From positions 1 through 61,384 of the IMG/VR virus record IMGVR_UViG_3300037961_004286: a DNA stretch of 61,384 nt. One strand, 5' to 3'. This DNA comes from a virus (Duplodnaviria; Caudoviricetes). This document shows positions 1-61,384 of this stretch, one piece after another. A model generated the notes under the pieces. It was not told the DNA's origin and made no database searches. It was given only the letters and a program-made list of their open reading frames with translations. A program made the translations under genes and the position numbers. Position 1 is the first letter of the stretch; each line of letters begins with the position of its first letter.

Positions 1-735
1 CTAGATCCTAATCCAACTCAAAGTGTAGAGGAGTGGACTGCTGGTGCATTTGATTGTATAGCAGATGCTATTGATACTGAGGAGTTGGACGTATTTCATT
101 ATCATAAAGCAGTTATAGATACTAACTACAAATTGTGGCATGATACCAACTCAGAATTTTATCACGACTTCATGCATTACTTCAATAGAGTGTCAGGATT
201 CAATGATGAATATTTCGCTAGAAAAAATATTCCTTTTGATAACGGTCATGTTAATGTTAGCAGCTTTACTGTTAACTATGAAGAGTATGATGGATTTGAA
301 GATCGTGGGGAGTTATCTTTTCCTAATCTGCCTCCTAACCAATGGTATATGGTTGACCTTTTTCCAGGCTATAACTTCAACCTTCGTGGCTCAGCTTATC
401 GTTCTGACATTGTCACACCGCTAGGTCCAAACAAAGTTTTGATTGAGTTTCGTGGATATGGTTTGAAGAAAGATACGGAAGAAGAAAGAGCAAGTCGTAT
501 CAAAGCTCATAATACTATTTGGGGTCCTTTTGGTCGTAACCTACATGAAGATCTTATTGGTGTAGCAGGTCAAGGTACAACAATGAGAGAAGGTACTGAA
601 CGCAGAAATATTCTACATGGAAGACATGAAAATAGTACTATTCATGATGAAGTTGGAATGAGACATTATTATGGCGAGTGGGGTAAGTTTATGGATATGA
701 ATCCATCTAATCCCTTGAATAAATATGCTGTATAG
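1..735 (+). CDS. msmA: Rieske ring-hydroxylating oxygenase alpha subunit, C-terminal part (5'-truncated by window); resembles methanesulfonate monooxygenase MsmA
   Basis: Frame open from base 1; mononuclear-iron motif NYKLWHDTNSEFYHDFMH and late (N)LHED motif; MsmA assignment from recalled similarity. Confidence 0.65.
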   Translation, partial: LDPNPTQSVEEWTAGAFDCIADAIDTEELDVFHYHKAVIDTNYKLWHDTNSEFYHDFMHYFNRVSGFNDEYFARKNIPFDNGHVNVSSFTVNYEEYDGFEDRGELSFPNLPPNQWYMVDLFPGYNFNLRGSAYRSDIVTPLGPNKVLIEFRGYGLKKDTEEERASRIKAHNTIWGPFGRNLHEDLIGVAGQGTTMREGTERRNILHGRHENSTIHDEVGMRHYYGEWGKFMDMNPSNPLNKYAV

Positions 736-1213
736 AGTAACTGGTTATTTTAAAGAAGAAAAAATAACAAAAATTTTTGATAATCTCTATAATGCTATAG
801 AGTTTAAGGATACAGTTGACGCTCACTATCCTAGTAAAGTAACTTTTGAAAAAGGGGTTTATCCGATGAGAGAAATGGTATATAATAGTTGGAATGGGGT
901 TATGAATATGGATGTTAACCCTCTTAAACATATTCCAGATCTTCAAGTGCGACATTTAGTACTGCAAATTTTAGCTTGGATGTGGTGTATTGTATTTTCT
1001 ATGTATATAGGAAGCTGGGTTGTTATGGGTATCAGTATGGTTGCTCATGCTCTACTTCTTACTGCAATAGTTATTACAGTAGGTACTTTTAACGTAGCAA
1101 AAAATAATCCAGGTTTCTTTAAAAAGTTTCCAACCTCTACACCAAGTAGAGCTAGAACATTATGGATTGAAGGTAAACCATATAAAGATCCATATGGGGG
1201 AGAACACGAATAG
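725..1213 (+). CDS. Hypothetical membrane protein (possible internal start near 867)
   Basis: ORF overlapping upstream stop; two hydrophobic segments; GGGGT precedes internal MREMV. Confidence 0.6.
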   Translation: MLYRVTGYFKEEKITKIFDNLYNAIEFKDTVDAHYPSKVTFEKGVYPMREMVYNSWNGVMNMDVNPLKHIPDLQVRHLVLQILAWMWCIVFSMYIGSWVVMGISMVAHALLLTAIVITVGTFNVAKNNPGFFKKFPTSTPSRARTLWIEGKPYKDPYGGEHE

Positions 1214-1304
1214 GAGACGTCCTATATGAGCACTAACGCTCATCAACGAAAGGAGAACGGACTGCGGTCCAGCATCTAGCATTTATTAGCTAGCTCTGCG
1301 TTAT

Positions 1305-1341
1305 AGAAAAGAGGCACCGCAGAAGGCCTCTTTTCTTTTTT
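1305..1341 (+). terminator. Rho-independent terminator
   Basis: agaaaagaggc...gcctcttttct stem followed by T-run. Confidence 0.8.
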
Positions 1342-1344
1342 CTT

Positions 1345-1370
1345 AAAAAATAAAATAGTATCTCTATAAT
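1345..1370 (+). promoter_or_regulatory. Putative middle-class promoter AAAAA-N15-TATAAT
   Basis: Same spacing recurs at 5011, 8697, 12559, 21049 and 47057. Confidence 0.55.
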
Positions 1371-1392
1371 AAGTAAGTGAAAGAGAGGTAAG

Positions 1393-1983
1393 ATGCCGTT
1401 TCCAGCATTTATAGAAAATACTCGTGATGGCGAGAAAGCTTATGATGTTTATACTCGTATGCTTAAAGATAGGATTGTCTTTTTAACAGGGGTAGTAAGA
1501 GAAGAGATGGCTAACCATCTCGTTGCTCAATTGCTATTGCTCGAATCTCAAAACGACAAAGCTCCTATTATAATGTACGTTAACAGTCCGGGAGGATCTG
1601 TAACTCACGGTATGTCTATCTATGATACGATGCAGTATATTACTTCACCAATTCACACGGTGGTGATAGGTCAAGCAGCATCTATGGCTTCGTTGCTCGC
1701 TTGTTCTGGTGCTCATAGATCTATCACTACCAACTCTCGTCATATGATTCATCAACCTTTAGGAGGAGCTTCAGGTCAAGCTACAGATGTTCTTATTCAT
1801 GCTAATGAACTGGTTAGATGGAAAGAAGTTCTGACTAGTATTTATCAGAAACATACAGGTCAAGATTATGATAAACTGGTAGCAGATATGGAAAGAGATA
1901 ATTATATGACAGCAGAACAAGCTAAAGAATATAATCTAGTTGATATTATAGTGGAGAATAGAGTTGAAAGTACAACTGATTGA
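1393..1983 (+). CDS. clpP: ATP-dependent Clp protease proteolytic subunit
   Basis: YDVYTRMLKDRIVFL, NSPGGS, QAASM catalytic Ser, MIHQP catalytic His, ERD motif. Confidence 0.95.
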   Translation: MPFPAFIENTRDGEKAYDVYTRMLKDRIVFLTGVVREEMANHLVAQLLLLESQNDKAPIIMYVNSPGGSVTHGMSIYDTMQYITSPIHTVVIGQAASMASLLACSGAHRSITTNSRHMIHQPLGGASGQATDVLIHANELVRWKEVLTSIYQKHTGQDYDKLVADMERDNYMTAEQAKEYNLVDIIVENRVESTTD

Positions 1984-2608
1984 TAGTCTAGGTAGTGACG
2001 TAAATGTAGTAAATGCTGCTAGAGTATCTTTTGCAAAAGAAGTTTCTGAATTTTCTGATAGAGATGAAAAACTAATTAATTATCTTGCTTCTCACGATCA
2101 TTGGACTCCGTTTAGTCAGGTTCAATATCAGGTAAGAATTAGCGCACCCATTTTTGTAGCTCGTCAATGGTATAAACATCAGATAGGTATTTCTCGTAAT
2201 GAAGTATCTAGACGATACGTTGATTATACTCCAGAAGTGTATGCTAATAGATTATGGAGAAAAAGACCTGAAAATAAAAAGCAAGGTTCTTCTGATACTA
2301 GTTTCTTTACTGAATCTGAACTTGATACTGTTACTTTTATTTACGATGATGCTGTTAGACATGCTAAAGATGCTTATGCTGCTCTAATAGAAAAAGGAGT
2401 AGCTCCTGAACAAGCAAGAGCAGTTCTTCCTCAAGGTACTTATACAGAATGGGTCGAAACAGGTAGTTTAGCTGCTGCAGCTAGAATTGTTAGTTTACGT
2501 GACCAAGATGATGCTCAGAAAGAAATTAGAGATCTTGCTATAATGTTAGCTAAAGAAGTAAAAGATATAGCTCCTGTGAGCTGGAAAGCACTTACTAATG
2601 CGCATTGA
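1964..2608 (+). CDS. thyX: Flavin-dependent thymidylate synthase
   Basis: [38 protein letters not shown]; TTG start. Confidence 0.93.
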
Positions 2609-3632
2609 GAATGACATAAAATTAGACTTTAAAGATGTTCTAATTAGACCTAAAAGATCAGAACTAAGTTCTAGATCTGAAGTAGTTTTAGATAGAAACT
2701 TTAAAGTAAACGAAAACGATGAATATAACTGGGTAGGTATTCCTATAGTTGCATCTAATATGGATACTACAGGTACTATAGAAATAGCTAAAATACTTAG
2801 AGAGTTTAAACTTTTAACTTTTTTACATAAGCATTATGAAGTAGAAGATCTATATAATATATTTTTTGAGCCTCAAGAGTATGTAGGTTACTCTATGGGT
2901 ATAACTGATTTAGATGTAAAAAAATGGGAACAGCTTCAGTCTAAATTACCAGTAGGTAATATTAAATGGGTTTGTATTGATGTAGCTAATGGTTATACAG
3001 AACGTTTTATAGAATTTGTAAAAGACTTTAAAGAAGCTAACCCTTCTATAAGGTTAGTTGCTGGTAATGTAGTTACTGGAGATATTACAGAGCAATTAAT
3101 CTTAGCAGGAGCAGATGTAGTTAAAGTAGGTATAGGTCCTGGTAGTGTTTGTACAACTAGAATTCAAACTGGTGTAGGTTATCCTCAATTATCATCTATA
3201 ATTGAATGCGCTGATGCTGCTCATGGTTTAGGTGGTAGAATTATGGCAGATGGAGGTTGTACTTGTCCTGGAGATGTAGCTAAAGCATTTGGAGCTAATG
3301 CTGATTTTGTTATGATAGGTGGTATGTTTGCTGGTCATGAAGAATCAGGAGGAGAAACTATCACAGAAAACGGAGAGTTATATAAAGTTTTCTATGGTAT
3401 GTCATCTGATACTGCTATGGAAAAGTATGCCGGAGGAGTAGCTGAATATAGATCTTCTGAAGGTAAAACTGTAAAAATTCCTTTTAGAGGTTCTATTGCT
3501 AATACAGTACAAAGTCTTTTAGGAGGTCTTAGAAGTTCTTGTACTTATGTAGGAGCAAGAGAACTAAGAGAGCTTTCTAAATGTACTACTTTTGTAAGAG
3601 TAAACGAAACACATAACAAGGTATTTGAATAA
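2598..3632 (+). CDS. guaC: GMP reductase
   Basis: [44 protein letters not shown]; no CBS domains. Confidence 0.95.
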
Positions 3633-3997
3633 TGTCTAAAGATGACTTCATAAATGAAAACTACACTTTTACTAAAGATACAATAATAAATAATGAGTTA
3701 GACTCCTCTATTTCATACGATTTTTTTAATAAAAATAATTTACCAGAGGTTCTAAGAAGTTGCTTAGAGTTTTTGCAATCAAGCGGTTATCCTTATGTTA
3801 CCAAACTAGTTGCAGTTAAAGAAGACGGCGAAGAGTTAGCGTCTGATGATGATATTAGTGAAGAGATTTTTGAAGTCTTAAACACTGTAGTAGAAGAATT
3901 AGATACAATTAGAGCTAATAAACGCAAAGAAATTAAACCTAAATTAGAAGTGGTTGTATCTAATGATGATGAAAATAACAGCACTGATAGCACTTAG
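3632..3997 (+). CDS. Hypothetical acidic protein
   Basis: ORF coupled to guaC by TAATG. Confidence 0.7.
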   Translation: MSKDDFINENYTFTKDTIINNELDSSISYDFFNKNNLPEVLRSCLEFLQSSGYPYVTKLVAVKEDGEELASDDDISEEIFEVLNTVVEELDTIRANKRKEIKPKLEVVVSNDDENNSTDST

Positions 3998-4313
3998 TCT
4001 AGCTATTCTATCTCCTGCATATGCAAGCGAAAAATGGGTACAAAAACCTGTACAGTGTGGTTCTCCTGATAAAGCTAAAGGTATTTTAGAAGAATACGGT
4101 GAAAAAGCTATTTTAGGAGGACTTACTAATGTCAAAGGTCCTGACGATAATAGAGATTTTTATTACCCTTTATATGTTTTTGCTAATACTGAAACCGGTT
4201 CATTTACTATTATAGAATATCATTTAGGATCTAATGAAGTTTGTGTAATTGGTTATGGTAATGGTTTAGACTTTGACGTGCAGAAATTCTTTGAACCTAA
4301 GAATGAATCGTAA
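3963..4313 (+). CDS. Hypothetical exported protein
   Basis: Signal peptide ending AYA; KPVQCG and late Cys pair typical of marine phage small secreted proteins. Confidence 0.7.
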   Translation: MMMKITALIALSLAILSPAYASEKWVQKPVQCGSPDKAKGILEEYGEKAILGGLTNVKGPDDNRDFYYPLYVFANTETGSFTIIEYHLGSNEVCVIGYGNGLDFDVQKFFEPKNES

Positions 4314-4384
4314 TAAATAAATAGTCCAGGTTGCTCCTGTAGTTAAAACAGCCAAATAAAAATAAAATTTTTTTTGGAGCAACG

Positions 4385-4555
4385 ATGGAATTTTACGAAA
4401 ACATATTCATAACTACCCTTATAACTGTAGTAGGCTTTATTGCTTGGCGCGTTTGGACTATAGAATCTAACCACCTAAGGCATTTGAATGAAGATATCAA
4501 AGAGCTTAAAACTGATATTAAGTGGCTTATCGAATTTCATAAAAAAGAAAAGTAG
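4385..4555 (+). CDS. Small membrane/coiled-coil protein, holin-like (not in ORF track)
   Basis: 56 aa MEFYENIFITTLITVVGFIAWRVW...; GGAG RBS; ATAAATA late promoter at about 4313; overlaps the glucosaminidase gene. Confidence 0.6.
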   Translation: MEFYENIFITTLITVVGFIAWRVWTIESNHLRHLNEDIKELKTDIKWLIEFHKKEK

Positions 4556-5027
4556 TCTATTACTTTTTCTTTTGCTTTTCCCCACCCCTTTATCAGCACT
4601 CTCACAAGCTGAACATACTTTTATTAGACAAATAGACTACTGTTTATCTCAACTATATAAACGTATAGATGAAGATAGACATATAGATAGACAAATTATT
4701 ATAGCTATGGCTTCGTTAGAATCTAATTATGGTAGAAGTAGGTTTGCTTTAGAAGGATATAATTTTTTTGGAATTAGAACTAATAATTTAGATAGACCTC
4801 ATATCAAGCCAAAAGGTTATAAAAATCCTAATTTCGGTCTTATAAAATTTAAACATTTTTGCGAAAGTGTTAATTATACGGTTTGGACTTTAAATGACCA
4901 TCCAGCTCATAAAAAATTTAGTAAATCAAAAAACGTTAATGACTTAATAAACTGGGCTACAGATCCTGATTATATAAAGAAGATAAAAGAACGTATCAAA
5001 ACTCATTCAGAAAAAAGTCATAACTAA
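4488..5027 (+). CDS. Glucosaminidase (GH73/Bax-like) peptidoglycan hydrolase
   Basis: IIAMASLESNYGRSRFA, NFFGI, WATDPDY motifs; N-terminal signal-like segment. Confidence 0.8.
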   Translation: MKISKSLKLILSGLSNFIKKKSSLLLFLLLFPTPLSALSQAEHTFIRQIDYCLSQLYKRIDEDRHIDRQIIIAMASLESNYGRSRFALEGYNFFGIRTNNLDRPHIKPKGYKNPNFGLIKFKHFCESVNYTVWTLNDHPAHKKFSKSKNVNDLINWATDPDYIKKIKERIKTHSEKSHN

Positions 5028-5048
5028 CCTTATAATATATATGGAGGT

Positions 5049-5603
5049 GTGATTATGGCAAGAAGATCTAAAGTCGATATGTCAGCGAATATTAAAGCGC
5101 TGCTTGATCAAGAAAAACCAGAACCTAAAAAAGTTAGACGTCGTAGAAAACCTATGACAGATGCGCAGAAAAAAGCAGCTGCTGAACGTCTAGCAAAAGC
5201 TAGAGCTGCTAAGAAACCTGCTAAAGGTAAAACTTATCATGAAGTTTGTTATGATGAAAAAAGATGTTTTAAACCTCTTAAAGATGTACAAGCTTGGCTT
5301 AAAGAAGCAAAAGAACAAGCATATGCTTCTAAAAAAGATATGCAACGTTTAAAAGATGGAACAAAAGACTGGTCAGTTGCTTCAGATAAGTATCATTTTT
5401 GGTACGGTTATGTAAATGATATTAATTGGTATCTACGTCATGGAGATTGGATATCAAATACTTATGGTTCACAGCAACAAAATAAAACTAAATGGAAGAC
5501 TATCGTTCATGCATATTATCCTGATGGTACAAGAAAAGATCAAGTAAAAGATACTATAATAGAGGATAAACCCAAGAAAAGACGTAAGAGGAAAACGAAA
5601 TGA
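5049..5603 (+). CDS. Conserved basic hypothetical protein upstream of sliding clamp
   Basis: RRRRKPMT..AAAERLAKARA, YLRHGDW; strong RBS and promoter at 5011-5036. Confidence 0.75.
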   Translation: MIMARRSKVDMSANIKALLDQEKPEPKKVRRRRKPMTDAQKKAAAERLAKARAAKKPAKGKTYHEVCYDEKRCFKPLKDVQAWLKEAKEQAYASKKDMQRLKDGTKDWSVASDKYHFWYGYVNDINWYLRHGDWISNTYGSQQQNKTKWKTIVHAYYPDGTRKDQVKDTIIEDKPKKRRKRKTK

Positions 5604-6253
5604 AGCTGTCTAAAAAGACTTTAGCTATCTTAAAAAACTTTGCTACTATTAATCAATCGATTGTAGTTAACCCAGGAAATAAACTAGAAACTATCTCTAA
5701 TGTAAAAGATATTTTTGCTAAAGTAGATGTAGATGAAACGTTTGATAAAACGTTTGCTATTTACGATCTTAATGAATTTTTAGGTGTAGTGAGTCTATTT
5801 GAAGACCCTGATTTTGAGTTTGGAGATGGAGAAGTAATTATTTCTCAAGGTAAGATGAAGCAGAAATATTATTATGCTGACCCTGCTGTAATTACAGCTC
5901 CACCTGAAAAGGGTGTATCTCTTCCTTCTGTAGAAGTCAAAGCGTCTATGAAAAAAGAGCAATGGGGCGTAGCTGTTAGAGCTGCTTCAGCTAATAACGC
6001 TTCTACTCTTACGTTTACTAATGGTGATATTTTACTACATGATAAAGGCGTTCCTAACTCTAATAACTTTGTATTCGAAGGAGTTGCAAGTCATGAAGTA
6101 GATTACAATTTATCTATAGCAGTAGAAAAGCTTAAAATGATTATGGACGATTACGAAGTAGAAGTTTGTTCTAAAGGTTTAGCAAGGTTTAATGGAGCTC
6201 AAGGCATTGAATATTTTATCGCGTTGCTGCCGGATGGTAAATATGGCTCTTAA
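5600..6253 (+). CDS. 45: Sliding clamp (T4 gp45-like)
   Basis: MKLSKKTLAILKNFATINQSI, FAIYDLNEFLG, YFIA C-terminus. Confidence 0.95.
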   Translation: MKLSKKTLAILKNFATINQSIVVNPGNKLETISNVKDIFAKVDVDETFDKTFAIYDLNEFLGVVSLFEDPDFEFGDGEVIISQGKMKQKYYYADPAVITAPPEKGVSLPSVEVKASMKKEQWGVAVRAASANNASTLTFTNGDILLHDKGVPNSNNFVFEGVASHEVDYNLSIAVEKLKMIMDDYEVEVCSKGLARFNGAQGIEYFIALLPDGKYGS

Positions 6254-6500
6254 TAAAGAACAAAGAGAAGGTTTAGAAAGTTCTATTTTCGATGCGCATT
6301 TTGCAGCTAATAAATTTATAGAATCTGGTAAAGACATTCATAAAAAATTATTAGAAATAAGTGTAAATGAAGCAATACAAACATTAGAAGCAGTTAAAGA
6401 CGAAATAAAAGATGATGACATGGTTGGAAATTATAAAATTCATTTATTAGTTCCTCTTCAATTGTATGAAGTAATAAAAGCTAGAAAAGCTAATGAGTAA
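6243..6500 (+). CDS. Hypothetical protein
   Basis: ORF in operon; ATG overlapping end of gp45. Confidence 0.6.
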   Translation: MALNKEQREGLESSIFDAHFAANKFIESGKDIHKKLLEISVNEAIQTLEAVKDEIKDDDMVGNYKIHLLVPLQLYEVIKARKANE

Positions 6501-6684
6501 AAATTACGATAAAAAATGGAGTAATACTTTTAAAGATTTTAACTCCTTAGGTAAAAGTGGAGTAGTAACAGGTAACGCTGTTGCTATTGAAGTAGATGGC
6601 AAAGTTTATGAAACTTTGAAGCAAGCTAAAGAAGAGACAGGGAAATCTCTTTGGTGGCTTAAAAAACATGGTAAAGTATTATAA
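6493..6684 (+). CDS. Small HTH-like (NUMOD1-like) protein
   Basis: IEVDGKVYETLKQAKEETG pattern. Confidence 0.5.
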   Translation: MSKNYDKKWSNTFKDFNSLGKSGVVTGNAVAIEVDGKVYETLKQAKEETGKSLWWLKKHGKVL

Positions 6685-6704
6685 TATTACTGTGCGATGA
6701 GGGT

Positions 6705-7640
6705 ATGATGAAAAGCGATTTCCTTTATGTAGAAAAATACCGTCCTAAGACTATCGAAGAGTGTATCTTACCTGATAGTATTAAGAAAGTATTTCTTACC
6801 CTTCGAAATAAAGGAGAGATCATCAACCTATTGCTCTCTGGTGGGGCAGGTACTGGTAAGACCTCAGTAGCTAGAGCTCTTTGTAATGAACTGGATTGTG
6901 ATTATATTATAATTAACGGTTCAGAATCGCGCGGTATAGACATGGTAAGGCAGCAAGTATCCTCATTTGCATCTACCATGTCTACAAACGGCAAGGTGAA
7001 AGTTGTGATTCTCGATGAAGCGGATTACATCACACCCGAAGCACAAGCTGCTCTCCGTAATTTGATTGAGTCCTTCTCTTCATCTTGCCGTTTCATTCTT
7101 ACTTGTAACTTTAAAGCTAAAATTATTCAACCTTTACATTCTCGTTGTTCTGTAGTTGACTTTACTATAGATAAAAGTGAACTACCTAAGCTACAAGCTG
7201 AGTTTGCTAAAAGAGTCATATCTATACTTAAAACTGAGCAGGTAGAGTTTAACACTGAAGTAATTTTAGAAGTTATTAAACGTTACTTTCCTGATAATCG
7301 TAGATGTCTAAATGAACTGCAACGATATGCTAATATTTCAGGTAATATCGATACAGGTATATTATCCGTTGTTGATAGCTCTAAAGTAAAAACTTTAGTA
7401 GAATTTATTAAGAAGAAAGATTTTAAGTCTTGCCGTCAGTGGATAGCTGACAATCCTGATCCAGATGTGTTGTTTAGCGAGTTGTATATAAATATATCTA
7501 GTTTGGTAGACTCTGCATCTATACCTGAACTTATCTTAATTATGGGTGAGTATCAACATAGAGCTGCTTTTGTTGCATCTCAAGAGATAAACTTAGCAGC
7601 GTTTGTAGTAGAGGTTATGAAAAGTGTAAAATGGAAATAA
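6705..7640 (+). CDS. 44: Clamp loader large subunit (gp44)
   Basis: VEKYRP, Walker A GGAGTGKT, ILDEAD, SRC motif. Confidence 0.95.
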   Translation: MMKSDFLYVEKYRPKTIEECILPDSIKKVFLTLRNKGEIINLLLSGGAGTGKTSVARALCNELDCDYIIINGSESRGIDMVRQQVSSFASTMSTNGKVKVVILDEADYITPEAQAALRNLIESFSSSCRFILTCNFKAKIIQPLHSRCSVVDFTIDKSELPKLQAEFAKRVISILKTEQVEFNTEVILEVIKRYFPDNRRCLNELQRYANISGNIDTGILSVVDSSKVKTLVEFIKKKDFKSCRQWIADNPDPDVLFSELYINISSLVDSASIPELILIMGEYQHRAAFVASQEINLAAFVVEVMKSVKWK

Positions 7641-7867
7641 GAGAAGGTATATTTAGATTATTGAAAAAAATTATTAACGAGAACAGCTTAACTCTAGCTG
7701 TAATCTATACTCTTGGTCATGTTATAATAGCAATGAATGTAGTTTATTGGCTTACAGGATCAACTATATGGGAAGCTGGAGTAGTAGCCTTAGTAGAACC
7801 TTGCATTAACGGTGTATGGTTTTATGTTCTACATAAGACATGGGTTAAGTTAACGAATGGAAATTGA
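7631..7867 (+). CDS. Small membrane protein (DUF2061-like)
   Basis: YTLGHVIIA, ALVEP.IN..WFY.LH pattern. Confidence 0.6.
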   Translation: MEIREGIFRLLKKIINENSLTLAVIYTLGHVIIAMNVVYWLTGSTIWEAGVVALVEPCINGVWFYVLHKTWVKLTNGN

Positions 7868-8288
7868 CTTATTCGGTAATATTATTCAGCAAGAGAAAGA
7901 CTACAATACAGAAACTCGTAGTGATTCTCCCTTTGTATACATGAATAATATTTCTAAGAAAGACTATCCTGATAGTCTAGAAGGTTATAATCCTTTCCTT
8001 ACTAATCTTGGCTTTAGTCAAAGACAAGATACGGTTCTCTATGCAAACGAGATGAATAAGTATGCTGATTTACCTGAAGAAGCTCAGTTTGACTTCTATT
8101 TTTATAGTCTACCTAAGAAAAATTATTTTGCTAAGTGGGCAAAGAAAATGAAAAGAGAAGAAACAGAGATGATTATGGAGTACTTCAAAGTTTCATATAA
8201 AGTAGCTAAGCAGTATGAAAAGATATTAGAAGAAAAACAGCTACAACAAATTAAGAAATGGTATGAAACTAGAAAGGGAGGAAAATAA
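7857..8288 (+). CDS. 62: Clamp loader small subunit (gp62)
   Basis: YNPFLTN..DTVLYANEMN, QFDF, KWAKK; position after gp44. Confidence 0.9.
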   Translation: MEIDLFGNIIQQEKDYNTETRSDSPFVYMNNISKKDYPDSLEGYNPFLTNLGFSQRQDTVLYANEMNKYADLPEEAQFDFYFYSLPKKNYFAKWAKKMKREETEMIMEYFKVSYKVAKQYEKILEEKQLQQIKKWYETRKGGK

Positions 8289-8312
8289 ATAATCTAGCGG
8301 GTCTTCTTAATT

Positions 8313-8714
8313 ATGGAAGATAAAATGTTAGATAATTTATTAGAAGTGCGATTGCGAGAAAGAGAAGATTTCCTTAAGATCGTTGAAACCTTAACTCGTA
8401 TAGGTATATCTACAAGAGATAAAAGATTAGTGCAAACTTGTCATCTATTTCATAAGAGAGGCAAGTACTATGTATGTCATTTTAAAGAGTTGTTTAAAAT
8501 TGACGGTGTAGATAAAACGATGATTACAGAAGAAGATATTGAACGAAGAAATGCTATAGCTAAGCTTCTACAAGAGTGGGGCTTATGTCATATTATAGAT
8601 AAAGATAAAGCAGAACCAAGTTCATTGAACAGAATTAAGATAGTTCCTTTTTCTAAAAAAAGTGAATATACCCTCAAACAAAATTACACCATTGGCAAAA
8701 AGGCTGAGTATTAG
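8313..8714 (+). CDS. regA: Translational repressor RegA
   Basis: DFLKIVETLTRIGI, QTCHLFHKRGKYY.CHFKELF, KQNYTIG. Confidence 0.95.
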   Translation: MEDKMLDNLLEVRLREREDFLKIVETLTRIGISTRDKRLVQTCHLFHKRGKYYVCHFKELFKIDGVDKTMITEEDIERRNAIAKLLQEWGLCHIIDKDKAEPSSLNRIKIVPFSKKSEYTLKQNYTIGKKAEY

Positions 8715-8728
8715 ACTATAATATAGTT

Positions 8729-11221
8729 ATGGATTACTATACTAATATTGTTCGTCGAGGTGATAGACTTCTTATCAGAGGTGTTCGCAACGGAGAAGAG
8801 GTTCGTGACAAGGTACGTTACGAACCTACTCTGTATATTGAACATCATAAAGATTATGGCTATAAGTCGCTATATGGTAAAAGTCTTAAACCTATAGAGT
8901 TTTCTAATATGAATGAAGCTTGGGAGTTTTCTGCTGAGCATAAAGATTCTAATCTTAAAGTGTATGGTTTTCCTCGTTTTGAGTCTCAATATTCTTTAGA
9001 AAACTTCGGTGACGCTGTTACTAAATGGGATAAGAAAGATCTAAGAATATTCAATATAGATATTGAGGTATTTTCTAACGAAGGTTTTCCTGAAGCTAAA
9101 GACGCTGCTTATCCTGTTACTGCTATCTGTATACATGATTCTAAAGTAGATAAATTTGTTACTTTTGGTCATGGTAAATGGAATGAAAAAGAGTCTATTC
9201 TACCAGAAGACATTCGTTCTAGAGTTATGTATGTTGAATGTAAGACTGAAACAGATCTACTTACTAAGTTTCTTCAGTACTGGAATAAATTTACTCCTAA
9301 TATTGTTACTGGTTGGAATATTGAGAAGTTTGACTTTCCTTATCTCTATAATAGACTAGAGAATATGGGTATAGGAGGTCATAAGCTGTCTCCTTGGGGT
9401 AGAGCATCTCTTCGTAATATCTCAACTTCTAGAGGAGAAGAAATAGCGGTTACTATTGACGGGGTAGATCAGATTGACTATATTGAACGTTATCGTAAAA
9501 CTAAGATACAAGAATCGTATAGACTCGACTTTATCGCTTCTGTAGAATTAGGAGAAAGAAAGTTAGACTATTCAGAAGTTTCTGGTTTGCATATGCTATA
9601 TGTAGAAAACTTTCAGAAATTTATTGACTATAATATTCAGGACGTTAATCTTGTTAAACGTCTCGATGAAAAGTTAGGTCTTATTGACGCTCAGATTATG
9701 ATAGCGTATATGGCTTGTATTAACTATGGTGAGGTTAACTCTACTGTTAGAACCTGGGATAGCTTGATTAATAAAGAGCTACAAAAGGATAGAGTTATAC
9801 CTCATTTTCATATTACTACTGCTGAATCGTCAGGTAATATTCCAGGTGGTCATGTTAAAGAACCTCAAGTAGGAAAGCATGGCTGGTGTATGTCTTTTGA
9901 CTTAAACTCTCTATATCCTCACCTTATCATGCAGTTTAATATCTCTCCTGAAACCTTTAGACCAGAAGAACAAGTATGGCCTATGGAAGGTGATATGGAA
10001 AGAGTGCAGAAGTTTTTGTCTAAAGAGAAATATAAAGCACCTAAAGGATTGTCAGTATCTGGATCGGGATACACGTTCTCCAATGAGATAGAAGGGGTAA
10101 TCCCACGTCTAATGCGTAGATTGTATGATGATCGTAAGAAAATTAAACAAGCTATGCTACAAAAACAAAGAGAGGGTAAAGATGACTCTCTTGAAAACTT
10201 ACGACAATATGTTATAAAGATTCTACTTAATTCAGGTTATGGTGCGTTCGTTAACAAATACTTTAGATGGTATGATCAACGTATTGGTAAGTCTATTACT
10301 CTATCGGGTCAGTTAGTTATTCAGATTGCTGAACGCGAGATTAATAAATGGATGAATAAGGTCTTACAAACTGAAAACGTAGATTATATTATTGCTATCG
10401 ATACTGACTCTAACTATCTTAACTGTCAACCTTTAGTAGATAAGTTTTTCTCTAATAAATCTAAGAATGAAATAGTAGATATACTAGATAAAATTGCTAA
10501 AGAGCAAGTGCAGAAAGTTCTAGAAGAAGGATGGGTAGATACTAAAGATTATCTTAACGCTTACGATCAAAAGATGGTTATGGAAAGAGAAGCTATAGCT
10601 TCATCTGCTTTCTGGACTGCTAAGAAGAGATATGCTATGTGTGTTTGGGATATGGAAGGTGTTAGAATGCCTGATGATAAACCTAAACTTAAGATTCAAG
10701 GCTTAGATGCTATTAGATCCTCTACTCCTCAGTCATGCAGAGAAGCTCTACTTACTATGATTAGACTTACTCTACTAGAAGATGAAAAGACTCTTCAATC
10801 ATATATTTCTGACTTTAAAGATAAGTTCAAGGCTATGCAATTTGAAGATATAGCGTTTCCTCGTACGATGAATAATATTTCTAAAATGACTCAAACTTCA
10901 GGTTTTGCAAAGGGTACTCCTCCTCATATTAGAGGTGCTATACAGTTCAATAGATTACTAAAGCAATATAAGCTAGAAAAAGATTGGGAGACTATGAAAG
11001 ATGGCGAAAAAGGAAAATTCATCTATCTTCGCGAACCTAATAATATTGGTACTAATGTACTTTCTTTTAATCATACTGTTCCTAAAGAGTTTGACTTCAT
11101 AAAATATATTGACTTTGAGAAGCAATTTTCAAAAGCTATCATTGAGCCTATGGATATTATTCTATCTCCTATTGGTTGGACTCCGGAAAAGCAAAATACT
11201 CTAGAAGACTTCTTTTCTTAA
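8729..11221 (+). CDS. 43: Family B DNA polymerase (gp43)
   Basis: Exo motifs DIEV, GWNIEKFD, YNIQD; Pol motifs SFDLNSLYPHL, KILLNSGYG, IDTDS; no intein visible. Confidence 0.97.
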   Translation: MDYYTNIVRRGDRLLIRGVRNGEEVRDKVRYEPTLYIEHHKDYGYKSLYGKSLKPIEFSNMNEAWEFSAEHKDSNLKVYGFPRFESQYSLENFGDAVTKWDKKDLRIFNIDIEVFSNEGFPEAKDAAYPVTAICIHDSKVDKFVTFGHGKWNEKESILPEDIRSRVMYVECKTETDLLTKFLQYWNKFTPNIVTGWNIEKFDFPYLYNRLENMGIGGHKLSPWGRASLRNISTSRGEEIAVTIDGVDQIDYIERYRKTKIQESYRLDFIASVELGERKLDYSEVSGLHMLYVENFQKFIDYNIQDVNLVKRLDEKLGLIDAQIMIAYMACINYGEVNSTVRTWDSLINKELQKDRVIPHFHITTAESSGNIPGGHVKEPQVGKHGWCMSFDLNSLYPHLIMQFNISPETFRPEEQVWPMEGDMERVQKFLSKEKYKAPKGLSVSGSGYTFSNEIEGVIPRLMRRLYDDRKKIKQAMLQKQREGKDDSLENLRQYVIKILLNSGYGAFVNKYFRWYDQRIGKSITLSGQLVIQIAEREINKWMNKVLQTENVDYIIAIDTDSNYLNCQPLVDKFFSNKSKNEIVDILDKIAKEQVQKVLEEGWVDTKDYLNAYDQKMVMEREAIASSAFWTAKKRYAMCVWDMEGVRMPDDKPKLKIQGLDAIRSSTPQSCREALLTMIRLTLLEDEKTLQSYISDFKDKFKAMQFEDIAFPRTMNNISKMTQTSGFAKGTPPHIRGAIQFNRLLKQYKLEKDWETMKDGEKGKFIYLREPNNIGTNVLSFNHTVPKEFDFIKYIDFEKQFSKAIIEPMDIILSPIGWTPEKQNTLEDFFS

Positions 11222-11245
11222 TAAATAGAATAAAGGAATTCTACT

Positions 11246-11671
11246 ATGGATATTGAACTAGTTAAAAAATTTGGTAGTCTAGCTAACTTTAGAGATTTTC
11301 TATCTGAAAAAATAAACGATGGAGCTGAAATTTCTAGAGGTAAAGACAGTAACGATACTTCTAAAGAAGAGAAAAAAGAAAAAAAGATTTCTAAAGAAGT
11401 AGAAAAGAAAGCTGATGGCTCATCTACTGAAACTCATTACGATACAGACACGGGAGAAGAGCAACCTAATCCAGCAGAAATGCCTCCTCCTGCTCCCCCA
11501 GTAGATCCTGCAGCAGCTCCTGGTTCTCAAGTAGCTGTAGGAAAAAAAGATACTAATGATAATGAAGCAGATGCAGATAAGGCTGTTAAAATAGAACTTT
11601 CTGGTCAGAAAGAAAAACTTAATCTAAAGCCTAAGGTTACAGTCAAAGATAATGGAACTGACAGAAAGTAA
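11246..11671 (+). CDS. Charged Pro-rich late protein, possible prohead core/internal protein
   Basis: ATAAATA at 11221; NFRDFLSE motif resembling T4 capsid-targeting sequence. Confidence 0.5.
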   Translation: MDIELVKKFGSLANFRDFLSEKINDGAEISRGKDSNDTSKEEKKEKKISKEVEKKADGSSTETHYDTDTGEEQPNPAEMPPPAPPVDPAAAPGSQVAVGKKDTNDNEADADKAVKIELSGQKEKLNLKPKVTVKDNGTDRK

Positions 11672-12020
11672 TTTGGAGATTTACGCAGCTAAGCATTATA
11701 GATCAGAATCGTGTCTAAGTAAAGAAGAGTTTATAGAAGATTATAATAGACACAAACTTGCGAAGAAACTGACTAAAAAATTTGCAGCGGAAAAGTCAGA
11801 GAATATTAGATTATTATGTAACCATATATTATGTTTTACTAATAGTTTTGAATTACCTGCAGCTAAAAATATATTAATGTATGGTATAACAGAGAAAGAA
11901 AAGAGTGTAATGAAGACAGTGTTAAATTATTTTGGCTTTTTAGTTCAAGGAGAAATGCCTCAAATTAAATTTGATTTATACACTGCAAAAGTTCTTAAAG
12001 AGATGGATAATGGCCGTTAA
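11652..12020 (+). CDS. Conserved T4-like hypothetical protein
   Basis: ELTESN..IYAAKHY...EEFIED...RLLCNH pattern. Confidence 0.7.
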   Translation: MELTESNLEIYAAKHYRSESCLSKEEFIEDYNRHKLAKKLTKKFAAEKSENIRLLCNHILCFTNSFELPAAKNILMYGITEKEKSVMKTVLNYFGFLVQGEMPQIKFDLYTAKVLKEMDNGR

Positions 12021-12576
12021 TCAAGTTGTAGATACAGTAATTATTTTTAGAATACTTAAAAAACTGGTAACTCCTTTTCACAAAACCCCTGCTTTCAAAG
12101 CTGGTGTAATAGATAGAAATGGCAAAATTTTAATTAGACCAGGAGATAGAACAGCTAACCAAAAAAAGACTATTACTCTTTTAGATAGAATGGTTTTTAA
12201 TCTTAAAAGACTATTAGCTAAAGTTCCAGGTGGCAAGACTCAACTTGCATCTTATGTTGCAGCTTTAGCTCTAATAAAAGAGTATGTGGAAAAAGAGTCT
12301 AACGAAAAGACATCTCAAGTGTTATTAGAAAAATTAGAAGAACATAAAATTATACCTAAAACAAAATATGACTTATCAACTCAAGAAGGCTTTATGGATG
12401 CTTGGGAAGAAGCTATGTATGAAGGAATGGCTTCTGGCGCATCTATAGGTGGTCCTCTCTCAGGAGCAGGTTCTAACGCTCAAGTAAATGCCACAGGATT
12501 AGCAGGGATTGATCCTGTTCTAGGCAATAAAAAAATTAAAAGAAGAAAAGATCTACGTAAAATACTTGACAGATAA
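12010..12576 (+). CDS. Conserved T4-like late/structural hypothetical protein
   Basis: FRILKKLVTPF..TPAF..GVID..GK, RMVFNLKRLL. Confidence 0.7.
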   Translation: MAVNQVVDTVIIFRILKKLVTPFHKTPAFKAGVIDRNGKILIRPGDRTANQKKTITLLDRMVFNLKRLLAKVPGGKTQLASYVAALALIKEYVEKESNEKTSQVLLEKLEEHKIIPKTKYDLSTQEGFMDAWEEAMYEGMASGASIGGPLSGAGSNAQVNATGLAGIDPVLGNKKIKRRKDLRKILDR

Positions 12577-12590
12577 ATTATAATATCTTT

Positions 12591-13451
12591 ATGTTCAAGT
12601 CATTGAGTGATTGTGTTATGCAGGGTACTTGCCCGTATTGTGGAAACGATTCTTTTGTTTACACATACGAAGAAGAAAAAGTATTTTTATGTCATCATTG
12701 TCAAAGACACTTAAGCTACGAAAAGGTAATAAAAAATGCTAACATGGATAGTAATGATGATCGGAATATTCGGTCTGTCTCAAGAGTCGCCGTTAACTAT
12801 CAGAGCGTGTTACGTAATTGTGAGAGCTTATCTAATCTTGCTGATAACCATGAGTGCGTACTATATGCACGGTCTAGAAACCTCCCTGACAGCGTTTATA
12901 GTGAGTTATATTACTGTGAAGACTTTGGAATGGTTGCTGAAGCTGCCGGCATTAAAATTAAAGGATCTAAAAGACTTGTAATACCTCTCAAGAACGAGAA
13001 TAACGAATTATTTGGGGTTCAGGGAAGATCTCTAGACGGTTCCGAACCTAGATACTTAACTATAATGTTTAATGAAGACGAAGAAAAGATATATGGAAAA
13101 CATAAAGTTGATCTTACTAAAACTTTCTATTGTGTAGAAGGACCATTAGACAGTTTATTTCTAAAAAATTGTATTGCTATGGCAGGATCCGATGGTCTAT
13201 CAGATAAATACAACTCCAACGCTGTCTTGTGCTTTGATAATGAGCCACGAAACAAGCAAATTGTTGATAAAGTGGAGAAATATATTGACAAAGGTTTCAA
13301 GACAGTCATATGGCCTGACTATATTAAAGAAAAAGACATAAACGATATGATACTTAAAGGTATTGATGTTCAATCAATAGTTGAGCATAATACTTACGCT
13401 GGACTTGCAGCTAAAATTAAGTTTAACGCATGGAAGAAGGTAAATGGCTAA
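12591..13451 (+). CDS. 61: DNA primase (gp61) with short N-terminal Zn finger
   Basis: RLVIP, GVQGRSL, YCVEGPLDSLFL, DNEPRN, KDINDM TOPRIM motifs. Confidence 0.93.
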   Translation: MFKSLSDCVMQGTCPYCGNDSFVYTYEEEKVFLCHHCQRHLSYEKVIKNANMDSNDDRNIRSVSRVAVNYQSVLRNCESLSNLADNHECVLYARSRNLPDSVYSELYYCEDFGMVAEAAGIKIKGSKRLVIPLKNENNELFGVQGRSLDGSEPRYLTIMFNEDEEKIYGKHKVDLTKTFYCVEGPLDSLFLKNCIAMAGSDGLSDKYNSNAVLCFDNEPRNKQIVDKVEKYIDKGFKTVIWPDYIKEKDINDMILKGIDVQSIVEHNTYAGLAAKIKFNAWKKVNG

Positions 13452-15435
13452 TAAATTAAAAGTTAATTATAACATGGACGAACATCTAACTGATTATGCT
13501 ATAGGAATGTTAGAAGATTTTTATATGTTAGAGCATGAGAAATCACCACAAGACGCATATGCAAGAGCTTCAACAGCTTGGGCAACTTATAAAGGCGAAA
13601 CTGATCATGAATTAGCTCAACGTTTATATGAATATGTTAGTAAAAAATATTTTATGTTTGCATCTCCAGTATTATCTAATGCACCAAATGGAAAGAAAAA
13701 AGACAAAGGTCTTCCTATTTCTTGTTTTTTGACTTATGTACCAGATACATTAGAAGGTCTTATTAGCCATAGCTCTGAACTGCGATGGTTATCTATCTAT
13801 GGAGGAGGTGTTGGAGGCCATTGGTCAGATGTTAGGACTGTGAGTGATATTGCTCCCGGTCCTATTCCATTTTTGCATACTGTAGATGCTGATATGATTG
13901 CTTATAGACAAGGAAGAACTCGTAAAGGTTCTTATGCTGCATATATGGATGTATCTCATCCTGATATTATGGAGTTCTTAAATTTAAGAATACCTACAGG
14001 TGATGTACAACGAAAAGCTCTTAACTTACACAACGCAGTTAATATTTCGGATGAGTTTATGCATTGTGTGTTCGAAGGAGAACCTTGGCATCTAAAGGAC
14101 CCTAAAGATAATTCAGTTAAGGAGACTGTAAATGCTAGAAAATTATGGGAACGTATTTTGGAGATTAGGTTTCGAACCGGAGAACCATATCTTAATTTTA
14201 TTGACACTGCTAACAACGCGCTTCCTTCCAACTTGAAAAACTTAGGATTAAAAATTCATGGATCTAATCTTTGTAATGAGATACATTTGCCAACGAGTGG
14301 CGACAGGACTGCAGTCTGCTGCCTTTCATCTCTTAATCTTGAATTATATGATGAATGGAAGGATACGACCATTGTCGAGGATCTTATCACTATGCTCGAT
14401 AATGTTATTCAGTATTTCATCGATAATGCCCCAGATGCAATCTCAAGAGCTAGATTCTCAGCTGAAAGAGAGAGATCTATAGGTCTAGGAGCTATGGGAT
14501 TTCATTCATATTTACAAAGAAATAATATTCCATGGGAATCAGAATCAGCATCAGTAAAAAATATAATTATATTTGACAACATTAAAGATAAATCAGTTAA
14601 ACAATCTAAATCATTAGCATCAATAAGAGGAGAGTATCCAGATGGTATTGGAACTGGTCTTAGACATGCGCACTTACTTGCAATCGCTCCCAACGCCTCT
14701 AGTGGTATCATTCTTTCTACTAGCCCTAGCATTGAGCCGATGAAAGCTAATGCGTTTACTCATAGAACTAGAGCAGGTTCTTTCTTAGTTAAAAATCAAT
14801 ATCTAAAGAAAGTATTACAAAAACATGATAAAAACGATGATAAGACATGGTCGTCAATCATTACAAACAAAGGTAGTGTACAACACCTCTCTTTCTTATC
14901 AGATACGGAAAAGAGTGTATTTAAGACTGCGCAAGAACTCGATCAAATGTGGGTTGTCAAACATGCAGCGGAAAGGCAAAGATTTATATGTCAAGGTCAG
15001 TCCGTTAATCTTTTCTTCCCTGCTGGCAGCGAAAAGTCCTATGTTAATAAAGTTCACCTTGCCGCGTGGGAGCAAGGGCTTAAAGGGTTATACTATCTAC
15101 GTACAGAAGCAAAGTCAAGAGCTGAGACTGTTGCAGATAAAGTAGAAAGAATAGCATTAGAAGATTATAAAGGTACTGTTATCTACGGTAAAGACGATTG
15201 TCCTTATTGTGAGATGGCTAAAGAAGAATTCCTTATGAGAGGAATACAATTTGAGTTTGTAGATCTCAAAGAGATAAAAAAGACTGCAGCGGAAGTAACA
15301 GGCAGAGATGTCAAAACCATTCCGCAAATTTATTATAATGGTAATTATGTAGGAGGGTATGAAGAACTTATGTCTTTCTTACATGATGATGTCGCAGTTC
15401 AAGAAGGCGACGAATGTAGAGCGTGTGAAGGATAA
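13444..15435 (+). CDS. nrdA: Class I ribonucleotide reductase alpha subunit fused to glutaredoxin
   Basis: ISCF, SNLCNEI, APNASS, LYYLR; Grx CPYC/TIPQI/GGY; terminal CRACEG. Confidence 0.95.
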   Translation: MANKLKVNYNMDEHLTDYAIGMLEDFYMLEHEKSPQDAYARASTAWATYKGETDHELAQRLYEYVSKKYFMFASPVLSNAPNGKKKDKGLPISCFLTYVPDTLEGLISHSSELRWLSIYGGGVGGHWSDVRTVSDIAPGPIPFLHTVDADMIAYRQGRTRKGSYAAYMDVSHPDIMEFLNLRIPTGDVQRKALNLHNAVNISDEFMHCVFEGEPWHLKDPKDNSVKETVNARKLWERILEIRFRTGEPYLNFIDTANNALPSNLKNLGLKIHGSNLCNEIHLPTSGDRTAVCCLSSLNLELYDEWKDTTIVEDLITMLDNVIQYFIDNAPDAISRARFSAERERSIGLGAMGFHSYLQRNNIPWESESASVKNIIIFDNIKDKSVKQSKSLASIRGEYPDGIGTGLRHAHLLAIAPNASSGIILSTSPSIEPMKANAFTHRTRAGSFLVKNQYLKKVLQKHDKNDDKTWSSIITNKGSVQHLSFLSDTEKSVFKTAQELDQMWVVKHAAERQRFICQGQSVNLFFPAGSEKSYVNKVHLAAWEQGLKGLYYLRTEAKSRAETVADKVERIALEDYKGTVIYGKDDCPYCEMAKEEFLMRGIQFEFVDLKEIKKTAAEVTGRDVKTIPQIYYNGNYVGGYEELMSFLHDDVAVQEGDECRACEG

Positions 15436-15445
15436 GGAGAATTAT

Positions 15446-15625
15446 ATGTCTACATATACAGACGAACTTAAAGCAGAACTGGACAGAGTCACACTTAGAG
15501 GCAGTCCAGATAAATCATCGTTTGCTAAATTAGCATCTGTAATTTGGAGAATGGATCAAAGAATTCAGATGTTAGAAGAGCAGATTGTGGTAGATAGTAA
15601 ACCAAAGAAGAAAAAGGAAAACTAA
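15446..15625 (+). CDS. Small hypothetical protein
   Basis: AAGGAG RBS; TAATG coupling to nrdB. Confidence 0.65.
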   Translation: MSTYTDELKAELDRVTLRGSPDKSSFAKLASVIWRMDQRIQMLEEQIVVDSKPKKKKEN

Positions 15626-16590
15626 TGTCATTACTTGAAGAATCTAAAACTTATAAACCCTTCTTGTATCCTTGGGCAGTTGATCTGGTTAAGAAACACG
15701 AAGAAATTCACTGGGTAGAAGATGAAGCTGAACTGTCTGAAGACGTTCAGGACTGGCGCACAAAACTTAACGACGAAGAGAAAGAGTTTATTACTCATGT
15801 TCTAAGATTGTTTACTCAATCTGATGTACAAGTAGGAGCTAACTATCATGACTTTCTTATTCCAAAATTTAAGAACAACGAAGTTAGAAATATGTTAGCT
15901 TCTTTTGCTAACAGAGAAGGTGTGCATCAACGTGCATATGCTTTGCTAAACGATACGCTAGGTCTACCAGAAGAAGACTTTCATAAGTTTTTAGAGTATT
16001 CTGAAATGGCAGATAAGATTGAATTCATGCAAGATAATAATGTTACTACTCAAACAGGTTTAGCATTAGCATTGGCTCAATCTGTGTTTAACGAAGGAAT
16101 GTCTTTATTTGCTTCGTTTGTTATGCTTCTTAACTTTCAACGTTTTGGAAAAATGAAAGGTATGGGAACAATCGTAGAATGGTCTATTAGAGATGAATCT
16201 ATGCATGTTCAAGGTAATGCAAAGCTGTTCAGAACTTTTTGTGAAGAACATCCTCGCATTGTAACTGATGAGCTTAAGTCTAAAATTTATCAAATGTCTA
16301 AAGATGCTGTAGCTTTAGAAGATAAGTTTATTAGATTAGCTTTTAAAGGTAATGCTATCGAAGGTATTACTGAAAAAGAAGTCAAGCAATACATTAGACA
16401 TATTGCAGACAGAAGACTTCTACAATTGGGTATGAAACCCAAGTTTAACGTCAAAGACAATCCTATTCCATGGTTAGATTGGGTTCTCAATGGCGCTTCA
16501 CACGACAACTTCTTTGAAAAAAGAGTTACAGAATATTCAGTTACTAGCATGGAAGGTAACTGGGGTAGTTATGAAAGGACAGCAGCGTAA
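15625..16590 (+). CDS. nrdB: Ribonucleotide reductase beta subunit
   Basis: EGVHQRAY, EGMSLFASF, RDESMH, NFFE. Confidence 0.96.
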   Translation: MSLLEESKTYKPFLYPWAVDLVKKHEEIHWVEDEAELSEDVQDWRTKLNDEEKEFITHVLRLFTQSDVQVGANYHDFLIPKFKNNEVRNMLASFANREGVHQRAYALLNDTLGLPEEDFHKFLEYSEMADKIEFMQDNNVTTQTGLALALAQSVFNEGMSLFASFVMLLNFQRFGKMKGMGTIVEWSIRDESMHVQGNAKLFRTFCEEHPRIVTDELKSKIYQMSKDAVALEDKFIRLAFKGNAIEGITEKEVKQYIRHIADRRLLQLGMKPKFNVKDNPIPWLDWVLNGASHDNFFEKRVTEYSVTSMEGNWGSYERTAA

Positions 16591-16829
16591 TGGAAATGTT
16601 AAAAGCTTTAATTAAACAATATGAAGGGGAGATTGCTGTAGCACAGGCTACGGTCCGTATCTATATGAATAATAGTGTAGGTATTGGAGAACACCCACAG
16701 CATGCAGAAGAGATTGACACTCTGTTAGGAACTATTGCGGATCGTCAAGACAAAATTGAAGCTGCTGAGGAGATGATGGACTCCAGATACACGGATCGAA
16801 TGACTTTAAATGAGACATCCTCAGTCTAA
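16590..16829 (+). CDS. Conserved hypothetical protein
   Basis: VGIGEHP motif; coupled to nrdB. Confidence 0.7.
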   Translation: MEMLKALIKQYEGEIAVAQATVRIYMNNSVGIGEHPQHAEEIDTLLGTIADRQDKIEAAEEMMDSRYTDRMTLNETSSV

Positions 16830-17100
16830 TATTAATCATGTCGTTTAAGCACAAAGGGTCATCTCTTTGTTGCCATTGTAATAAAAACTCAGCCATCTTG
16901 GCGTATGACTTTTGGTCATACTCCTTGATGGTTTCCTTTTTTAACTCACCTTCATACTCTTTTACTATTGTTGATGAACCAAAATATTTTTCATAAAGTT
17001 TATCAGGTTTACCTGAATAACCAATGTAATATCTACCATCTGGGAAGTAAGTACAATATACTCTATGAACCTTCTTAGGAACTTTTTTTCGCTTTCTCAT
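16732..17100 (-). CDS. GIY-YIG family endonuclease-like protein
   Basis: VYCTYFPDGRYYIG, YFGSS; TATAAATA 4 nt upstream on minus strand; the only credible minus-strand gene. Confidence 0.75.
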   Translation of the reverse strand: MRKRKKVPKKVHRVYCTYFPDGRYYIGYSGKPDKLYEKYFGSSTIVKEYEGELKKETIKEYDQKSYAKMAEFLLQWQQRDDPLCLNDMINIRLRMSHLKSFDPCIWSPSSPQQLQFCLDDPQ

Positions 17101-17111
17101 ATTATATTTAT

Positions 17112-18800
17112 ATGTGCGGAATAAATGGTATTACATCTCCTAATCAATTCGATAGAATAGATAAGATGATGGAGTACACTTATAAAAGAGGACCTGATGG
17201 AAAAGACGTTTATAGTAATGATGACGTTACATTTGGTCATAACCTTCTTGCTATATTTTCTGACATAGATAAATCTAAACAACCATATCATTATGAAGAT
17301 AGTGTACTTATCTTTAATGGTGCTATCTATAATTATAAAGAACTTGATGAATGGAATAGTCAATCAGGTACAGATACTGAAGTACTAATAAAAGGTTTAT
17401 ATCATTATGGTATAGATTTTATGAATAGATGTGAAGGTATGTGGGCTTTTGCATTTTATAGAAAAGGTTATACTATTATATGTAGAGATCATTTTGGTAT
17501 AAAACCTCTTTACTACAGACATAATGGTAATGAGTTAGTATTCTCATCTTCTATAAATGCTTTAGAAGTAGAAGATAAAAAACTTGATATGTTTGCTTTT
17601 AGTTTATACAATGCTTTTGGTTATGTTCCTGGATATCTAACTCTACTAAAAGGTTGTTACAAACTATGTCCAGGAGAATACATTACACATACAAAAGATA
17701 GTTTTAGTTCTGGTAATCTTTGGTATAGTAAAAAGTTTAGTATAGGTGAATATAATAAAGAAGAGTTTGTTTCTAAACTAGAACAAGCAGTAAAAAAGAG
17801 CTATGTAGGAATAAGACAGAGAGGTATCTTTTTATCAGGAGGACTTGATTCAACCTCTGTAGCTCATTTTCTTGGTGAAAAAAATACTTTTACTAATAGA
17901 TATACAGCAATAGATGAGCAGGTTAATGATGATGCTAACGTTGCTAAAAAAATGGCAGATGATTATAAATTTAACCATGAAGAGGTTATTATTACTCCTG
18001 AAATATTTTACGATAACATAGACGAATCCTTAGATAGCTTAGAACTTCCTGTGTTTAATAAATCTACTCCTTCTTATTTTTATATGAATAAAATAATGAG
18101 ATCTAAAAATACTATAGTAACTTATTCAGGAGACGGTGGAGACGAAATGTATACAGGTTACTCTGTTCATGGTCAATACGGTAACTATGAAGATCCTATA
18201 GAAGATCACTTTGAAACTATAAGCTGGAAGAAAAAGAAACAATTAAAGTTTACTAATGACAGTCTTTATATGACTAAGCAAAAATATCTATCTTATATGC
18301 ATAACTGGTTTCCTAAAAATGTATTCGGAAATGATCATATCAATAACTGTTTATTTGTTGAAATGATTACTAGAGTATCAGAAGATTTTTTAACTAGAAA
18401 TGATAAGTTTGGTTCTAATTTTGGAATGGAAGGTAGATTTCCTCTACTTAATTTGCCTTTCTATATGTATGTTATGTCTATTCCTTCTAATATTAAGATG
18501 AAAAATTTATCTATAGAAAATTTTAAACCTGGTGAATATAAATTTTTAGCTAGGAACAGTTTAAGTAATATCTTACCTGATTATGTTACTACAAAAAGTA
18601 AGTCTGGATGGTCTATTCCTGATGCTGAATGGAGAAAACAAGAAGATAAATTTATATCTAAAATGACAGATATAATTAAAGAGCCTCTCAATAATAATTT
18701 AGATAGTATTATTGATTGGAACTCTTCTAATGGACCTAAAACTTTTTATGCAGCTGTATTTCTTAAACAATGGTTGAAGAAGCACTCTATCAGCTTATAA
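17112..18800 (+). CDS. asnB: Asparagine synthetase B-like glutamine amidotransferase
   Basis: MCGI N-terminus, RGPD, FNGAIYN, RDHFGIKPLYY, LSGGLDS, SGDGGDE. Confidence 0.9.
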   Translation: MCGINGITSPNQFDRIDKMMEYTYKRGPDGKDVYSNDDVTFGHNLLAIFSDIDKSKQPYHYEDSVLIFNGAIYNYKELDEWNSQSGTDTEVLIKGLYHYGIDFMNRCEGMWAFAFYRKGYTIICRDHFGIKPLYYRHNGNELVFSSSINALEVEDKKLDMFAFSLYNAFGYVPGYLTLLKGCYKLCPGEYITHTKDSFSSGNLWYSKKFSIGEYNKEEFVSKLEQAVKKSYVGIRQRGIFLSGGLDSTSVAHFLGEKNTFTNRYTAIDEQVNDDANVAKKMADDYKFNHEEVIITPEIFYDNIDESLDSLELPVFNKSTPSYFYMNKIMRSKNTIVTYSGDGGDEMYTGYSVHGQYGNYEDPIEDHFETISWKKKKQLKFTNDSLYMTKQKYLSYMHNWFPKNVFGNDHINNCLFVEMITRVSEDFLTRNDKFGSNFGMEGRFPLLNLPFYMYVMSIPSNIKMKNLSIENFKPGEYKFLARNSLSNILPDYVTTKSKSGWSIPDAEWRKQEDKFISKMTDIIKEPLNNNLDSIIDWNSSNGPKTFYAAVFLKQWLKKHSISL

Positions 18801-18801
18801 G

Positions 18802-18829
18802 AAAAAAATATTACTATACACTATAAATA
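18802..18829 (+). promoter_or_regulatory. Promoter for tmRNA (TATAAATA, with A-tract 20 nt upstream)
   Basis: TATAAATA at 18822-18829 just before the acceptor piece. Confidence 0.65.
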
Positions 18830-18914
18830 TATTATACAAGGTTTATGATCGTGTATAGAATATACGGGCTGGACGCGGGGGCAGTACCCGCCGCTTCCAC
18901 CATAAGGACATTGA

Positions 18915-19103
18915 ATGGAGATTATTTGGCATATATTGTTAACCGCTTGTCTAAATTCAGAGTGCAGAACTCAAGATGTACAGTGGTTTGAAAACAAAAA
19001 TACTTGTGAAGCAACTAAAAAGCTTTATGAAGAGATTCCTATAGACGGAAACTGGACAAGTGTTAATTATATATGTAAGCCAAAAGACTCAGTGTCTTTA
19101 TGA
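18915..19103 (+). CDS. 62-aa Cys-containing protein encoded inside the tmRNA intervening sequence
   Basis: AAGGA RBS just after CCA; stop ends 1 nt before the tmRNA 5' end. Confidence 0.7.
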   Translation: MEIIWHILLTACLNSECRTQDVQWFENKNTCEATKKLYEEIPIDGNWTSVNYICKPKDSVSL

Positions 19104-19169
19104 TGGGAGCGAACTAGGATCGACAGACGTCATAAAAATATGCGTAGATTTTGTATAATAAAAGTAACT

Positions 19170-19259
19170 GCAAAACGCAAGTCTACTTTTGCTTCAATCC
19201 TTAGCACGAAGAGAGAAGTTACTTCCTCAAGTGCTCAGGCTCTTGCAGCGATTGCCTAA
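19170..19259 (+). other. tmRNA tag reading frame (A)AKRKSTFASILSTKREVTSSSAQALAAIA*
   Basis: Resume context aagtaact-GCA; Ala-rich hydrophobic end. Confidence 0.75.
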
Positions 19260-19388
19260 TCGAGTTAAGTACGATTAGCGGGGTTTTGGAGGTTTTTCCT
19301 GGCAACAGAAAAAACCTTCTTTTTTTGTTATAAATATATTGACGCCGATAATCGGGTCACTTTAAACTGTCCAATAATGGAGGTATTA

Positions 19389-19856
19389 ATGACAGGAACA
19401 TTTGCATTTCCTAGGAACGTTTTCCTAGGTTTCGATCACATCTTTAACGAACTAGACCATATTACTAAACATGCTCAGGATACTTATCCTCCGCATAATG
19501 TTGTAAAGGAAGATGATCTTCATTACATCTTAGAAATGGCTGTTGCTGGTTTCAAAGAAGATGATATTACTATTGAACTGAAAGACCACATTCTTACTGT
19601 AGAAGGTTCTCGAGATAAACGCAGAGAGCAAGAAAAGTATATTCATAAAGGTATTTCAGCTCGCAAGTTCAAAAAGTCATATAGACTGTCCGAATATACG
19701 GAAGTAGTCGGAGCTAAACTAGAGGATGGAATTCTTGCTATTGGTTTAGAAGTAGTCCTTCCCGAAGAGAAGCGTCCCCAATTGATCAAAATTAACGCTG
19801 ATACAAAGGGGATTAAAAATGACAGCACTAGCACTAAGAGGTTATTCACTTCTTAA
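19389..19856 (+). CDS. hsp20: Small heat shock protein Hsp20 (IbpA-like)
   Basis: LGFD, YPPHNVV, MAVAGF, YIHKGISARKF, PEEKRP; GGAGG RBS. Confidence 0.93.
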   Translation: MTGTFAFPRNVFLGFDHIFNELDHITKHAQDTYPPHNVVKEDDLHYILEMAVAGFKEDDITIELKDHILTVEGSRDKRREQEKYIHKGISARKFKKSYRLSEYTEVVGAKLEDGILAIGLEVVLPEEKRPQLIKINADTKGIKNDSTSTKRLFTS

Positions 19857-20055
19857 ATCAGGATTCATTGCAACACTGTTTGCATGGATGACCGGTCACC
19901 TTTCTGCATTAGGTAGAGCTATTCAAGTTTCAAAGCAAATTGAAGCTAATCAAAAAATAGCTCATCTAATGAGACACGAGTACCCAAACGAAAATTATGC
20001 TGGTATTCTAGCAATTCTAAATGAAAAAACTTTGAAGGAGTATTACAAAAAATGA
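19819..20055 (+). CDS. Hypothetical protein
   Basis: GGGGA RBS; in hsp20 operon. Confidence 0.65.
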   Translation: MTALALRGYSLLKSGFIATLFAWMTGHLSALGRAIQVSKQIEANQKIAHLMRHEYPNENYAGILAILNEKTLKEYYKK

Positions 20056-20198
20056 TTAGTTTATTCAAGAAGATTTTCGCAATGGAAACTCCTACTTCAG
20101 ATAAAACTCCTCTGAAGTATAGAGAATATCAATATACTCTTGCAGAACTAGAGCGTAGACTCAATGCAGAAGTACAAGGATATGGGACTAGATACTAA
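20052..20198 (+). CDS. 48-aa hypothetical protein (not in ORF track)
   Basis: GGAG RBS, overlapping start; LAELERR motif. Confidence 0.55.
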   Translation: MISLFKKIFAMETPTSDKTPLKYREYQYTLAELERRLNAEVQGYGTRY

Positions 20199-20303
20199 TG
20201 AATCCAAGAACTATCTTAATCATTAGTAGATATCTTAAAAAGGTACAAAGTTAATGTGGCCATATACTAAAGAAGAAAATGACTCATTAAGTTAAAATAA
20301 ATA

Positions 20304-20334
20304 TAAGGAGTGGGTAACTGCTCCTTATTTTTTT
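20304..20334 (+). terminator. Rho-independent terminator
   Basis: taaggagt...gctcctta stem and T-run. Confidence 0.75.
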
Positions 20335-20344
20335 AGGAGGATTT

Positions 20345-20512
20345 ATGTACGGAGAACCTAGGACTTGTAAAAAATGTGGTCATAGATGTCACTGCTATCA
20401 ACCAGATTGTGATGAATGTATAAACGATGTATGTGTAAACTGTGAGTGTGACAAAATAGAAATAAAAGAAATAGTAGATATACCTCAATCGTTTTATAGA
20501 AACCCGGGTTAA
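20345..20512 (+). CDS. 55-aa Cys-rich, metallothionein-like protein (not in ORF track)
   Basis: AGGAGG RBS; 9 Cys and 2 His within residues 8-35. Confidence 0.65.
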   Translation: MYGEPRTCKKCGHRCHCYQPDCDECINDVCVNCECDKIEIKEIVDIPQSFYRNPG

Positions 20513-20588
20513 CAACATATTAAAGTTTAATGAATTTTTTAAAATACTATTTAAATACTCTATAACAATTACATTACAGGAGTAAGTA

Positions 20589-21059
20589 ATGACTGATAAG
20601 TTATGGAAAAAGGTTAGTAAAATGGATTTAGGAAACCCTATAATCACCGCTCTAGTTGGGTTGGTGATTTTTTATATTGGACTAAAAACGTTTTCTGGAG
20701 GCATGAAGTCGATGGGAAATATGGATCATTTGTCTTGGTTTACAGGTAACATTTTTTATATGTTTATCGGTGGCATTGTTATGACTTTGTTATGGCAATC
20801 TTCTTCATTATCTACAACAGCTATTATTGCTTTAGTAGCTTCAGGAGCTATTCCATTACCTGCTGCTATAGCTTGTGTATTAGGAGCTAATATAGGTACC
20901 ACAGGTACTATTTGGTTAGCTGGTTTACTAGTGTCAGATGGAATGCCAAAAGGTGATACTTTACGAATAGCATTGGCTCATACAGGAGTAAATTTAGCCA
21001 TGGCTGCTACATTACTACCTTTTGTAAGTCATATAGCTAAGTTTTTGCAAAAATTCTAG
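20589..21059 (+). CDS. Na+/phosphate cotransporter family protein (single repeat)
   Basis: TLLWQSSSLSTT and LGANIGTT signatures. Confidence 0.85.
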   Translation: MTDKLWKKVSKMDLGNPIITALVGLVIFYIGLKTFSGGMKSMGNMDHLSWFTGNIFYMFIGGIVMTLLWQSSSLSTTAIIALVASGAIPLPAAIACVLGANIGTTGTIWLAGLLVSDGMPKGDTLRIALAHTGVNLAMAATLLPFVSHIAKFLQKF

Positions 21060-21091
21060 TTTATCTCCTATAATTATATAGGAGGTGTGAT

Positions 21092-21277
21092 ATGGCTCAT
21101 CAAGCAGAAAATATAGAAACTCGCGGGCATCATTTAGTTGGTGTCCGCTGGCCTGTTACAGGCTCTAGAGGTGATCAGTATTATGTAGAGATGACTGATT
21201 GGGGCTTTGAATGCAATTGCATTGCTTATCGTAAGTGCAAGCATATCAAAGAAGTAGAAAAAAAGTTCGAAGAATAA
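21092..21277 (+). CDS. SWIM zinc-finger small protein
   Basis: GSRGDQYYV...CNC...CKH. Confidence 0.7.
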   Translation: MAHQAENIETRGHHLVGVRWPVTGSRGDQYYVEMTDWGFECNCIAYRKCKHIKEVEKKFEE

Positions 21278-21324
21278 ATATAATATCAGGTAGCGCCTGT
21301 AAAGTAAAACAGCTAGGAGAAAAT

Positions 21325-22407
21325 ATGTCTGACTTACTAAGTAGGTTGAAGAAAGCTTCAACCGTTAAACAATCTGAGGTTTTATCTAAATCTCAACTAT
21401 TCAATAAAAAAGATATGTGTCCAACTGACGTTCCTATTTTGAACGTTGCGTTGTCAGGTTCTGTAGACGGAGGTTTGACACCAGGTCTTACTGTCATTGC
21501 AGGTCCTTCTAAACACTTTAAGTCTAACTTAGCTCTGCTTATGGCAGGTGCTTATCTAAAGAAATACAGTGATGCTGTATGTCTTTTATATGATACTGAG
21601 TTTGGTATTACTCCTGAGTATCTTAAATCTATGAATGTAGATCCTGAAAGAGTTTTGCATACTCCTGTTGAGCATGTAGAGCAACTTAAGTTTGATATTA
21701 CTCGTCAGTTAGAAAGTATTGAACGAGGTGATAAAGTAGTTATTGTTGTTGACTCAGTAGGTAACTTAGCATCTAAGAAAGAACTTGAAGATGCTCTTAA
21801 TGAAAAGTCTGTAGCTGATATGTCTAGAGCTAAAGCTCTCAAGTCTCTATTCCGTATCTGTACTCCTTATCTTACTACAAGAGATATACCTATGTTAGTT
21901 ATCAACCATACTTATCAAGAGATAGGTTTATTTCCTAAAGAAATAATGTCTGGAGGTACTGGTATTTACTATTCAGCTAATCAGATCTTCTTTATGGGAC
22001 GACAGCAAGAAAAAGATGGTAAAGATGTAGCAGGTTATAACTTTATGATTGGTGTAGATAAGTCTAGATTCGTTAGAGAAAAAACTAGACTGCCTTTGTC
22101 TATCTCTTGGGAAGGAGGTATCAATAAATGGTCAGGTTTACTAGATGTTGGTACTGAGATTGGTTGGATTCGTAAACCTGCTAACGGCTGGTTTGAAGGA
22201 GTAAATGCTAATACTGGAGAAGTCATTACAGATAAAAAGCGTCGTAAAGATACTGATACTGCTGAGTTTTGGCTTCCTATTTTTAAAGCAGGTTTTGCTG
22301 ATGCTATCAAGAAAAGATTCTCTATTAGTGAAGTAAGAGCTGTTGTAGATGAAGAAGAGGGCGATGTATATGCAGAAGATATTGAGGATGAAGTACATGA
22401 AGCCTAA
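21325..22407 (+). CDS. uvsX: RecA-like recombinase UvsX
   Basis: AGPSKHFKS, YDTEFG, DSVGNLASKKE, DMSRAK, INHTY; AGGAG RBS before 21325. Confidence 0.95.
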   Translation: MSDLLSRLKKASTVKQSEVLSKSQLFNKKDMCPTDVPILNVALSGSVDGGLTPGLTVIAGPSKHFKSNLALLMAGAYLKKYSDAVCLLYDTEFGITPEYLKSMNVDPERVLHTPVEHVEQLKFDITRQLESIERGDKVVIVVDSVGNLASKKELEDALNEKSVADMSRAKALKSLFRICTPYLTTRDIPMLVINHTYQEIGLFPKEIMSGGTGIYYSANQIFFMGRQQEKDGKDVAGYNFMIGVDKSRFVREKTRLPLSISWEGGINKWSGLLDVGTEIGWIRKPANGWFEGVNANTGEVITDKKRRKDTDTAEFWLPIFKAGFADAIKKRFSISEVRAVVDEEEGDVYAEDIEDEVHEA

Positions 22408-22633
22408 TCCTAAAAACTTTGAAGCCTTTATTGATCCAGAAGGTGGTGAATGGATTAAGATAAAAACTGGTAAGTATAAAGATACTATATGGCGGCCAGC
22501 AGAGATGCAGATGGATGGAGAAGACAAAATTACTTTTCAAGCAGAGTTTCTTACTCCTCCACCAGAAGATGGAGTAATGTTTGAAAAAGTAGCAGTACAG
22601 ATGATATCAGATATTATGAAAGATATGACATGA
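22397..22633 (+). CDS. Hypothetical protein (position of T4 gp40)
   Basis: Follows uvsX; IKIKTGKYKD resembles gp40-like proteins. Confidence 0.5.
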   Translation: MKPNPKNFEAFIDPEGGEWIKIKTGKYKDTIWRPAEMQMDGEDKITFQAEFLTPPPEDGVMFEKVAVQMISDIMKDMT

Positions 22634-23325
22634 AGACAGCAGTAGTAATTCCAGCAAGACTTGAATCAACAAGATTTCCAGAAAAAATGTTAGCTAAGGT
22701 TACAAAAGAACATAACCTTATTCAAAGAGTACATCATTGGTGTTGTTGTTTTCATGATAAAGAAGATGTCTATGTAGCAACAGATAGTAAACGTATAGCT
22801 GCGTTATTTCCTAATCAAGCTATAATGACAAGCGAAGACTGTGTAAACGGTACAGCTAGAGTAGCTGAAGCAGCTAAGCAGTTAGACTATGATAACTTTA
22901 TTAACGTGCAAGGAGATATGATAGATGTACCGGTTGTGTTTGATATGCTTATTGGTAGACTGCTAAACTATGATGTAGCTACTGTTTATACTCATTTTAC
23001 TGACGAAAAAGATTTTAGATATGATAAACATAGACAAGACCCTAACTTTGTTAAAGTAGCTCATAATCTTATGACTGCACAGTGGTTTGGTAGAGGTATG
23101 GTTGGTTATGGTGATTGGCATTTAGGTATATATGCATATAAAAAATCTGCTTTAATGGCTTATAATCATCTTACTGTATATGAGCCTGAAATGGTAGAGT
23201 CATTAGAGCAGCTTAGATGGTTACAAAATGGTTATCAAATAGGTGTAGTGCATACTAGTGATGCAACAGCAGAGATTAATACTAAAGAGGATTTACAACG
23301 TTGGCAGTCGACTCACCAGAACTAA
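22630..23325 (+). CDS. kdsB: CMP-Kdo synthetase-like cytidylyltransferase
   Basis: VIPARLESTRFPEKML, VATD, GTARV, NVQGD, HLGIYAY, ESLEQLRWL. Confidence 0.88.
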   Translation: MKTAVVIPARLESTRFPEKMLAKVTKEHNLIQRVHHWCCCFHDKEDVYVATDSKRIAALFPNQAIMTSEDCVNGTARVAEAAKQLDYDNFINVQGDMIDVPVVFDMLIGRLLNYDVATVYTHFTDEKDFRYDKHRQDPNFVKVAHNLMTAQWFGRGMVGYGDWHLGIYAYKKSALMAYNHLTVYEPEMVESLEQLRWLQNGYQIGVVHTSDATAEINTKEDLQRWQSTHQN

Positions 23326-24674
23326 GAAAGGGTATTCTATATAACTTACTTAAAAGTGATGAGTTCTGTCAGAAAGTTTTACCTTTCTTATCTAAAGAGT
23401 ACTTTACAGAAAAGTATGAGAGTATAATATTCGAAGAGATCTATAAGTATTACGGTAGTTACAATAATGCTCCTGACTCTGCTGCTATAAAGATTGAATT
23501 AGAAACTAGAAACGATCTAACTGAAGCTGTATATAACGAGTCTATGAAGCTTCTAGATCAAGATGTAGAACCTATTTCTAAAGTAGATTTTCTAGTTAAT
23601 AAAACTGAGCAATGGTGTCAAGAAAGAGCTATTGTTAATGCAGTATATAAAGCTGTAAATGTTATAGGAGGAGAAGATAAAAAGACTCCTATGTCAGCAT
23701 TACCTGAGATGTTAACGGAAGCTATATCTACTTCTTTTGATAAGTCTGTAGGTCATGATTATATAGACGAAGCAGATGATCGTTGGGAGTTCTATAATCG
23801 TAAAGAGCTTAAAATACCTTCTGGCTTAGAGCATTTAGACTATATTCTAAGAGGCGGTTTTCCTTCTAAGACTCTAGGTGTTATTATGGCAGGTACTGGT
23901 GTTGGTAAGTCTCTCTTTATGTGCGCTATGACTTCTAACTTAGTAGAATCTGGTCACAATGTTTTATACATTACTATGGAAATGGCTGAAGAAAAAATAG
24001 CTCAGCGTATTGACCAGAACTTGCTTAACTTAGCAGGAGAAGAACTAGAGACTATAGCTAAAGACTCTTTTCTAAAACGTTTTGATAATCTAAAGATGAA
24101 AACTAAAGGTCAGTTAGTAGTAAAAGAATATCCTACTAAGTCAGCTCATGCAGGTCATTTTAGAGCTTTACTAAAAGAGTTAAAGATGAAAAAAGACTTT
24201 ACTCCTGATTTAGTTTGTGTTGATTATCTTAATATTTGTGCTTCTATGAATACTGGTAAGAATGCTAGCTCGTATGAACAGATAAAGTCTACTGCAGAAG
24301 AGCTTAGAGCTCTTTCTATGGAGTTTGATGTGCCTGTATTGACTGCTACTCAGACTAATAGAACTGGTTATAGTGATGCTGATGTAGAGATAACTTCTGT
24401 ATCTGAGTCGTTTGGGCTTCCTATGACTGCTGATTATTTCTTTGCTATGACTACTAACGATAAGCTTAGAGATGAAGGTCTCATTAGGTTTACTCAGCTA
24501 AAGAATAGATATGGCGATCCTGCTGATAGACGTAACTGGTTACTAAATGTAGATTATGCTAAGATGAGAGTTATAGACTTACCTAATCAACCTGTAAGTA
24601 TAGAAGAGCAGAATAATGCAATGCAGAATCCTGTAACTGATACTAAACCTATAATGGATATAAATTGGGAATAG
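23301..24674 (+). CDS. 41: Replicative DNA helicase (gp41)
   Basis: AGTGVGKS, TMEMAEE, KEYPT, VDYLNI, TATQTNR, SESFGLP, QLKNRY. Confidence 0.96.
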   Translation: MAVDSPELRKGILYNLLKSDEFCQKVLPFLSKEYFTEKYESIIFEEIYKYYGSYNNAPDSAAIKIELETRNDLTEAVYNESMKLLDQDVEPISKVDFLVNKTEQWCQERAIVNAVYKAVNVIGGEDKKTPMSALPEMLTEAISTSFDKSVGHDYIDEADDRWEFYNRKELKIPSGLEHLDYILRGGFPSKTLGVIMAGTGVGKSLFMCAMTSNLVESGHNVLYITMEMAEEKIAQRIDQNLLNLAGEELETIAKDSFLKRFDNLKMKTKGQLVVKEYPTKSAHAGHFRALLKELKMKKDFTPDLVCVDYLNICASMNTGKNASSYEQIKSTAEELRALSMEFDVPVLTATQTNRTGYSDADVEITSVSESFGLPMTADYFFAMTTNDKLRDEGLIRFTQLKNRYGDPADRRNWLLNVDYAKMRVIDLPNQPVSIEEQNNAMQNPVTDTKPIMDINWE

Positions 24675-24685
24675 AAACAGAAGGA

Positions 24686-25288
24686 ATGCAACTTATAGAG
24701 TTCCAAAGAGAGTGGTTAGACTTAGCTTTGGATGAATTATGGGTATATAATAAACTTGAGATATCTACCCAGTTAGGTTATAACTGTGGACCTGTAGGAA
24801 TATCAGTTCCTCATTCAGGTTGGTATATTGTTAGACCACCTATAAACTTATTAGGTTTAGGATTAGGAGCTAAAAAAGTATGGATAGATAAAAGTACTGA
24901 TCACCTTACTGTAGGACACTTTTGGTGTGAGTGGTTTGAAGGAAAACATTATAGCGTAGATTATGAAAAAGGAGAATGGGTTAGAACAACAACTGGAGAT
25001 CAAGATAAAAATGATCTAACAAAATGGAGTAAATGGTATACTATAGACCACGTTATTCCTTTTCCTTCTATTATATCAAGCTTATACCATAAACCTAATA
25101 TAAACTGTGAATTTGTGGGAGAAAATTTAATTGAAGTTCATGTGAGAAATAATCCTGATTTCTCTTATAATAATAGTGTCTTTATACCCGTATGGGAAAG
25201 CGATACTATCGATCCTCCTGACGGTTATAGGTATGTAGAGACGCCAGATAAGAACGGTAGAATAGGAGCTTACGTTGATATTACTTGA
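24686..25288 (+). CDS. Conserved hypothetical protein (ATP-grasp-like)
   Basis: LGYNCGP, YIVRP..NL.G.G, FWCEWFEG, INCEF..NLIEVH.R. Confidence 0.6.
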   Translation: MQLIEFQREWLDLALDELWVYNKLEISTQLGYNCGPVGISVPHSGWYIVRPPINLLGLGLGAKKVWIDKSTDHLTVGHFWCEWFEGKHYSVDYEKGEWVRTTTGDQDKNDLTKWSKWYTIDHVIPFPSIISSLYHKPNINCEFVGENLIEVHVRNNPDFSYNNSVFIPVWESDTIDPPDGYRYVETPDKNGRIGAYVDIT

Positions 25289-26123
25289 TTATTCATCTAT
25301 TGCGATGTCGTCTATTATGGTTAGAGTCGATGACTTTCAAGAACAACCTGAATTAGTTCGTCATCAAATATTTAATATTATTCGTCAGTATAACGAACGA
25401 TTTCGTAGCGACTTTGGTGAGATGGTTATAGCTATGGATCATACTAACGTATGGCGTAAGAAGTCATTTCCTTTCTATAAAGCTAATCGTAAGAAGCAAC
25501 GCAAAGAATCTAAGCATGATTGGACTGCTATCTTTACTATGATGAATGACGTACGAGAAGAAGTAGAAGAGTATTCTCCTTATCGTTGTGTTCGTATAGA
25601 AGGCTGCGAAGCTGACGATGTTATTGCTACTATCATAGAAGCTAAGAACGACCCTAGTCCAACTGTTATTGTATCTCCAGACAAGGACTTTGTGCAGCTT
25701 CAGAAATATCCTAACGTTAAGCAGTTCTCTAATATTCAGAAGAAATGGATAGAACCTGACATAGATCCTATTACTGACTTAGAAATCAAGGTTCTTAAGG
25801 GAGATATGGGTGATGGTATACCTAATGTAATGTCTGAAGACGATGTACTTATAGAAGAAGGTGCTCGTCAAACACCGTTACGAAAAGCTAAGATGGATAT
25901 GCTTATGCAAGATCCAGAAGCTCTAGGTACTTCTATTGCTCGTCGTATTATTCGTAATAGAGATATGATAGATCTTAGTAGATGCCCTGACTATCTCAAA
26001 GAAGAAATATTAGAAGCTTTCAGTAAACCTGCTAGAGGTAGTGTAAATAGGTTAATGACTCTGTTTACTAAGAATCAAATGAAACTTCTACTAGAATCTT
26101 TACAGGATTTTGAAATAAGATAA
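25275..26123 (+). CDS. rnh: RNase H / 5'-3' exonuclease (T4 rnh)
   Basis: WRK..FPFYKANR, EADDVI, SPDKDF.QL, GDMGDGIPN. Confidence 0.93.
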   Translation: MILLDYSSIAMSSIMVRVDDFQEQPELVRHQIFNIIRQYNERFRSDFGEMVIAMDHTNVWRKKSFPFYKANRKKQRKESKHDWTAIFTMMNDVREEVEEYSPYRCVRIEGCEADDVIATIIEAKNDPSPTVIVSPDKDFVQLQKYPNVKQFSNIQKKWIEPDIDPITDLEIKVLKGDMGDGIPNVMSEDDVLIEEGARQTPLRKAKMDMLMQDPEALGTSIARRIIRNRDMIDLSRCPDYLKEEILEAFSKPARGSVNRLMTLFTKNQMKLLLESLQDFEIR

Positions 26124-26165
26124 ATACCTTGGATCCAAAATACTAATTAAGAAGGAGACTCCAAA

Positions 26166-26522
26166 ATGGTATATATCAAACCGTCTATCGATGACAGTGA
26201 TATCAACGCTGTATACAGAGATGGTCAACGAAAGCAAACTGCTATTAGTGGTACTCATTATCCTTCAGCATCTGCTGTAATGACAGAAGCTGGTTATGGA
26301 GTAAGATATAGAGTAGTCGGTGATTCAGATGGTGCTGACAATGCTAAATTCGATGTAGAAATTCTAGATGCATATCCAGCTAGAAAGCTATTGTCAATCG
26401 GTGACCCAGATGATACATTAGGTGGTGGTGCAATAGATTCTGAACATGGAATTCAATATGATTCCGATACTGAATCTCTTACAGCTACGACAAACGAGTA
26501 CACTCGATTTAGTCTTACCTAA
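26166..26522 (+). CDS. Late protein rich in D-S-D/E motifs, probable virion protein
   Basis: ATAAATA near 26120; AAGGAG RBS; 4 DS(D/E) in 118 aa. Confidence 0.6.
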   Translation: MVYIKPSIDDSDINAVYRDGQRKQTAISGTHYPSASAVMTEAGYGVRYRVVGDSDGADNAKFDVEILDAYPARKLLSIGDPDDTLGGGAIDSEHGIQYDSDTESLTATTNEYTRFSLT

Positions 26523-26524
26523 TT

Positions 26525-27178
26525 ATGTCTAAAGCAGTTTTTACATTTGGTAGGATGAACCCCCCTACTATAGGACATGAAAAACTGGTTAATAAAGTGA
26601 GAGCGGTCGCTAGAGCTCATAGAGGTGACCCTCTCATTTACTTATCTCATACACATAAACTTCCTAAAGACCCTTTAGAATATAGCTATAAATCTAAAAT
26701 AGCCAAAAAAGCTTTCGGTAATATAGTTAAAATTACTAGAGCTAATACTATAATAAAGGTGCTTCAAGAACTAGAAAAAAAGTATAAAGAAGTTGTTTTA
26801 GTTGTGGGTTCAGATAGAGTAACTGATATGAGAGAATTAATAACCGCATATAACGGCAAAGATTATACTTTTGATACAATTAAGGTTGTATCAGCTGGTG
26901 AGCGTGACCTTGATGCTGTTGACGAAAAAGAGACTGACAAGAAAAAAGTTAGAACAGTTTCAGGAATGTCAGCTTCAGCGATGAGAGCTCTAGCAGCAGC
27001 AGAGCAATTAGATGATTATACTGAAGGAGGTTCAAAGTATATAGGTTTTAGATCTGGACTTCCTAAAATGCTGCAAAGAGATGCAGAAAATATTATGAAA
27101 CAAGTAAGAAAAGGATTAAATTATGAACAATATCAAGCCCAGGGACATGCAAGTCTTCGAGATTCTATCGGAGATTAG
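26525..27178 (+). CDS. Cytidylyltransferase-like (HIGH) nucleotidyltransferase
   Basis: FTFGRMNPPTIGH, VVGSDR, SAGER, GMSAS.MR. Confidence 0.85.
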   Translation: MSKAVFTFGRMNPPTIGHEKLVNKVRAVARAHRGDPLIYLSHTHKLPKDPLEYSYKSKIAKKAFGNIVKITRANTIIKVLQELEKKYKEVVLVVGSDRVTDMRELITAYNGKDYTFDTIKVVSAGERDLDAVDEKETDKKKVRTVSGMSASAMRALAAAEQLDDYTEGGSKYIGFRSGLPKMLQRDAENIMKQVRKGLNYEQYQAQGHASLRDSIGD

Positions 27179-27731
27179 TAAGCTAAAAAGCGACGAATTA
27201 AAAGTCAAAACTTTCAAAGAAAAATATTATGACCATACTCCTCTTCATAGAATTTTGAAGATGAATTATTGTGATACTATTATTCCTATGCTTCCAGAAG
27301 GAACTCCTCCATTTAATAGAAATGATCAATCAGATGGTCCTAATCATGCTTCTTTATGGGAGTATATTCGTATTTTTCCGGTTATTGTAAGATCAGCTCA
27401 ATCTGTTAAAATGCGTCCTCTACAAATTGAGAGATCATTTATTGAAATGTTAGAAGCAGTTGATCCTAAGGAAGCAGAAGTCATTTGTTTAGCAAAAGAT
27501 AAAGCTATTGAATCTGAATATAGGATAAACTTAGATATTGTTAAGTCAGCTTTTCCGGTTCTTAACATCGAAAATAATTCAAAAGAATCTGTTGTAGAAA
27601 AAACTAAAGAAGAACAAGCAGCAGAATATATTGAATTAGCTAAGCTTAGAAAAGCAGAAGCTAAAAAATTATACGATGAAGCAAAAGAACTTATTTCAGC
27701 AGCGGAAGAACTGACAAATGAAAATGCTTGA
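27123..27731 (+). CDS. Conserved T4-like hypothetical protein
   Basis: LPEGTPPF, E..FIEMLE.V.PKEAE. Confidence 0.7.
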   Translation: MNNIKPRDMQVFEILSEISKLKSDELKVKTFKEKYYDHTPLHRILKMNYCDTIIPMLPEGTPPFNRNDQSDGPNHASLWEYIRIFPVIVRSAQSVKMRPLQIERSFIEMLEAVDPKEAEVICLAKDKAIESEYRINLDIVKSAFPVLNIENNSKESVVEKTKEEQAAEYIELAKLRKAEAKKLYDEAKELISAAEELTNENA

Positions 27732-28245
27732 ACAAACTAAATTTACTTATGATATTTCAAAGTTAAAACCTGTTATTCACGAGCAAGCCTTTGATCTACA
27801 TTTTAATGGGATCTATAAAAAACATATTGAAAACTATAATAGAGGAGTAGGTGATTTCGCGTTTGATAAAGCTGGTGCTTATCTTCATAAATTATATTTT
27901 GATAACATAAGAGATTATAGAATTAATAATGATCCTTCTGGTAAAGCATTGCAGGTTATGGAATTAAGATATGGTTCTTATGATAGATTTTTAAATACTC
28001 TTATTGATAAGTCTAAGTCTATACAAGGTAATGGCTGGGTGTTTATGAATACAAGTGGTTATATAAATTTAATTCCTAATAATAGAATAGTTGATAATAT
28101 AGCATTAATTATTGATTGCTGGGAACATGCTTATATGTTTAATTTTGGAAATGATATTGAAAACTATATTAACCGTACTCTATCAATAGTTAACTGGGAT
28201 GAAGTTAGTAGACGTATAGAGTTTGGAAACAAAGCTAAGATATAA
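27718..28245 (+). CDS. sod: Fe/Mn superoxide dismutase (short)
   Basis: Candidate ligands in DLH, LHKLYF and DCWEHAY; QGNGW. Confidence 0.8.
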   Translation: MKMLEQTKFTYDISKLKPVIHEQAFDLHFNGIYKKHIENYNRGVGDFAFDKAGAYLHKLYFDNIRDYRINNDPSGKALQVMELRYGSYDRFLNTLIDKSKSIQGNGWVFMNTSGYINLIPNNRIVDNIALIIDCWEHAYMFNFGNDIENYINRTLSIVNWDEVSRRIEFGNKAKI

Positions 28246-28252
28246 ATATAGT

Positions 28253-29485
28253 ATGCTAAGTTTTATGGAATACATATCTGAAGCAGCTGATTCAGCTCAA
28301 AATCTGCATATGACTCATGCAGATGAAGATATATTCGAAAGAGGAGATACAGGAGCTCAAGCTGCAATTGATTTTCTAAAAGACTTTGCTGAAACTGTTG
28401 GAACAAACGAAGCTAATTTAACTGTTAAATGGGACGGAGCTCCAGCTTTATTTGCAGGATATGATCCTAGTGATAATAAATTTTTTGTAGGTACAAAATC
28501 AGTATTTGCTAAAAATCCAAAACTATATAAAACTCAAAAAGATATTACTGATAATGAAAAAGGCGGAAAGGCGCAAAAACTTAAAGTTGCTTTGAAAGAG
28601 TTACCAAGCGTTGGAATTCCAAAAGGTACAGTTCTACAAGGAGATATGTTATTTACTAAAGGGGATCAGAAATATGAAACTATCGATGGTGTTAGATATC
28701 TTACCGTACATCCCAATACAATTGTATATGCTTGGCCTTCCAATAGTGATGTTGCAAAGCGTATTCGGAATGCCAATATTGGTATTATTTGGCATACCTC
28801 CTATAGCGGTAGAGGTGACCTTTCTACTTACTCTGCTACTTTTGGTGTTGATGTCTCTAAGCTTAAAACTACAAGAAATGTATTCATGGATGATGCATAC
28901 TTCAAAGGAGCAAATATAGGCTTAGATGATAATGAACATAGATCTTTGATGAGTCATATATCTAAAGCTGAAAGATATATAGGTAATTTTGATGATATAG
29001 TCACAGTAATGAATACTATTCCTTCTTCTGCAGCAGGAGCTAATGTTAAGACATTTATTAATAGTAAAATTAGAGCTGGACAGCTACCTAATCCTAGATC
29101 AGCAGCTAATGAATACTTAGATTATCTTAAAACCTATTGGGAAGATAAAGTAATATCTAAAGTAAAATCAGAAACAGCTATTAATACAAAAAAAGCAGCG
29201 TTAAAACAACTATTAGATGATCTTAAAAATATCATGCCTACTTTAGTTAAAGCTTTTCAATATGTAGATGAAATTACTCAGGCAAAAATGATTGCAATCA
29301 ATAAGCTTAATATGATAAATAATCAAAAGACATTTGTTCTTACAAACGACGGATTCAAAGTTACAGAACCAGAAGGGTATGTAGCTATTAACACAGAGAA
29401 AGGTGAGGCAGTTAAATTTGTAGATAGATTAAACTTCTCTCATTTTAACTTCTCATCGGAATATATTAAAGGCTGGCAACGATGA
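28253..29485 (+). CDS. Conserved T4-like protein with capsid-targeting-like N-terminus
   Basis: NLHMTH.DE, TVKWDGAPA, FFVGTKSVF, QGD, PEGYV, VKFVDR; leaderless start MLSFMEYISEA. Confidence 0.75.
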   Translation: MLSFMEYISEAADSAQNLHMTHADEDIFERGDTGAQAAIDFLKDFAETVGTNEANLTVKWDGAPALFAGYDPSDNKFFVGTKSVFAKNPKLYKTQKDITDNEKGGKAQKLKVALKELPSVGIPKGTVLQGDMLFTKGDQKYETIDGVRYLTVHPNTIVYAWPSNSDVAKRIRNANIGIIWHTSYSGRGDLSTYSATFGVDVSKLKTTRNVFMDDAYFKGANIGLDDNEHRSLMSHISKAERYIGNFDDIVTVMNTIPSSAAGANVKTFINSKIRAGQLPNPRSAANEYLDYLKTYWEDKVISKVKSETAINTKKAALKQLLDDLKNIMPTLVKAFQYVDEITQAKMIAINKLNMINNQKTFVLTNDGFKVTEPEGYVAINTEKGEAVKFVDRLNFSHFNFSSEYIKGWQR

Positions 29486-30765
29486 CAGATTTTTACGCAA
29501 ACTACATTTCAAAAACTACATTTGATCCAGAAACTCATTCTGTTAGATCAAAAATGGAAGAAGCAGCTACGGATATGAAAAAGAAGCCTGCTTCTAAAAC
29601 TCCTAAACTAGAAGTTGAACCAACAGTGATTCCTGAAAAGAAACATATTGAAAAGGAAGAGCTTCATGGTGATCAGCATAAGTTAGATCATAATAAAGAT
29701 ATGAAGATTGATGCTGCTGATATGAAAATGGTTCGTAAAAAAGGAGCAGTTAAAAATCATCCCGCAGAAGATACTACAGACGAAGCAATGGTTATTCGTT
29801 CTAAAAAGTCTTCAGCAAAATTAAGAAGAGATGCTGAATCAAGACCAATGGGTGTAAGAGAAGATGATGAAGAGTTAGAAGAAGCTACATTTAGAGTTTC
29901 TATTTCAGGTCTTCCTACAATGCATGTAAGTGGCTCATCTGCAGGAGAAATTAAAACATCGTTGCGTAAGATGTTAAAAGATCCTAAAGCTCTAGGTAAC
30001 ATTGAAAAGATTACTCCGTCAGAAAAGAAATCAGATCTCAGAGCTAAGATGTCTGAAGATCAAACTGTAGCTGATTATCTTAAAAAAGGTGGAAAAATTA
30101 CAAAACTTCCAGCAGGTAAAGCTCAGGGTGCTCATGGCGACTCTAAAATGGCTAGTGGTATTGCAGGTCAACTTAGTACAGCTGATACAAGTAGATTTAA
30201 GACAAAGAAAAAAGTTAAATCTATGGAAGATGTAGAGCAAGTTGCTGAGCTAGATAAAAAGACAATGGGTTCTTATATCAAAAAAGCAACTCATGATGTA
30301 GATAATAGATCATTTACACAAGGAATGAGATCTAATAATAAAGATTATACTTCAGCAGATGCTAGTAATAATAGAAATATTAGAAATAGAAGAGCTGGTA
30401 TTGCTAGAGCAGCAAATAAAATGTCAGAAAAGTTCGCTAATCCAGCACAACAAGCAGCAGCTATGGCAGCCATTAAAGCTAAGCCAGGCTACTACAAAAA
30501 ACCAAAAGAAGAGTCTTATAGTCATGCTGGTACTAGTTTTAGTATGAAAGCAATGTCTAAAATGAAACCACAAGAAAAAGAAAAACCCAAAAAAGAATCT
30601 GTAAATGTTGAAGAAAAAGACACTCATGTAACTAAGGACGGCCGTACAGTTAAGAAAGGTCTTTGGTATTATATGAATAAGCGTAAAAAAGCTGGCACAA
30701 GTAGACCAGCAAGCGCTGGTACAGTTTCACCTGAAGCTATGAGAAAATCACAATCTGATAATTAA
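29482..30765 (+). CDS. Low-complexity charged protein, probable internal head protein
   Basis: Segments separated by Glu-ending motifs (LEEA, MSE, KEES) resembling prohead protease sites. Confidence 0.55.
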   Translation: MTDFYANYISKTTFDPETHSVRSKMEEAATDMKKKPASKTPKLEVEPTVIPEKKHIEKEELHGDQHKLDHNKDMKIDAADMKMVRKKGAVKNHPAEDTTDEAMVIRSKKSSAKLRRDAESRPMGVREDDEELEEATFRVSISGLPTMHVSGSSAGEIKTSLRKMLKDPKALGNIEKITPSEKKSDLRAKMSEDQTVADYLKKGGKITKLPAGKAQGAHGDSKMASGIAGQLSTADTSRFKTKKKVKSMEDVEQVAELDKKTMGSYIKKATHDVDNRSFTQGMRSNNKDYTSADASNNRNIRNRRAGIARAANKMSEKFANPAQQAAAMAAIKAKPGYYKKPKEESYSHAGTSFSMKAMSKMKPQEKEKPKKESVNVEEKDTHVTKDGRTVKKGLWYYMNKRKKAGTSRPASAGTVSPEAMRKSQSDN

Positions 30766-30785
30766 AAAAAATTAAACTTTTTTCC

Positions 30786-30875
30786 AAGGGCCTTGAAATC
30801 ATTGAATTTTCAGGGCCCTTTTTTAGTTGATTTCTTCTCAAAAAGTGTATATAATATATGTATAGAATGAGAAAT
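30786..30875 (+). promoter_or_regulatory. Stem-loop plus sigma70 early promoter cassette, copy 1
   Basis: Inverted repeat 30786-30820; TTGATT(30827)-17-TATAAT(30850). Confidence 0.85.
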
Positions 30876-30887
30876 GAGGAGAATATT

Positions 30888-31226
30888 ATGAAGTTTTCAG
30901 TTCACCAGATGATTCCAGCACATCGCAAGTACTTAGCTGAGCATAAGTCTGACGAGTATTTTCAGGTTTCGTTTTACGGTAATGTTTCCCCGTCATTGTT
31001 TCTTGCTCATTATAGCAAGGTTTGCGAGATTGTTGCAGAAGATCTTAATGAAGTATTTGAGATTGGTAACATTGGTCCTGAAGATAAGATTACTCGTTTA
31101 GATCGTATGCATTCAATCAGTGTAGGCGATGCTATTAGAGTAGAAGAAGGTCCTGAAATGGGTTATATCTATATTGTTAAGCCTGCTGGTTTTGAACGTT
31201 TTAGCAGCGAGAAGGAAGTAGCATAA
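30888..31226 (+). CDS. YodL-like early protein
   Basis: HSISVGD...YIVKPAGF; GAGGAG RBS before 30888. Confidence 0.6.
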   Translation: MKFSVHQMIPAHRKYLAEHKSDEYFQVSFYGNVSPSLFLAHYSKVCEIVAEDLNEVFEIGNIGPEDKITRLDRMHSISVGDAIRVEEGPEMGYIYIVKPAGFERFSSEKEVA

Positions 31227-31405
31227 TGGAAAAGAGTTTGTATGCAATGTGTGAATTTACTGATGATGTTGTCAGAGTGATTAGATATCTAGGTATGCTT
31301 AATTACCTTGTTGAGTATCCTGATGGAGAAACTCAAGTTGCTCATGAGTCTACTTTAGATTTTGATTGGTTAGATGCTAGAGAAGGAAGAATTGCAAATG
31401 ACTAG
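31226..31405 (+). CDS. 59-aa hypothetical protein (not in ORF track)
   Basis: TAATG coupling, AAGGA RBS. Confidence 0.55.
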   Translation: MEKSLYAMCEFTDDVVRVIRYLGMLNYLVEYPDGETQVAHESTLDFDWLDAREGRIAND

Positions 31406-31613
31406 ATTAGTTAACGTTCTTAAGGTAGGTGATCCTGTTATTACTCGTTTTGGTCATACTACTGTAACTAAGATTGAGTTGTGTGAGAAACGAGACGATA
31501 AGTATGGCATCAAGATGAATAGAGTGTTTTACTCAGATGTCGATCGCTGTGTTGTAGATACTGCTGATGGTCATTGGCAGTATGGTCATCAGTTAGACTT
31601 TATTACTATATAG
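31398..31613 (+). CDS. Hypothetical early protein
   Basis: ORF with RBS; GHWQYG motif. Confidence 0.6.
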   Translation: MTRLVNVLKVGDPVITRFGHTTVTKIELCEKRDDKYGIKMNRVFYSDVDRCVVDTADGHWQYGHQLDFITI

Positions 31614-31623
31614 GAGAATAGTT

Positions 31624-32028
31624 ATGTGGATGGAAAAAACTTGTGGTGATCTCGAAAATATTGTTGATCAGCTTAACGAGCGTGTACCTTTCAAAGGCGA
31701 ATGCAAGAAGAGATATACTAAGAATAAAAAGCTTGATCGTTTTCGTCGTGCTCAGAATGTAGTTCATGATATCTTTAACAACGGTCTGATAAATCGTTAT
31801 CGTGAGCTTCGTGTTCTTGATAGAGATCTACGTATTCACCACTTACCTATTCATTCTAATCAAGAAGGAAAGTGGGACATAATTGAGAAACGCATTGCTC
31901 CTCATTTTCGTGAGATTGTTATGGATGCTGTTCTTGAGCAATTCGGTAAGGATGTGTGGATGCAGGTAATGCATAATCGTTCAAGTTCTATTATTAACAA
32001 AGCTATTGCTGAAGGAAGAGTAAAATGA
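31624..32028 (+). CDS. Hypothetical early protein
   Basis: FRRAQNVVHDIFNNGL motif; AGGAG RBS. Confidence 0.7.
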   Translation: MWMEKTCGDLENIVDQLNERVPFKGECKKRYTKNKKLDRFRRAQNVVHDIFNNGLINRYRELRVLDRDLRIHHLPIHSNQEGKWDIIEKRIAPHFREIVMDAVLEQFGKDVWMQVMHNRSSSIINKAIAEGRVK

Positions 32029-32441
32029 TTGTTTGTTTAGATATTGTTGGAGTTGAAAATGAAGAACAAGGTTTACTTATCAGAGATGTCATCGAGCAGT
32101 CCTTGGATACCCTTATGCCAAGGCGTCGCTCTCCTATTTTTATCGATTGTCATATTGCTTTAGATGAAGATATGGGTAATGCAGAAGCTATGATACATCA
32201 AGAAGCAGATGATACTTTCTTTCTTGCTTTATCTCAATCAGCTTTAGAAGGTCCTACTGATGATCTTGTAACTCTTCTTATTCATGAGATGGTTCATGTT
32301 CGTCAATATATTCGTAAACAAATTACGAATAATCCTTATAATAATTTCGAAGAATATATCAAGTTACCTTATGAGCAAGAAGCTTATAGACTTCAAGAGG
32401 AGATGTTAGATGAGATCAAAGCGAAAGTCTTTAACGATTAA
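32025..32441 (+). CDS. Zn metallopeptidase-like protein
   Basis: HEMVHVRQ (HExxH) plus PYEQEA. Confidence 0.7.
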   Translation: MIVCLDIVGVENEEQGLLIRDVIEQSLDTLMPRRRSPIFIDCHIALDEDMGNAEAMIHQEADDTFFLALSQSALEGPTDDLVTLLIHEMVHVRQYIRKQITNNPYNNFEEYIKLPYEQEAYRLQEEMLDEIKAKVFND

Positions 32442-32757
32442 TCAGCAGAAAGCTAAGGACGATCATGATAAGTGGTTACGTAAACGAGGTGTTCATCCAG
32501 ATCAGCTTAGAGCTGTATTACCTCATAACGCTAAGGGTAAACGCTTAGGAGTTCATGCATTACCTGACTATAAGGCTCATCAAGGCGAACGTACTGTTCA
32601 GACTTCTGATAGGGTTGTAGGTTCTACTGCTAAGAAAGAATCTAATACTTATACGGGAGACTTTATTGTAGGTATTGCTACTATGCATAAGTCTAACTTT
32701 GTACCTGTTACTCGAGATCAGGATGGCAAAGATTATGCTACTATGAGGCGTAACTAA
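32410..32757 (+). CDS. Conserved hypothetical protein
   Basis: YTG...GIATMHKSN.VPV motif. Confidence 0.7.
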   Translation: MRSKRKSLTINQQKAKDDHDKWLRKRGVHPDQLRAVLPHNAKGKRLGVHALPDYKAHQGERTVQTSDRVVGSTAKKESNTYTGDFIVGIATMHKSNFVPVTRDQDGKDYATMRRN

Positions 32758-32978
32758 TGAGTGAAGATGATCAGGTTACCTTAAATTTAGGTAACGGAAT
32801 GAGTAGCAGCTCTATGTCTGCTGCTCGTTCTTTATTTGACGAAATTGTGAACATTAACACAAAAATATCTATAATGAAACAGCAAGGTGTAGAAAGTGAA
32901 GAACTTTCTGATCTGCGTTCAGTAAGAAAATATATGAAAGATAGAATAGAATTTTATGTTAATGGTGGTTGTGTATGA
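32757..32978 (+). CDS. Hypothetical protein
   Basis: TAATG-coupled ORF. Confidence 0.55.
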   Translation: MSEDDQVTLNLGNGMSSSSMSAARSLFDEIVNINTKISIMKQQGVESEELSDLRSVRKYMKDRIEFYVNGGCV

Positions 32979-33574
32979 ATGTATTTTGTCTCGATAGAGA
33001 CCCTATGAAAGCTGCACATATGATGTGCGATAAACATGTAGTTAAGATGATAGTAGAGACTTGTCAGATTCTATCTGCAGTTCTAGATAACAACTACACT
33101 ACTAAAGAGGATATTAAACCTTCTGTGCAACTAGGTACAGCAGGATATCCTCCTGCTCATGTAAAGCATCCTTCTACTATGTGGGCTATGGAAGCTAAAG
33201 GTAACTATAAATGGCTAGTTAAACATCTAAGAGGTTTATGTATAGAATATTCTAGACGCTATAATAAAACTCATAGTATGGAAGGTCAGCTTATGATCTT
33301 CGAAGGTCAGTTACCTCATCTTTCTTTTGCTAAAGAACGAAAAACTGAGTTTGTTCAAGCTATAACAGATAAAAGATGGCACCGTAAAGACCCTATCGAA
33401 GCTTATAGAGTGTACTATAACATGGAGAAGTTTACGTTTGCTAAATGGAAACTAGGTAATGTACCTGATTGGTATACAGGTGCACCTCAATATATTGTAG
33501 AATTGGAGAAGAAATATGCCGCACTTATCAACGAAGACTTACGGCCACGAAAACGGACTAAGTTGCGCGTTTAG
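32975..33574 (+). CDS. Pyrimidine-dimer glycosylase (DenV)-like family protein
   Basis: MNVF.LD.DP..AA..CDKHVVKM, HP...W, EY..RY.K.H, AYR.YY. Confidence 0.7.
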   Translation: MNVFCLDRDPMKAAHMMCDKHVVKMIVETCQILSAVLDNNYTTKEDIKPSVQLGTAGYPPAHVKHPSTMWAMEAKGNYKWLVKHLRGLCIEYSRRYNKTHSMEGQLMIFEGQLPHLSFAKERKTEFVQAITDKRWHRKDPIEAYRVYYNMEKFTFAKWKLGNVPDWYTGAPQYIVELEKKYAALINEDLRPRKRTKLRV

Positions 33575-33992
33575 ACAGCCTAATGCTACTCACTCTCATT
33601 GTTCTCGCATTCATGGTTATGCTTTATCGTTTAAGTTTACTTTTGGTTGTAGAGAGCTAGATGATAAAAACTGGGCTGTAGATTTTGGTAGTCTTAAGAA
33701 GTTAAAAGAATGGTTAGAAGATAACTTCGATCATACTCTAGCTGTTGATTATGCTGATCCTATGAAAGAAACTTTACAAGATCTAGCTCGATATGATATA
33801 GTAAAGATTAGGTTGTTCGACGGTGTAGGGTGTGAAAAGTTTGCTGAACATGCTTTTTGTTATGCTGATAGACTTATTGATGAAATGACGGATGGAAGAT
33901 GCTTTGTTGAATCCTGTGAGGTAAGTGAGCATGGTGCTAATAGCGCTATCTATACACCTTACCATGTAAAGAGAGAAAGATTTGTCGGATAA
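33516..33992 (+). CDS. queD: 6-carboxytetrahydropterin synthase
   Basis: HC..IHGY, VDFG.LK, FDH, EHGANSA. Confidence 0.88.
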   Translation: MPHLSTKTYGHENGLSCAFRQPNATHSHCSRIHGYALSFKFTFGCRELDDKNWAVDFGSLKKLKEWLEDNFDHTLAVDYADPMKETLQDLARYDIVKIRLFDGVGCEKFAEHAFCYADRLIDEMTDGRCFVESCEVSEHGANSAIYTPYHVKRERFVG

Positions 33993-34221
33993 GATAATTA
34001 GACTAACTGAGCTCTTAGATCATAAGCTTAGAAAAGAAAAAGAGTTAGCTTATTATAGAGAGCAGTTGTTAGAGATACAAGATAAAATTGTAACTATGCA
34101 AAAAGATTTAGATTTAACTAAACTTATAATAGAAATTATTCAAGCTGAAAAAGTAGTAGATATAGAACAAAAAGTAAGAGATGCAATTCCAGTCTTAGGA
34201 GTAAATGATAAAGAACTATAA
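33982..34221 (+). CDS. Coiled-coil hypothetical protein
   Basis: RKEKELAYY..QL motif. Confidence 0.6.
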   Translation: MSDKIIRLTELLDHKLRKEKELAYYREQLLEIQDKIVTMQKDLDLTKLIIEIIQAEKVVDIEQKVRDAIPVLGVNDKEL

Positions 34222-34258
34222 ATGTATTTTACTTATAATAATATAAATGGTGAGATAA

Positions 34259-35161
34259 ATGACTGAAAAGAAATATTACTACTCAGAGATCTTTAACTCT
34301 ATTCAGGGTGAAGGTACTTATACTGGTGTGCATACTTTATGGCTAAGATACTTTTTGTGTAACTTACAATGTGATGGATTTGGTCAGATAGATCCTACTA
34401 ACCCTGATACTTATGAATTACCTTATGATGACTTTGATGCTATGTCTGTTAACAGAGTAGAAGATCTTCCTGTTTGGTCTAAAGGGTGTGATAGCTCTTA
34501 TACCTGGTCTAAAAAGTTTAAGCATCTTATGGGTCAAAAGACAGCTAAAGATATTGCTAGAGAAATAGTTATGGCTAATATGAATGAGCATAACTTAGCG
34601 GGAAGCTTCCTACATCCAGTAAGCAATCAACGTTCACATATGTGCTTTACTGGAGGTGAACCTCTTATGAAGCATGCTCAAAAATGTTCTATAGATATTT
34701 TACAATTTTTTATCGATACAGAAAATATTCCAGGTAGTACTACTTTCGAAACTAATGGTACTCAGAAGTTAACTGATGAGTTTAAAGACTGGTGGGCTAC
34801 AAGCGGAGAAGATTTAGAGTTATTTTTCTCTCTTAGTCCTAAGCTATGGACAGTTGCAGGTGAAAAGAGAGAAAAAGCTATCAAACCTGAATTTGTAGCT
34901 GAATATAGAGAATTATCCGATAGAGGTCATCTTAAGTTTGTTCTAGGTTCAGAAAAAAGACAATGGGATGAACTTGATGAAGTAATTAAGCTATTCAGAG
35001 ATGAAGGAGTAGATTACCCTGTCTTTATTATGCCTGTAGGTGCTAGAGAAGAAGAGCAAACTGCTACTGCAGGAGAGGTAGCTAAAATGGCTTTCGATAG
35101 AGGTTATAATGTCTCTGGTCGTATGCATGTATATTTGTTTGGTAATGCTATAGGAACGTAA
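34259..35161 (+). CDS. queE: 7-carboxy-7-deazaguanine synthase (radical SAM)
   Basis: EIFNSIQGEG, CNLQC...GCDS with long insertion, TGGEP, ETNGT, SPKL. Confidence 0.92.
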   Translation: MTEKKYYYSEIFNSIQGEGTYTGVHTLWLRYFLCNLQCDGFGQIDPTNPDTYELPYDDFDAMSVNRVEDLPVWSKGCDSSYTWSKKFKHLMGQKTAKDIAREIVMANMNEHNLAGSFLHPVSNQRSHMCFTGGEPLMKHAQKCSIDILQFFIDTENIPGSTTFETNGTQKLTDEFKDWWATSGEDLELFFSLSPKLWTVAGEKREKAIKPEFVAEYRELSDRGHLKFVLGSEKRQWDELDEVIKLFRDEGVDYPVFIMPVGAREEEQTATAGEVAKMAFDRGYNVSGRMHVYLFGNAIGT

Positions 35162-35162
35162 G

Positions 35163-35540
35163 ATGGGTAAGTGGATATTTTTGGCTTTAATTTTTATCTG
35201 GTATTTTGGTTTTGTAGCTACTTTTGCTTTCGGTCAAACTAATCAAGATTGTACCTATGTTAATAAAATAGAGCATGGATTAGACGGAGAAATAATTAGC
35301 TCAACTCAAGAATATATTTGCAAAACTCCTCCTAAAGTTATAGAGATTCACACATACCCTAATAAAAAAGCTCATGATGTAATGCAAACTCCCGTATATG
35401 GTTTAACTTTAGATTCATACGAAAATCCTACTCAAGTTCTTTATAATATGAATACGGAAATACAAATGAATAGAGCTATTACTCAAAGTAATTTACGATT
35501 TATTACTACGTTTGGTAATTTTTTGTCAATGTTTAATTAA
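35163..35540 (+). CDS. Hypothetical exported protein
   Basis: N-terminal hydrophobic signal. Confidence 0.6.
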   Translation: MGKWIFLALIFIWYFGFVATFAFGQTNQDCTYVNKIEHGLDGEIISSTQEYICKTPPKVIEIHTYPNKKAHDVMQTPVYGLTLDSYENPTQVLYNMNTEIQMNRAITQSNLRFITTFGNFLSMFN

Positions 35541-35550
35541 GAGGTGTAAA

Positions 35551-36186
35551 ATGAGAAACATTGCATATATCGCAGCAGGTACTCTAGTACTTGGTGCTTG
35601 TTCGTCTAACGATACTGCTGAGTTAATGATCGAAGATCCTATTAAGTATAATACTGAAAAGGTAGAGAATCAGATTGATGAGATTCCTAGCTGGTATCTT
35701 GAGCATCCTAAGACTGAAGAGATTATCTTCTCGTCAGGTACTGCTGTAACTCCTGATATGCAATTGTCTATGGATATTGCTATTCTAAATGCTAAGACTA
35801 CGTTAGCAGATAGAATTAATGGTCGTTTGTCATCTAAGACTAAGAACTTTGTTCAACGTATTGGGTCAAATGATCTAGATGCAGCTGTTGCTATGGATAT
35901 TCAGAGAGTAACTACTAATCTTATCGCTGATGTAGATGTTGCTGGCTATGCAGTAGATAAGTCAGAGATTATTCAAGACGGTCCTCAGTATAGAGCATAC
36001 GTTCTGCTAGCATACTCTGACAAAGAAGCTAATAAGATTCTAGTTAATCGTCTTCGAAAAGATAAAATGCTTTTAGATAAACTTTCTGCTACTAATGCTT
36101 ATAAAGATCTAGAAGATAGCGTTGCTGCTAAGAAAGAAAAAGATCTCGATGAGATGGAATTAATAGTAAAGGGTTTAAGTAATTGA
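35551..36186 (+). CDS. LPP20-like lipoprotein
   Basis: Lipobox LGAC; IPSWY; A..NAK..LA. Confidence 0.7.
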   Translation: MRNIAYIAAGTLVLGACSSNDTAELMIEDPIKYNTEKVENQIDEIPSWYLEHPKTEEIIFSSGTAVTPDMQLSMDIAILNAKTTLADRINGRLSSKTKNFVQRIGSNDLDAAVAMDIQRVTTNLIADVDVAGYAVDKSEIIQDGPQYRAYVLLAYSDKEANKILVNRLRKDKMLLDKLSATNAYKDLEDSVAAKKEKDLDEMELIVKGLSN

Positions 36187-36872
36187 AGGTATCTGATAGA
36201 ATAAATGAATGGATGCGCAAAGACGGTAAACGTTTTTGGGCAGGAGATAATATCTCCGAATATATGACTGATAAGACTAAAGACGCTCTAATAGATGAGG
36301 CTACTGTTGCATTCGAAGGTGTACTCGATGCTCTCCTCATCGATAGAGAGAATGATCCTAATTCTCATGGTACAGCTAGAAGGTTAGCTAAAATGTACTA
36401 TAATGAGATTATGGCAGGAAGATATGATCCAATGCCTAAAGCTACTGCATTTCCTAATGACGGAGATGATAGATATGAAGGTATGTTAGTTGTAAGATCT
36501 GAGTTAAAATCTATGTGCTCACATCATCATCAGCCAGTAGCAGGTATAGCATATATAGGTATTATCCCCGGAGATAAAGTTATTGGACTGTCTAAATATA
36601 CTAGAATAGCTCAATGGTGTGCACGAAGAGGTACCTTGCAAGAAGAGCTTTGCAATGATATAGCCAGAGAGATTCAGAAAGCTACTGAAAGTGAAAACGT
36701 AGCTGTATATATTCAAGCAACGCATGGTTGTTGTGAGAATAGAGGTATAGGAGCTCATAGTTCTTTAACTCAAACTGCGGTCCTAAAAGGACATTTTCTA
36801 GATGATAATATGACTACGAAGAAAGAGTTCTTCGATCATATTAACCTTCAACAACAATTTGCACCAAAATAA
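36183..36872 (+). CDS. folE: GTP cyclohydrolase I
   Basis: SMCSHHHQP, IGLSK, LQEE, HGCCENRG; TTG start. Confidence 0.95.
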   Translation: MKVSDRINEWMRKDGKRFWAGDNISEYMTDKTKDALIDEATVAFEGVLDALLIDRENDPNSHGTARRLAKMYYNEIMAGRYDPMPKATAFPNDGDDRYEGMLVVRSELKSMCSHHHQPVAGIAYIGIIPGDKVIGLSKYTRIAQWCARRGTLQEELCNDIAREIQKATESENVAVYIQATHGCCENRGIGAHSSLTQTAVLKGHFLDDNMTTKKEFFDHINLQQQFAPK

Positions 36873-36882
36873 GGAGAATAAA

Positions 36883-37488
36883 ATGTTGAAAGAATGGTTC
36901 AATTTACAGGATGTGAATAGAGAGCTTCTAATGAAGCTTGTAGCTTTACATCTAGTAATTATTGCTGCATCGAATTATATCGTGCAGTTTAGTGGCACAA
37001 TCTTTGGTTATCACTTTACGTGGGCTATGTTTGTGTTCCCTCTAGTTGTTATTGCTACAGACTTGACTGTACGATTAACAAATAAGTATCAAGCTAGATC
37101 TGTAGTAGCTCTAGCATTTCCTCCAGCAATCATTATTAGCGCAATGCTAGCTGATTGGCGTATTGGTTTTGCTAGCGCATTTGCATATCTTATTGGTCAG
37201 TTGTTTGACGTATCAGTCTTTCAACGTATTAGAGAAAAATTTACTGAAATGTGGTGGGTAGCTCCTGCTATCTCTACTGTAGTAGCTAATGTAGTAGATA
37301 CTTATCTATTCTTCTGGGCTGCATTTAGTAATCATGCAACTAATGAATTTATGGCTGCTAATTGGCTAGAAATTGCTACAGTCGATGTATTCTTTAAGAT
37401 TGCTACCTCTCTAGTATTGTTCTTACCTATCTATGGTGTGCTTTTGTCATACCTTAAGAGTAGAATGAACGTAACTTCAGCAGGTTAA
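36883..37488 (+). CDS. yhhQ: PreQ0/preQ1 transporter
   Basis: IAASNYIVQ, ATDLTVRL, AS..AY..GQLFD..VF. Confidence 0.88.
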   Translation: MLKEWFNLQDVNRELLMKLVALHLVIIAASNYIVQFSGTIFGYHFTWAMFVFPLVVIATDLTVRLTNKYQARSVVALAFPPAIIISAMLADWRIGFASAFAYLIGQLFDVSVFQRIREKFTEMWWVAPAISTVVANVVDTYLFFWAAFSNHATNEFMAANWLEIATVDVFFKIATSLVLFLPIYGVLLSYLKSRMNVTSAG

Positions 37489-37498
37489 ACTTTATAAT

Positions 37499-37529
37499 AG
37501 AGAGAGCATACAAGCTCTCTCTTTTTTTT
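37499..37529 (+). terminator. Rho-independent terminator
   Basis: agagagagc-atacaa-gctctctct plus T-run. Confidence 0.8.
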
Positions 37530-37539
37530 CGAGGTAAAT

Positions 37540-38319
37540 ATGAAAATAGCGCATGAAGCTCCTTTAAGTATCTTTGATAAGGTACAACAACTTACTGACT
37601 ATGATTATTTTCTAGTTCATCTATTTGAAGAAAATATAGCTTATCTTGAAAAAGCTTATGAATGTGTTGGTAATGGAAGAGAGACTATTTTAGATAATTC
37701 TATATTTGAGCTAGGAACAGCTTGGGATGCAGAAAGATTTGCATACTGGGTTGAAAAGATGAAACCTACTTATTATATTATACCTGATGTTTTAGATGAT
37801 AGCGCAGGTACTCTAGATTCGTTTGAGAAGTTTACTGAACAATATAAAGATCTGCCTGGTAAGACTATAGCTGTTGCTCAAGGTAGTAGCTACGACGACT
37901 TAGTTAAATGTTATAATTATCTTGCATATGATAATAGAGTTCATAAAATAGCTTTATCGTTTAATCATCCTTTCTTTCAAGACTATGAAGGTCAAAATAA
38001 GTATGAAAAGATGTTAAATGGCAGACAAGATACCTTACGTAAGATGGTAGAAGAAGATGTTATCAATACAAATAAACATCATCATCTACTAGGTTGTGGT
38101 TTACCGCAAGAGTTTAAAGAGTATAGAAAGTATCCATGGATAGATAGTTTAGATACCTCTAATCCGGTGATACATGGTATGAAAGGTATATGGTACGATG
38201 CTCAAGGATTGCAAAATAAAGAATCAGTAAAACTATATACTCTGATTAACGAAGATGTAAATGATCGCTGGGGAGAGATAGAGTATAATATTAAGACATT
38301 TAGGAGTTATTGTCGATGA
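37540..38319 (+). CDS. dpdA: TGT-fold 7-deazaguanine transglycosylase (DpdA-like), no C-terminal Zn site
   Basis: ILDNS.FE, IPDV, VAQG, HLLG, SLDTS motifs; position inside que cluster. Confidence 0.75.
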   Translation: MKIAHEAPLSIFDKVQQLTDYDYFLVHLFEENIAYLEKAYECVGNGRETILDNSIFELGTAWDAERFAYWVEKMKPTYYIIPDVLDDSAGTLDSFEKFTEQYKDLPGKTIAVAQGSSYDDLVKCYNYLAYDNRVHKIALSFNHPFFQDYEGQNKYEKMLNGRQDTLRKMVEEDVINTNKHHHLLGCGLPQEFKEYRKYPWIDSLDTSNPVIHGMKGIWYDAQGLQNKESVKLYTLINEDVNDRWGEIEYNIKTFRSYCR

Positions 38320-38840
38320 AGTGGATAGCATTGTTCTCTCAAACAGGAACTGAAATTAGAGATCTGTCTGAAAAATTAGGCAGATCTCCTGATCTTATCT
38401 ATACTAATAATAGATCTAACGATATATGGCAAAGAGTGTTGCATGAAGTTGACTCTCAAGTACTAGTATTCAACCATATAGATATTATGAATAGAATTAA
38501 GAATTATCAAAAAGATGCTCTTATTACTTTGCATGGTTATCTTAGAATTATACCTGAAGATGTATGCAGAGAATGTAATATTGTAAACGGTCATCCAGGT
38601 CTAATTACGGAATATCCTTGGATGAAAGGTAAAGACCCTCAAGAAAAAATAGAACCTTGGATGGCATGGATTGGTTCTGTAGTTCATAAAGTAGCACCTG
38701 AAGTAGATGCTGGTCAGGTTCTTACTGAAGATAGAATAGCACTAAAGGAAGCAGAAACATTCAAGGGTAATTACTATAATATGTTAAGAATTACTAGCTT
38801 GAATGCATGGGAGAAATATTTTGAAGAGTATCAGACCTAA
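38316..38840 (+). CDS. dpdN: PurN-like formyltransferase (DpdN-like)
   Basis: FSQTG, LHGYLRI, NGHPG, G.VVH.V..EVDAG; directly after dpdA. Confidence 0.75.
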   Translation: MKWIALFSQTGTEIRDLSEKLGRSPDLIYTNNRSNDIWQRVLHEVDSQVLVFNHIDIMNRIKNYQKDALITLHGYLRIIPEDVCRECNIVNGHPGLITEYPWMKGKDPQEKIEPWMAWIGSVVHKVAPEVDAGQVLTEDRIALKEAETFKGNYYNMLRITSLNAWEKYFEEYQT

Positions 38841-39078
38841 TCACTATCGTGCTGAACGCATGGTAGAATTTGAGTGTATTAAAGTTATTGAAGCGTTGTG
38901 TGATGATCATCAGAATGATGTATATACTGACTATAATCGTTATCAGGCGTTTAAGTATCTATGGCGTCTAGGTAAGAAAGATGATGTATTGCAAGAGTTG
39001 TATAAAGCAGCTACGTTTATTAATTTTGCTATTGAGAAACTAGAGAAGGATAGAGGCATTGCAAATGAACAAGATTGA
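38821..39078 (+). CDS. DUF3310 (T7 gp1.7-like nucleotide kinase family) protein
   Basis: PNHY, ECI..IE, FKYLWR.GKK, L.KA. Confidence 0.75.
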   Translation: MKSIRPNHYRAERMVEFECIKVIEALCDDHQNDVYTDYNRYQAFKYLWRLGKKDDVLQELYKAATFINFAIEKLEKDRGIANEQD

Positions 39079-39979
39079 AGATATTGCTAGTCAGCATTTA
39101 GGACGTACTTCTGACGGAGGTACTATGACTCGTTATGAAACTCCGGATGCTGTAGATAGCAGCTTACTGGTAGGTATACCTCGTCATTTGAATAGAGAGG
39201 CTTATGAGATTACAGATAAAGACTTTATCGGGAGTGATACTTGGCATGCTTATGAAGTGTCTTTTCTTCTATCAAGCGGATATCCGGTATCTGGTGTAGT
39301 AAAGTATGTTTATGAATCTGATACTCCTAATATTGTAGAGTCTAAATCGATTAAGCTATATCTTAACTCTTATAATATGGCTGTAATGGGTAATGATATA
39401 AAGACAGCTACTCAGAAAGCTATTGAGATGATGGAAAGAGATCTTACTCAATGTATTGGTGGTAGAGTACAAGCACAGTTTCATAGTAAAGCATTTGGAG
39501 ATCCTGTTTCTGAATCATATATTAAGCTAGAAGATGTCGTAGATGTATCTGAAGTATCGTTTGATAGATATAATGAAGATCCTGATATTTTAGAAATCAT
39601 AGAAGTAGAAGATAGAGAGGTTACTAAGTATACTACCAATGCTCTTCGTTCTAACTGTCGTGTAACTAACCAACCCGACTGGGGTGATATCTATATCTAT
39701 ATAGAGGGTGATAGTACTGTTACTCCTGAATCGTTACTGCAGTATATTGTTAGTATGAGAAGAGAGAATCATTTTCACGAAGAAATTTGTGAATGTGTAA
39801 TTAAACGACTAATGGTACTTATGCCTAAATGTGATATTGCAGTAGCTTGTCTCTATACTCGTAGAGGTGGGATTGATATTAATCCAGTTAGAGGTACAGG
39901 ACCTTTAGCTCTTATGAGATCTGGCTTTAGTGATCTACAAAGTGTAGAACAAGCTCCTATGAAGACTGCGAGACAGTAA
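39065..39979 (+). CDS. queF: NADPH-dependent preQ0 reductase, bimodular type
   Basis: YEVSFL, VESKSIKLYLNS, LRSNCRVTNQPDWG, FHEE, YTRRGGIDINP. Confidence 0.93.
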   Translation: MNKIEDIASQHLGRTSDGGTMTRYETPDAVDSSLLVGIPRHLNREAYEITDKDFIGSDTWHAYEVSFLLSSGYPVSGVVKYVYESDTPNIVESKSIKLYLNSYNMAVMGNDIKTATQKAIEMMERDLTQCIGGRVQAQFHSKAFGDPVSESYIKLEDVVDVSEVSFDRYNEDPDILEIIEVEDREVTKYTTNALRSNCRVTNQPDWGDIYIYIEGDSTVTPESLLQYIVSMRRENHFHEEICECVIKRLMVLMPKCDIAVACLYTRRGGIDINPVRGTGPLALMRSGFSDLQSVEQAPMKTARQ

Positions 39980-40782
39980 TGATGCAAGAAAGACATACAG
40001 CATATATTAAGAGGAGATTTGCTCAGATGGAAAAACTAGATCAAATGATGGGTAGATTACCTATTACAGATAAAAAAGTTATTGTAACTCATAGTGGTGG
40101 TATGGATAGTGCTACTGCAGTTATTCTATGTGCTAAGATGTATGGTGCCGAAAATGTTATCTCTCTAGGATATTTCTACGGTCAGAAGCAGAGTGTAGAA
40201 TTAGACTATGCAGAGCGTTTATGCGCAGAGTTAGGGGTAACTAGACAGGTTATAGATCTAGGTATCTTAGGTCATATTGTAAAAAATGTATCAGCTAATA
40301 TTGCAGGTACAGATGTAGAGATGCCTACTATAAAAGATATTCTAGGTAATCCTCAACCTCCTACTTATGTGCCTTATCGTAATATGATTATGTTTTCGCT
40401 TACTGCTGCTTTTGCTGAAGCTAATGCTGCTTCTCATATTGTATGTGGTTTGCAAGTACATGATGAGTATAGTTATTGGGATACTACTCAGAAGTTTGTA
40501 GATGGATTGAATAATATCTACGATCAGAATAGATCTTGGCCTCTTACTTTGATTGCTCCTTTTGCTGATCTGTCTAAGACAGAAGAGATTAGTTTGCTAG
40601 AAGAGATGGATAGTACACATTTACTTAAGCATACTCTAACATGCTATGATCCTATTACTAAGGATGGTCATGGTATTGCTTGTGGTAAGTGTCCTTCTTG
40701 TTCAGAACGCATTCAAGCGTTTATGAATAAAGGTATGAAAGATCCTATTGAGTATGCTATCGATATTCCATGGAGTAACTAA
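39979..40782 (+). CDS. queC: 7-cyano-7-deazaguanine synthase
   Basis: SGGMDS, YGQK, TYVPYRN, TCY, CGKCPSC. Confidence 0.95.
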   Translation: MMQERHTAYIKRRFAQMEKLDQMMGRLPITDKKVIVTHSGGMDSATAVILCAKMYGAENVISLGYFYGQKQSVELDYAERLCAELGVTRQVIDLGILGHIVKNVSANIAGTDVEMPTIKDILGNPQPPTYVPYRNMIMFSLTAAFAEANAASHIVCGLQVHDEYSYWDTTQKFVDGLNNIYDQNRSWPLTLIAPFADLSKTEEISLLEEMDSTHLLKHTLTCYDPITKDGHGIACGKCPSCSERIQAFMNKGMKDPIEYAIDIPWSN

Positions 40783-41405
40783 TGTGTGCTATCTTTGGTT
40801 CATGGGATAAAGATAAGTTTTATGAGCTAGCTAAACTTAATAGTTATAGAGGTTCTCATAGTTATTCTATAGCTTATTATGATAGAAAGAAAGTAGCTCT
40901 TCTTACTCAGGGGTTTGGTGAATTTCCAGAAGTAGATCTAGATAAAAATTATTATTATATAGGTCATGTACAAGCTCCTACTACTGATAGTAAAGATGAA
41001 TCGTCTATTCATCCTGCTAATGATATGGGAGACTATCTATGGCATAACGGTATAATAAAAGATTATCAAATAAAAGTATGGCAGAATGCTTGGGATAAAG
41101 ATTGGACCTGGGATACTAAATGGTTATTGCATCTTATCAATGCAGGAGACATAGAAGGTACTCTATCTGAAGCTGATGGGTCCTTTGCTTGTTTATGGTA
41201 TGGTAAATATAATCCTTCCATTTATCTCTTTAGAAACGATAACTGTCCTATGTTTATTAACGGTCATGACTTCTCTTCTACTAAGTTTAATGGCGCAGAA
41301 AGTATAGAAAGCGGTCAGTTCTATTCTTATAATATGAAAGACGGGTGGGTAAAAGATAGAAGAACTTTTAAGACGAAAAATAAATTTTATTGGAGTGCTG
41401 GATGA
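40782..41405 (+). CDS. Class II (Ntn) glutamine amidotransferase
   Basis: MCAIFG, YRG, GH.QAPT, HP, LWHNG.I, DT; TAATG-coupled to queC. Confidence 0.85.
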   Translation: MCAIFGSWDKDKFYELAKLNSYRGSHSYSIAYYDRKKVALLTQGFGEFPEVDLDKNYYYIGHVQAPTTDSKDESSIHPANDMGDYLWHNGIIKDYQIKVWQNAWDKDWTWDTKWLLHLINAGDIEGTLSEADGSFACLWYGKYNPSIYLFRNDNCPMFINGHDFSSTKFNGAESIESGQFYSYNMKDGWVKDRRTFKTKNKFYWSAG

Positions 41406-41553
41406 AAGATAGAATTAAGAAATACTACTGGGCATTTCGTCAGTGGTGGTTTGAACATGATAGTATAGAGTTAGTATTATTTGCTAGTATATTTGGTTTT
41501 ACAGGCTGGATGGCTTATCATGCTATATTAGGTATTATAGGGAGATTTAGTTA

Positions 41554-41910
41554 ATGAGTAATTTTACTAGAATAAAAGATTGGTCTGATGAAAGACTAAT
41601 CACGTTTAACGAACCTGATCGAAATGGTTTTATCGCTATGATTGTAGAAGAGTGCGGTGAGTTCTTAGAAGCTAAGGATAATATAGATGGCAGAATAGAT
41701 GCTATGGCTGATATGATTGTCTTCTGCTATGGTGAGATGGCTAAGTATGGTTATGATGGTGACAAAGTTATGGATGAGGTAATAAAAGAGATATCTTCTC
41801 GTACTGGTGCATATGACCCAGCTACTAAAAAATGGCAGAAAGATAAGTCAGATGAAGCTATGGCTAAGTGGTATCAAGCAGACTTTAGTAAGTGCAAATT
41901 GGATGAATGA
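41554..41910 (+). CDS. All-alpha NTP pyrophosphohydrolase (MazG/dUTPase-like)
   Basis: EECGE...DAMAD motif. Confidence 0.7.
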   Translation: MSNFTRIKDWSDERLITFNEPDRNGFIAMIVEECGEFLEAKDNIDGRIDAMADMIVFCYGEMAKYGYDGDKVMDEVIKEISSRTGAYDPATKKWQKDKSDEAMAKWYQADFSKCKLDE

Positions 41911-42172
41911 TAATCTAGATAAACAGCAGCAGCTTATGGTTATTACTATGGAAGAGTGTGCTGAGTTACAGGTAGCTTGCAGTAAGATACTTCGACAAGG
42001 AACTAAAGTAACTGAAGAAAAACTTAAAGAATTAACAGAAGAGCTTGGAGATGTTTATTGCATGATTCAACTTATGCATGAACATGGATTTGTTGAGTCT
42101 AAAGATCTTAATGAAAGAGTACAAGTCAAAAAACAAAAACTAGAGAAATGGAGTGATCTAGTTGGACGGTAG
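41903..42172 (+). CDS. MazG-like NTP pyrophosphohydrolase
   Basis: MEECAEL..ACSK...EELGDV. Confidence 0.75.
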   Translation: MNDNLDKQQQLMVITMEECAELQVACSKILRQGTKVTEEKLKELTEELGDVYCMIQLMHEHGFVESKDLNERVQVKKQKLEKWSDLVGR

Positions 42173-42770
42173 ATATATTCAAGTTTATGAAAATACATTA
42201 GACCCTGAGTTCTGTAAAGAGCTAATAGATATGTTTGAGTCTAACACTCAGCTTTATAACAAAGTTGACAAAGCTGCTGTAGCAGGAGAAAAGACTTACT
42301 TTAATCAAATTAATATTACAGAAAATATGAACGACATTCAATCGTTTAAGAGTTATCATAATAAACTTGTAAGCGTTGGAAGAAAAATTGTAAGTGATTA
42401 TATTAACATATTACCATCTCCTGTATACCCTACAAACTATACAAATACCTGGGAAAATTTTAGAATGAAGAGATATATGCCAGGAGGTTATGAAGGTTTT
42501 GGATTACATGGAGATGCTACTCATACAGGAACTATTAGTAGATGGTTAGCATTCTTCTGGTATCTAAATGACGTAGAAGAAGGAGGAACTACTACTTTTT
42601 TATATCATGAAGACGAAGTTATAGGATCTGTAGAAGCTAAACAAGGAAGATGTTTGGTATTTCCTCCGTTATGGACTTATCCTCACAAGGGCGATCCTCC
42701 CATGTCAGGACCAAAATATATAGTAGGATCATATTTACACATTGTAGGAGATGAAGATGGGAAAATCTAG
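42162..42770 (+). CDS. 2OG-Fe(II) oxygenase
   Basis: HGD, YLNDVEEGG.T.F, FPP.WTYPH, KYI. Confidence 0.88.
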   Translation: MDGRYIQVYENTLDPEFCKELIDMFESNTQLYNKVDKAAVAGEKTYFNQINITENMNDIQSFKSYHNKLVSVGRKIVSDYINILPSPVYPTNYTNTWENFRMKRYMPGGYEGFGLHGDATHTGTISRWLAFFWYLNDVEEGGTTTFLYHEDEVIGSVEAKQGRCLVFPPLWTYPHKGDPPMSGPKYIVGSYLHIVGDEDGKI

Positions 42771-43493
42771 ATTTAGTTCTGATGAAGCTAAGATGGTAGG
42801 TACTGTATCTAATAAGCTGAAAGCTATGTCTGATAAGGAGAGACTCAAGAGACGTAGATTAAGACTTGAGCAAATGACTGAAGGTGAAAAGAAAATTATG
42901 CAAAAGTATGGTAAGAGCTGGGATACAGAATATAGAAGTACATTTTATGATTAGAGAAAGTTTGTAATGAGACTAAAAAAAGATCAAAAATTAGTAGAAT
43001 TTAACTATAATAGAAATGAGAGTTCTGCTACAGTAACATATTGGTATAATGGTGCCTACAAAGACCCTTCATATATTAAGCATGTTAGTCTTGAAGAAGC
43101 TAACTCTCGTTATGATCAATTAGTTAAAGAAGGTTATAAAAATGCTATATAAAATTAGAAGCTGGCTTGGAAATGAGATTCATTTTAAGCTTTCTGATTG
43201 GGAAGTTAGTAAGGAAATCTCTACTCTTATTGTTACTATGATGGTATCATTTGCATCATCATTTTTTGTAGATAAGACTGCAGTAGTTATTCTTACTATG
43301 ACAACTTATATTGGTCTCAGATATTTGCAGAGAGGAGCTCATCATGCTTAGTAGAAGAATTAAGGCTTTGCTTGCTTGGAAAGAAATAGCAGACGAACAA
43401 GGTAATAAATGGGCTTCTGACTTAGCTCATAAAAATATTATCTTACTACAGAAAAAACTTATTAGTGAAGAGAATAATACTAGTATACTATGA
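42757..43493 (+). CDS. Run of four small hypothetical ORFs (42757-42954, 42967-43152, 43142-43351, 43344-43493)
   Basis: Tightly packed ORFs with overlaps or RBSs. Confidence 0.55.
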
Positions 43494-43924
43494 GCTACTT
43501 AGATACTATACAGATAATAAATGATATAGCGTTAGAAGTAAGAAACTTTGAACGCAGCAAAGACAATACTAAATGGAAATGGTCTTGTCTTGTCTGTGGT
43601 GATTCGAAGAAAGATCTAAGAAAGGCTAGATTCGGTGTCGCAAGAAAGCAAAATGAGTTTGTTTGTCATTGCTTTAATTGTGGCTATAGCAGTCATTTTA
43701 CTTCCTACTTACGTGAGTATCATCCTAGTCTATGGTCTAAGCTTTCTGTGTCTCGGATAAAAACTGAGATGCCTTCTCTGTATAGTCAAGATGACATCAT
43801 ACAAAAGTTACCACCAGAGATACTCAAGCATATATTTTATAACGGTGATATAGAAAAACTAAAGCAAATCAAGTTAAATATATCAAAGAGTAGTCAAGAG
43901 AAATTGAGAAAAGCGTTTGTATAG
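43490..43924 (+). CDS. Stand-alone gp61-type primase zinc-binding domain protein
   Basis: CLVCGDSKKDLRKAR...HCFNCG...YLRE matches the T4 gp61 N-terminal pattern. Confidence 0.75.
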   Translation: MSYLDTIQIINDIALEVRNFERSKDNTKWKWSCLVCGDSKKDLRKARFGVARKQNEFVCHCFNCGYSSHFTSYLREYHPSLWSKLSVSRIKTEMPSLYSQDDIIQKLPPEILKHIFYNGDIEKLKQIKLNISKSSQEKLRKAFV

Positions 43925-44591
43925 TATATCCCGCGATGAGTTATTCGAAGCTCTAGAATGCAGTCAAAATATTATTGTAAGTGAAGTTAAAGTAGATCCT
44001 ATCAAGTACTATGTAGTTGATAACGTCTTCAAAAATCCAGATAAGGCTGTAGCTGTACTAAAGAACTGGCCTGTTATTACTCCTCCTTCTTATACCTATA
44101 CACCTGGAGGCAGACAATATTTTACTCCTATGGATCTTAAACCGTTAATGCTGTTCTATTCTGATGTAGCTAACTATATTACTAATAAGAATTTTAACCC
44201 TATCAATTTTATCACGTCATCAAACGTAGTACCGCCAGAACCAGATGTATGGGAAGGTTCTTGGCATCCTCATACAGATCATGATATGGTCTTTAACTTA
44301 TGGTTATGTGATTGGACAGAAGGAACAGGTTTATTTACTTACAAAGATTGCTATGCTGATAGAGATTATGATGGTACTCCTGATCAGAAAGTCAATCATG
44401 ATAAGATAGTCAAATGGCGTAACCCAGGAACATATGAAAATGATTATAAACATTATCATACTATTCCTTGCAAATATAACTCAGTAGCTATCTATGATGG
44501 TAAATTATTTCATGGTACTATTATGGGTGAAGGAACAGGAGACAGATATTCTCTGATATCATTTTATCATCAGGAGCAAAGCTATGCTTAA
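43917..44591 (+). CDS. 2OG-Fe(II) oxygenase-like protein
   Basis: VVDNVFKNPD, PHTD, GTGL, YN...YDG.LFH, R. Confidence 0.7.
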   Translation: MYSISRDELFEALECSQNIIVSEVKVDPIKYYVVDNVFKNPDKAVAVLKNWPVITPPSYTYTPGGRQYFTPMDLKPLMLFYSDVANYITNKNFNPINFITSSNVVPPEPDVWEGSWHPHTDHDMVFNLWLCDWTEGTGLFTYKDCYADRDYDGTPDQKVNHDKIVKWRNPGTYENDYKHYHTIPCKYNSVAIYDGKLFHGTIMGEGTGDRYSLISFYHQEQSYA

Positions 44592-45270
44592 AGGACTACC
44601 ATATGAGAGACAAAAATTTAGTCAGAATGGCGAAGATGGAATATTAGAATATCTTATTCAGTTTACAAACAAGAAGTCATTTCTTGAGATAGGCTGGGGA
44701 AACGGAACGGTAAATAACTGTAGAAATCTACACGAGAGACATGGATTCTCTGGTACAGGAATAGATAGTTTACCTCAGAAGCATGCTCAGAAGCATTCAA
44801 GAGTACAGTTTGTGCGTAAGCATCTTACTATTGATGATGCTGAGTTCTGTACAAAGTTAGAAGGATTAAGTCCTGCTGTATTCTCTATAGATATCGATAG
44901 CATAGATTTTCATTTACTAAGAGCAATGTTAGAGCTTAAATTTAGACCAGATATTATTGTGCATGAATATCAATCTATATGGCCTATAGAATACTCTAAA
45001 GTAAGAAAACTCGATGCTAGCTTTGAAAGAACTTTCAACTATGGTGCATCTCTCTCGGCTTACAAAAAATTATTGACTAAACACTATTATACATTTGTAA
45101 CATGCGACAGTATGGGAGTAAACGCCTTTTGGATAAGAGATGGTATCCCATTCGATATGCCAGAACAACGGCATGAATATGTGAGATTGAATAAGAAATA
45201 CAAGGCAGGCAAATACCCATGGACATATTATCTGCCTAAAATAGATAACGGATGGGAAGACTATGAATAA
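44584..45270 (+). CDS. FkbM-like SAM methyltransferase
   Basis: SQNGEDGI, FLEIG.G.G, SIDIDS.D, GASL.A, GVNAF. Confidence 0.75.
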   Translation: MLKGLPYERQKFSQNGEDGILEYLIQFTNKKSFLEIGWGNGTVNNCRNLHERHGFSGTGIDSLPQKHAQKHSRVQFVRKHLTIDDAEFCTKLEGLSPAVFSIDIDSIDFHLLRAMLELKFRPDIIVHEYQSIWPIEYSKVRKLDASFERTFNYGASLSAYKKLLTKHYYTFVTCDSMGVNAFWIRDGIPFDMPEQRHEYVRLNKKYKAGKYPWTYYLPKIDNGWEDYE

Positions 45271-45676
45271 TGATCTGTTCAGAATATACGTAATCACTCT
45301 AAAGAAAGACAACGATTATGTTCTGAAAGTAGGCATAACGTCTAAGACAATCGACGAGAGAGTAAAAAGAAAACATCTCGCAGGATTTCATAACGGTTTA
45401 CCAATGACGAAATGGTTCGAAGGCTATAAGGTGGAATTCGATAGTGGTAAGCTATTTGATAGACATACAGCACAAACCATAGAGCAAAAGGTATTATCTA
45501 AGTATCCTAGAGATTATTATACACCATATGGCAAATGGAATATGGTAGATGGCATTACGGAAACACGTAGATATACCGTAGAACGCAAGGAAACCATTAT
45601 TAACACATTAAAAACGTTAATAAAAACATACGGTAGCGGTGGGAATACTATAGAGACTATTGTCGAAAATGTGTAA
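45263..45676 (+). CDS. GIY-YIG/T5orf172-like nuclease
   Basis: IYVI...LKVGIT...ER, E, DG.TE. Confidence 0.6.
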   Translation: MNNDLFRIYVITLKKDNDYVLKVGITSKTIDERVKRKHLAGFHNGLPMTKWFEGYKVEFDSGKLFDRHTAQTIEQKVLSKYPRDYYTPYGKWNMVDGITETRRYTVERKETIINTLKTLIKTYGSGGNTIETIVENV

Positions 45677-45780
45677 GAGACATAGGATAGCCCTTGGAGA
45701 AACGTTCGGAGACAAGTGGACCTTAGTTTGCGGTCACTGAGATATTCTGAGAAAACACTGTGTGTTACAAAAAAAGTTCA

Positions 45781-45882
45781 AAAAAATTCTAAGTCATTGT
45801 AATCATTGACTTTTCGGGGCCCTTTTTTAGTTGCACTTTCAATAGAATGAGTATACAATAGTATTATAATAAGAAATCAGGA
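45781..45882 (+). promoter_or_regulatory. Stem-loop plus sigma70 early promoter cassette, copy 2
   Basis: aagtca...tgactt IR; gcccttttttagTTGCAC(45831)-17-TACAAT(45854). Confidence 0.8.
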
Positions 45883-45892
45883 GATTTTAGAA

Positions 45893-46051
45893 ATGAATAA
45901 CCCAATTTTGCCAAACCTTGTTTTAGAAGTTATGGGTCCTACTAAGAATGCTGTAGAGGGTATCGAGGCTATTATGCGGGTATTCAAGGTAGATGAGAAG
46001 ACTGCTACTGAGCTTCTCGATGCTGCAATTGCTTATGCTACAGGAGAGTAA
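45893..46051 (+). CDS. 52-aa early protein (not in ORF track)
   Basis: AGGAG RBS, first ORF after early promoter. Confidence 0.6.
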   Translation: MNNPILPNLVLEVMGPTKNAVEGIEAIMRVFKVDEKTATELLDAAIAYATGE

Positions 46052-46052
46052 T

Positions 46053-46247
46053 ATGAAAAGATTTACTTTAACCACTTATGATGCTGATGGTAACCCGATG
46101 ATCGAGACTGTTCGTCATTCTAGAAAAGCTATCACGTTTGCTGCATTGATGGAATGTATTAGAGATCCTGAGGAGTTGGGTGGTGAGGTTGTCGCTTATA
46201 CGATCAAGCCTGAGGGCGAGGAAGAGGAGCATTATTGGAATGTCTAG
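46053..46247 (+). CDS. Hypothetical early protein
   Basis: AGGAG RBS before MKRFTL. Confidence 0.6.
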   Translation: MKRFTLTTYDADGNPMIETVRHSRKAITFAALMECIRDPEELGGEVVAYTIKPEGEEEEHYWNV

Positions 46248-46378
46248 GTATGATTGGGAACAGCTTGGTGCTGGTTTAGTGTTTATTGTTATTTGTTGTG
46301 CATTACCTATTTTATTGGTTTGGTAGTTGCAATCTGTGGTAAGAAGCCACATATGTATATTATGAGGAGATATTTGTT

Positions 46379-46909
46379 ATGAAGAAAACTTTCAAGATTA
46401 AGCATAAGGAATTTGCTGAAAACCCCACTAGTGTAGATCAGGCAGTACGTCAGTGTACGCGTATGGTCCATAAGCTGGCGAAAAAATGGACTCGTAACCA
46501 TTATAATGAATATAACGATATAGTTCAGCAAGGCTTTATGGGTGTGGTAGAAGCATGGAATAGATTCGAAGGTACTAAGTATCAGAAAAAAGGATATAAG
46601 TTCTCTACATATGCATGGCTATGGATACGTGCATATATGAAGACGTATGCAGAGACTAACTGGAAGAGACTTAATAATACTACGCCTCTAGATCTACATG
46701 AGTTTAGATTAGAGACGTATGATATAGATGAGTCAGCTATCTTCTTAGAGGCAGAGATATCTAAGTTTATGCCAGAGGATAGAAAGATCTTCGATATGCG
46801 TAAGGAAGGATATACGTTTGACGAGATAGCAGAGCAGACGTCTTTTAAGAACTTGCATAAGGTCCGTAATAGGTATTTAGAGCTAGTAGAAAAAATACAA
46901 GCAGCTTAA
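46379..46909 (+). CDS. Phage RNA polymerase sigma-70 family factor (regions 2 and 4)
   Basis: MVHKLAKK..DIVQQGFMGVVEA..RF...KFSTYA..WIR; C-terminal GYTFDEIAE HTH. Confidence 0.85.
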   Translation: MKKTFKIKHKEFAENPTSVDQAVRQCTRMVHKLAKKWTRNHYNEYNDIVQQGFMGVVEAWNRFEGTKYQKKGYKFSTYAWLWIRAYMKTYAETNWKRLNNTTPLDLHEFRLETYDIDESAIFLEAEISKFMPEDRKIFDMRKEGYTFDEIAEQTSFKNLHKVRNRYLELVEKIQAA

Positions 46910-46917
46910 AAAAACAG

Positions 46918-46946
46918 TTGCACTTTGTAAAAAAATAGTATATAAT
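46918..46946 (+). promoter_or_regulatory. Sigma70 promoter preceding GC-rich non-coding element
   Basis: TTGCAC-17-TATAAT with upstream A-tract. Confidence 0.8.
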
Positions 46947-47085
46947 GCCCCAGGGGGTAGTGTTTTGCCCCCGTACTGGGTCGTACTATGTCCGCGCTAA
47001 GTCGCTAAATAATTTTTTTCCGCGCGCTGCCTGCCACTATATAATGCCTGCCACGGAAATTTTTTCGCGCGCGTACTATAATGAT
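46947..47085. repeat. GC-rich structured intergenic element with direct repeats
   Basis: ggggtag/ttgcccc hairpin; tgcctgccac twice; aatttttt..cgcgcg..tataatg twice. Confidence 0.6.
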
Positions 47086-47102
47086 AATGAGGATGAGACT
47101 AT

Positions 47103-47273
47103 ATGAAAAGAGTTTGGAATATCTGGTGTAAGACCATAGGCAGTAAGATAACGGAAGATAACTGTGAGAATGACATTGCAGCTATTATTCGTACGGTGTG
47201 GGTTGTTACTCATATGGTAGCATGTTTTTTTATTATTATTCACAATGGAAGTAAAATGGGTTGGTGGTTATGA
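47103..47273 (+). CDS. 56-aa membrane protein (not in ORF track)
   Basis: GAGGA RBS; WNIWCKTIGSK..D.AAIIRT motif. Confidence 0.65.
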   Translation: MKRVWNIWCKTIGSKITEDNCENDIAAIIRTVWVVTHMVACFFIIIHNGSKMGWWL

Positions 47274-47742
47274 TTGAGTTGGTTATTGGATTGATTGCTG
47301 GTTCTTCTTTAATGTATCATAATAACGAGTTTATTGATACTGTAAAAGAGCAGAGAGAAGATGGTTATGTATGGGTATTAAATCCTAAGGATGCAGATGA
47401 AAATTTACCTAACATAACTATAAAAGAGAAAGATGGTAGCGAACGAGTATTGTGGGTCTTAGATAAGCCTGCAGAGTTACAAGGAAGAGATCAATGAATA
47501 TTGGAGATAAGATAGTTCTAAAAGGTAAGAGTAGACATGGTAAGAATCGTATCAATCAGTTTGGTAATAGATTCACAATCGTAGATATCCGTAGTCAGAT
47601 CAATACTACGGCTCATAGAGGACGTATAGGACCGTTTGCGTTTCTTAATGCGGATCAACCTCATCTTATGAACGGATCTAGATGGATTAGCTTATTTGAC
47701 GACCCTGACTTCGAAGTACATTATAAAGAAGAAATTGGTTAA
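47270..47742 (+). CDS. Two hypothetical ORFs (47270-47497, 47494-47742)
   Basis: ATGA overlaps; LKGKSRHGKNRI motif in the second. Confidence 0.6.
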
Positions 47743-47767
47743 CCGAGAATAGTTCTTTCTACCGAGA

Positions 47768-47872
47768 AAAAAAATTCTAACTTGTTGTTTTATATGGAGA
47801 ACAAGAGCCCTTTTTTAGTTGCCTTTTTCTAGAAATGGGTATATAATATATGTATAGAATGAGAAATAAGGA
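47768..47872 (+). promoter_or_regulatory. Stem-loop plus sigma70 early promoter cassette, copy 3
   Basis: cttgtt...aacaag IR; gcccttttttagTTGCCT(47819)-17-TATAAT(47842); leader identical to copy 1. Confidence 0.85.
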
Positions 47873-47879
47873 GAAAGTA

Positions 47880-48128
47880 ATGTTGAAGTTGATGGAAGTT
47901 TCAGAAGGTTTTTATAAAGCTATTAATATCGTTTCAGATCATACAGCTTTTATAGATCGCGATATGCTAGGTGATTATCGTGGTACAGTTGAGACTCTTA
48001 CTTCTGAAGGTTATGTTGGTGTTGAGTCTGATGCTTATGAGACTATCGAAGAAGCTGCTCGCTGGATTGAGTGTCAGGGTATTGTCATGACTACTAACTT
48101 CGACGGTACTCCGAGGATTGTAGCTTAA
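47880..48128 (+). CDS. Hypothetical early protein
   Basis: AAGGAG RBS before 47880. Confidence 0.65.
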   Translation: MLKLMEVSEGFYKAINIVSDHTAFIDRDMLGDYRGTVETLTSEGYVGVESDAYETIEEAARWIECQGIVMTTNFDGTPRIVA

Positions 48129-48129
48129 A

Positions 48130-48372
48130 ATGAAGAATCCTATAGCAAAATATCTAATGTGTTCTTACGCATATTATGTTCAAGACGATCCTCTGATTAC
48201 AGATGCAGAGTTTGATGAGTTAGCTAAGGAGCTTCTTGCGAATTGGGATAGTATAGAGCACCCTCATAAGTGCTACATAACGAAAAATGATTTAGAAGCT
48301 GGTACTTTTCTAGGAAATTATCCTACTAGAGTAAAGGGTGCAGTAAAAAGTTATAGAAAGATGATGAAATGA
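48130..48372 (+). CDS. Stand-alone NAD-dependent ligase domain Ia-like protein
   Basis: YAYYVQDDPLITDAEFDEL matches the LigA YY..D.P...D.EYD.L motif. Confidence 0.7.
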   Translation: MKNPIAKYLMCSYAYYVQDDPLITDAEFDELAKELLANWDSIEHPHKCYITKNDLEAGTFLGNYPTRVKGAVKSYRKMMK

Positions 48373-48908
48373 TAGTATATTTAGATATGGATGGTGTAAT
48401 AGCCGATTTTTTCAAAGAATTTGCGAAAGCTTACAAAGTAGATCATTGGAAATCTATTACTGATAAGGAAAGAGCTCTTCTTAACCTTAAAAATACTGAC
48501 TGGTTTATGAGACTTCCTACTTTCGAAGAAGAATCTACTAACCTGTCTACTAAGATCGTCAAGTTTACTAAGAAAATGTCACGTAAATTTGGTCATGACT
48601 GGGGAATTTGCAGTTCTCCTCTCAGAGGTGACCATAATAACAGTGCTTTCTGGAAGAGATTATGGTTAGTGAAGCATGGTTACATGCCATCAGTGGAGAA
48701 TCTTGTTATTACTAGCAATAAACATAAGTATGCAGTCAATAAACTTGATGGTCGTCCTAATATTCTTATAGACGACAAACCAGAAAACGTAAAACGTTGG
48801 GAAAATGCAGGTGGAATTGGTATTAGATTTCAGACTGACAAAGATGACATTGAAGAGTACTTGTTTCCTAAGATTGAAGAGGCTTTAGAACAAATAAATA
48901 AGTTATGA
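48369..48908 (+). CDS. 5'(3')-deoxyribonucleotidase (HAD, NT5C-like)
   Basis: DMDGVIADF, K..W, ILIDD..N...W..AGG. Confidence 0.85.
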   Translation: MIVYLDMDGVIADFFKEFAKAYKVDHWKSITDKERALLNLKNTDWFMRLPTFEEESTNLSTKIVKFTKKMSRKFGHDWGICSSPLRGDHNNSAFWKRLWLVKHGYMPSVENLVITSNKHKYAVNKLDGRPNILIDDKPENVKRWENAGGIGIRFQTDKDDIEEYLFPKIEEALEQINKL

Positions 48909-50023
48909 TTAGCTTTAAATCTTTTAAGACCCTAGTTACCGAAGCAAGAAACATGTCAGCAGATCAAGCAAGGGCTATGATCCGTCAAGCTGTTGATAAT
49001 GCTGATGGTAGAACACTTATTAATCTTATGAGAGCAGTAGAAAGACCTATTCTTGAAGAGAAATCTAGAGAATTATTTCGTGCTCGTAAGTTAGATGCAT
49101 TTGGTAAAAGAAACTCATTACCTTTTGTAGAGTTTGTTAATAAAGTATCTTCTGCTAAAGGTGATACGGAAGAAAAACTTACTTTTATACAAAATTGTAT
49201 AGATGGTGTATACTTTGACGCTAATGGATTTACTAGAGCTAAGTCTGGTAACTTTTCTTCCTATGTCAAAGCTCCTGACTCAATTATGAAACAACTTTAC
49301 ACTTGGTTCTTAAACTGGAAACCACAGATTGATGCTAATGGTACTGTTGCTGTTGGTAGAATGGAAGCTGTTATGATTTTTCTTGCAGCAGATGGTGGTA
49401 AAGGTGGTGATGGCGAAACCTTTGGTGACGCTTTTGCTGGTGGTAACCTTATTGAGGTTAAAACTGGTGGTGGTCATATGGGTAAAGGTGGCAAAACTAT
49501 GTTTGGTACTAAGAAGACATGGTTTATTAATGAATGTAAAAAACAGATACCAGATTGGGCAGGTTCAAAGAGTGATAAAGAAATTCTTGCAGCATTTATG
49601 GGTGGAGCTGGTAAACCTAAGAATACAGTTATAGTAGAAATTAACGAAGCACTAAAAAAAGCAAGAAAAAAACCGTCTGATTTTTGGAAATCGTTTTTCA
49701 ATGAAGTTTATGGTCAAAGAATTAACGATCAAGGTATTTTAGATGATCCTAACCTCATAGATTTGCAAGCTTACGCAACTGGGTTAGGATTTATAGTTTA
49801 TAAACAGCAAACTAACTTCGATATGGTATCTGTTCTATCTACAACTAATGCAGGTGGGCAAAAATTTGGTGATTTTGTAAACTGGCACACACCTGATGAT
49901 TGTATTACTACTTTTAAGTCAAATTTATGGTCTATGGATTACTCTCTTAGCTGGGATGGCGGAGGAAGAGTAGATGGACTGTCACCTAGACTGTATACTG
50001 GTAAAAAAGGTTATACTTTGTAA
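48905..50023 (+). CDS. PD-(D/E)XK nuclease-like late protein with capsid-targeting-like N-terminus
   Basis: G..E, GD..AGGNLIEVK motif; MISFKSFKTLVTEA N-terminus; leaderless late promoter. Confidence 0.55.
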   Translation: MISFKSFKTLVTEARNMSADQARAMIRQAVDNADGRTLINLMRAVERPILEEKSRELFRARKLDAFGKRNSLPFVEFVNKVSSAKGDTEEKLTFIQNCIDGVYFDANGFTRAKSGNFSSYVKAPDSIMKQLYTWFLNWKPQIDANGTVAVGRMEAVMIFLAADGGKGGDGETFGDAFAGGNLIEVKTGGGHMGKGGKTMFGTKKTWFINECKKQIPDWAGSKSDKEILAAFMGGAGKPKNTVIVEINEALKKARKKPSDFWKSFFNEVYGQRINDQGILDDPNLIDLQAYATGLGFIVYKQQTNFDMVSVLSTTNAGGQKFGDFVNWHTPDDCITTFKSNLWSMDYSLSWDGGGRVDGLSPRLYTGKKGYTL

Positions 50024-50157
50024 TGAAAACTTTCAAAGAATATAAAGGCGAAGAAGATAAAGAAGAAAAAAAAGAAGAAGATACTATGCCATCAGAGTAT
50101 GAACCAACAGCACAAGATTTTTATGCAGAATATATCAAAAAAACTAATCAAAAATAA
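50023..50157 (+). CDS. 44-aa acidic peptide with MKTFKEY N-terminus (not in ORF track)
   Basis: TAATG coupling; T4 internal-protein-like targeting sequence. Confidence 0.55.
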   Translation: MKTFKEYKGEEDKEEKKEEDTMPSEYEPTAQDFYAEYIKKTNQK

Positions 50158-50195
50158 TATAATAGCTTAAATATTAACTTAACTATGGAAATGCG

Positions 50196-50402
50196 ATGTC
50201 TACCTATAAACAGATTACTGAACTTATTGAACTCGCCGTATTTCACTACCAGTCTAAAGATGTTAGTGAAGTAATTAATTTTATTCGCGCAAATAGCAAC
50301 TTACGTTCACTTGACGAGAAAGAAATTGAACGTTTGATTAACGTTATTTGTACTCCTTATAAAGATAACCCAGAAGATATTTTTATTCCTAAAAATGCGT
50401 AA
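50196..50402 (+). CDS. Hypothetical protein
   Basis: ORF after A-tract/TATAAT promoter at 50137-50163. Confidence 0.6.
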   Translation: MSTYKQITELIELAVFHYQSKDVSEVINFIRANSNLRSLDEKEIERLINVICTPYKDNPEDIFIPKNA

Positions 50403-51576
50403 ATTAAAAATAAAAAAATCGCCAGGACAAAAGCCTAAACTACCTAGAGGTGAATATGCTTTTGTCATTGGTAACGGAACGTCACGTAAAGATCTAAATA
50501 TTAAACAGCTTATGGATTACGGTCTGTTTTTTGCATGTAACTGGTTCTTTAGAGAAGAATTTAGACCGCATGTATTAGTAGCTTCAGATGAACCTATGTC
50601 TAAGTCTATCTTAAAAAACTATGCTGCATACTCTAGAGGTAACTGGTTTTATACTTGGTATCCTAAACCAGGATCGGGAGCTAAAAAAGCAACTACTCCT
50701 GAAAAGTTTGCAGCAGGTCCTATGGCAGCTCATATTGCTGCTTATCAATATGAATGTCCTAAAGTATTTCTTATTGGTATGGATTTCTTTGGTTTTGGCT
50801 CTAAAAATAAAAATAGTAATGGTGTAATGAATAATCTATATGAAGGTATGAAGCATTACGCAAAAAAACCAGAAGATGAAAATGCTAAAAATGGTGCACC
50901 TACATATAGAAACTGGCAAAGAAGATATCAATGGATTATTAAACGTTTTCCAGATACACATTTTTATCATGTTAATCCTTTTGATGGTAAGTCTCCTGAA
51001 CGGTTAAAAGGTTTTGATAACTTTCATCAGATTACTTTTGATAATCTTATAGATCATCTTAAAAATGATTCTCCGTTAGTAGATATATTAGAAGTGACAG
51101 AAGAAGATAAAAAACTAGCTACAGAAGTCAATACTGATAATATACTAGCTTGTTTAGAACGTCAACTTGCAGGTCAAGAAAATTGTATCTATCCTGACTT
51201 GTTAGACCCTCAAGAGGTTCTTAATATTAAAGTAAACGTTAATAAAGAGTATGATAAACTTATTAAGAAACATGGTAACGTAGAAGGTCATGAGCTAGGT
51301 ATACAAATTGGAGATTATGATGTAAAAGTACCTCCTATGTTAGTAAAAGAAGGTAATTTACTTAGAGTTGCTACTGTCAAAGAGTGTGAGAACAACTTTA
51401 ATAATGAACATCAGATGAGAGTTAAACTTGCTATGGAATCAGAAGTAATGGAATCTAAGTTTAATGTAGACATTACACCTAAGCCAGCAGAAAAGAAAGC
51501 AGACGTGGGATTACCTCCTCCACCACCTCCTCCGGTAATGGACTTGCCCCCGCCGCCGCCTCCACCTGCTGTATAA
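50395..51576 (+). CDS. Maf/DUF115/CstII-like glycosyltransferase with poly-Pro tail
   Basis: FVIGNGTSR, FACN, P.VLVA.D, VFLIGMDF motifs. Confidence 0.65.
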   Translation: MRKLKIKKSPGQKPKLPRGEYAFVIGNGTSRKDLNIKQLMDYGLFFACNWFFREEFRPHVLVASDEPMSKSILKNYAAYSRGNWFYTWYPKPGSGAKKATTPEKFAAGPMAAHIAAYQYECPKVFLIGMDFFGFGSKNKNSNGVMNNLYEGMKHYAKKPEDENAKNGAPTYRNWQRRYQWIIKRFPDTHFYHVNPFDGKSPERLKGFDNFHQITFDNLIDHLKNDSPLVDILEVTEEDKKLATEVNTDNILACLERQLAGQENCIYPDLLDPQEVLNIKVNVNKEYDKLIKKHGNVEGHELGIQIGDYDVKVPPMLVKEGNLLRVATVKECENNFNNEHQMRVKLAMESEVMESKFNVDITPKPAEKKADVGLPPPPPPPVMDLPPPPPPPAV

Positions 51577-51583
51577 ATAAGGT

Positions 51584-52501
51584 ATGATTTTAAGTTTACT
51601 TGTTTTAACTACAGCTTTAGCAATTTCTGTTATTGCTGCGTATTATTCAATTATAGGTTTAGCAGCTATCTTTGCTGCAGCTGCAATACCTGTTATTATT
51701 ATGGGATCAATTTTAGAGGTTGGTAAACTTGTTACAGTTACGTATTTGCACAGGCAATGGAAAGAATGTCCTTTTATTCTTAAGTCTTATCTTTGTGGCG
51801 CTGTCCTTGTCCTCATGTTTATCACTTCAATGGGAATCTTCGGGTTCCTCTCACGTGCCCATATTGAACAAACTACCATATCCGGTGATAACAGTCTCAG
51901 AATCGAAAGACTTGAAAGTTCGATCGAAAGAGAGCGAAGAACGATTAAAGATGCTGACGGAGTACTCTTCCAACTTGACGAAGCTATCAACGTGCTCATT
52001 GAGTACGACAGAATACGGGGCGACTCTGGTGCTATTGCAACTAGAGAGCGTCAGAAACCCGAAAGACAAGATTTATCAAAAGTTATTGCAGGCGCTGAAG
52101 CTAGAATATCAGAGTTGCAAGATGAACTCATAGTATTAGAAAAAGAACAGATTAAATTAGAAGCTGAAGTTGGTCCTATCAAATATATTGCTGAATTTGT
52201 TTATGGTGAAAAAGCTGATAGGACATTATTAGAAGAAGCAGTAAGATGGGTTATAGTTATTATAGTAGTTGTATTCGATCCTCTCGCTGTTGCATTATTA
52301 GTAGCTTGGAATGATTTACAAATGAGAGTAACTCCGGTTCCACCAATAATTAGAACACCTAACCCTCCACCTAGACCCAAACCTAAACCAAAACCAGATA
52401 TTCCTGATAGAGCCGAGCAGGATCAAATGGCAAAAAAAGGTTATGTTTGGGATGCTGAAACTCTTAGTTATAAGAGAATTAAGGCCGGCGCAACCTCTTA
52501 A
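51584..52501 (+). CDS. Membrane protein with coiled coil and Pro-rich tail
   Basis: AAYYSIIGL, LEVGKLV, ITSMGIFGFLS, VGPIKY, FDPLA. Confidence 0.75.
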   Translation: MILSLLVLTTALAISVIAAYYSIIGLAAIFAAAAIPVIIMGSILEVGKLVTVTYLHRQWKECPFILKSYLCGAVLVLMFITSMGIFGFLSRAHIEQTTISGDNSLRIERLESSIERERRTIKDADGVLFQLDEAINVLIEYDRIRGDSGAIATRERQKPERQDLSKVIAGAEARISELQDELIVLEKEQIKLEAEVGPIKYIAEFVYGEKADRTLLEEAVRWVIVIIVVVFDPLAVALLVAWNDLQMRVTPVPPIIRTPNPPPRPKPKPKPDIPDRAEQDQMAKKGYVWDAETLSYKRIKAGATS

Positions 52502-52596
52502 ATCAATAAATATTATAGCAACGGGGCAACCCACAAAAACCGCGACGAGAGCAATCTCCCCCTATATTACCATCTAAAAAGAAAAGAGGTAATCAG

Positions 52597-53076
52597 ATGG
52601 CAGTGGCAGAAATTCTTGCGGGTATCGCGTTAGTTAAATCTAGCGTTGAGTTTATTAAGAGTAATATTAACACAGCTAAAGACATTGGTGAAATAGCCGG
52701 TGCTATTGATGGCTTATTTACTGGTACTGAAGAATGTAATAAAGCACGTAATAAAAAATCAGGAATAGGTATGGGTGATCAGTTTGGTATTAAGAGTGTA
52801 GCTCAAGAAGTCATAGATGCAAAACTTGCAGAAGAAAAAATGAATGAAATGAGAAACATGATTGATATGAGATTTGGTCCTGGAACTTGGCAGTCAATAG
52901 TTGATGAAAGAGCAAAAAGAATACAAGAAGCAAAAGAAAAAGCAAGAGCAGAACGAGCGCAAAAATTAAAAGAACAAGAAGAATTTTGGGAACAAATGAA
53001 GATGGTTGCTATAATAGGAGGAGTAAGCATCTTTATGATTTTTGCATTTATTTGGATATTCACTTCAGGTCTATGA
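52597..53076 (+). CDS. Conserved hypothetical protein with C-terminal TM
   Basis: GAGG RBS; RFGPGTW motif. Confidence 0.7.
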   Translation: MAVAEILAGIALVKSSVEFIKSNINTAKDIGEIAGAIDGLFTGTEECNKARNKKSGIGMGDQFGIKSVAQEVIDAKLAEEKMNEMRNMIDMRFGPGTWQSIVDERAKRIQEAKEKARAERAQKLKEQEEFWEQMKMVAIIGGVSIFMIFAFIWIFTSGL

Positions 53077-53389
53077 TTATATTATTTTTTATTACTATGA
53101 TATATCTTATAAGTGTACTTGTTTACGGTTTATATGCTTTATGGCATATAGAAGAAGGCTGGTATATTCCTTACAAAGAAACTGAATTAGACAGAAAAAT
53201 TAGAAATATTAAAAGTAGATATGCATTATGCTTTTCGCGATTATCATAACAGTTGGAGCAACAGTGTATAATTTCGATCACCTTGAATACAAGGATATTG
53301 AAACTTGCGAATATCATAGAGAAAAAATATATGAAACTTTTATGGACATTTCTCGTAAAAATTTTAAGGTAGAGTGCTATAATAAATAA
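53073..53389 (+). CDS. Two small membrane/exported ORFs (53073-53249, 53228-53389)
   Basis: Overlapping short ORFs with hydrophobic N-termini. Confidence 0.5.
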
Positions 53390-53392
53390 TTC

Positions 53393-55090
53393 ATGGCGCT
53401 TACTAAAACTAGAAAAATTGGTAAATTACTTAATAATAACTTTCAGGTAGATGTATTAGATTCTGAAAGAATTAATGTATCGATCAATAAAGGATCAAAC
53501 ATTTCAGGTGATCTAATTATAGTAGACACCTCTGATGACTTACCGGGTAATTCTTCTACAGGTAGAAAAGCTTACGTATTAAGTACAAAAACTTTATATA
53601 TTTTTAATGGTTCCGGTTGGTTTAAAATAGCGTCGGTTAATAATTTTAACCCTCAATGGATTATACCACCAGATTCTGATTACAGTCTTGAACTTATTTC
53701 TATAGACTCAGATGTAAAAATTACTCTTTACGCAACAGATAGTGATCAAGTTCCTATTACTTATACTGCTACTGTAGATTCTGATTTTAATGTTGCAGCT
53801 ACTATTACTCATGACTCAGATAAAGACCCGGTGTGGATAGTTAGAAGACGGGATAGTGAATCGGGTGCAGGTACTACAGGTGATGTTACTTTTAAAGCTT
53901 CCGATGGAGTTAATGTTGTATCCTTTGTTAGTACTTTTACTGTAGCTTCCAATGCAGCTCCTTTTAGTGGTATTAATGGTACCAATTATGGAATTTTTGG
54001 ACGTAACACAGGTGCCGGTGCTTCAAGACAAACAGGTTCAAATCCATATGGAGCTAGTGATGGTTTAGCTATTCAAAGAACTCCTTTTGCTACTGACTCT
54101 CCATTTACTGCTTTTGCATCTCCATATAATTATAGACATCAATCTACAGGTGGCGCTGCTTCCAGTACTCATGGTTACATTAATACAGGGTATGGTACAC
54201 CTAGCATTCCAGGTTCACCAACTCCTTACTATCCGCAAGGTGCATTGGGTGAAAAGTTTCCATTAGCTAGTGGTGGTGATACTTCAACTGTAAATACAAT
54301 GGATTTTAGTTCATATCCTAAAGCCCTGTTTGGTCAAGGTAATGCTACTGTTACTCATGATGATGGTTATTTTATAGTTGGAGGTGGTAATGGTTTTCCT
54401 ACTTATGGAGCACCCGATTCTACATCACATGTTAAAAATATGTCTAAAGTAACATATGCTAATGATACTATTTCTTTTGATGTAGCTACTTTAGACAAAA
54501 ATAGAGATTCTATTTACGGTGGAGGTGGACAATCTGAAACAACTGGTTATGTAGTTGGAGGTAGACAACCTACTCATGTCTCATTAGACGACTCAGTAAA
54601 ATTTCCAAAAGCAGCATCATATCCTATGACAACTCAAACATCTTTTCCAGGTACACGTAATGCAGAAGGTAGTATGTCTTTCTCTGCTCCAGATCATATG
54701 TTAAATATGGGAAGCTCAACAGCAGGAGCAGCATATGTAATCTATAAAATGCCTTTCTCTACTGAAAGTTGGTCTACTACAGGTTGGTCTCTCGATAACT
54801 CAGCTACTCAACCTTGGATCACCGCACCATTACAAGGACTTGCAAGTTATATAGGAGATGGTACAGCATATAAAATGGGTGTCTATTCTGATACAAAAGG
54901 ATATAAAATTGGTGGTGCTCCTTTTGATAATAGAACAACAACAACAGTTATACCTTATTCGTCATTAAACCCATCATCTGGCACTGTCACAGCCGGTACT
55001 GACTCTGGAGTAATGTTTCAAGGAGTTGCAGGAGACCCTGCGGGTGGTTATAGCGGCTTTCAAAGTAGCGTATTTGGTATGCAACATTAA
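53393..55090 (+). CDS. Tail fibre/adhesin-like protein, paralogue 1 (Ig/cadherin-like module plus beta-propeller-like head)
   Basis: Shared N-module LYIFNGSGW, P.W, VTFKASDGVN; G/S/T-rich GY..GG repeats. Confidence 0.7.
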   Translation: MALTKTRKIGKLLNNNFQVDVLDSERINVSINKGSNISGDLIIVDTSDDLPGNSSTGRKAYVLSTKTLYIFNGSGWFKIASVNNFNPQWIIPPDSDYSLELISIDSDVKITLYATDSDQVPITYTATVDSDFNVAATITHDSDKDPVWIVRRRDSESGAGTTGDVTFKASDGVNVVSFVSTFTVASNAAPFSGINGTNYGIFGRNTGAGASRQTGSNPYGASDGLAIQRTPFATDSPFTAFASPYNYRHQSTGGAASSTHGYINTGYGTPSIPGSPTPYYPQGALGEKFPLASGGDTSTVNTMDFSSYPKALFGQGNATVTHDDGYFIVGGGNGFPTYGAPDSTSHVKNMSKVTYANDTISFDVATLDKNRDSIYGGGGQSETTGYVVGGRQPTHVSLDDSVKFPKAASYPMTTQTSFPGTRNAEGSMSFSAPDHMLNMGSSTAGAAYVIYKMPFSTESWSTTGWSLDNSATQPWITAPLQGLASYIGDGTAYKMGVYSDTKGYKIGGAPFDNRTTTTVIPYSSLNPSSGTVTAGTDSGVMFQGVAGDPAGGYSGFQSSVFGMQH

Positions 55091-55140
55091 CTAAAAAATA
55101 CTTATAAATATATTATTACATTATTTTGGAGCGATAAAAA

Positions 55141-56364
55141 ATGAATTTACCTACCCCTAAAGAAGTTTTTGCTAAAAACAAGATGATTTATCTTTCACAA
55201 GCTATCAATAAAGATACTTGTAGACAGTTAACTGAAAGAATGTTCTCTCTTAAAAAAGAAGGTAAACTTGTTCAAGATGAACAATGTCCTCTTTCCTGGT
55301 CAGTTTATGGTGACGAGGTTTTTGATAAAATTTTAGCTGACATGGCACCACATCTGTCTGAACAATTAGATATTGAATTGTTACCAGCTTATACCTATGC
55401 TAGAATATATCAAAATGGGGAAGAGTTAAAAAGACATAAAGACAGACCTGCTTGCGAAATATCAGGAACTATTACTTTAGGTTATGATGAGGATAGTATG
55501 TTATGGCCTATCTTTATGGGTAAAGATGATGATCCGGTAGGAGAAGCTGTTTTAATTGAAGTAGGTGATCTATTAATGTATAGAGGTACAGAAATGGATC
55601 ATTGGAGACCTCCTTACAAAGGTAAATGGCAAGTTCAATTATTTTTTCATTATGTTGATAAAAATGGACCTCACGCTGAATGGGCTAGAGATAAAAGAAA
55701 TGAATTTTTCAAAGGTACAGATGATCGCTTAGGGTATGAAGTTAATTACAATGGTGTAATGCTTAAGACGACAGATTTTGATTTTCCTGGAGTAAGTTGT
55801 TTTCATAGCAATTTCAATCCCGAGTATACATTCTCAAAAGAAGAATGTGAAAAAATAATTTCTTTAGCAGATCAAATGTATGGTGACAAAGCTAAAATAG
55901 GTGATAAAGGAGGTTCAGGAGTTTACAATCCTAATATTAGAGCAGTAGATAATTATAATATAGAATTAAATGATAAAAATAGATGGATTTTTGATAAAGT
56001 TATTAGAGCGGTTGGTAAAGCCAATTCAGAATATTATAAATTTAATTTAATGGGTATAAATCATTCTATTCAATTACTGCATTATAAATCTTCTGAAAAA
56101 GGTCATTACGATTGGCACATGGATACAGGTTCAGGATCAAACTGTACAAGAAAAATATCTATATCTATACCATTAACAGATAGAAATTCTTATGAAGGTG
56201 GTGACTTAGAAATTAATGATGTTGTAGGAACAATTAAAGCTATTGATGAGCAAGGTTCAATTTCTTTCTTTCCTAGTTTTTTGTCACATAGAGTTTCACC
56301 TGTTACAAAAGGTGAAAGATGGGTTATGGTTATTTGGGTAAACGGTTCGGATAGATTCAAATAA
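55141..56364 (+). CDS. Tandem double 2OG-Fe(II) oxygenase
   Basis: Domain 1 HKDRPACE...HWR...FFHY; domain 2 WHMD...GG.L...HRV.PV..GER. Confidence 0.85.
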   Translation: MNLPTPKEVFAKNKMIYLSQAINKDTCRQLTERMFSLKKEGKLVQDEQCPLSWSVYGDEVFDKILADMAPHLSEQLDIELLPAYTYARIYQNGEELKRHKDRPACEISGTITLGYDEDSMLWPIFMGKDDDPVGEAVLIEVGDLLMYRGTEMDHWRPPYKGKWQVQLFFHYVDKNGPHAEWARDKRNEFFKGTDDRLGYEVNYNGVMLKTTDFDFPGVSCFHSNFNPEYTFSKEECEKIISLADQMYGDKAKIGDKGGSGVYNPNIRAVDNYNIELNDKNRWIFDKVIRAVGKANSEYYKFNLMGINHSIQLLHYKSSEKGHYDWHMDTGSGSNCTRKISISIPLTDRNSYEGGDLEINDVVGTIKAIDEQGSISFFPSFLSHRVSPVTKGERWVMVIWVNGSDRFK

Positions 56365-57326
56365 TGGCAAGAAATAAAAAAACAAAAACAGATATAGCTG
56401 TTGTAAATCATATTAAAAATGAATTAGATGTACAAAAAAATTTAGAACACTTTAAGGTTACTCTTACAGATGTTTTTAGTAATACAAGTATAGCTGATTA
56501 TTCAAGCTTTAATAATAGTACTATAAAAGATAATATTGAAAAGGTAGATAATGCATTAACAAAAACACAAGAGTTAAATTCTATATGGGATAGAGCACAT
56601 ACTCAATGGACTTGGAAACATTTAAACTTAAGTTTTCATGACCCAATGAGAAACGTCAAACAAGTTTTAGCAGAAATTAACAATAAGAAAACAGCTCTGA
56701 ATGAAATGAAATGGCGTTTTGTTCAAATAGAACTTTCATTTGCTGAAATAAACGATAAATTATCTAAACCAGAATTGTTAAAAGATAAATGGGAAGAAAT
56801 TAGACTTAATATTGAGCTAGCTCAATTAAAAGAAAGTCTGACTAATCATATCGTACTTATTGATGGAGCTATGAAAGATATACTTTCTCTTACTGATTTA
56901 TATGAACAACTTAAAAGTAAAGTAAACAATTTTAATGAAGATGATGTAGAAGAAAATGAAACTTTAAGCCATTTAAGAAGAAGTTTAGTTCAATGTATAA
57001 GAGATGTTAGAGAAAGAGGATCTATTACTAAAGGCGAACAAGAATACATGGAACAAATAGGTGTTAATCCTATGAAAATTCAAAAAGATATTCGTAATTA
57101 TGTTATGCAAGAAGAAAATAGTGACGATTATAGTACTAACGGTTTATTTAATTTTGTAGAAGATACTGTTAATAAACTTAAACATGTTTATAAAGTTGAT
57201 GAAAAAAGAATGGATATGATTGGTTTAAGCAATAATCATAACCCAGAATATTCTAATAAAAGAAAAGTAGCTATTACCGAAACAAAAAATACATTACCAA
57301 AATTTAAATTCACTCACAATAAATAA
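56364..57326 (+). CDS. Coiled-coil protein associated with adhesin genes
   Basis: TAATG-coupled; HTQWTW, GEQEY.EQ.G.NP. Confidence 0.65.
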   Translation: MARNKKTKTDIAVVNHIKNELDVQKNLEHFKVTLTDVFSNTSIADYSSFNNSTIKDNIEKVDNALTKTQELNSIWDRAHTQWTWKHLNLSFHDPMRNVKQVLAEINNKKTALNEMKWRFVQIELSFAEINDKLSKPELLKDKWEEIRLNIELAQLKESLTNHIVLIDGAMKDILSLTDLYEQLKSKVNNFNEDDVEENETLSHLRRSLVQCIRDVRERGSITKGEQEYMEQIGVNPMKIQKDIRNYVMQEENSDDYSTNGLFNFVEDTVNKLKHVYKVDEKRMDMIGLSNNHNPEYSNKRKVAITETKNTLPKFKFTHNK

Positions 57327-57329
57327 TGT

Positions 57330-59846
57330 ATGCCGATTACTAAAAATAGACGTTTATCTAAAATTTTAGACTTAGAAGGTAAAGTTAAATCTAACCTTTT
57401 AGATTCGGATACTATTGTTACTTCAGGACAAAAAGGTGTAGAAGTTAGTTCAGGAGTAAACTTTATAGTTTCTTCGGTAGACACACTTCCAGTTTCTACT
57501 AATACAGGTCATACAGCTTTAGATTCTTCTACTAATAGATTATATATTTTTAATGGTAGTGGATGGTATCACATTGCCACTATTAATAATTTTAGTCCAC
57601 AATGGATCACACAACCTAATGGTACGTATACTCTTGCTATTGACGGTTCAACAACAACTATTACAGTATTAGCTTCTGATAGTGATGATGTTCCATTAAC
57701 TTATTCTACTGTAACTGATAGTAATTTTAATGCTTTTGCTACTATAGCTAAATCTGTTGACAGTGATAAACATAACGTTTACATAGTTACTCCGACAGAT
57801 AGTGAAAATGGGAATATGGTGGGTGGCACCGGAACTGTTACTTTCAAAGCAAGTGACGGAATAAACTTAGTTCAAGCTGTTTCAACTTTTACTTTATCTT
57901 TTACTGTTAGTAATTCTAATTATTCAGTAGCTCTTATTAAAGCAGACAGTGCTCAATCAGATGCACAAACTGATACAACTTCTAATCATACAATAACGGA
58001 AGTTGGTGATGTACAATCAACTGCATTTACTCCTTATCATCCTGGTGGTTATAGTGTATATTTTGGTGGTGACGATTGGCTTTCAGGTGCTGATAGTGTT
58101 GAATTATCCAACGATGACTTTACAGCTGAAATATGGTTATATAAAACTGCAACTGGTATAGCAAATATATTAAGTAAGAGAGGTAATACTTGGGCATCTG
58201 GAGATTGGTCAATATTCGTTGAATTAAACGCAACGAAAATTGAATTTTGGAATTATGATTTTAGCTCAAGCACTTACTTATTACAAGGAGGAGCTGTTTC
58301 CCTTAATACTTGGACTCACATAGCAGTTACAAGGTCAGGAGATACTTGGACTTTATGGCAAGATGGTAGTTCAGTACATTCAGTGACAAGTTCTCATACT
58401 GTAGGTAATCATTCTAATCCTGTAGTTCTTGGACGTGACGAGTATACTGGAGGAAGATACTATTTAACAGGATATCTTAGAGATGCAAGAATAATAGTAG
58501 GCACTGCATTATACACATCTACATTTACAGTACCAACTCAACCTTTAACCGCAGTAACTAATACTAAATTTTTATCATGTAATAAGCCATACATTGTAGA
58601 TGATTCAATTAATGATTCTGCTATTACTAACAACGGTGCAGTTAATGAAAGATTTGGCCCTTATGAATACTTAGGCTATGGACGTTCAAATCATGGAGGA
58701 TCAGTAAACTTTGATGGTACTGGTGATTATGTAACTTTTCCAACCAGTACTAATCTTAATTTGGGTAGTGGTGATTTTACTATAGAACTTTGGGTTTATA
58801 TGACAGCATATGAGAGTACTGGTTTTAATACTTTTATAATGCCAAGTGCTAGCGCAAGCCCAGATTGGCAGTTAGATTATAAAAACGGTACTACTCAATT
58901 AAGATGGTTACCATATCATAGTGGTACACCGGACACTTCAACTTTAAATGTTACTCAAACTTTGTATACAAATCAGTGGTATCATATAGCAGTAATTAGA
59001 TCTGGTAACTTTTTATCAATGTATTTGAATGGTAGACATTTAAAAACAGCATCATATAATAATACAGTTGATCATGATACTAACACTACTTTTTATGTAG
59101 GTGCTAGAGAACAAGGTTCTACATTTGATAGACGGTTTACTGGTTATATGTCTGACCTAAGAATAGTAAAAGGTACGGCAATATATGATTCAGATATTAC
59201 TGTTCCAACGTCTCCACTAACTAATGTTTCTGGCACGGGTGTTCTTACTTTTAACAATAAAAACAGTATATGGGATGCTGCTAGAGGTAGAGTATTACCA
59301 AAAGCGGGAAATACTACTGCAAGTAATACTCAAAGAAAATTTACTAGTTCCTCTTCTGTTTATTTTGACGGTAATGGTGATTCTTTGTCTGTACCCGATG
59401 CAGATTTATTAGATTTTGGTACAGGTGATTGGACTGTTGAGCATTGGTTATATAAATCTGGATCATTTAAAAACTATGATAGTGTTTGGAGTAAATATGT
59501 TAACCCAGGCGGTTATTGGTTTCATATTAACAATGCTGGTGCTCTTATGTTTGGATTGGGTAATATTACTTATGCAACAAGCACTCAACAAATTTCACTT
59601 AATACTTGGCATCATATAGCTACAGTAAAAAATAGTAATACAATAAAAGTTTATATAGATGGAACAGCTACAAGTATATCTGTATCAGAAAGTACAAGTA
59701 ATAATCAAAATACTCCTTTCTTGATAGGTGCACTTAATGGATGGACTAGACCTTTTGAAGGTTATTTACAAGATTTTAGAGTCACTGCAGGTTTAGCTAG
59801 ATACACTTCTAACTTCACAGCACCTACATCTACGTTCACCGGATAA
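57330..59846 (+). CDS. Tail fibre/adhesin paralogue 2 with three LamG/concanavalin-like domains
   Basis: Three S..F.G..D/DFT.E.W/W.HIA/G...D.R repeats after the shared N-module. Confidence 0.85.
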   Translation: MPITKNRRLSKILDLEGKVKSNLLDSDTIVTSGQKGVEVSSGVNFIVSSVDTLPVSTNTGHTALDSSTNRLYIFNGSGWYHIATINNFSPQWITQPNGTYTLAIDGSTTTITVLASDSDDVPLTYSTVTDSNFNAFATIAKSVDSDKHNVYIVTPTDSENGNMVGGTGTVTFKASDGINLVQAVSTFTLSFTVSNSNYSVALIKADSAQSDAQTDTTSNHTITEVGDVQSTAFTPYHPGGYSVYFGGDDWLSGADSVELSNDDFTAEIWLYKTATGIANILSKRGNTWASGDWSIFVELNATKIEFWNYDFSSSTYLLQGGAVSLNTWTHIAVTRSGDTWTLWQDGSSVHSVTSSHTVGNHSNPVVLGRDEYTGGRYYLTGYLRDARIIVGTALYTSTFTVPTQPLTAVTNTKFLSCNKPYIVDDSINDSAITNNGAVNERFGPYEYLGYGRSNHGGSVNFDGTGDYVTFPTSTNLNLGSGDFTIELWVYMTAYESTGFNTFIMPSASASPDWQLDYKNGTTQLRWLPYHSGTPDTSTLNVTQTLYTNQWYHIAVIRSGNFLSMYLNGRHLKTASYNNTVDHDTNTTFYVGAREQGSTFDRRFTGYMSDLRIVKGTAIYDSDITVPTSPLTNVSGTGVLTFNNKNSIWDAARGRVLPKAGNTTASNTQRKFTSSSSVYFDGNGDSLSVPDADLLDFGTGDWTVEHWLYKSGSFKNYDSVWSKYVNPGGYWFHINNAGALMFGLGNITYATSTQQISLNTWHHIATVKNSNTIKVYIDGTATSISVSESTSNNQNTPFLIGALNGWTRPFEGYLQDFRVTAGLARYTSNFTAPTSTFTG

Positions 59847-59853
59847 ATATTAC

Positions 59854-61353
59854 ATGCCGATTACAAAAAGTAGACAAATTAGTAAACTTATAGATCTAAA
59901 CGGTAAATTAAAAGATGAATTTACCGATTCTGATTTTGTAATAGTTTCTGGAAGATTGGGTATAGTAGCACCTTCAGGTATGAAAGTTGTTTCTTCAGCT
60001 GACACTCTACCAGTTACAGCTACTAACGGAGATCAAGCTTTTGTAACTTCTACAAACAGATTATATGCATATAGTGGTGCTGGTTGGTATAATATAGGTT
60101 TAATAAACTCTAGTCCTTATTGGATTACTGAACCTGATTCTGATTATACTTTAGAACTAATTTCTATAGATTCTGATGTTAAAATAATAGTTTTAGCAGG
60201 CGACAGTGATAATACTCCATTAACATATATAGCAACAGTTGACTCTGACTTTAATGTAGCAGCTACGATAACTCATGACTCTGATAAAGATAATGTTTGG
60301 GTTATAAGACGAAGAGACAGCGAGTCTGGTGCTGGAACAACAGGTGATGTTACTTTTAAAGCATCTGATGGTGTAAATTTAGTTACTTTTGTAAGTACAT
60401 TTACTATTTCTTCAAATGCAGCTGCTTACTCTACTATGGGATCTAATTATGGTTATGTATCAGGTGGATTTGGTCCATCTGGACCAGGCCAGCCTAATGT
60501 GTATATAGACACTATTCAAAAATATTCTTTCACTTCAGATGCTAATGCTACAGATGTAGGTAATCTGACAGGAAACAGAGGTCAAGTGAGTACGGGTCAA
60601 TCAGGTACACATGCAATTATTGCAGCAGGAAGAACTGCACCTAGTGCATCATATACAAATCAAATACAATCTTATCCTTTTGCTTCTGATGGAAATGCTA
60701 CTGACACTGGTCATGACGCATCAGCAGCTTGGTCAAACGGTTCGTCACAAGGTCATCCAGTAGGAAACGGAACTAAAACATACTTTATGTATCAAACTCA
60801 AAGTTACTCGTATAATTTTGCATCTAACACAGCTGCAGCTGCAACAATTAGTCCTACAGCAGATACTAATCAATGGGGTGGACATTCAAGCTCAGACACA
60901 AATGGCTATGTAGCGGGTTGGAGATATTATGGCGGTGCTTGGGTAGCAAGTAATACTATTTTAAGATTTCCTTTTTCAGCTGATTCAACAACAGTTGATG
61001 TTGGCAATTTAAATGCAGCTAAATACAATTCTTCTGGTGCTAATAGTAGTACACATGGATACGCTGCTGGTGGAACTTTTGGTACTCCTCAACCGTATTC
61101 AACAGGTGGACATCAGAATACAATTTATAAATGGTCGTTTGCTTCAGATGGAAACTCATCTGATATTGGAAATTTACAAGAATATAATCCAGGAGGAGCT
61201 GGAGGTAGTAGCACTTCTCATGGTTACGTAGCTGGTGGTGGTCCTGGCACGCGGAATACAATTGAAAAGTGGCCTTTTGCATCAAATGCAAACACAACAG
61301 ATATTGCTGATCTTTTCCATGCTTCTTGGGATGCTGGTGGCCATAACAATTAA
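59854..61353 (+). CDS. Tail fibre/adhesin paralogue 3 with kelch-like propeller repeats
   Basis: Repeats S.T.GY.AGG...I.K..FASD.N.TD.GNL; N-module near-identical to paralogue 1. Confidence 0.8.
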   Translation: MPITKSRQISKLIDLNGKLKDEFTDSDFVIVSGRLGIVAPSGMKVVSSADTLPVTATNGDQAFVTSTNRLYAYSGAGWYNIGLINSSPYWITEPDSDYTLELISIDSDVKIIVLAGDSDNTPLTYIATVDSDFNVAATITHDSDKDNVWVIRRRDSESGAGTTGDVTFKASDGVNLVTFVSTFTISSNAAAYSTMGSNYGYVSGGFGPSGPGQPNVYIDTIQKYSFTSDANATDVGNLTGNRGQVSTGQSGTHAIIAAGRTAPSASYTNQIQSYPFASDGNATDTGHDASAAWSNGSSQGHPVGNGTKTYFMYQTQSYSYNFASNTAAAATISPTADTNQWGGHSSSDTNGYVAGWRYYGGAWVASNTILRFPFSADSTTVDVGNLNAAKYNSSGANSSTHGYAAGGTFGTPQPYSTGGHQNTIYKWSFASDGNSSDIGNLQEYNPGGAGGSSTSHGYVAGGGPGTRNTIEKWPFASNANTTDIADLFHASWDAGGHNN

Positions 61354-61384
61354 ATAATTTAAAGGAAATATTATGGAAAAAAGC

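Follow-up and report, generated by a model that had tools for sequence, protein, structure and literature searches.

A small protein-coding gene with signs of purifying selection in the spacer of a permuted phage tmRNA

The stretch of marine phage DNA analyzed here, called the window (IMG/VR record IMGVR_UViG_3300037961_004286, 61,384 nucleotides), carries on its plus strand a permuted tmRNA gene in which the acceptor piece precedes the coding piece and the intervening sequence (IVS) between the encoded CCA and the first nucleotide of the coding piece (G1) holds a 62-aa open reading frame, ORF62 (Table 1). Rfam covariance models gave an above-threshold permuted tmRNA match at 18791-19320 (plus strand), with 88.0 bits for alpha_tmRNA (RF01849; gathering score, 50) and 72.4 bits for tmRNA_permuted (RF04321; gathering score, 47). 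Both matches span the full model length and cross the IVS, which is treated as an insertion. A permuted two-piece tmRNA had been described here in an earlier note made from the letters alone; both models agree, and the coordinates given then match the sequence to the base, including the CCA end at 18902, the GGGAGCG start at 19105 and the 7-bp acceptor stem with its G3.U70 pair (G19107.T18896). These two tmRNA families were the only ones that Rfam reported in the window, with no match to an intron family when a group I intron was considered, and the insertion sits between CCA and G1, not in the T-loop as for group I introns.

Table 1. Features of the tmRNA unit and its surroundings, with positions in the window
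Feature	Position	Strand	Evidence or remark
TATAAATA, candidate T4-type late-promoter motif on the immediate 5' side of the unit	18822-18829	+	Motif match; predicted
Acceptor piece	18831-18902	+	Rfam, sequence, fold, T-arm and acceptor-stem covariation; inferred 5' end
5' strand of long-range helix (in acceptor piece)	18831-18847	+	Minimum-free-energy fold
T-arm	18875-18879/18887-18891	+	Sequence
Acceptor 3' strand	18892-18898	+	Sequence
Discriminator A (A73)	18899	+	Sequence
Encoded CCA	18900-18902	+	Sequence
IVS, 202 nt	18903-19104	+	Between CCA and coding-piece G1; Rfam insertion
Closing stem, 5' strand; contains Shine-Dalgarno (SD) AAGGA (18904-18908)	18903-18914	+	Sequence, duplex energy, covariation, fold
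ORF62, 62 aa, four invariant Cys, predicted beta-beta-alpha-beta fold	18915-19103	+	ORF call, homologues, dN/dS, AlphaFold2
Closing stem, 3' strand; also encodes C-terminal S-V-S-L	19089-19100	+	Sequence, duplex energy, covariation
Coding piece	19105-19320	+	Rfam, fold, ORF list
Acceptor 5' strand GGGAGCG	19105-19111	+	Start of coding piece
Partner of long-range helix (in coding piece)	19143-19159	+	Fold
Putative tag frame	19170-19259	+	ORF list
Terminal hairpin, then T-run	19288-19319	+	3' end of coding piece
Next TATAAATA, ahead of hsp20; marks the end of the tmRNA unit	19329-19336	+	Motif match
hsp20 gene	19377-19856	+	Downstream of second TATAAATA

Of the two inter-piece pairings proposed earlier, attatacaag/tttgtataat was present in the minimum-free-energy fold of 18831-19320, where it extends to 17 bp. 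The strands of the other, tttatga/tcataaa, are complementary, but this pairing competes with the 17-bp extension and is thus left unsettled. Of 348 pair cells in 14 distinct sister sequences, 99.1% were paired, and changes on both sides were found at 8 of 25 pairs, a result reached by 0 of 500 shuffles; three of these are acceptor-stem pairs, the strands of which lie about 200 nt apart across the ORF. G3.U70 was invariant (14 of 14 distinct relatives), and the 5-bp T-arm was 100% paired in the distinct relatives, with three pairs changed on both sides. In the window the acceptor pair A4-T69 is compensated, this pair being G-C in 13 of 14 relatives. From the tRNA-like geometry, an RNase P site would be expected at 19104/19105.

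A check with Rfam and ARAGORN, as proposed in the earlier note, succeeded in its first part only, since ARAGORN called no tmRNA in the window. The same program called permuted tmRNAs at 7 of 15 sister loci of the same layout and missed them at 8, and it also failed on the two closest relatives of the window (L002 and L003). In view of the Rfam scores and of the calls on sister loci, we did not take the missing call in the window as absence of a tmRNA. The tag frame of the window is atypical: it begins with GCA, encodes 29 aa and ends in AIA rather than LAA, the tags that ARAGORN gives for relatives of the same layout being 13 to 14 aa long and ending in LAA. With this frame and the ARAGORN failure, this particular tmRNA could be functionally altered. 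An outright decaying tmRNA, at a locus where only the ORF matters, would fit the odd tag and the failure of ARAGORN on the window and its two closest relatives, but we consider it very unlikely, as the window exceeds the gathering scores of both Rfam models, A4-T69 is compensated and G3.U70 is kept. Furthermore, the tags of L002 and L003 read as being of ordinary length and ending in LAA (by-eye translation of the alignment), and among the loci with an ORF as IVS cargo, 15 of 15 passed Rfam and 11 of 15 had ARAGORN tags ending in LAA or IAA.

As the earlier note had stated, the IVS is filled by a ribosome-binding site and a 62-aa ORF. Its ends form a closing stem of 12 bp (two G.U pairs), which in the fold can be extended by C18901-G19102 and A18902-T19101, and the duplex has a predicted energy of -18.3 kcal/mol (z = -6.7 versus shuffles). 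In 16 of 16 loci with ORF62 inside the IVS, the closing duplex has 12 to 15 bp (-13 to -20 kcal/mol; z, -4.4 to -6.8), whereas end-pairing in the remaining 47 ORF62 loci reaches only -1.6 to -11.9 kcal/mol. In 47 distinct phage IVSs, 94.5% of the stem was paired, several positions showing four to six pair types; in the controls, shuffled partners were at most 74.8% paired and slid registers 27 to 52% paired. An origin of the stem as part of an ORF62 cassette (tRNA-flanked copies of ORF62 have a weaker version of 7 to 9 bp) was considered and rejected, because IVSs with other cargo, and empty ones, have the stem as well. The closing stem belongs to the phage IVS hairpin itself, not to ORF62. 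ORF62-type cargo alone has its SD within the stem; several other cargos (e.g., at L077/L078, L124, L130 and L137) have an SD-like purine run just inside the loop, as read off the sequences and not tallied. Thus, the stem that the earlier note had seen as burying the SD of the ORF exists and covaries, as do the acceptor halves across the ORF, but it is a feature of the hairpin, and the burial applies to ORF62-type cargo only.

By its homologues and its pattern of substitutions, ORF62 is a real gene under purifying selection. It has 61 viral homologues (counted as loci), and 55 of 63 copies are exactly 62 aa long. The dN/dS ratio was 0.05 to the nearest relatives (window versus L002: dN, 0.037; dS, 0.81), with a median of 0.21 for 62 of the 66 pairs of copies that reside in an IVS, so that the conservation on which the earlier note had staked its reading was indeed found. 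An alignment of 40 sequences has 19 invariant columns and shows the four Cys and the motifs QD.Q.F and DG.W. The N-terminus is a conserved hydrophobic strand, and the C-terminus is remodelled to S-V/M-S-L where it encodes the closing stem. The AlphaFold2 model is a small fold predicted with confidence (pLDDT, 89.8). We considered residues 8 to 12 (L-L-T-A/V-C) as a sign of a lipoprotein signal peptide and dropped the idea, since just 11 residues, none of them positively charged, precede the Cys and AlphaFold2 makes them a sheet strand. ORF62 had no match in Pfam or PHROGs, and nothing in the PDB resembled its fold at better than E = 0.6; its fold matches in BFVD were uncharacterised small phage proteins only, and a protein atlas returned only unnamed viral clusters and a weak DUF1482 lead at 0.81.

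The ORF-in-IVS layout recurs in 15 further viral contigs. At 47 of 63 loci ORF62 lies outside the IVS, beside the tmRNA, between tRNAs or in ordinary operons, which implies no dependence on tmRNA. It is found between tRNA-Thr and tRNA-Leu at eight loci, and at eight tRNA-flanked loci the last base of the ORF62 stop is the first base of the tRNA. In the ORF62 gene tree (186 columns; 18 of 44 inner forks unresolved), the in-IVS state needs at least two changes, which may have run in either direction. Against cultured phages, blastn of 18700-19400 gave no match and megablast of 25 kb matched only a 114-nt DNA-polymerase stretch of Melnitz. This Methylophilales phage has an ORF62 homologue (51% identity) just upstream of its tmRNA, the IVS of which is 142 nt long and contains a different, unannotated 54-aa ORF.

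Phage and bacterial loci were scanned with the same pattern and script (a pairing-based search for the coding piece). Each scan listed at least 80 loci, and 11 of 80 were dropped per set, no coding piece having been found, which left 69 phage and 69 bacterial loci. Among the 69 alpha-type phage loci listed, the IVS had a median length of 78 nt (range, 4 to 277) and was at least 140 nt long in 13. Among the 69 bacterial loci listed, the median was 28 nt and the maximum 83, none reaching 100 nt, in keeping with the short loop described for bacteria in the earlier note; in Pelagibacteraceae, the IVS measures 7 to 12 nt. Long spacers were thus restricted to phages among the 69 phage and 69 bacterial loci listed. 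All 13 long (at least 140 nt) phage IVSs were filled to 77 to 96% by one ORF, starting 4 to 66 nt after CCA (12 to 23 nt in 11 of 13). Shuffles matched the ORF cover of these IVSs in 1 to 36 of 1,000 each, and at sister locus L143, also with an IVS of 202 nt, the fill of 94% was reached in 1 of 1,000. Spacer ORFs end at stops in the conserved leader or body of the tmRNA itself. Among the 22 IVSs of at least 100 nt, 10, five of them among the 13 long ones, have a longest ORF that reaches its stop 13 nt inside the coding piece, at a TAG within the segment from G1 to TCGAC; stops either 13 or 33 nt inside account for 6 of the 13. RNase P cleavage at G1 would remove a stop that lies 13 nt past it.

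The ORFs of the long IVSs fall into about eight unrelated families. Recurrent cargo families had dN/dS ratios of 0.17 to 0.51, and one pair had pN of 0.31 versus pS of 0.84. Two cargo ORFs matched Pfam DUF6356 (43.3 and 33.5 bits; cut-off, 24.4), and PHROGs gave no match for nine cargo ORFs. Family 2 encodes 47 aa; only 7 of the 68 loci of family 3 place it inside an IVS, and this family had no tblastn match in cultured phages. Near-identical tmRNAs carry different cargo: L109 (with ORF62) and L124 (with an unrelated 61-aa ORF) agree in tag, acceptor stem and 3' domain, and in one DNA run relatives were found in which the same stem encloses a 13-nt loop or a different insert of 238 nt. Such swapping and the number of families sustain the suggestion of the earlier note that the IVS serves as a cargo slot.

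The tmRNA unit is preceded and followed by TATAAATA, a candidate T4-type late-promoter motif. In T4-type late units this motif lies about 6 to 10 nt before the transcript start and works with the phage late sigma factor. It is not enriched in the window (7 matches versus 13.3 expected) and is found at the same relative position in the A1 consensus and in Melnitz. A 238-nt RNA-library contig, assembled from material that may contain DNA, covers 18951-19188 with 0 mismatches and crosses the expected RNase P site, and a second, subject to the same proviso, covers 18917-19111. These contigs are assemblies that give no ends, strand or level, and stretches that they leave uncovered (e.g., 18500-18868) carry no meaning. 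If the two pieces were separate genes, transcribed independently with the help of a further promoter inside or behind the ORF and without a common precursor, a start signal would be needed between them; no TATAAATA and no sigma70-like site was found within 18903-19104. As the ends of the IVS also covary as a stem and, more weakly, an RNA-library contig bridges the ORF and the coding piece, this arrangement is very unlikely.

We consider it probable that the tmRNA spacer is a recurrent slot for small phage genes and that the pre-tmRNA doubles as their mRNA. The anatomy, the selection on the ORF, the covariation of the stems and the variety and exchange of cargo are observed; a single precursor, an order of events and the enzymes that process it are what we infer. 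Positions 18822-19327 would form one transcription unit, from the late-promoter-like motif to the terminator hairpin, and the primary transcript would be the passenger's mRNA as well as the precursor from which both tmRNA pieces come. The closing stem would stack under the acceptor stem, so that the content of the loop would leave the folding of the tRNA-like domain undisturbed; on this basis the spacer could have become a recurrent landing and expression slot, with ORF62 as one of several passengers. For ORF62, the two jobs would clash on one molecule. Since its ribosome-binding site lies in the closing stem 2 to 6 nt after CCA and a single nucleotide separates its stop from the expected RNase P site, a ribosome would have to melt both the closing and the acceptor stems, and by the same geometry a folded or processed molecule would be untranslatable to its proper stop. 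Translation and maturation would then be mutually exclusive, as the earlier note had offered as one of two options. Most likely, ribosomes would load during transcription, while the 3' strand of the stem is yet to be made; thereafter the RNA would fold, RNase P and 3' trimming would free the two tmRNA pieces, and the spacer would be discarded.

The other option was an excised mini-mRNA, a spacer RNA freed by RNase P and 3' processing and translated afterwards. Excised ORF62 RNA would indeed keep its SD, start and stop, the latter 1 nt before the cut, and tRNA-flanked copies of ORF62 show the same tight punctuation. However, a closing stem of 12 to 15 bp would tie the SD to the 3' end after excision, excision would remove the stop codon in the 6 of 13 long IVSs whose ORF runs on for 13 or 33 nt in the coding piece, and at eight tRNA-flanked loci the stop shares its last base with the tRNA; we regard this option as decidedly unlikely. 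A possible though doubtful alternative is that the spacer is a neutral parking place, which tolerates insertions, with passengers expressed from any crossing transcript without coupling and a stem that serves tmRNA folding only. That ORF62 lies outside the IVS at 47 of 63 loci and family 3 inside it at only 7 of 68, that the cargo families are unrelated with no common function match and that the closing stem is found in empty IVSs too would all be expected of such a place. The tight fit of the ORFs, which in 11 of the 13 long IVSs start 12 to 23 nt past CCA, their use of stops in the tmRNA's own conserved leader or body and the remodelled C-terminus of ORF62 (S-V/M-S-L) where it forms the stem argue against it, and the geometry would force an interaction of translation and folding, whatever its purpose.

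Within the preferred reading, that of a slot whose pre-tmRNA doubles as mRNA, the pre-tmRNA might even be self-referential. It would serve first as the mRNA of the passenger; maturation by RNase P would then leave a message without a stop, and the released tmRNA would tag late-made passenger for degradation, so that the tmRNA from a precursor would target ribosomes stalled on the spacer of that precursor. A stop-less message would apply to 6 of 13 long IVSs, those with a stop 13 or 33 nt inside the mature RNA, whereas the processed message of ORF62 would end right at its stop instead. We think this extension unlikely; if true, it would provide a built-in timer or dose limiter for interchangeable small phage effectors and make the spacer a general plug-in expression slot.

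A literature search, restricted to the available main text for PMC9004378 and PMC11915505, gave no description of a protein gene in a tmRNA spacer, and a protein gene under selection within the spacer that a naturally split structural RNA discards is an architecture that we did not find described. Where a protein gene sits in a tmRNA spacer, recurrently and with interchangeable cargo, one transcript would have to choose between being read and being folded. The locus offers a concrete, testable case of translation versus RNA maturation, and cultured phage Melnitz has an ORF-bearing spacer. The calls missed by ARAGORN in the window and at 8 of 15 sister loci, together with the public Melnitz record, in which no ORF is annotated inside the tmRNA, suggest that tmRNA and small phage proteins are under-called. 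Permuted RNA genes may become insertion-tolerant platforms, which would be relevant to the movement of small accessory genes in abundant marine phages and to passenger slots in designed structured RNAs.

The window resembles the two-piece tmRNA of alphaproteobacteria (RF01849/RF04321) in the order of the pieces, G3.U70, the encoded CCA, the alpha-type T-loop and the 3' domain, and differs from it in that the bacterial IVS is short (at most 83 nt among the loci listed), whereas the 202-nt IVS of the window is a protein gene. Transcripts shared by tRNA and mRNA, in which tRNAs act as punctuation, occur in the Escherichia coli tufB operon, in the T4 tRNA region and in mitochondria. There, too, mRNA is bounded by tRNA-processing sites, and ORF62 itself lies between tRNA-Thr and tRNA-Leu at eight loci; however, the flanking RNAs are independent of each other, whereas the tmRNA flanks must pair into one functional RNA. 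Group I introns that sit in the T-loop of tmRNA and carry LAGLIDADG homing-endonuclease genes, as covered in the available portions of a 2025 tmRNA database paper (PMC11915505), likewise nest a protein gene in the tmRNA gene that is absent from the mature RNA, but they are self-splicing, their exons are ligated and their cargo serves intron mobility. In the same portions, one IVS is reported to contain an intact tRNA-Ala gene, called "unique," and another a repetitive element, in a gene of 1152 bp; the term "ORF" occurs 0 times, and "protein-coding" is used only for intron homing endonucleases. These cases (PMC11915505) resemble the window in their non-trivial IVS cargo and differ in that, as described there, the cargo is RNA or repeat, the cases are single and the genomes are nominally cellular. 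The 23S rRNA IVS of Coxiella burnetii encodes S23p, a protein that, going by the available part of PMC4990558, is apparently not made in vivo. As set out in that part, it too is the spacer of a structural-RNA precursor, cut without religation, with base-paired fragments and a small ORF inside; however, it concerns another RNA and a single family of selfish elements, whereas the phage tmRNA has several selected families in a naturally split gene. The ssrA of Melnitz and related marine myophages, as presented in the available sections of PMC9004378, is like the window a phage-borne, alpha-type permuted tmRNA with TATAAATA in front, and those sections, in treating the two-piece ssrA, make no mention of an ORF in the IVS. 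Unlike the window, Melnitz has ORF62 upstream of its tmRNA and carries the other, 54-aa ORF in its 142-nt IVS.

The permuted two-piece tmRNA that an earlier note had read from the sequence alone was recovered in the window by two overlapping Rfam matches. Both exceed their gathering scores, and in both an insertion of about 170 nt separates the acceptor piece from the coding piece. The positions it gave for the tmRNA pieces, for the spacer between them (from the CCA end to G1) and for ORF62, the 62-aa open reading frame within this spacer, were all confirmed. The window (61,384 bases from the record of an uncultured virus) has about 34% G+C, with positive GC skew in 30 of 30 two-kb bins. Both the T-arm and the acceptor stem were kept in the minimum-free-energy fold of 18831-19320. 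A second inter-piece helix claimed earlier (tttatga/tcataaa) was indeed complementary, but it competes with the 17-bp long-range helix of this fold. ARAGORN, named beforehand as a further check, gave no tmRNA call on the window. The putative tag frame there encodes 29 aa, with a basic first half and the end AIA, and tags of the relatives have 9 to 14 aa and end in LAA or IAA; this odd frame may be the reason for the missed call. ARAGORN also gave no call on the closest relatives, L002 and L003, despite a 14-aa tag ending in LAA that both appear, by eye in the alignment, to retain.

Features of the tmRNA region in the window (MFE, minimum-free-energy fold of 18831-19320)
Feature	Position	Strand	Basis
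Asparagine-synthase-like gene	17112-18800		GATase and Asn_synthase domains
alpha_tmRNA match	18791-19320	+	Rfam, 88 bits (gathering score, 50)
TATAAATA, first	18822-18829		Sequence
Long-range helix, 17 bp	18831-18847 with 19143-19159		MFE
tmRNA_permuted match	18841-19259	+	Rfam, 72.4 bits (gathering score, 47)
T-arm	18875-18891	+	Sequence
Acceptor 3' strand	18892-18898, then A, CCA ending 18902	+	Sequence
Closing stem in fold	18901-18914 with 19089-19102		MFE
Closing stem, 12 pairs	18903-18914 with 19089-19100	+	Sequence
Spacer, 202 nt	18903-19104	+	Sequence
AAGGA	18904-18908	+	Sequence
ORF62, 62 codons	18915-19103	+	ORF call
Acceptor 5' strand GGGAGCG	19105-19111	+	Sequence; 7 pairs including G3.U70
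Putative tag frame	19170-19259
Terminal hairpin, T-run after	19288-19319 (unit ends 19288-19326)		MFE
TATAAATA, second	19329-19336		Sequence
Hsp20 gene	19377-19856
Short 156-aa ORF	20589-21059		Match to Na+/Pi-cotransporter repeats

Homologues of ORF62 in cultured phages were found by tblastn in four Melnitz isolates only (51% identity), and a scan of viral contigs gave 61 loci (52 to 92% identity); the distribution is wide but patchy. Length was exactly 62 aa in 55 of 63 copies, residues 1 to 12 were near-invariant, and four cysteines were invariant. By pairwise Nei-Gojobori estimates, ORF62 of the window differed from that of L002 or L003 with a dN of 0.037 and a dS of 0.81. Median dN/dS was 0.21 for 12 distinct spacer-resident coding sequences (62 of 66 pairs; 4 with a dS of 0.05 or less were excluded) and 0.155 for 42 distinct 62-codon sequences (550 of 861 pairs; 304 saturated pairs and 7 with a dS of 0.05 or less were excluded). 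The homologues and the ratio among spacer-resident copies bear out the conservation on which the earlier reading had proposed to be judged, and, by sequence criteria, ORF62 is a real gene. AlphaFold2, run on a 40-sequence alignment, predicted a beta-beta-alpha-beta fold with confidence (pLDDT 89.8; pTM 0.71); structure and family searches with ORF62 gave no informative match.

Sixteen loci with ORF62 inside the spacer, 14 of them distinct, were aligned, and 25 pairs were counted in the T-arm, the acceptor stem and the closing stem, i.e., the pairing between the two spacer ends that extends the acceptor helix. In the 14 distinct sequences 99.1% of 348 cells were paired (32 to 51% in slid registers), and both sides had changed in 8 pairs (shuffled mean, 3.0; 8 reached in 0 of 500 shuffles). 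The acceptor stem held 3 covarying pairs, one with four pair types; one acceptor pair is A-T in the window and G-C in 13 of 14 sequences, and G3.U70 was invariant across the aligned loci. Such covariation across the ORF argues against a dead tmRNA and for selection on the pairing of strands 200 nt apart in the gene. A closing duplex of 12 to 15 bp, joining the nucleotides directly after CCA with the last ORF codons, was present in 16 of 16 in-spacer loci (-13.2 to -19.9 kcal/mol; z, -4.4 to -6.8); the same duplex measured in other ORF62 contexts gave -1.6 to -11.9 kcal/mol. Its 3' strand encodes the C-terminus S-V/M-S-L of in-slot ORF62, and copies elsewhere end differently. The closing stem was also found in the spacer of the cultured phage Melnitz, which holds no ORF62, and in a 28-nt empty spacer (L057). 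In 47 distinct phage spacers of at least 44 nt, among the matches listed, position +i after CCA paired with -(i+4) before G1 in a fixed register, with 94.5% of cells paired (at most 74.8% with shuffled partners; 27 to 52% in slid registers) and as many as six pair types at one position. The stem covariation that had been suggested as a check was present in the closing stem and in the acceptor pairs, and the closing stem is a property of the phage spacer, not of ORF62.

Viral contigs and bacterial genomes were scanned for one pattern, an alpha-type T-loop plus acceptor end, and both sets were analyzed with one script; each scan gave at least 80 loci, the samples being defined by this single T-loop pattern. 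The coding piece was found in 69 of 80 listed loci per set; the 11 left out included several visibly short-spacer genes missed by the motif. Among the matches listed, viral spacers (in IMG/VR contigs, which may contain host fragments) had a median of 78 nt (4 to 277), with 22 of at least 100 nt and 13 of at least 140 nt, whereas bacterial spacers had a median of 28 nt (3 to 83), with none of at least 100 or 140 nt; those of Pelagibacteraceae measured 7 to 12 nt. The short bacterial spacers assumed earlier were borne out in these 69 loci. In all 13 viral spacers of at least 140 nt among the matches listed, one ORF starting 4 to 66 nt after CCA covered 77 to 96% of the spacer, and shuffled spacers equaled this cover in 1 to 36 of 1000 trials each. 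The ORF-bearing slot is general and phage-specific among the matches listed.

The cargoes (protein ORFs occupying the spacer) of these 13, among the matches listed, were ORF62 (2 loci), one family of Trp-rich ORFs (43 to 47 aa; 3 loci; dN/dS, 0.17 to 0.51), another family whose members have 73 to 74 aa and a tail of hydrophobic residues (2 loci; pN 0.31 versus pS 0.84), two DUF6356 ORFs above the Pfam cut-off (L089, 8744-8932; L119, 6425-6595) and 4 singletons; shorter spacers held a pair of 35- to 36-aa ORFs (dN/dS, 0.34). All 15 cargo-bearing loci checked scored above the Rfam gathering score, and in 11 of the 15 ARAGORN called a tag with LAA or IAA at its end. Cargo swapping, also suggested as a test in the earlier note, was seen in two near-identical tmRNAs, L109, which carries ORF62, and L124, which carries a basic 61-aa ORF unrelated to it; tag, acceptor stem and 3' domain are common to both, and the spacer interiors are unrelated. 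In one DNA run, relatives had a loop of 13 nt or another insert, of 238 nt, enclosed by the same stem arms, and in one RNA-library run a relative had yet another insert, of 119 nt. The 73-aa family occurred at 68 viral loci, inside the spacer in only 7; in 7 more it adjoined a tmRNA gene whose spacer has different content. Like ORF62, it moves into and out of the slot. The 142-nt spacer of Melnitz (L001, MZ577097; 3305-3469) holds an unannotated 54-aa ORF with GGAG 7 nt upstream, whose frame extends 42 nt into the coding piece and is retained with amino-acid changes in related contigs (L031 and L036). A 122-nt spacer (L016) holds a hydrophobic 37-aa ORF ending at the same TGA as ORF62. The L089 ORF has relatives in Nitrosopumilaceae spindle-shaped viruses (46 to 48% identity by tblastn), so this small DUF6356 gene occurs in very different viruses.

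The 63 copies of ORF62 were sorted after tmRNA pieces had been placed by motif and the other loci examined with Rfam and ARAGORN. ORF62 lay inside the spacer in the window and 15 contigs, directly upstream of a permuted tmRNA at 9 loci (Melnitz among these), downstream of one in L007 (adjacent; L008 is the same sequence) and in L004 and L005 (about 1.2 to 1.7 kb off), between ARAGORN-called tRNA-Thr(TGT) and tRNA-Leu(TAG) at 8 loci, beside a tRNA on one side only at 6 and in ordinary protein-gene neighbourhoods at 19. L053, its upstream tRNA truncated by the locus end, probably has the same tRNA-Thr/tRNA-Leu arrangement. ARAGORN called a permuted tmRNA of about 510 to 520 nt in 7 of the 15 in-spacer contigs, with tags such as ANDNYAPEMALAA. 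At least two changes were needed for the in-spacer state on the ORF62 tree, which is short and poorly resolved. At the tRNA-wedged loci (L017 [2910-3272], L022, L024, L043, L054 and L059-L061) the encoded CCA of tRNA-Thr stands 13 to 21 nt before the ATG. At 8 loci (L017, L022, L024, L027, L043, L045, L053 and L054) the TAG stop of ORF62 and the ARAGORN-called tRNA-Leu share one base, the final G of the former being the first nucleotide of the latter; RNase P cleavage there would sever the stop codon. Some tRNA-flanked loci have a stem of 7 to 9 bp from the Shine-Dalgarno sequence (SD) to the 3' end, weaker than the in-spacer closing stem. In L057 (464-811), ORF62 lies upstream of the tmRNA with the empty spacer, whose stem arms, AAGGA included, are the same as those of ORF62-bearing spacers; with its S-V-S-L end, typical of in-spacer copies, this ORF62 looks like a copy that may have moved out of the spacer. 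A manA RNA motif follows tRNA-Leu beside ORF62 in L043 (3345-3552; 58.7 bits; gathering score, 55.2), and a known glutamine riboswitch lies 3' of the Melnitz tmRNA (L001, 3607-3655); Rfam found neither in the window.

A match to the T4-type late-promoter motif, TATAAATA, lies directly before the acceptor piece, at the same place in relatives and in Melnitz, and a second lies ahead of hsp20. The whole window has 7 (6 on the plus strand) versus 13.3 expected from shuffles, a depletion in line with avoidance elsewhere if the motif works as a signal. No promoter-like site was found in the window spacer. The asparagine-synthase-like, Hsp20 and Na+/Pi-cotransporter-like genes flanking the unit all seem to be of an auxiliary metabolic or stress type.

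The covarying closing stem implies that both spacer ends are in one RNA, and the pre-tmRNA would therefore double as the ORF62 message. From standard ribosome footprints and geometry, a 30S subunit on the SD 2 to 6 nt after CCA presumably overlaps the acceptor 3' strand, and a ribosome at the TGA (19101-19103) presumably covers the acceptor 5' strand; with both strands overlapped, translation and the folded tRNA-like domain would be mutually exclusive on each molecule. Among the matches listed, the longest ORF stopped 13 nt into the coding piece in 10 of 22 spacers of at least 100 nt and 5 of 13 of at least 140 nt, at a conserved TAG inside the G1-to-TCGAC segment in the sequences read, and one more long-spacer ORF stopped at +33; such proteins would be completed only on the uncut precursor. 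RNA-library contigs covered 18951-19188 (0 mismatches), 18917-19111 and 19122-19283; possibly DNA carry-over and blind to ends, these contigs hint only weakly at an unprocessed precursor. In the simplest order, the cargo would be translated during transcription, the RNA would then fold, RNase P cleavage and 3' trimming would follow, and the spacer would be lost.

The nearest analogues of this arrangement are messages punctuated by tRNAs, introns of tmRNA genes that encode homing endonucleases, and 23S rRNA intervening sequences that carry an ORF (PMC4990558). Phage two-piece tmRNAs have been described, with 53 in isolates, mostly marine, in the account of PMC9004378. The text of the 2025 tmRNA database (PMC11915505) records one spacer that is called 'unique' for its tRNA gene and another that contains a repeat element; the word 'ORF' is absent from that text, and protein-coding genes are named there only for intron homing endonucleases. 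A full-text literature search found no account of a protein-coding gene within the spacer of a tmRNA; supplementary tables might list long spacers. The two-piece tmRNA family is already known; what appears to be new is that it carries nested protein cargo that can be exchanged, and that its precursor has a dual use.
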